Positions 1-24,000 are shown, counted from the first letter of the stretch. The stretch is 24,000 bases of DNA from an uncultured Candidatus Bathyarchaeia archaeon (GCA_964637155.1 CAZWWD010000002.1:29497-53496), one strand, 5' to 3'. The notes: a model not told the origin generated them from the letters alone. A program made the numbers and translations.

Positions 1-301
1 GGGCGCAGTGAGAAGAAGAATAAAGCAACTAAAGAGTAATGGAATAATAAAGAAGTTTACCATTGAGACGAGCATAGAATTTGAGGGAATAGTTTTAGTT
101 GAAACTGAACCAGCTAAAACAGAGGAAGTAACTCGAGAAATAAGAAAAATTGCAGATAAAGTTTTTGAGGTTTCAGGCGAATATGACGTCGCCGCATTAA
201 TCCAAGCCTACACGATTGAAGAATTAAATGGTAAAATCGATGAGATAAGAAGGCTTCCCTCGGTTCTAAATACAAAAACTCTAATAAAACTTAAGGATTA
301 A
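1..301 (+). CDS. Lrp/AsnC-family transcriptional regulator, 5'-partial (continues upstream of window)
   Basis: The frame is open from nt 2 to the TAA at 299-301, so the GTG at 8 is probably internal. The translation ..VRRRIKQLKSNGIIKKFT looks like the end of an Lrp HTH. It is followed by an AsnC/RAM-type ligand domain pattern (FEGIVLVE...VSGEYDVAALIQA...LPSVLNTKT). Confidence 0.75.
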   Translation, partial: GAVRRRIKQLKSNGIIKKFTIETSIEFEGIVLVETEPAKTEEVTREIRKIADKVFEVSGEYDVAALIQAYTIEELNGKIDEIRRLPSVLNTKTLIKLKD

Positions 302-308
302 AACTCCG

Positions 309-1208
309 TTAAGCTCGATGATTAGCTACTCGTAGAGCCTTAAGAGCACGATACATCTTCTCATATGCTTCAGAAAACTCTTCATCTTTGGAAAGTAGCT
401 TACGTGTGGTCATGTAAAATTTTATAAAGCTCTCAAAGTCCTTCTTTTCAATTATCTCTTTTAGTTTTGCCGCCTTAAACATGAATTTTTCCAGATATTT
501 AGCTGTATATTTATTGTCGATTTGTATTGACGCGTAAAGAGATGGTTTCTCGGTCATAACACCTTCACTTAAAGCTAATTGTAACATGAAAGTTGTCCCA
601 CCCAACCGTTTAAGAAGCTCTATATCTTCCTCGCTTACTACTGACGCAAAAATAATGTTCACAAAATGGGTTAATGCTAAGGTTAATGCCATAACATTAT
701 CATGAAGCTCTCCGCTCACCACTATTATTTCAGCGTCCGGGAATATCTTTTTGGCCAGTTTTTCCTCAAATATTTGATCCCGTAACGGTATAAGCGCAAT
801 TCTTTCACCAACCATTTCTTTGGCGCCGGAACCAAAAAGTGGATGAATTGACAGAGCTTTTACTCCATATCTAGCGATATTCTTCATTACTGGAAGAATC
901 TTAGATTTAAGAGAGGATATTTCCACAATAATCTTAGATTCCTTCAATTCCGGCAATATTTCGGTTAAAACTTTTGGCGTAACATCAATTGGCGTTGATA
1001 TAAGGGATAAATCAGCCATTCTAACAGCTTCAAGATTATTTTCAGCTAATTTTGCGCCCAAAACCCCAACTAGTGCTTTAGCCTCCTTCATTCTCACATC
1101 CGATATTATGACTTCATGTCCATGTTCAACAAAATATTTTGCAAACCATGCACCCATTTTTCCAGCTCCACCAATTATTGAGACACGCAATCCTAAACCT
1201 CCAAACAT
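309..1208 (-). CDS. tyrA: Prephenate (arogenate) dehydrogenase
   Basis: There is an N-terminal Rossmann motif (VSIIGGAGKMGAWFAKYF) and an HPLFG motif typical of TyrA, in a protein of about 300 aa. The ATG at 1208-1206 shares 1 nt with the TGA stop of the upstream chorismate mutase (minus strand reads GTGATG). GTG at 1211 is an alternative start. Confidence 0.8.
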   Translation of the reverse strand: MFGGLGLRVSIIGGAGKMGAWFAKYFVEHGHEVIISDVRMKEAKALVGVLGAKLAENNLEAVRMADLSLISTPIDVTPKVLTEILPELKESKIIVEISSLKSKILPVMKNIARYGVKALSIHPLFGSGAKEMVGERIALIPLRDQIFEEKLAKKIFPDAEIIVVSGELHDNVMALTLALTHFVNIIFASVVSEEDIELLKRLGGTTFMLQLALSEGVMTEKPSLYASIQIDNKYTAKYLEKFMFKAAKLKEIIEKKDFESFIKFYMTTRKLLSKDEEFSEAYEKMYRALKALRVANHRA

Positions 1209-1519
1209 CACATATGACGCTTATATTTTCGCAACATTACGTTGTTGCGTTGCACACGTTTAGATTCTTCAATTAAAAAATTTAGGAGCTTAAGCGAAAA
1301 ATTCACATCTATGTTGTGTTTTTGGCTTAGATCTATAACTTTACTTCTTAATTCTTGTTCAACCAGCGGATCCTCTATCGGCATGTTATTTTGGGCTTTT
1401 ATTTCACCTATTTTCTTGGCTAGGATGAGTCTCTCTCCGGATAGACGTATTATTTCAAGAGTTAGCTTCATTATTTTGCTTCTAAGATCTTTTAACTCCT
1501 TCATTAGGTTTGAATCCAA
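1208..1519 (-). CDS. Chorismate mutase, AroQ class (monofunctional, ~100 aa)
   Basis: LKDLRSKIMKLTLEIIRLSGERLILAKKIGEIK...LLNFLIEESKRVQ parallels the E. coli AroQ domain as I recall it (LREKI..LD..LL.LL.ER..LA..VG..K ... LFQLIIEDS). It is translationally coupled to tyrA. Confidence 0.78.
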   Translation of the reverse strand: MDSNLMKELKDLRSKIMKLTLEIIRLSGERLILAKKIGEIKAQNNMPIEDPLVEQELRSKVIDLSQKHNIDVNFSLKLLNFLIEESKRVQRNNVMLRKYKRHM

Positions 1520-1636
1520 AAATTTCCCCTCAACACTATATGTGTTACTTTTTAATGTAAAAACCTTATTACAACAAAAAATATAATAATGTTTAATGCC
1601 ATTCTAGATTCCTGTATTCTGGAGGATGAAGGTTAA

Positions 1637-2551
1637 ATGCATCTGATAAACTTTAAGGGCTTATCCGGTCAGCAAATTATGGAGATCATCGATAAGGGTA
1701 TAGAGATAAAACATAATCCAGAGGAATATCAAGATTCTCTGAAGGGTAGATCATTAGCCATGATTTTCCAGAAGACTTCAACTAGGACCAGAGTTTCTTT
1801 TGAAGTTGCTATGACTCAGCTTGGCGGTCACGCAATATATATGGATTGGAGGGCAACAAACTTTACTTTAGCGGATATATATGATGAAACCCAATATCTT
1901 TCACGTAATGTTGACTGCATACTGGCTCGATTGTTAAAAAATTCTGATTTACAGGTCATGGCTAAGGCTTCTCGAGTTCCAGTTATAAATGGTTGCGACG
2001 AAAAATATCATCCATCCCAAGCTATAGCGGATCTCATAACAATGAAAGAGAAGAAAGGTACCTTAAAGAACGTAAAACTCGTTTACGTCGGCATACACAA
2101 TAATGTCTGCAATTCGCTGATTGAAGCATGCACAAAGGTTGGTGTTGAGATAACAACGGTTACACCGATATTTAATGAGCCTTCAAGAGACGATGAGCTT
2201 CTAGAGGAAGCTAAGAAAACTGGCTTATATAAGACCACGCTGGATCTTAAAGAGGCTATAAAGGATGCTGACTTTGTTTATACGGATACATGGGTTGACA
2301 TGGAGTTCTTTCTAGATCCAAAATACGCTAGAGAGAAGGAAAGACGCATAAAAATGATGATGCCATATCAAATAAACAAGGAGAATATGGCTGGAAGCAA
2401 CGCATTGATAATGCATGATATGCCAATTCACCGCGGATACGAAATAAGCCCCGAAATGATCGAGGATCCAAGATCAATCATATATGAACAGAGCGAAAAC
2501 AGATTGTACTCGGCCAAGGCGATACTCTTAAAGCTTCTCGGTAAGTACTAA
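1637..2551 (+). CDS. Ornithine-carbamoyltransferase-family transcarbamylase, divergent, substrate uncertain
   Basis: The carbamoyl-phosphate motifs STRTR (FQKTSTRTRVSFE) and HPxQ (HPSQAIADL) are present, as is the C-terminal ENRLY. The ornithine-side motifs differ: DTWVDME replaces DxWxSMG and HDMP replaces HCLP. GGAGG lies 12-16 nt upstream of the ATG. Confidence 0.8.
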   Translation: MHLINFKGLSGQQIMEIIDKGIEIKHNPEEYQDSLKGRSLAMIFQKTSTRTRVSFEVAMTQLGGHAIYMDWRATNFTLADIYDETQYLSRNVDCILARLLKNSDLQVMAKASRVPVINGCDEKYHPSQAIADLITMKEKKGTLKNVKLVYVGIHNNVCNSLIEACTKVGVEITTVTPIFNEPSRDDELLEEAKKTGLYKTTLDLKEAIKDADFVYTDTWVDMEFFLDPKYAREKERRIKMMMPYQINKENMAGSNALIMHDMPIHRGYEISPEMIEDPRSIIYEQSENRLYSAKAILLKLLGKY

Positions 2552-2708
2552 TCACTCCTTCTTTCAGGAGATTGAAAGAATTTTAAATTTAAGCTCCAAA
2601 AAGCAGTTTGGGATGTTAATTGAGAATTTTGAGGAATTTACGCAACGACAATTATTCAAGTTAATGTTTATAATTTTAGATGGAATTGGAAAATAGCTAT
2701 TCATTTTC

Positions 2709-3251
2709 TTATTGTTTTTGGAGGCTTTCAAGAGTTTCCCTGAAAATATTGAATGTTTCATCATCGTATAAGCAGAAGATTATTCTTTTTATATTTGTTC
2801 CACTCCTAGCGTAAGAAATAGCCGTTGGAAGCATTGTTTCAGCACACCTCTTTTTAGGCAATCCAAAGTAGCCTGTTGAAATGGCTGGAAAGGCTATACT
2901 GGATACATTATTTTGTTCGGCGAGTTTTAAGCTGTTCAGTGTTGCCTCTCTCAGCTTTCTTTCTTCGTCTCCCTCCCCATAAATGGGGCCAACAGCATGT
3001 ATCACGTATTTGGCTTTTAGATTTCCGCCGCTAGTTATAACAGCTCCGCCCACCGGTATAGGCCCTCTCTCAGAGACTATTCTGTCACATTCATCCTGTA
3101 TTTTTTGGCCTCCTTTCCTTCTGATTGCGCCTGCAACTCCACCGCCCATCTTAAGCATTTTATTGGCAGCATTAACTATGCAGTCAACTTGAAGTTCTGT
3201 TATGTCGCCTTTAACAAGCTCAATTAATGTTTCACCAACCTTAATTTGCAT
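2709..3251 (-). CDS. Macro-domain protein (Af1521-like ADP-ribose binding / O-acetyl-ADP-ribose deacetylase family)
   Basis: The translation contains GDITELQVDCIVNAAN...GGGVAGAI...VIHAVGP...SIAFPAISTGYFG, the hallmark macro-domain motifs. I prefer the ATG at 3251 as the start. The ORF track extends to TTG at 3266. Confidence 0.85.
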   Translation of the reverse strand: MQIKVGETLIELVKGDITELQVDCIVNAANKMLKMGGGVAGAIRRKGGQKIQDECDRIVSERGPIPVGGAVITSGGNLKAKYVIHAVGPIYGEGDEERKLREATLNSLKLAEQNNVSSIAFPAISTGYFGLPKKRCAETMLPTAISYARSGTNIKRIIFCLYDDETFNIFRETLESLQKQ

Positions 3252-3313
3252 GGATTGCGTCACCAAAAATACTTGTAGAAAAAGCTAATTATTTAAGGTT
3301 TCATTAAAAATTC

Positions 3314-4570
3314 TTGAAGAAAAACATCAAATATGAGAGAATGAATGCCCATATGTATCTGAATCCTAACAGTAAGCTTTCAATTAAAATGTTTAAAGGG
3401 ATAAGAGATTATCTGATAATCCTCTTATTGCTTTCCATCTTACTGTTTGCCGGCTTCTCTAAATTAACAACATGGAAAGCAAGAGTTGAGAAAACTTTTA
3501 TCCTAACAGTTAAAGTGACATATGAGAATAGGGATCCGTATGAAAAGTGGATTTTAACTGAAAACGATATGACGCTAGGCTTATTTACTAATAATAGCTG
3601 GCAAGCAGTATACTTAGTGCGCGTTTCACATCCGATTAAAAAGCTTATTTATGACTCAGATGGAAATCCATTGGCCTTACTGAACATTACGGATACAGTG
3701 TTAGGTCTAAATGAAAAGATGAGTTATAATGCAACCTATAGGCTTATATTCAAACAGCGTAGTATACCTGTGATAGGTGAGGATAAATCTGGAACTCTAG
3801 AGGATATACCGGAAAATTTAAGGAAGGAGTATTGTAAGCCAACTGGGCTTTGGCCGTCTAACGCCACAATCTTTAGAAAAAAAGCGTTGGATATAGCCAA
3901 TAATGAGACGAAAGTTTTAACAATCATTAAAAAATTTGTTAGGTGGATAGCGAGTAACATCGTTTATAGCCCTTCTGAAGTTCCAAAATATCCTAACGAA
4001 ACAATCTCCTCACATAGGGGCGATTGTGATGATCAGGCGAATCTTCTAATAACTCTTTGTCGAGCTATAGGCATACCAGCATATTTACAGATCGGATGTA
4101 TTTATATACCACAGTATAATGTAAACCGTACATATTGGAGCGGCCATTTAATATTTAAGCAAGAAAGAGTTGGTTGGCATGGTTGGGCAATGGTTTATAT
4201 TCCACCGTGGGGTTGGTTACCCGTCGATCTAACCTATGTTAAGGGAGACCTGAGGAAGGAGCCTTTAAATTCCATAAAATTTTCAGCATTCGCAAGCGAA
4301 TATACATTTCAGTATATGAATATTACGAAGACAGATTATGTTGCTGAAACAAGAGAATTTAAGGAGTTTCTGGAGAAGTACAAATTTTATATTTATGAGG
4401 AGGATGAAATGAAAGAGGTCATCATAGGAGAATTTCCGTTGGAACCTATTTTGGTTGTCACCATTATTGTCTACTTAGCTATCAGTTTTAATCGCTTAAC
4501 ATTGGCATCTTTTACTATAATGCGAATAGTTTATATGGTTAAATGTTCTTTTCAAAATTTTGTCTCTTAA
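3314..4570 (+). CDS. Transglutaminase-like (Cys-His-Asp) membrane protein with N- and C-terminal TM segments
   Basis: The TGase core is visible as HRGDCDDQANLLITLCRAIGIPAYL (Cys), GWHGWAMVY (His) and LPVDLT (Asp). Hydrophobic segments are LIILLLLSILLFAGF near the N-terminus and ILVVTIIVYLAISF near the C-terminus. The start is uncertain: TTG 3314 is the track start, and in-frame ATGs at 3341, 3353 and 3389 are more likely. Confidence 0.75.
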   Translation: MKKNIKYERMNAHMYLNPNSKLSIKMFKGIRDYLIILLLLSILLFAGFSKLTTWKARVEKTFILTVKVTYENRDPYEKWILTENDMTLGLFTNNSWQAVYLVRVSHPIKKLIYDSDGNPLALLNITDTVLGLNEKMSYNATYRLIFKQRSIPVIGEDKSGTLEDIPENLRKEYCKPTGLWPSNATIFRKKALDIANNETKVLTIIKKFVRWIASNIVYSPSEVPKYPNETISSHRGDCDDQANLLITLCRAIGIPAYLQIGCIYIPQYNVNRTYWSGHLIFKQERVGWHGWAMVYIPPWGWLPVDLTYVKGDLRKEPLNSIKFSAFASEYTFQYMNITKTDYVAETREFKEFLEKYKFYIYEEDEMKEVIIGEFPLEPILVVTIIVYLAISFNRLTLASFTIMRIVYMVKCSFQNFVS

Positions 4571-4586
4571 AAAGGTGAGTGATAAA

Positions 4587-4955
4587 ATGGCGAAATTTAA
4601 GATAGTGGTTTCTGATCCAAAAACTGGAAAAGCAAAGTCTGTTGAGGTTGAAGGAGATAAAGCAGCGCCACTAATAGGAAGAAAAATAGGGGATTTGGTT
4701 GATGGAGCAATAGTAGGTATGCCAGGGGTAAAGCTTCTAATAACTGGTGGAAGCGATAAAGATGGTTTTCCTATGAGACCGGATATTCACGGCGGAGTGA
4801 AGACTAGAGTTCTTTTAAGCGGAGGAGTCGGCTTTAAGCCTAAAAATAAGGGTGAAAGGAGAAGGAAAACTGTTAGGGGAAATACGATAACAGAGGATAT
4901 AATGCAGATAAACGTGAAAATTGTGGAAGAGGCGGAGAAACCCGCCACAGCATAA
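4587..4955 (+). CDS. rps6e: 30S ribosomal protein S6e
   Basis: MAKFKIVVSDPKTGKAKSVEVEG...GGSDKDGFPMRPD...RRRKTVRGN is a typical eS6 sequence. An SD-like GGTGA at 4574-4578 lies 8 nt before the ATG. A TATA-like TTTATAT at 4530-4536 sits inside the 3' end of the preceding ORF. Confidence 0.9.
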   Translation: MAKFKIVVSDPKTGKAKSVEVEGDKAAPLIGRKIGDLVDGAIVGMPGVKLLITGGSDKDGFPMRPDIHGGVKTRVLLSGGVGFKPKNKGERRRKTVRGNTITEDIMQINVKIVEEAEKPATA

Positions 4956-4973
4956 ACTGGTAAAGCAGAGTTT

Positions 4974-5537
4974 TTACGCCTTAAACCATCTAAAAATTAA
5001 GTATTCTATCTTATTCTTTTCAAGGTCTGGAACAGCTATAATAAATCGTTTTCTAACAGTTGTCGCAAGCCTCCCAGCTTTAACTATCTCCGTGGGGGTT
5101 ATCTCATCTTTCCTACTCTTAACAGAGACCATATAGGGAGCATGCTCTAAGCCGGGTCCACGTTTATAGACTGCGAAGTCGCATCCAAATTTAACTCCCG
5201 GAGTTACAACGAGTCCCTTATCCCGCAGATCCTTATACACAGCGTATTTTAGGTTGAAGTCCTCGTAGACCTTTTTAGCTCTGCTTTTGAGAGCTCTAAG
5301 ATTAACTTTAGTTTTTTCCTCTCCTTCGAAAACGTTGATTATACCTTTTTCCACCAAGTATAGTCCTTCCATTAAATCAAGAATTAATGGAACATTAAAG
5401 TCGGGGCTTTTCGGTTTCGGTATTCCTAGAGGTTTACCGTAAAAACCCATCTTGTAGAGCTCTGATCCGTCTTTTGGATCCCAGATCACCAGAAAATTTT
5501 CCACAAATTCTGCTTCAATCTTTTTTCGTTTATCCAT
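4974..5537 (-). CDS. endA: tRNA-splicing (intron) endonuclease, catalytic subunit
   Basis: The EndA fold pattern is present with candidate catalytic Tyr/His/Lys context (DFAVYKRGPGLEHAPYMVSV...AGRLATTVRKRFIIAV). The protein is 187 aa. GGAGGT overlaps the stop of the upstream gene, 12-13 nt before the ATG. Confidence 0.85.
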   Translation of the reverse strand: MDKRKKIEAEFVENFLVIWDPKDGSELYKMGFYGKPLGIPKPKSPDFNVPLILDLMEGLYLVEKGIINVFEGEEKTKVNLRALKSRAKKVYEDFNLKYAVYKDLRDKGLVVTPGVKFGCDFAVYKRGPGLEHAPYMVSVKSRKDEITPTEIVKAGRLATTVRKRFIIAVPDLEKNKIEYLIFRWFKA

Positions 5538-5555
5538 TACTTTAGCATTAACCTC

Positions 5556-6233
5556 CTATAAGGCGAGAGCGAGTATTCTAGCAGCATCAGATGCGTCCTC
5601 AATTTTGTCGGCTGTATCTTCAAGTAGCTGAATCACATCCCTCGATAGAAGTGTTCTAGATACATCCATGTTTCTATCTAAAATCAATATTTCCAGCTTT
5701 CTATAAAGGTTGTCAACCGCTCTCTCAGCTACTTCAACGTTTTTCGCTCTTTCAGATATCTGCGGTGAGCCGTAATTTAGCGCCATTACAACTTCTCTAA
5801 GTTTTATCATGGCGTTAAAAACTGCCTCGGAAAGCTCCGCTATACCCCTCTTTATATCCGTGGGAATATCCCATTTCCGTTCAATCATCGCTAATATACG
5901 AAAGGACACTCCTTTATATAGTTCGGCGATTTCGCTTGTCAGGTAAGTGAATCTTAAAAAGTCCTCTCGATTGAGTAATATAGCACCTATTTCAATTAGC
6001 TCCTGCGCAACCATTCTTTTGGAGTCGGCGACTTCATCGCTAATCTTTTGCACATCCTCATATAATTCCATAACCGGATCTGTATTACCAGTAACAAAGG
6101 CATCTATGATCTGTGTTGTTTTCCGAGCGATCTCCATAACTCTCCTTAGATGGTCTTGGCAAAGATTTAAGGCTCTTCTCTTAGCACGCGGCTCAGCTTC
6201 CACAGGAAATACCAAAAGCACCCCCAGCCTCAA
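5556..6233 (-). CDS. DUF47 / PhoU-like (TIGR00153-type) helical protein
   Basis: This is a two-fold helical repeat with DUF47-like motifs as I remember them (NREDFLRFTYLTSEIAE; VEVAERAVDNLYRKL; LLEDTADKIEDASDAARIL). The track start is TTG at 6233, and the true start is uncertain. Confidence 0.6.
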   Translation of the reverse strand: MRLGVLLVFPVEAEPRAKRRALNLCQDHLRRVMEIARKTTQIIDAFVTGNTDPVMELYEDVQKISDEVADSKRMVAQELIEIGAILLNREDFLRFTYLTSEIAELYKGVSFRILAMIERKWDIPTDIKRGIAELSEAVFNAMIKLREVVMALNYGSPQISERAKNVEVAERAVDNLYRKLEILILDRNMDVSRTLLSRDVIQLLEDTADKIEDASDAARILALAL

Positions 6234-6317
6234 TAGTTAAAATAATAACCTCAGAAAAAAATAAGGTTAAGAGAGTTTAAAAATTTACCTATAAAAAATA
6301 GATTAAAAATTAACTGT

Positions 6318-8069
6318 TCATTTTTTAACCGGAGAACCTAAATCTTCAAAGTTAATTTTAAAGCGGAAGTAATTATGAAGAAGCGATGGCATCTCTTTTA
6401 TTTTCGATCTAACTTGTTTCCATGTATCTCTATCACGTAAGGTTACCGTTTCATCCTTCAGCGTTTGATAATCTATTGTTATACATAGAGGAACACCGAT
6501 CTCATCGAAACGGGCATAGCGTCTACCAATATAACCGGATTCATCATACTCAACTGTGAAGCCCTCATCTATTAGAAGCTTATAAACTTCTCTAGCTTTC
6601 TCTGGAAGTCCATCTCTACTCACTAAAGGTAAGACAGCTAGCTGGACTGGTACAATATCTCTGGGCAATCTGAGAACGACTCGGTTATCCTTAATAGTGT
6701 ATGCGTATTCTAGGGTGGCGTAAGCTAGACGGTCTGATCCAAAGCTTGGTTCAATAACATGTGGAATGAAACGTCTACCTTTTTCTCTTATTTCTGTACG
6801 TGTAATTTCAACATGTTCTGATGTGACTTTGAAACCGTTGATTTCATAAAATCCGTACTTTTCTAAGGCATTTGCTAAGGTTTCTGGAGCTATTCTCTGT
6901 AGCGCCTTTATAACCTCCGGGGCTTTATCGCCAAACGTCTTATTTATGTTAGCGATTAATAATTTAGCTTTCACCCCAATTTTTATGCTTTCTTTGTCAC
7001 TTAGCTTGAAGACCCTCATGTCTTCCCCGCTCTCTTTCATATGTCCTCTCAGATCATAGTCTGTTCTATAATTGAAACCTGCAACTTCAACCCAACCCCA
7101 GCGTTCTAAGTAAACTTCCTGATCGAAACCTTGAGCAGAATAATGGGCTCTCTCCCAAGGATGCTTCTCTATGAAACGCTGTTTATCTTCAGGTATACCC
7201 AAACTGGTGACGAAGCGTTTAGCTAAAGCCATAAAATAGGCTTGCCATTCAACCTTGATATAACCCTTAGCCACAATATCCTTAACAGAAAGCTCAACCG
7301 GAGTCTCATCACCTTTAACTCTATTCTCAACTAAAACAAGTCTCAGCTTCTCATCGGCAACCTCATCTAAGAATGGACATTGAGGTTTCTCAGGATCAAA
7401 GAAAAATTCCAAATCTATTATTGTAAATTCTCTGAGTCTTATTGGACCCTGCCTAGGAGATATCTCATTTCTCAGCGCATGACCTATCTGGGCGAATCCT
7501 ATTGGTAAGCGCTCTCTAACTTGCTCATAAAGTCGCTTAAACTCAACAAATATTCCCTGTGCAGCTTCAGGACGCCCGTATCCAATATTCTCAGAGTATG
7601 GTCCAATATTTGTTTGAAACATTGTTAAGAAATATTTTGGTTCAGAGAATTCTCCGCCGCATTCTGGACATTTAATATTGTGGCGTTCAATCTCCTCTTT
7701 AATCTCCTGTAGACCCATTTTATCTGTTTCTTGTGAACCTAAATTAGCGAATTCTTGGAGCAGATGATCCGCTCTGAACTTTCTCCCGCATTTTCTACAT
7801 TCAACCATGGGTTCCTTAAAGTTTTCAACGTGACCTGAAGCCTTAAAAACTCGTTCAGGAGCAATTATGGGAGTTTCGATCTCATAGAAATTTAGTCGTC
7901 TCAGAAAAATGTCCCTAAATTTGTCTTCGATTTTCCGTTTCATGACTGAGCCGAGTGGACCCCAATTCATGAAACCGCTTGCGCCACCATAAATCTCGTA
8001 GGATGGCCAAAAGAAACCTCTTCTACGAGCCATCTCACTTACTTTTTCAAATTTGTCCATGTCTTTCAT
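6318..8069 (-). CDS. glyS: Glycine--tRNA ligase (archaeal/eukaryotic alpha2 type)
   Basis: RRGFFWPSYEIYGGASGFMNWGPLG, the class II motifs (RPEAAQGIF, LREFT..DLEFF), IEPSFGSDR and the C-terminal anticodon-binding domain are all present. The protein is 583 aa. Confidence 0.93.
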   Translation of the reverse strand: MKDMDKFEKVSEMARRRGFFWPSYEIYGGASGFMNWGPLGSVMKRKIEDKFRDIFLRRLNFYEIETPIIAPERVFKASGHVENFKEPMVECRKCGRKFRADHLLQEFANLGSQETDKMGLQEIKEEIERHNIKCPECGGEFSEPKYFLTMFQTNIGPYSENIGYGRPEAAQGIFVEFKRLYEQVRERLPIGFAQIGHALRNEISPRQGPIRLREFTIIDLEFFFDPEKPQCPFLDEVADEKLRLVLVENRVKGDETPVELSVKDIVAKGYIKVEWQAYFMALAKRFVTSLGIPEDKQRFIEKHPWERAHYSAQGFDQEVYLERWGWVEVAGFNYRTDYDLRGHMKESGEDMRVFKLSDKESIKIGVKAKLLIANINKTFGDKAPEVIKALQRIAPETLANALEKYGFYEINGFKVTSEHVEITRTEIREKGRRFIPHVIEPSFGSDRLAYATLEYAYTIKDNRVVLRLPRDIVPVQLAVLPLVSRDGLPEKAREVYKLLIDEGFTVEYDESGYIGRRYARFDEIGVPLCITIDYQTLKDETVTLRDRDTWKQVRSKIKEMPSLLHNYFRFKINFEDLGSPVKK

Positions 8070-8143
8070 ACTTGATACATCCTTTTTAACGGCAAGTCGC
8101 CCGTTTATACTTAAGTTTGGGGTTTTTCTCCTAAATTATTAAG

Positions 8144-9736
8144 TTACTCCTTATATAGATTTTTACTCATGTATGGACCATCATATGAGTAACCAAATCG
8201 CATATAGTATCGTTTTGTTCCTAAAGCGCTCGTGACAAGAATCTTTTTACAATCCTGCTCAACACTTATTTCTTCAGCCTTCTTCAGTAGGAGTTTACCG
8301 CAACCCTTATGCTGGTATTCTTCACTGGAGCGCTTACCAACTGGAACGAGAGGCCCAAGAACTCGTAATTCCCTAATTATTGAAGCTTTTTTATTGGCTA
8401 TTTCAGGTCTATGAGCCTTACTGGATGGTATTCTTAATCTCAAATATCCGATAAGTACATCATTTATTGGATCCTCAACTGATATAAAGAACTCTTTTCC
8501 TTCAGAAGCTTCATAATCTCTGACTAGGACTTTTATATTTTCTGGGTCCGGCTTAACATGATCCTTCAGCCATCTATGTCCAACTTCACGGCATCTTATA
8601 CATCTACAGCGCATTCCTTTAGCTCTAAGTTTTTTCAGGGCGATTTCCCGTAGGTTACTCATTTTAACACCTGCTTCAATAAGGTAGGCTGGGATGTCCC
8701 TTTGAATACGCATTATTCTAATCCACTCCGGAACCATCTTCTTTATTTCAGCTATTAGCTCAGCTGCCTCCTCAGTCGTGTAAGGTCTATATAATCCTTT
8801 AATCCACCAATCATAAAGCTTGGTTCCCTTAATAACTAGGCACGGGTAAATTTTGAGCATGTCAGGTCTAAACATTGGATCCGAAAAGATCCTTCTAAAG
8901 GCTTCAAGATCTCTATCAAAATCTGATCCCGGTAGACCTGGCATCATGTGATAAACAACTTTTAGGCCTGAATCCTTGAGTATCCTCGTAGCCTCGATAA
9001 CGTCTTTAACTGTGTGACCTCTATTCACTAGAACGTATATGTCATCGTAAATATTTTGAACTCCCAATTCAACTCTAGTTACGCCAAAAGATAACATTCT
9101 ATCTACATGAGGTTCCTTACACCAATCTGGGCGAGTTTCAACGGTTATTCCGACATTTCTAATTCGGCTTACTTCAGCATTCCTTTTAGCTTCTTCAAGC
9201 GAACTAGAGCGGACATCGGTAATCGCGTCTAAACATTCCTTAATGAAGTATTCTTGATAATCTATTGGCATAGCAGGGAAGGTTCCACCCATAATTATTA
9301 ACTCAACCTTATCAACGGTGTGCCCTATGGCTTCAAGCTGCTTAATCCGATGCTTAACCTGCCTATAGGGGTCAAAATCATGCTGTAGACCGCGCATTGC
9401 AGCTGGTTCATGTCCAGTATAGCTTTGCGGAACACCATAGGATGGGCCTCCTGGGCAGTAGGCACATGGCTCCTTTCGTGGGCAGGGCCAAGGTTTGGTC
9501 ATGGCAGCAACTATTGTGACCCCAGAGATTGTTCGAACGGTTTTCCTACGCAGAACTTTCAAGAGTCTTCTTTTTTCTTCAGGTTTCAGGCAGTGTATGA
9601 GCTCAGAGTTTGATGGTATTGTGCTTAAACCATATTTTTCCGCGATCCTAATTTTGGCTACATTAACGTCCTTCAGGGAAGGATTTGGAATGCTCATTAG
9701 GTATTCGATGATTTCTCTGCATATAGTTTTGTCCAT
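8144..9736 (-). CDS. elp3: Elp3-type tRNA uridine(34) modification radical-SAM/GNAT enzyme
   Basis: A radical-SAM cluster motif (CAYCPGG), an Elp3 core and a C-terminal GNAT (QHKGCGKLLLKKAEEIS) are present. The protein is 530 aa. Confidence 0.92.
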   Translation of the reverse strand: MDKTICREIIEYLMSIPNPSLKDVNVAKIRIAEKYGLSTIPSNSELIHCLKPEEKRRLLKVLRRKTVRTISGVTIVAAMTKPWPCPRKEPCAYCPGGPSYGVPQSYTGHEPAAMRGLQHDFDPYRQVKHRIKQLEAIGHTVDKVELIIMGGTFPAMPIDYQEYFIKECLDAITDVRSSSLEEAKRNAEVSRIRNVGITVETRPDWCKEPHVDRMLSFGVTRVELGVQNIYDDIYVLVNRGHTVKDVIEATRILKDSGLKVVYHMMPGLPGSDFDRDLEAFRRIFSDPMFRPDMLKIYPCLVIKGTKLYDWWIKGLYRPYTTEEAAELIAEIKKMVPEWIRIMRIQRDIPAYLIEAGVKMSNLREIALKKLRAKGMRCRCIRCREVGHRWLKDHVKPDPENIKVLVRDYEASEGKEFFISVEDPINDVLIGYLRLRIPSSKAHRPEIANKKASIIRELRVLGPLVPVGKRSSEEYQHKGCGKLLLKKAEEISVEQDCKKILVTSALGTKRYYMRFGYSYDGPYMSKNLYKE

Positions 9737-9879
9737 CAGCTAATTAATGTTAAAGTTAGCGTTATAAACTTACTTGCTTTTTAAATCTTCTAAATTGCTG
9801 ACATTTTAATAAAATTGGGGGAATAATCAAGAATTCGGATTTCTATTTTTATGATTGAATTAAATTATTCAGTAAGTAC

Positions 9880-11421
9880 CTAAGATACGTATTTGTTTAG
9901 GAAACTTCTATGAAGGCGGAAGATTTTTCGAAGCCTCCTACTTAAATTGTTCTGTATTTCCTGTAGCTCTTCATATATTTTGACATTATGTGGTTTAGGT
10001 GAGACAAGAGTGCTTTCATCTACTTCAACATATTGGTCGGTTATTTTCTGTATTGTAGTTTTTTCGCCCACATAATTGCGATAGGCCCATATTGCTTGAA
10101 GCGCTGCGCCGTATGCCGCGCCTTCATCGATCTTTAGACAGACAACATCCGTGTTAAATATGTCTGCTGCGATCTGCCGCCAAACTCTATTCTTTGATCC
10201 TCCGCCAGTAAGCCTAATCTGTTTGGGATTTATTCCAAGCTCTCTCATTCTGTTTAGACCATAGTTCATTCCCAGAGTCACGCCCTCCATCGATGCTCTA
10301 GCAAGATGGGCTACATTAAAGGTTCTGCTATTTAAACCAAAAAACACACCTGTTCCATCAGGAACATTTGGCGTTCTCTCCCCCTCAAAGTATGGTAGAA
10401 GTATCAATCCCTCCGATCCTGCTGGCACACTTTCAATAGCTTCGGTCATCTCCTCGTGAGTCATATTGAATAAATTTCTGATGAACTCCGTTGCAACCGT
10501 AACATTCATTGTGCAAAGCAGGGGTAGCCAAGCGTTTGTTGAATCGCAGAAAGCAGCTATCTCGCCCTTCGGGTCAATTACTGGTACATCAGAGTAAGCG
10601 TAAATCGTGCCAGATGTTCCGAAACTGGCAGTCACGATCCCCTTTCTCGTGTTTCCGGTTCCAATCGCCCCCATCATGTTATCCCCTCCGCCAGCGCTGA
10701 CCAGTACATCATCTCTGAAACCAAATAGTTCAGCGACCTCTTTTCTGACAAAGCCCACCGGCTTATCGGAGCTTTGTAATGGTGGAAGTTTTTCCTCTAG
10801 GTTGGGATCAATAGCTTCAAGAACCTCCTTACACCAAGTTCTTGTTCTAACATTCATGAGCGCTGTTCCAGAGGCGTCACCATACTCCATAACTTTTCTG
10901 CCCGTAAGATAGAAGTTTAAGTAATCATGTGGAAGAAGAATCGTTTTAAGACGTTTATAATTCCATGGTTCATTTCGTTTAAGCCAGAGAATCTTTGGCG
11001 CTGTAAAACCAGGTGGAATTGAAAGACCGAGCAGCTCGATAACTCTTTTTAATCCGCCAAGTTTTCTAACTAAATATTCGCTTTCTTTAAGGGTGCTTGT
11101 GTCATTCCATAATTTGGCTGGTCTAATAACTCTTCCATGCTCATCCAAAGGAACTAACCCATGTTGCTGCCCAGAAACGCCTATTGCTCTAACATCTTTT
11201 GGATCAATTCCAGAATTCTTTATAGCTTTTTTAACCGTATTGATTAATGCATCAATCCATATAGCTGGATCCTGCTCTTTATGTCCGGGAGGCAGTCCCT
11301 CTACGAATTTATGTTCTTTTGTCGCTTTTCCTAAAACCTTGCCCGTCTCACCGTCTACGATTATTGTTTTTGTGCTTTGGGTGCCATTATCAATTCCGAT
11401 GAAATATTCTTTTTTGCTCAT
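9880..11421 (-). CDS. xylB: Xylulokinase (FGGY carbohydrate kinase)
   Basis: There is close motif-by-motif similarity to E. coli XylB as I recall it: GIDNGTQSTK, PGFTAPKILWLKRNEP, LLPHDYL, GGGDNMMGAIGTG, FGTSGT, LPYFEGERTP, GVFFGL, LTGGGSKN. I prefer the ATG at 11421 (MSKKEYFIGID). The ORF track extends to GTG at 11445. Confidence 0.85.
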   Translation of the reverse strand: MSKKEYFIGIDNGTQSTKTIIVDGETGKVLGKATKEHKFVEGLPPGHKEQDPAIWIDALINTVKKAIKNSGIDPKDVRAIGVSGQQHGLVPLDEHGRVIRPAKLWNDTSTLKESEYLVRKLGGLKRVIELLGLSIPPGFTAPKILWLKRNEPWNYKRLKTILLPHDYLNFYLTGRKVMEYGDASGTALMNVRTRTWCKEVLEAIDPNLEEKLPPLQSSDKPVGFVRKEVAELFGFRDDVLVSAGGGDNMMGAIGTGNTRKGIVTASFGTSGTIYAYSDVPVIDPKGEIAAFCDSTNAWLPLLCTMNVTVATEFIRNLFNMTHEEMTEAIESVPAGSEGLILLPYFEGERTPNVPDGTGVFFGLNSRTFNVAHLARASMEGVTLGMNYGLNRMRELGINPKQIRLTGGGSKNRVWRQIAADIFNTDVVCLKIDEGAAYGAALQAIWAYRNYVGEKTTIQKITDQYVEVDESTLVSPKPHNVKIYEELQEIQNNLSRRLRKIFRLHRSFLNKYVS

Positions 11422-11516
11422 TCCTCGAAGAATACCTCCTTCCACAATTTTTCGCTAGAAAGGAGTTTTCTACAATAAAATTATTATAAGCAAAGTTTTC
11501 ATATTTTAGCATTAAT

Positions 11517-12251
11517 ATGGAAATGTTGATTTCACTATCGATCCTAGAGTATGAACCAGAGCTGTCGAAGAACATAAATAGTCTAGAGAATACTAAGGCT
11601 TTTTTAGAAATAATGAAACTCATAGAAACCGGGGAGATACATGATATTCACATAGATGTCATGAGGCCGCCGATGATACCTAATAAGAATAAATTTTCAA
11701 TTCCCCTCATAAGAAAGTTATACGAAGAACTTTGCGGGAAAATTCCCATAACTTTACATTTGATGGTTAATGACCCCTTTGAAATAGTAAATGAAGCTAA
11801 TAAATTCATAGAGGGAAAGAATAGAACTGAAGTAACTATCATAATTCAAGTTGAATCCTTTAATTCAGAGAATGAAACCATAAAAGCGATCAAAACGATA
11901 AAAGAATACGGTTATAAAGTTGGAGTGTGCCTAAATCTTCCAACACCCAAAGATAGATTAACTGATGCTATCGCCAGCAACGCGGACATCATCTTATTCA
12001 TGACTGTTCCCATGGGAGCTGGCGGACAAAAATTTCATGAAGAATCTATTCCAAGAATCAGAGAGTTCTTCGAGAGATTTCCAAACAAAATCATTAAGGT
12101 TGATGGAGGCATAAATCCGGATACAATAATTAAAGTTTGGAAAGCTGGTGCAAGAATCTCTGTAGTTGGTTCATATATAACTGCTAGCGAGGATCCGGTG
12201 AAATCTCTACTAAACCTTAAAAAAGTATTACAAACTTACACCAAGGATTAA
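11517..12251 (+). CDS. Ribulose-phosphate 3-epimerase family protein (divergent)
   Basis: RPE landmarks are retained: HIDVM..IPN, LHLMV, FMTVPMGAGGQKF and VDGGI. By position these correspond to the His/Asp/His/Asp metal ligands. The canonical MDGHF is replaced by MRPPM. Confidence 0.7.
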   Translation: MEMLISLSILEYEPELSKNINSLENTKAFLEIMKLIETGEIHDIHIDVMRPPMIPNKNKFSIPLIRKLYEELCGKIPITLHLMVNDPFEIVNEANKFIEGKNRTEVTIIIQVESFNSENETIKAIKTIKEYGYKVGVCLNLPTPKDRLTDAIASNADIILFMTVPMGAGGQKFHEESIPRIREFFERFPNKIIKVDGGINPDTIIKVWKAGARISVVGSYITASEDPVKSLLNLKKVLQTYTKD

Positions 12252-12267
12252 AAATTTTTCATTTTTA

Positions 12268-13320
12268 TTAAGGAATTCTCTGAGTGGTCTTTGTTTTGTA
12301 GCCTTGTTCAGTGTTGATGGTGATCGCTATTTTTTCACCACGATATGCAAACCAATTCCACTCGCACATAAAGGATATGGTTGAATTTTTATTAAGAACA
12401 TATGGGAGATTCGGTGTTATTTTCTCCGGTTTTATAACCGTGCCATTTTCTAATGTAATGCTTATATCCGTGATTTTCAGCGCTATTAGAGAGTTTTCGG
12501 AATTAGCTACTATTAACTTAAAGTGGGATGGGTCAGTTAAATTGAAATCAGCTTTCTGAATAGTGAAAACAGCATAGGTTGGCACAATGTGCTTCTTTTC
12601 TGCAAAATAACCTTCTTCCGTATTAATTACTAACTTTATACTCTCACCCTGATAGTCAACCCATCTCCATGTGCAAGCAAGATTAATGGAACCATTGGGT
12701 TCAAGATTGATTGGCAAGACAGGTTTGGCGGTCACCTTATGGATCGAATTATCTACAATTATATTTACTTCCGTTAAGGTAACATTAGTGGCTGATAGAT
12801 CTGAGTTAGTCACCGTAATATTAAAGCTGTCTCCAAGTTCCGGATCAAATGTGATGTCTGCAACGATTATCTTTGTTAGGGGTAAAGTTACCTGAAAAGA
12901 ACCTCCGGAACCATCTTCAACCAACACTATTATATTAACCGTCTGCCCCGTATAATTTACCCAATCCCAAGAACATTTAAACGTTTTCGATTCACCTGGA
13001 TTTAAAGTGTAGCCCTCCTCCAGTATGTTAGGGTTCGTCGAAGTTATATGGTGAATTCTATTGTCTTCAGTTAAAACTTGAATGCCCAGTATTTTTGTTT
13101 CTTTGGGGGAGAAGGAGGGATTAAGGATGCTGATGTTAAAGAATGATGGATCCTTGGCTGAAACCGTAAAATCATATACGTATACTACTGGTTTGTCAGG
13201 GATATTCAATTCTAATGAAACATAGTAACCTACAACCCACAAGTATGAGAGCAGAGCTCCAACCGTGAAAACGGCTACTAAAATCGCGGCGAACAATAAC
13301 TTGCTCATGTTTAGTCCCAT
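12268..13320 (-). CDS. Membrane-anchored extracellular protein with three tandem ~100-aa repeats (uncharacterised)
   Basis: GGGAG precedes the ATG, and there is an N-terminal hydrophobic anchor (LLFAAILVAVFTVGALLSYLWVV). Three repeats each end in a C-x-W-x-W-x(2)-Y-x-G motif (KCSWDWVNYTG, ACTWRWVDYQG, MCEWNWFAYRG). I count about 8 N-x-S/T sequons. Confidence 0.7.
   Translation of the reverse strand: MGLNMSKLLFAAILVAVFTVGALLSYLWVVGYYVSLELNIPDKPVVYVYDFTVSAKDPSFFNISILNPSFSPKETKILGIQVLTEDNRIHHITSTNPNILEEGYTLNPGESKTFKCSWDWVNYTGQTVNIIVLVEDGSGGSFQVTLPLTKIIVADITFDPELGDSFNITVTNSDLSATNVTLTEVNIIVDNSIHKVTAKPVLPINLEPNGSINLACTWRWVDYQGESIKLVINTEEGYFAEKKHIVPTYAVFTIQKADFNLTDPSHFKLIVANSENSLIALKITDISITLENGTVIKPEKITPNLPYVLNKNSTISFMCEWNWFAYRGEKIAITINTEQGYKTKTTQRIP
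12271..12579 (-). repeat. Protein-level repeat 3 (aa ~248-350)
   Basis: It contains HFKLIVANSE...LNKNSTISFMCEWNWFAYRGEKIAITI. The motif sits 103 aa after that of repeat 2. Confidence 0.6.
12580..12885 (-). repeat. Protein-level repeat 2 (aa ~146-247)
   Basis: It contains SFNITVTNSD...LEPNGSINLACTWRWVDYQGESIKLVI. The Cys/Trp/Trp/Tyr/Gly positions sit exactly 100 aa after those of repeat 1. Confidence 0.6.
12886..13188 (-). repeat. Protein-level repeat 1 (aa ~45-145) of the triple-repeat surface protein
   Basis: It contains FFNISILNPS...LNPGESKTFKCSWDWVNYTGQTVNIIV. Boundaries are approximate. Confidence 0.6.
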
Positions 13321-13469
13321 CAGCTTCTCCCTTCTTAAATTCAGAGGTATATCTTAGAGCCAAGATCTACGCATATTAGCAAGCATATAATAGCAAGAAT
13401 CGGTGTTTTAATCTATTAAATTTAGCGCTTTGAAGGTCAATTTAATTTACTATAATCGTATTTGAGTGA

Positions 13470-13721
13470 TTATTTGAATGATCTTAGAAAGTTTTCCAGC
13501 CTTTCTAATCTCATGTTAGTCGCATTTAAGGCTTTTTGCAATTCGCTCAATTGATTCTTAAGAATATTTATTTCACTCTGTAGACCCTCAATTCGATTCT
13601 CGATCTTCTTTATGTCCTCAAGCGAAGCAACATCATAACCTTCAACTACACCTCTAATAACAACCTTATGGGAACGGTATGAGGGTTCTTTTCCTTCTTT
13701 AGTCACGGACATGAAAAACAT
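13470..13721 (-). CDS. Small (83 aa) coiled-coil protein, function unknown
   Basis: AAGGAG lies 4 nt (TGTG) before the ATG at 13721, while the track start TTG at 13751 is less likely. The C-terminal ~45 aa form a heptad-like Leu/Ile zipper (LEDIKKIENRIEGLQSEINILKNQLSELQKALNATNMRLERLENFL). It is preceded by a short beta-like KVVIRGVVEG. Confidence 0.5.
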   Translation of the reverse strand: MFFMSVTKEGKEPSYRSHKVVIRGVVEGYDVASLEDIKKIENRIEGLQSEINILKNQLSELQKALNATNMRLERLENFLRSFK

Positions 13722-13830
13722 CACACTCCTTAATAAAATACAGAAGAGCAATAGACAATAAATAATTTTTGGCTATCAGAAATAAGCGAATGAAAACTTT
13801 ATTAGCATGTAACATTTCTTTTTAGGTATT

Positions 13831-13899
13831 TATGGCGGGTGAGTGGGGGCCCACCTCCACCCGTTCCGCCATATAAACCCCGGTGTAGGAGGTGGATGA
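13831..13899 (+). promoter_or_regulatory. GC-rich structured 5' leader with an anti-SD / SD alternative pairing, upstream of the QueT-like gene (candidate riboswitch or RNA thermometer)
   Basis: TATGGCGG (13831-13838) is perfectly complementary to CCGCCATA (13866-13873). Inner pairings are GGGTG/CACCC and GTGG/CCAC. CCACCTCC (13851-13858) is the exact reverse complement of the SD GGAGGTGG (13888-13895), which lies 4 nt before ATG 13900. By my count, 29 of the 37 nt in 13834-13870 are G+C, within an AT-rich spacer. Confidence 0.45.
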
Positions 13900-14391
13900 A
13901 TGAAGTTTAGTAGTAAAGAGCTAGCATTAACTGCGATTTTCGCCGCAATGTATGCTATTGGCGTTATTTTCTTGGCGCCTATAAGCTTCGGGATCTATCA
14001 AGTTAGGATCGCTGATGCCTTATTGCCCTTATCAATTATTTTCGGTTTCCCAGCGGTTATCGGCTTAAGCTTGGGCTGCCTTATTGCAAATATTTATGGC
14101 AACCTATCGATCATCGATATTTTTGGTGGGGCGATTGCAAATTTTGTAGCCTGCGCTCTAGCATGGTTTATTGGCAGAAATGGAGTTACGCGTAGATTTA
14201 TAGGCTGTCTTATTGAAACCGCCGTCATAACCATAATAGTTGGAGGATATCTGTCAATTATTTTCGAGGTGCCCGTTGAGGTTAGCTTACTTGGAGTTTT
14301 CATAGGTTCTCTAATAGCAATTAACATTCTAGGCTTCGCACTTTTAGAGGGATTACTTCGAAGCGGCATAGCGGAAAAATATAGAGCCTGA
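13900..14391 (+). CDS. queT: QueT-family (7-deazaguanine/queuosine-precursor) ECF-type S-component-like membrane protein
   Basis: The 163-aa protein is very hydrophobic, with about 5 TM segments. LAPISFGIYQVRIADALLPL and IDIFGGAIANFVA resemble the QueT (PF06177) signature as I remember it (SFG..Q.RI.EAL; D...G). A strong SD is present. Confidence 0.6.
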   Translation: MKFSSKELALTAIFAAMYAIGVIFLAPISFGIYQVRIADALLPLSIIFGFPAVIGLSLGCLIANIYGNLSIIDIFGGAIANFVACALAWFIGRNGVTRRFIGCLIETAVITIIVGGYLSIIFEVPVEVSLLGVFIGSLIAINILGFALLEGLLRSGIAEKYRA

Positions 14392-14399
14392 GAATTAGG

Positions 14400-16238
14400 C
14401 TATTTCACATAATAGTATTGCCCAATTTTTTTCTGATATTTATCAAGCCTTGAGTCTTCCTTGTTTACTCGGGGCCTCTTTGTATCCGGATCTCTCCGGA
14501 AGGTTATGTTCATTTCTTTCAGAAACATGTTCATTCCATCAAGCAGATTTGTTGGAGCCTTTGCTATTCCGTAAACGCCAGGTTCGCCAGTGAATATCAT
14601 AAGTCTATCAGCTATGAAGTCTTGAGCAACAATATCATGTTCGACAACAAAAGCTGTAACATTCTTTTCTTCAACCACCCGCCTTATCGTTTTCGCCATA
14701 GCTAATCTCTCCTCAACATCTAAGTACGCGCTTGGTTCATCTAGAAGATATAAATCGGCTTCTCGCGAGAGACAAGCCGCTATGGCAACTTTCTGAAGTT
14801 CGCCGCCGCTTAATTCTTTAACTTTTCTATCGAATAGGGGACTCAGGTTAAGGGGGTTGATTATTTCGGTTTGATACCAGCTGGATGAAAATTGCTCTTT
14901 AGCTACCGTTCTGAGAAGTTCTTCAACTGTTCCCTCATATTCTGTTGAGATATATTGGGGCTTATAGCTAACCTTAAGGGTGTTCTCCGTGGGCGGTGAA
15001 CCATGATCAGGTTTCTCTATTCCTGCCAAAATTTTAATGAATGTTGTCTTACCGATCCCGTTTGGACCTAATATGCCTATTACTTCGCCAGCTCTCGCGT
15101 CACCCTCCTCAATTTTCAGGGTGAAGCTTTCATACGTTTTACTTATTTCATTCCACTTAAGGATTGGCACATTTGTGGATGAACCGGCTAGTGGCGGCTT
15201 AACGTGAAATCTTATTGGTTCTTTTCTGAAGCGCATGTTCTCGTCTGGAATGAACCCATTAAGGTATATGTTTATTCCAGTTCTAACACTGTGAACATGT
15301 GAGACTATTCCATAGACACCTGGCTTACCATAAAAAACACATACTTGATCTGAAAGATAATCCAGTACAGCTAGGTCGTGCTCGGCGACGATAATAATTT
15401 TGTTATCTTCTTTTAGACTTCTTATAACTTTAGCGGCTTCAAGCCTCTGCTTAACGTCCAGATAGCTGGAAGGTTCGTCAAAAAGATATACGTCGGCATC
15501 ACGGCAAACAGCAGCCGCTATCGCCACTCTCTGAAGCTCACCGCCGCTTAAAACATCTAAGGTTCTATCCCAAACAACTTTAAGCTGAAGTCTCTCAGAA
15601 ATTTCGTCTAGTTTGCCTCTTTCGTCCACGCGTTCAAGTATTTCCCCAACCTTCCCTTTCACTGCGCTGGGTATCTTATCAACATACTGTGGCTTATGGA
15701 CAACCTTGAGTTCCCCATTACTTAACTTTTGGAAATAGGTTTGAAGGGTTGATCCCCTAAAATACCGTATGATCTCAGACCAGTCCGGGGGATCATCGTA
15801 TCTTTCGAGGTTCGGCTTAATTTCTCCAGAAAATATTTTGAGCGCGGTTGATTTTCCAATACCATTCTGTCCAAGTAGGCCAAGCACTATTCCCGGGGAT
15901 GGAACAGGTAGACGGAATAGCTTGAAGGCATTTGGGCCAAATCTATGGACGCAATCCTCCTTAAGTTCTTCTGGGACATTAACAATAGATATTGCCTTAA
16001 AAGGGCATTTCTTAACGCATATACCGCAGCCAGTGCAGAGAATCTCTGATATGACTGGTTTATTGTTTTCGAATCTTATAGCTTCAACTCTACTTCTAAC
16101 CTGTGGGCAGAATCGATAGCATGCCCTATCGCATCGCGTAGGCTTGCATTTGTCGAGGTCTATGACGGCTATTCTAATGTTGATCTTCCTCCTAAAAATG
16201 TAAGAGGGTATAAGGCAGGTAATAAATTTGCCTCTCAC
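14400..16238 (-). CDS. abce1: ABCE1 / RNase L inhibitor-type ribosome recycling ATPase
   Basis: The N-terminal 2x[4Fe-4S] domain is present (RIAVIDLDKCKPTRCDRACYRFCP ... CTGCGICVKKCPFKAISIVN). There are two ABC modules (GLLGQNGIGKST, LSGGELQRVAIA, LFDEPSSYLD; GILGPNGIGKTT, LSGGELQKVAIA, LLDEPSAYLD). The track start is GTG at 16238. An ATT at 16178 preceded by AGGAGG is an alternative start (see findings). Confidence 0.93.
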   Translation of the reverse strand: MRGKFITCLIPSYIFRRKINIRIAVIDLDKCKPTRCDRACYRFCPQVRSRVEAIRFENNKPVISEILCTGCGICVKKCPFKAISIVNVPEELKEDCVHRFGPNAFKLFRLPVPSPGIVLGLLGQNGIGKSTALKIFSGEIKPNLERYDDPPDWSEIIRYFRGSTLQTYFQKLSNGELKVVHKPQYVDKIPSAVKGKVGEILERVDERGKLDEISERLQLKVVWDRTLDVLSGGELQRVAIAAAVCRDADVYLFDEPSSYLDVKQRLEAAKVIRSLKEDNKIIIVAEHDLAVLDYLSDQVCVFYGKPGVYGIVSHVHSVRTGINIYLNGFIPDENMRFRKEPIRFHVKPPLAGSSTNVPILKWNEISKTYESFTLKIEEGDARAGEVIGILGPNGIGKTTFIKILAGIEKPDHGSPPTENTLKVSYKPQYISTEYEGTVEELLRTVAKEQFSSSWYQTEIINPLNLSPLFDRKVKELSGGELQKVAIAACLSREADLYLLDEPSAYLDVEERLAMAKTIRRVVEEKNVTAFVVEHDIVAQDFIADRLMIFTGEPGVYGIAKAPTNLLDGMNMFLKEMNITFRRDPDTKRPRVNKEDSRLDKYQKKIGQYYYVK

Positions 16239-16269
16239 AGTAGATTATAGTTTTATTTGCTTAGCTTTA

Positions 16270-19200
16270 TTATTCGTTTGCGCTTCCCTTCATAATGCTT
16301 TTTATTTCATTCTCCATTGATTTAAGAACATCTTGATAGTAGATCTGGCCGTTTTCTATGGCGTCTATTGTCTCTTCAAGATTTCTGGTAAGTTCCTCTG
16401 AGACTAGCGATTTAAAGTTCTTTGAGAGGTATCCATAGACTGCTCGTCCAAGTTTTGTGCTGAATACCATTTTATTCTTTTCAATTATGTATCTCCTCTT
16501 TAGTAGTATGCTAATTATTTTTGAGTAGGTGCTTGGTCTTCCAATACCTTTCTCTTTCATGAGCGCTATTAGATCACCCTCACGATAGGGTCTTACCAGT
16601 GACACACGCCTAACCCTCATACTGATAACCTTGTATTCTCCCTCCCTAACCTCCTTTTCAAGTCTAATCGTCGGATTCACCATTAAAAAGCCTCGCTCAA
16701 TAAATTTCACAGTTCTGCTCTGCTTGGCCTCTGAATCATTTACCCTAAGATTGAACTCCTGTACAACGGCTTTAGCTTCACTCATTTGGCTAGCAATAAA
16801 CCTTCTGAATATCATATCGTAGAGTTTCAGATGGTCGGCGCTGAGCTTTTGAGGTATCCTTATGACGCCGGAGGAAAGATAGAACCGCAGTTGCCTAACA
16901 TTTAAGGGTTTAGTCGGTCTTATGCATTCGTGTGCCCCTTCCCTTCTGTATCCTCTAGGCTTAAATAGATCGGGATAACTCTCTTCCAAAAAGCGTTTTG
17001 CAACCTCCATACCCGTTGTTGAAACGGTTGTTGAATCAGTTCTATGGTAGGTTATTAATCCAGATTCGAAAAGCATCTGCGCTAGACTCATCGTGTATCC
17101 AACTGAGAAGCCTAATTTTTGGGCGGCATCTCTAAGCATGCTATCAGTTGTATAAGGCGGTGGCGGATAGATGGTCTCCTCTTTAAAGGTCACGTTATCG
17201 ATTAGTGCAGTTAATTTTCCATCCTTAAACTTTTCTTTTAGCTCATCAACGTTCGGCAGATTTACAAGTCTGAATGATGAACCATCTTCTAATTGTATTT
17301 CAGCCACCGGAACCTTTTTCTTTAGTTCCTCCATACGCTCTATAACCCAGCCTAAAACGGGGGTCTGAACTCTGCCAGCTGAGAGAGTTTTCATCTTAAA
17401 TTTTTCCCAGAGCTTTCTACTTAATTCGAACCCAACCCATCTGTCTTCAATTCTTCTGACAACTTGAGCTTGAACGAATGAAAGTTTAATGCTTCTCGGC
17501 TCCAATAGAGCTTTTCTCAGGGCTCTACGTGTAACTTCGTGAAATTCAAGTCTCTCAACGTCCTCGCAGTATGGCTTAACAATAGCGTATATGTCGTATC
17601 CTATTTTCTCGCCTTCAGCATCCGGATCAGTTGCAATAAATACTTTATTTACTTCAACAGCTAACTTTCTGAGCAACTCAACAACCTCTCTCTTTGAGCG
17701 AATATTTTTTGAACCACATGCTGGGCACTCATCTCGATCAGTAAATTGTTCACCGCAATTACTGCATCTTCTTATATCCGTATAAATCGGGACGTAATAT
17801 CCGTTCTCTTTTAGAACCCCATGAAATCCGCCTTCTGTTGTCAAGTCAAATATGTGTCCACCAGACGCTATTATGTTAAGAATTAGCTGCCCGCTCGCCA
17901 CCTCATAGACTGTGAAACCGTTTATGGTTCTCCTAGCTGGTCTGCCGAAGAAATACGCTATCGCCCTAGCTTTTGTAGGAGATTCAACAATTATAAGCGC
18001 TGATCTAATAATGTCTACGGCCTCCACGCTGAATTCTCCTTTACGTATTCTTTTAATGATCTCTCTGTCTCCATCAACTTGCTTAAGTTCTTCCAGGGCT
18101 CTTTCAATAGTATATTCATTAAATTCTTCATCCATTGCGAGCTGAATTCTCTTACTTAGTCCATAGAATGCCTTTTCATCATCAACCAAAATTATTGATA
18201 AGCCGCGGCTTATTCCCATAGCATAGAATCTTGATGATCTACCAGAGGCTTGTATATATCCATCAACATCAGGTATGATAAGCACGTATTCTTTTCCTTC
18301 AATTTTTACATCAACATCTAATCTCTCAGTTATCTTTCTGAAGTCCACGTCCTCCATTATTCTAACTAGAAGCTTTCTAGCTTCTCTGACAACACGTAGA
18401 ACATGACCCGCGAAACCTTCAAGCTCAATTTTCTTTTCATCAGCTTCTCTGATTCTTTCAATTAGCTCTTTATTGACTGGCACAATCTTGGATAAGGCTG
18501 ATAGTATTGGGGCTGCTTCTTTAAAGAGTTTATTTTCGAATAAGGGTGATAGAGCCTTAAGAAGAGTGAGTATTTTTTGTGGATTACATTCATCAACTCC
18601 AACCCTTATTTCTCTTCTAGGCACACCAGCGAAGACTACATATCTGATCGTTTCGGGAAGATCTAAACCTCTAGCCAACGGACTTCTATTGCTGGCAACC
18701 CCCGCTAAAACAGCATATTCGCCATTAATAAATTTCTCCAGCATTTTTGGATTCATTCTTTCGTAGACGAAGGTTTCTATTCCAGCTTCTTTCAATGATT
18801 CTGCAATTTCTTTAGCGTATTCTATACCTTTAACTTGTGGAACAAAAACCAGACATCCTGGACCATGTCTCTTGATTATTTCCACAGTTTCCCTTTTTAT
18901 GTCACCTTTGGATTTAATGAAGAGATTTGCGATGTTTCTAACAAATTCCGGGCTAAAGCCCGGTTCAAAACCGAATAGCTGCCTAAATACTCTTATGCGC
19001 TTTGTTCTCTTCCCTCTTAATGTTGCGCCTGAAACAACTAGAACCCTATTATGTCTTGGTTGCGTTAGCTCTGTAGATTTATTTGTATTTGCATTAGATT
19101 TTCCACCGCTTAATATTTTCTCAATGTCCTCTGGGCTGAAGCCCATTAGGATTACAACTTTATCTATATTCTTAGGTGATTTCAGGAAGGAATCAACATC

Positions 19201-19854
19201 ATCAACAAATATGAAATCAAACTTAATGTTCTTGATTAAATCGAATTTATTGTAAAGAAATCTATCGGTGGTTATTAGGATGGAGAAATCTTGGTTTGTG
19301 ATGCGCTCAAGTGTTTCTTTAATCTGTTTCCTTCTCATCGTGGAATAGTATCCTATAACTATTGGGCTCGGCATACCTTTTTCAGCCATTATCCTTAGGA
19401 AAATGGAGGCTTTTTCCAGTAGATGCTCAACTAGGAGACTTGTCGGCACAATAATATAGCTCTTTCTACCCTTTCTGGCCAAATACAGCGCCATCATAAG
19501 TCCGAAAAGAGTTTTGCCGATGCCTGTCGGAGCAACTATTGAAAAGCTCCGTCCCATCAAAACGCGTTTAGACCAAACCTCTTGGAGAGCCCAAGGTCTA
19601 GAACCCACAAGCGAACTGAAAAATTTGGAGAAATTTTTTAGCTCAGACTCTATCTCCAGAAATCTTGCATATTCACCAATTCTTCCTTTCCTAATTAGTT
19701 CTCGGTAAATCTTTTCCTTATCTATTAAGGGTGTTGGAAGACATTTGCTACAAACCCCTGAGCTTAGTAATTCCTGATCGCTAATGTCGCCTCCGCAGTT
19801 TGGGCACATCCCACGATATATTGCCCTTAAACTTTCAAGTGCGGCTTTCACCAT
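16270..19854 (-). CDS. rgy: Reverse gyrase
   Basis: The protein has an N-terminal Zn finger (CPNCGG...CSKC), an SF2 helicase module (APTGIGKT, DDVD) and a second Zn finger (CSNCG..CPACG). It also has a type IA topoisomerase TOPRIM/core (LIIVESPTKA, DPDAEGE, ITYHRTDS). Total length is 1194 aa. Confidence 0.95.
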   Translation of the reverse strand: MVKAALESLRAIYRGMCPNCGGDISDQELLSSGVCSKCLPTPLIDKEKIYRELIRKGRIGEYARFLEIESELKNFSKFFSSLVGSRPWALQEVWSKRVLMGRSFSIVAPTGIGKTLFGLMMALYLARKGRKSYIIVPTSLLVEHLLEKASIFLRIMAEKGMPSPIVIGYYSTMRRKQIKETLERITNQDFSILITTDRFLYNKFDLIKNIKFDFIFVDDVDSFLKSPKNIDKVVILMGFSPEDIEKILSGGKSNANTNKSTELTQPRHNRVLVVSGATLRGKRTKRIRVFRQLFGFEPGFSPEFVRNIANLFIKSKGDIKRETVEIIKRHGPGCLVFVPQVKGIEYAKEIAESLKEAGIETFVYERMNPKMLEKFINGEYAVLAGVASNRSPLARGLDLPETIRYVVFAGVPRREIRVGVDECNPQKILTLLKALSPLFENKLFKEAAPILSALSKIVPVNKELIERIREADEKKIELEGFAGHVLRVVREARKLLVRIMEDVDFRKITERLDVDVKIEGKEYVLIIPDVDGYIQASGRSSRFYAMGISRGLSIILVDDEKAFYGLSKRIQLAMDEEFNEYTIERALEELKQVDGDREIIKRIRKGEFSVEAVDIIRSALIIVESPTKARAIAYFFGRPARRTINGFTVYEVASGQLILNIIASGGHIFDLTTEGGFHGVLKENGYYVPIYTDIRRCSNCGEQFTDRDECPACGSKNIRSKREVVELLRKLAVEVNKVFIATDPDAEGEKIGYDIYAIVKPYCEDVERLEFHEVTRRALRKALLEPRSIKLSFVQAQVVRRIEDRWVGFELSRKLWEKFKMKTLSAGRVQTPVLGWVIERMEELKKKVPVAEIQLEDGSSFRLVNLPNVDELKEKFKDGKLTALIDNVTFKEETIYPPPPYTTDSMLRDAAQKLGFSVGYTMSLAQMLFESGLITYHRTDSTTVSTTGMEVAKRFLEESYPDLFKPRGYRREGAHECIRPTKPLNVRQLRFYLSSGVIRIPQKLSADHLKLYDMIFRRFIASQMSEAKAVVQEFNLRVNDSEAKQSRTVKFIERGFLMVNPTIRLEKEVREGEYKVISMRVRRVSLVRPYREGDLIALMKEKGIGRPSTYSKIISILLKRRYIIEKNKMVFSTKLGRAVYGYLSKNFKSLVSEELTRNLEETIDAIENGQIYYQDVLKSMENEIKSIMKGSANE

Positions 19855-19986
19855 TTAAACACACAACTCTTTATTCTCGCTTCTGACCCTTCAATTTAGG
19901 CGTAATTCTTTTATCGGGTATTTAAAGAAAGGCTAAATAAAAAGTTTTTAGAGAGAATTAAATGTTGGATGGAGCATTGAGAAAAT

Positions 19987-20724
19987 ATGGTTGGATTTGA
20001 GAGTCTTCTACCTTATCTTAAGAGGGAAGAAGGGTCTAAGCAACCCGTGATCATAGTTGATAGCAGAGAGGCCAGCGCAACACCTAAAATAGTTAAGGGT
20101 TTAAAGGAGCTTGGCGCAATAATAAAAATTGAGACCCTTGATAAGGGAGATTATGTGATCTCTGATGAATGTGCCTTCGAGAGAAAAACCGTACAAGATT
20201 TTGTCTACACGTTAACTCACCGATACTTGTTTGAGCAGCTCTTTTTACTGAAGGAGGCTTATCCGAAACCCTTCATTCTAATAGAGGGATACCTCCCAAT
20301 AATTTATAAGTTTAGTAGGATAAAGCCCTCTTCTGTTTGGGGGGCAATATTTGCGTTGGCAAAGAACGGAATAAACATGGTTCACACAACAAATTATAAG
20401 GAGACCGTCGATTTCTTATACACGTCAGCTAAGCAGGAGCAGTTTGTTGAGAAAAGAATCCCTGTAGTCCACCCAGCCAAGAAGGTTGAGACGCTGGCAG
20501 ATGCGCAAATCTACTTTCTTGCAAGCCTACCGAATATAGGGCGTGAGAAAGCAATAAGCTTACTAAAGACCTATAAGACTCCCCTTAATGCTCTAACTAA
20601 AGTTGATCGATGGCCTATAGATGTTTACGGCTTAGGGCCAAAAATAACCAAAAAAGTTAAGGAGGTTCTAAATAGCCCCTACACTGAGGAATTAAGTAAT
20701 AATGCTCGGATAAGGAAGAAATAA
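19987..20724 (+). CDS. xpf: Short-form XPF/ERCC4-family structure-specific nuclease with C-terminal (HhH)2
   Basis: The ERCC4 signature is present (VIIVDSRE...GDYVISDECAFERKTVQDF...FILIEG), followed by HhH motifs (LASLPNIGREKA, VYGLGPKITKKV). At 245 aa and with no helicase domain, it matches the crenarchaeal-type short XPF. Confidence 0.8.
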   Translation: MVGFESLLPYLKREEGSKQPVIIVDSREASATPKIVKGLKELGAIIKIETLDKGDYVISDECAFERKTVQDFVYTLTHRYLFEQLFLLKEAYPKPFILIEGYLPIIYKFSRIKPSSVWGAIFALAKNGINMVHTTNYKETVDFLYTSAKQEQFVEKRIPVVHPAKKVETLADAQIYFLASLPNIGREKAISLLKTYKTPLNALTKVDRWPIDVYGLGPKITKKVKEVLNSPYTEELSNNARIRKK

Positions 20725-20764
20725 AAGGCAGTGTTTTTAATCAACAATACCTTCAATAGAGTAT

Positions 20765-22213
20765 CTAGCCTTTTACAACGGCTATTGGGAGAAGTCTAGC
20801 TACGTAGGTTGCTATACCAACGGCGTTGCTAACTTCAGCAACTTTATCAACGTTCTTGTATGCTGGGTCAGCTTCCTCAGCTAAGACCGTCATACTTGCC
20901 GCTCTAACAACTATACCTCTGCTTTCAAGGTTTCTCCTAATCTGGCTTCCAGTGAAGCGTCTTGTTGCAGCTCTGCGGCTTAACATTCTACCTGCCCCGT
21001 GAGCTGTTGAACCAAACGTTATCTCCATAGCTTTAGGTGTGCCCACAAGAACCCATGAGCTGGTACCCATTGAACCCGGTATAATAACTGGCTGACCTAG
21101 ACTTCGATAGTCCGCTGGAACATCTTTATGGCCGGGTGGAAACGCTCTTGTCGCACCTTTCCTATGAACCCAAACCTTAACGGTTTTACCGTTTACTGAG
21201 TGCTCCTCAATCTTCGCAATATTGTGGGCTACGTCATAAACTAGGTCTAGGCCAAGCTTATCCGCTGGCGTCTTGAATACTTGCTCGAAGCTCTGTCTAA
21301 CCCAATGTGTAATCATTTGTCTATTAGCAAACGCATAGTTCACTGCGCACGCTAAGGCTTGATAATAATCTTGGGCTTCCCTGCTTGTTCCCGGAGCACA
21401 TGCAAGCTCCCTATCAGGTATCCTAATGTTGTATTTGTGGACTGCTCTTTCCATTATGCGCAGATAATCTGAACATATTTGGTGACCATACCCGCGTGAT
21501 CCGCAGTGAATCATAACTGTGACTTGCCCTTCATGGGTTATGCCGAAGGCTTTAGCAACCTTCTCATTAAAGATTTTATCAACTTTCTGGATTTCTAGAA
21601 AGTGATTTCCAGATCCTAGGGTTCCAAGTTGCGATAACCCTCTCCTTTTAGCTGTGTTTGAAACTTTGTTTGGGTTGGCACCAGGCATTTTTCCGCCTTC
21701 CTCACAATGCTTAACGTCTTCAGGCCTACCGTAACCTTTATCGATTAGGTATGGAACACCCTCTCTAACTATTCGGTCAAGTTCATTATAGGATACGCTA
21801 AAGTCTCTTCTGCGGCTTCCAAGCCCACTTGGAACATTATGAAATATTGTTGTTGCCAGCTCATTCAGCTTTGGACGGATGTCTTTCTCTGAGAGATTAG
21901 TTGTGAGAAGCCTAACGCCGCAGTTAATATCGTATCCAACACCACCTGGGCTGACGACCCCCTCCTCATAGTCCGTTGCTGCAACACCACCTATTGGGAA
22001 ACCATAGCCCTCATGCCCATCAGGCAGGGTTATAGCATACTTATATATGCCCGGCAGATGAGCTACATTCGCACACTGCTCTAGAGTTCTGTCAGTTTTC
22101 ATCTTTTCAATAAGATCGTCATCTGCAAACACTATACCTGGAACACGCATACCAGCCCTATACTTGGGTATCCGCCAAGTATACCTATCGATTCTCTCTA
22201 ATGGAACATTCAT
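20765..22213 (-). CDS. rtcB: RtcB RNA 3'-phosphate ligase (tRNA-splicing ligase)
   Basis: RtcB motifs are present: PDGHEGYGFPIGGVAA, GVGYDINCGVR, GSGNHFLE, HCGSRGYGHQ, VAHN and GSTAHGAGR. I prefer the ATG at 22213 (MNVPLERI). The ORF track extends to GTG at 22222. Confidence 0.93.
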   Translation of the reverse strand: MNVPLERIDRYTWRIPKYRAGMRVPGIVFADDDLIEKMKTDRTLEQCANVAHLPGIYKYAITLPDGHEGYGFPIGGVAATDYEEGVVSPGGVGYDINCGVRLLTTNLSEKDIRPKLNELATTIFHNVPSGLGSRRRDFSVSYNELDRIVREGVPYLIDKGYGRPEDVKHCEEGGKMPGANPNKVSNTAKRRGLSQLGTLGSGNHFLEIQKVDKIFNEKVAKAFGITHEGQVTVMIHCGSRGYGHQICSDYLRIMERAVHKYNIRIPDRELACAPGTSREAQDYYQALACAVNYAFANRQMITHWVRQSFEQVFKTPADKLGLDLVYDVAHNIAKIEEHSVNGKTVKVWVHRKGATRAFPPGHKDVPADYRSLGQPVIIPGSMGTSSWVLVGTPKAMEITFGSTAHGAGRMLSRRAATRRFTGSQIRRNLESRGIVVRAASMTVLAEEADPAYKNVDKVAEVSNAVGIATYVARLLPIAVVKG

Positions 22214-22578
22214 CACAAACACACCACTAACATTCTCTTATTAAACGCTATAAACTATTAATGATTAGAGTGAACTCATCAATATAAACATATATAAAAT
22301 TAGCAATCTCTGAGAAATAGTTGATTTTTGTTTGTCTGTAATGTTAGATTTCGAGTCTATCTAATGGACAAAAAGAATACGTTTAGTAGAGGAGGGGGTA
22401 TCACAGGATACGAGGGAAGGATATATAATTTTATTTTTTAATTTTAAGGTAATTGATGTTCATAAACAACAAGTATAAATTCACATTTAAAATCAGAATT
22501 AACTACGCTTTTGCATTTATTATAAGTTATTTTATACCACCCCTTAGATGCATGAATATGAAAAATGTAGTTTGGTGG

Positions 22579-23124
22579 TCAGCATTCAGACAGAGAATTA
22601 GATTTGGATAAATCCTCCCTTTGCACACCATATTTTTCCCAGTGAACTTTACGATTTAGTGGTTCTCTGCTTCGAGAGGGACTTTCAGCAGGATAACCTA
22701 AAGCAACAGTGCATAAAACTCTTAGGTTCCCCGGTATGTTGAGAAGATTCTTTATTGGCTCCTCATATGGTGTATCTGCGACCCCCATCCAGCATGTTCC
22801 CAGTCCCTGAGCGTACGCAGCTAAAAGCATGTTTTGCACCGCTGCGCCCAAGTCTTCGCGCCAGAAACTTGATTTGGACGGATCCCCTACAACAGCTATG
22901 ACAACCGGAGCCTCAGCCATAAATCTTCCCCATCTATGGATTTCAGCCAGTTTTCTTCTAGTTTCAGCATTCCTTACCACTATAAAGTTCCAGTGTTGCG
23001 AGTTATTGGCTGAGGGAGCCCATATAGCCGCTTGAAGGCATTTGATGAGTTTATCCTCTTCAACGGGTTTATCCAAATATTTCCTTATGCTACGTCTGCC
23101 AAAAATCGCTTCAAACACGTTCAT
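22579..23124 (-). CDS. Nitroreductase-family FMN oxidoreductase
   Basis: RRSIRKYLDKPVEEDKL...AIWAPSANNSQHWNFIVV...LGTCWMG is a typical nitroreductase fold signature. The protein is 181 aa. Confidence 0.85.
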   Translation of the reverse strand: MNVFEAIFGRRSIRKYLDKPVEEDKLIKCLQAAIWAPSANNSQHWNFIVVRNAETRRKLAEIHRWGRFMAEAPVVIAVVGDPSKSSFWREDLGAAVQNMLLAAYAQGLGTCWMGVADTPYEEPIKNLLNIPGNLRVLCTVALGYPAESPSRSREPLNRKVHWEKYGVQREDLSKSNSLSEC

Positions 23125-23265
23125 ATTTCGTTCACCTTCACTTAAAAAGGAATGGTTGGAGTTAAATTTTTTGGTAAAGCTTCAAAAAGAATTAACAACA
23201 GCAGTATTAAATTTTTTAGAATTAATATCCTATAATTTGCTTGGTGATTGATTGTGGCTTTATCA

Positions 23266-24000
23266 ATGGTTGAGGCAATTGCTCCGGCTACATCAGCTAA
23301 TCTGGGGGCAGGTTTCGACGTTTTTGGAGTTGCTTTAGATGCATTATTTGATAGAGTTCTGGTTGAAAAGATCGCAGACAAAAAAGTGATAGAGATATCC
23401 GTAGAAGGTGAGGGGGCTAAAGAAATTCCAAGGGAAACCGAAAGAAATACGGCGGGCATAGTTGCGAAGGAACTTCTAAAGCTTTCAGGAAAAGAATATG
23501 GTCTGAGAATAAAAATCCATAAGGGAGTAAAACCCGGAAGCGGGTTAGGAAGCAGTGCAGCGAGCGCTGCAGCAACAGCGATAGCTGTAAACGAATTGTT
23601 AGGCTTAGAATTAAATCAAATTCAACTAATAGAGTGCGCGGCCTTAGGAGAGATAGCCTCAGCTGGAGCCCCACATGCCGACAATGTTTCAGCAGCCATA
23701 TTAGGAGACTTTATTGTAATAACTTCGAGAAAACCATTGGAGGTTTTAAAGCTTAAGTTACCCTCTAACGTCGAATTTGCTCTAGTTCTTCCGGAAATAA
23801 AGTTTAATACAAGCCTAGCGAGGTCCGTTCTTCCGAAAAAGATTGATCTCTCGAGCATGGTTTATAACGTGAGTCGAGCGGCAACCTTCATTGCTGGAAT
23901 CGCCTTAAATGATATTGAAGTTATGGGGAGAGGCATGACGGATACAGTTATTGAGCCTGCTAGAGCGCATCTGATTCCGGGACTAAATCAAGTTAAGAAA
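23266..24000 (+). CDS. thrB: Homoserine kinase, 3'-partial (runs off window end)
   Basis: My manual translation from ATG 23266 is open to nt 24000 (245 codons): MVEAIAPATSANLGAGFDVFGVAL...KPGSGLGSSAASAAA...APHADNVSAAILG. These are GHMP-kinase/ThrB motifs. It is absent from the ORF track because no stop falls within the window. GTG 23254 and TTG 23248 are alternative starts after the in-frame TGA at 23245. Confidence 0.88.
   Translation, partial: MVEAIAPATSANLGAGFDVFGVALDALFDRVLVEKIADKKVIEISVEGEGAKEIPRETERNTAGIVAKELLKLSGKEYGLRIKIHKGVKPGSGLGSSAASAAATAIAVNELLGLELNQIQLIECAALGEIASAGAPHADNVSAAILGDFIVITSRKPLEVLKLKLPSNVEFALVLPEIKFNTSLARSVLPKKIDLSSMVYNVSRAATFIAGIALNDIEVMGRGMTDTVIEPARAHLIPGLNQVKK

Follow-up and report, generated by a model that had tools for sequence, protein, structure and literature searches.

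A Shine-Dalgarno-switching leader supported by covariation on queT mRNAs of Bathyarchaeia: candidate for a new archaeal riboswitch

In a 24,000-nucleotide stretch of DNA from an uncultured Bathyarchaeia archaeon (hereafter, the window), a gene resembling the transporter gene queT is preceded by a GC-rich non-coding island that a preliminary description took for a possible riboswitch or thermosensor, able to fold either on itself or onto the ribosome-binding site of the gene. Is this leader a regulatory RNA and, if so, to what does it respond? The island is unique in its surroundings: GC content is 39.6% for the window as a whole, and a recount of positions 13834-13870 again gave 29 G+C of 37, which makes this the sole 37-nt stretch with at least 26 G+C in the 24 kb. 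The complementarities on which the proposal rested were likewise read correctly. The outer ends of the hairpin, TATGGCGG (13831-38) and CCGCCATA (13866-73), are exact reverse complements, as are CCACCTCC (13851-58), which resembles the anti-SD of 16S rRNA, and GGAGGTGG (13888-95), the presumed Shine-Dalgarno sequence (SD), whose end is separated by 4 nt from the ATG at 13900.

The identification of the downstream protein as QueT-like was borne out by a match of the ORF at 13900-14391 to PF06177 (E 3.9e-27; 95.7 bits against a cut-off of 33.7) that covers profile positions 1-138 of 141. The protein has 515 homologues, named in their sources as QueT of Bathyarchaeia, and has no match among the NCBIfam models. 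In most loci QueT is monocistronic; its neighbours encode PolB, macro-domain and glycosyltransferase proteins and small ORFs without assigned function, and no 7-deazaguanine genes that could have served as a clue to a ligand were found near QueT in the window or in the loci compared below, which counts against the riboswitch reading. The TATA-like TTTATTA is present at 13798-13804, where it had been placed. In 23 of 53 leaders an exact TTWAWA hexamer starts 30-36 nt 5' of the basal helix (P1); most of the others, that of the window included, have near-matches, usually with GAAA or GGAA just before them. The presence of a BRE/TATA-like box at this distance in most loci agrees with the suggestion that transcription starts near the base of the hairpin and implies that little or no mRNA precedes the leader; from the established archaeal TATA-to-TSS distance, the start site in the window is inferred to lie at about 13826-13831. 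A terminator of the upstream gene was considered and rejected, as that gene runs divergently in the window, the hairpin is not followed by a T-run, and the promoter box lies between. The codon at the start position is UUG or GUG in most leaders, so that initiation plausibly leans on the strong SD.

To compare leaders across the class, species-representative genomes were scanned with a QueT alignment, which yielded 80 loci, and the 140 nt upstream of each were examined. Absence of a conserved, covarying element from orthologous QueT genes would have refuted the original proposal; such an element is present, the same leader as in the window (group 1) immediately preceding QueT in 50 of the 80 Bathyarchaeia loci. 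The remaining loci comprise 20 with a shorter, AT-rich leader (group 2), five with a 110-nt leader (group 3) and five with none. The group-1 leader is about 62-70 nt long (62 nt from P1 to the SD in the window), and its consensus reads GGCGG-GUGAGUGG-(loop)-CCUCC(C)-ACCCGUU-CCGCC in the 5' part and AUAUAAA-CCCCGG-NGUA-(G)GGAGGUG in the 3' part, followed by 5 to 8 nt to the start codon. It was also recovered on two metagenomic contigs (L100 and L197) and on six contigs (L201-L206) reached through a second QueT subfamily of 1365 proteins, whose BLASTP identity to the window protein is 33-34%. The pattern used for the metagenomes (ACCCG..CGC..AAYCCCGG) is loose, with real leaders, those on L100 and L197, in 2 of 120 stretches, and a scan of viral contigs gave three chance matches, none of which fits the covariance model. 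This model (R1), trained on 53 leaders, places a single copy, with 51-97 bits, at each locus, the window and those 50 loci alike, immediately 5' of QueT and without exception on the strand of QueT; because R1 was built from the 53 training leaders, their scores are matches by construction. It also scores a copy at 70-75 bits in eight further loci, six of which (L201-L206) are outside the training alignment, and elsewhere in the 440 kb flanking QueT genes, the only DNA covered, none of its hits exceeds 18 bits. The leader is far better conserved than the protein that it precedes, with 91.5% nucleotide identity in the leader core against a mean amino-acid identity of 58.6% for QueT, and 88% against 42% in the 200 most divergent protein pairs. 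The parts of the leader, as they lie in the window, are listed in Table 1.

Table 1. Features of the queT leader and regulated gene in the window
Feature	Positions	Strand	Basis
BRE/TATA-like promoter (GAAAAC-TTTATTA)	13792-13804	+	Read in the sequence; similar box in most loci
P1 5' strand; core GGCGG 13834-38; UAU 13831-33, window-specific extension	13831-13838	+	Pairs with 13866-73
GUGA, start of L1; G13839 and U13840 invariant	13839-13842	+	Per-column conservation
Anti-anti-SD G-run GUGGGGG, 5' strand of inner hairpin	13843-13849	+	Pairs with 13854-13860
Anti-SD CCACCUCC, common to both competing helices	13851-13858	+	Sequence and covariation
ACCCGUU, near-invariant; proposed core P2 5' strand CCCG 13860-63 and L2 UU 13864-65	13859-13865	+	
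P1 3' strand; core CCGCC 13866-70	13866-13873	+	Pairing and RNAalifold
A-rich linker L3, AUAUAAA	13871-13877	+	Three invariant A's, columns 48-50
CCCCGG invariant tail motif, proposed core P2 3' strand	13878-13883	+	Column conservation
Linker UGUA; G and U near-invariant, role unexplained	13884-13887	+	Columns 60-61 at 96-98%
Shine-Dalgarno sequence GGAGGUGG	13888-13895	+	Pairs with anti-SD 13851-58
QueT-family transporter gene (ECF S component), regulated gene	13900-14391	+	PF06177, E 3.9e-27

The helices were evaluated in an alignment of 53 sequences (A2), from which all counts of paired positions are taken. P1 (alignment columns 5-9/38-42), which in the window extends beyond its GGCGG/CCGCC core to UAUGGCGG/CCGCCAUA, is 98.5% paired, with compensatory changes in two of its five pairs: G-C to C-G in 11 leaders, which the QueT tree resolves into about four independent events, and G-C to A-U in three. 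Within it, the inner hairpin GUGGGGG/CCUCCAC is 96% paired over the 53 leaders, shows one U-A to G-C compensation and is recovered independently by RNAalifold, which adds to the hairpin state the pairs G13839.U13865 (columns 10 and 37; G.U in 53 of 53) and G13841-C13862 (columns 12 and 33; GC in 51 leaders, UA in one). The 5' hairpin as a whole (13828-13876) folds at -26.2 kcal/mol with z = -3.86, a stability reached by one of 200 shuffles; the fold of the complete leader, taken alone, is unremarkable (z = -1.6).

The second helix, which joins the anti-SD to the SD, is 95.7% paired, compared with 47-58% in slid controls, and has changes on both sides in six of its eight pairs. Cognate anti-SD:SD duplexes were stronger than permuted partners in 2000 of 2000 permutations. 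The short (CCUCC/GGAGG) and long (CCUCCC/GGGAGG) forms of the two strands are concordant in 49 of 50 leaders and interchange some 11 times on a neighbour-joining tree of QueT, a rough count since the tree is approximate; rare variants also agree with their partners (UUCCGA/UCGGAA, CCUCU/AGAGG, UCCUCC/GGAGGA and, in the form given in Table 1, the anti-SD and SD of the window). Part of this complementarity would be expected in any case, because both strands mirror the 16S 3' end. The length of the G-run at the 5' side follows that of the C-run in the anti-SD, and the predicted strengths of the hairpin and of the anti-SD:SD helix are correlated (r = 0.89). The hairpin and the SD helix both use columns 25-29: in the hairpin state the 5' G-run takes up 13854-58, and in the other 13851-58 are paired with 13888-95. 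The two are mutually exclusive for this reason, and since they share nucleotides the leader constitutes a built-in switch. The proposed competition of two folds for the anti-SD is thus supported on both sides by conservation and covariation, which demonstrate, as far as comparative data can, a two-state element with the SD either free or paired. A conserved, structured 5' UTR element that is tied to one gene family and contains mutually exclusive helices controlling the SD meets the generic structural criterion for a riboswitch.

Other pairings fared less well. The hairpin had been extended by a register-shifted inner helix; the segments concerned (GGGTG/CACCC and GTGG/CCAC) are where they were said to be, but the pairing itself is unsupported, as pair 13838/13861 (columns 9-32) is broken in all 11 leaders with a C-G top pair in P1 and the helix scores no better than shuffles. 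An alternative CGGGU:ACCCG pairing is broken by leaders of the GGCGC type, which compensate within P1. For the suggested CCCC:GGGGG pseudoknot, the positions never vary, so that covariation speaks neither for nor against it. The G-rich and C-rich runs permit further pairings, of CCCC with the G's of the SD or with those of L1. Nearest-neighbour energies calculated without pseudoknots at 37 C favour the hairpin (-24.2 kcal/mol) over the SD-paired fold (-12.1 kcal/mol), a predicted preference that would fit an OFF switch requiring a ligand but is not evidence for one.

Some 20 nucleotides of the leader are invariant or near-invariant and are not accounted for by the helices that covariation supports. 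They include G10, U11, A30, C31-C33, G34, U37, A48-50, C52-C54, G56, G57, G60 and U61. In ACCCGUU, C31, C32, G34 and U37 are conserved at 100% (the U of column 37 in 53 of 53) and A30 and C33 at 98%, with U at 96% in column 36; in the tail motif, column 51 is Y, and C52, C53, G56 and G57 stand at 100% and C54 at 98%. Such a number of invariant nucleotides outside helices is typical of ligand pockets, although no binding data are available. Set against each other, CCCG (13860-63) and CCGG (13880-83) give G-C, C.C, C-G and C-G, that is, three invariant pairs around a C.C juxtaposition; a three-pair core in a register without the mismatch is equally possible. The C.C position is A-U in a single leader (L050), in which G12 is also changed to U and the hairpin-state pair 12-33 is thereby kept. 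This suggests that position 33 swaps its partner between the two states, although one sequence provides no more than a hint. The core helix and its register are beyond the reach of covariation because the putative pocket is invariant. Of the H-type pseudoknot that the leader would form, P1 and the loop-to-tail SD helix are consequently supported by covariation, and the CCCG:CCGG core is only compatible with it.

The leaders of group 2 offer a point of reference. These 20 orthologous QueT loci carry an AT-rich leader of about 45 nt with all the hallmarks of preQ1-I riboswitches, of sequence GGUAG-UUU-CCG-UAUAUAAC-CUACC-UUAAAAAAC-CCGG, overlapped by the SD. They occur in the same host class as the window leader, on an orthologous gene (about 60% identity), and share its P1(5 bp)-...-P1'-[A/U]UAAAAA-C-CCGG layout, including the tail motif CCCCGG (group 2, AAAAAACCCGG) and a CCG in the P1 loop that can pair with the CGG of the tail. 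Unlike the window leader, they have an L1 of UUU and an L2, UAUAUAAC, that ends in the canonical C; they lack an anti-anti-SD strand, and their SD (GGUGA) overlaps P2 directly.

On the comparative evidence, a conserved, covarying, QueT-specific leader that can switch the SD is real, and that it is a regulatory RNA we regard as very probable; that it is a riboswitch is probable, at a clearly lower level of confidence. The central reading of the preliminary description, a 5' leader whose anti-SD pairs either within a 5' hairpin or with the SD of QueT and which is a candidate for a new archaeal riboswitch, is accordingly retained, ligand binding being inferred. We think it reasonably likely, in the absence of binding or expression data, that the leader controls translation of the queT mRNA in cis as a riboswitch, and most likely one of the OFF type that responds to a 7-deazaguanine base. 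Bacterial queT is a standard target of preQ1-I, preQ1-II and preQ1-III riboswitches (PMC11625349), and in an archaeon the inferred ligand would probably be preQ0, with preQ1 as the alternative, because archaea insert preQ0 into tRNA for archaeosine (PMC5372724).

In the mechanism that we envisage, the transcript would start a few nucleotides before the 5-bp P1. Pairing of the anti-SD, which lies in the P1 loop, with the upstream G-run would then create one long 5' hairpin, leave the SD free and keep translation ON; pairing with the SD some 35 nt downstream would instead form an H-type pseudoknot on P1, mask the SD and turn translation OFF. That the SD-paired state is the ligand-bound, OFF state, folded as a preQ1-I-like pseudoknot, is inferred on three grounds: a substrate would be expected to repress its own importer, the layout parallels that of preQ1-I (PMC10622847), and the orthologous group-2 leaders combine all preQ1-I hallmarks with the same tail of P1', A-rich linker and CCCGG. 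G10, U11, ACCCG-UU and AAA-YCCCGG, together with the CCCG:CCGG core and its C.C, may form a pocket similar to that of preQ1-I, with the A-rich linker presumably running along P1. A ligand at the P1/P2 junction might nucleate the core helix and so bring the SD beside the anti-SD, upon which the anti-SD:SD helix could zip up, stacking coaxially on the core, and displace the 5' G-run.

Of the three possibilities left open by the preliminary description, a new class, a thermometer or a protein-binding site, the riboswitch candidate has gained, and the other two have become less likely without being excluded. In a protein-operated translational operator, an RNA-binding regulator would recognise the hairpin and tail and stabilise one of the folds. 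Strong conservation of unpaired nucleotides is also expected of a protein-binding site, and archaea use few known riboswitches (PMC5473149); no candidate regulator is linked to QueT, however, its neighbours being those named above, and there is no K-turn/L7Ae motif, in which tandem sheared G.A pairs formed by both strands follow a 3-nt bulge, as the internal loop of the leader (GUGA opposite CCGUU) lacks GA on its 3' strand. The architecture, moreover, parallels a known ligand-binding pseudoknot, and the group-2 leaders point to direct metabolite sensing, so that we consider a protein operator unlikely.

That the ligand of a riboswitch here is neither preQ0 nor preQ1 but, for instance, another purine-like base appears improbable to a similar degree. 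The L2 of the leader is UU and does not end in C, a C-to-U change at the pairing position of purine riboswitches alters their specificity, and no experiment is known to have addressed what archaeal QueT homologues transport. The presence of the canonical C in the leader of orthologous QueT genes, which share about 60% identity, argues nevertheless for the same transported compound, and the invariant C's of the junction (13862, 13879-13881) could read a guanine-like face.

The leader might also act without a ligand, as an RNA thermometer or tuner in which the anti-SD:SD helix and the hairpin set QueT translation by temperature. A helix masking the SD does exist, the organism of the window encodes reverse gyrase (TIGR01054), a thermophile marker, the SD is predicted to become more accessible on heating (about 0.02 at 37 C, 0.7-0.9 at 85 C), and conserved mismatches could tune the melting. 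What renders this account quite improbable is that the invariant nucleotides outside the supported helices and the identity of the leader core exceed the needs of a melting helix, and that the core is kept across genes whose protein identity falls to about 34%. The same leader also occurs in MAGs of the SPRUCE and MFD projects, which we take to represent peat and soil habitats, and the element is tied to one gene family, orthologues of which elsewhere have a preQ1-I-like leader. Finally, a constitutive structural leader that sets mRNA stability or a fixed low translation rate without switching, for which it can be said that a stable 5'-terminal hairpin can protect mRNA and that the hairpin persists in the predicted MFE structure at every temperature tested, is very hard to credit, as it leaves unexplained both a second, excluding helix maintained by repeated concerted changes and the invariant single-stranded tail AAAYCCCGG.

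If the leader is a riboswitch, it would either define a new class or be a strongly diverged preQ1-type variant, and Archaea would have their first example. No family was matched by Rfam scans of the whole window at gathering score and of 13740-13930 at E <= 10, nor by scans of ten loci and of the group-2 and group-3 leaders. These negatives are weak for tiny pseudoknots because the positive control, the validated type III preQ1-I riboswitch of E. coli yhhQ, was missed as well. A literature search, which did not extend to subscription journals, found no archaeal preQ1 or preQ0 riboswitch and no riboswitch of Bathyarchaeia; the motif is absent from Rfam and from the literature that could be searched. 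A 2017 census of archaeal riboswitches lists TPP and fluoride, plus rare FMN, Mg2+-I and guanidine-II (PMC5473149), and a 2024 review of preQ1 riboswitches describes three classes and never mentions archaea (PMC11625349).

A more specific proposal, which we advance tentatively and with somewhat less than even confidence, is that the leader represents a fourth structural class of 7-deazaguanine (preQ0/preQ1) riboswitch, the first in Archaea and widespread in Bathyarchaeia. It would be of preQ1-I-like origin, would read its ligand by a different nucleotide (the invariant C at the L3/P2 junction or the C.C site in P2) and would carry a three-strand SD switch (anti-anti-SD, anti-SD and SD) in the loop of the aptamer. 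Were this correct, the leader would enlarge the set of aptamer folds known for 7-deazaguanines, demonstrate the use of SD-sequestering riboswitches by archaea and provide a direct handle on the salvage of preQ0 for archaeosine in one of the most abundant groups of sediment archaea. Taken with the group-2 and the 110-nt group-3 leaders, it would also mean that a single archaeal class has evolved or kept three RNA sensors on orthologous QueT genes; and a compact, GC-rich switch that occurs, among others, in a genome encoding reverse gyrase might suit synthetic biology in thermophiles.

How, then, does the leader compare with known systems? With SD-masking thermometers such as ROSE and fourU it shares the pairing of the SD with an upstream complementary segment of the 5' UTR. 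Those thermometers consist of simple hairpins, poorly conserved beyond the helix, and we know of no SD-masking thermometer that is confined to a single gene family. With preQ1-III (RF02680) it has in common the position upstream of queT and a separate anti-SD:SD pairing as expression platform; preQ1-III is an HLout pseudoknot of about 100 nt with a platform far from the pocket (PMC11625349), whereas the leader measures about 65 nt and is of the H-type. There is no match to the covariance model of this class. PreQ1-II (RF01054) is likewise found upstream of queT, has the whole SD in the pseudoknot helix, is larger than class I and possesses an extra hairpin, all of which apply to the leader. 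In preQ1-II the extra hairpin (P4) is an element of the bound fold, situated in the 3' linker. That of the leader, by contrast, is in L1 and competes with the SD helix, and its linker (13871-13887) contains no hairpin. No match to RF01054 was obtained at E <= 10, nor any similarity in sequence or covariance model, and preQ1-II is confined to Bacillota (PMC11625349).

The closest parallel is with preQ1-I (RF00522; in particular its translational types, II in T. tengcongensis and III in E. coli yhhQ), the structural features of which were taken from PMC10622847 and PMC11625349. The preliminary description had held the element to be unlike preQ1-I, preQ1-II and preQ1-III, and 13740-13930 has no match to RF00522 even at E <= 10; the preQ1-I architecture is nonetheless echoed in the 5-bp P1, the A-rich L3 and a P2 of CCG:CGG type. 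The differences are substantial. The specificity cytosine of preQ1-I, the last nucleotide of L2 (C15/C17), which is 97% conserved there, is absent from the leader, in which G-U-U precedes the P1 3' strand and L2 is UU. L1 comprises 8-11 nt, including the competing strand, as against 2-3 nt; P2 is composite, with a CCCG:CCGG core and a full SD helix of 6-8 bp; and the leader, at 62-70 nt, is about twice the size of preQ1-I, at about 30-34 nt (minimal aptamer about 30-36 nt). PreQ1-I is also bacterial and the leader archaeal. The missing specificity C, the long L1 and the doubled size speak against a simple identification of the two. What they share is the logic of an H-type pseudoknot on a 5-bp P1, with a U at the start of L1 and a P2 formed between the P1 loop and a 3' tail that runs into the SD. 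In both, an A-rich L3 has at least three conserved A's before the 3' strand of P2; the AUAUAAA of the leader, with its three invariant A's followed by YCCCGG, meets this criterion of preQ1-I (cf. PMC10622847), and it matches in position and composition the L3 of preQ1-I pseudoknots and of the group-2 leaders. Both, finally, are associated with a transporter of queuosine precursors and act at the level of translation, a mode of control that is inferred in the case of the archaeal leader.

Within the window-type leaders (P1, 5' G-run, anti-SD, A-rich linker, CCCCGG tail and SD; hereafter group 1), a divergent member, L050, carries the substitutions G12U, G14A, C33A and C54U (alignment columns), and its anti-SD reads CCUCU opposite an SD of AGAGG. 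In this leader alone among the sequences, the otherwise conserved C.C juxtaposition of the proposed core helix, CCCG:CCGG, is replaced by a Watson-Crick A-U pair. For the window (13878-13892), both the RNAalifold consensus and the minimum-free-energy structure predicted at 37-60 °C show local pairing between the invariant CCCC and the G residues of the SD. On these predictions, the CCCC:SD pairing could be a third, weak option for masking the SD, compatible with the 5' hairpin state.

From the reverse gyrase encoded in the window, the source organism can be recognised as (hyper)thermophilic. The promoter of the divergent ORF and that of QueT must lie in a common 80-nt spacer. A macro-domain protein gene is found in the window, 10 kb from QueT, and directly after QueT in two group-1 loci, a proximity that may be coincidental.

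Two MAGs, MFD02248.bin.2.124 (L066 and L072) and binchicken_co25_94 (L010 and L012), each encode two QueT paralogues, every one with its own group-1 leader. In L002 and L003 the triplet at 2498-2500, where other leaders show the QueT start codon (ATG, GTG or TTG), is ACG; the start may be unusual or displaced, or the triplet may reflect a sequencing error. None of the three leader types accompanies the QueT homologues in L051, L062 (Methanomethylicia), L063, L068 (Terraquivivens) and L079; within the sampled loci, the leaders appear to be confined to Bathyarchaeia.

Features at QueT loci and in the control; positions in L-numbered stretches are local to each stretch
Feature	Location	Strand	Remarks
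Reverse gyrase	window 16270-19854	-	TIGR01054, 1280 bits
Macro-domain protein gene	window 2709-3266	-	
Macro-domain protein gene	L064:3025-3555; L078:3057-3581		
93-aa ORF	window 13470-13751	-	divergent; weak Pfam matches, coiled-coil type only
Divergent group-1 leader	L050:2433-2507		
Group-2 leader	L028, L030, L031, L033, L034, L036-L043, L046, L047, L052, L054, L055, L060, L061		~60 nt 5' of QueT
Group-2 leader, example	L030:2451-2500		
Group-3 leader	L048, L049, L053, L056, L058; ~2395-2500		~110 nt
Validated type III preQ1-I riboswitch	L207:14170-14215		E. coli K-12, 5' of yhhQ

In the group-3 leader, retained in five hot-spring MAGs, a bipartite stem occupies the middle, between the hairpin GGCGGG-UUGAGCU-CCGCC and a second hairpin on the 3' side in which GCCUCCGC is paired with GUGGGGGU, the SD. 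Neither group-3 nor group-2 leaders have any Rfam match. Since the scan also missed the experimentally validated yhhQ riboswitch, even at E <= 10 on a 191-nt stretch, the silence of Rfam is weak evidence where very small pseudoknot families are concerned.

Group-2 leaders belong to Bathyarchaeia from peat, soil and estuary, precede orthologous QueT genes and follow the layout GGUAG-UUU-CCG-UAUAUAAC-CUACC-UUAAAAAAC-CCGG(GU)UGA. Every hallmark of the preQ1-I pseudoknot, the bacterial riboswitch class RF00522, is present in them, including the C that precedes the 3' strand of P1; with the group-2 leader, a preQ1-I-like element would be on record for Archaea for the first time.
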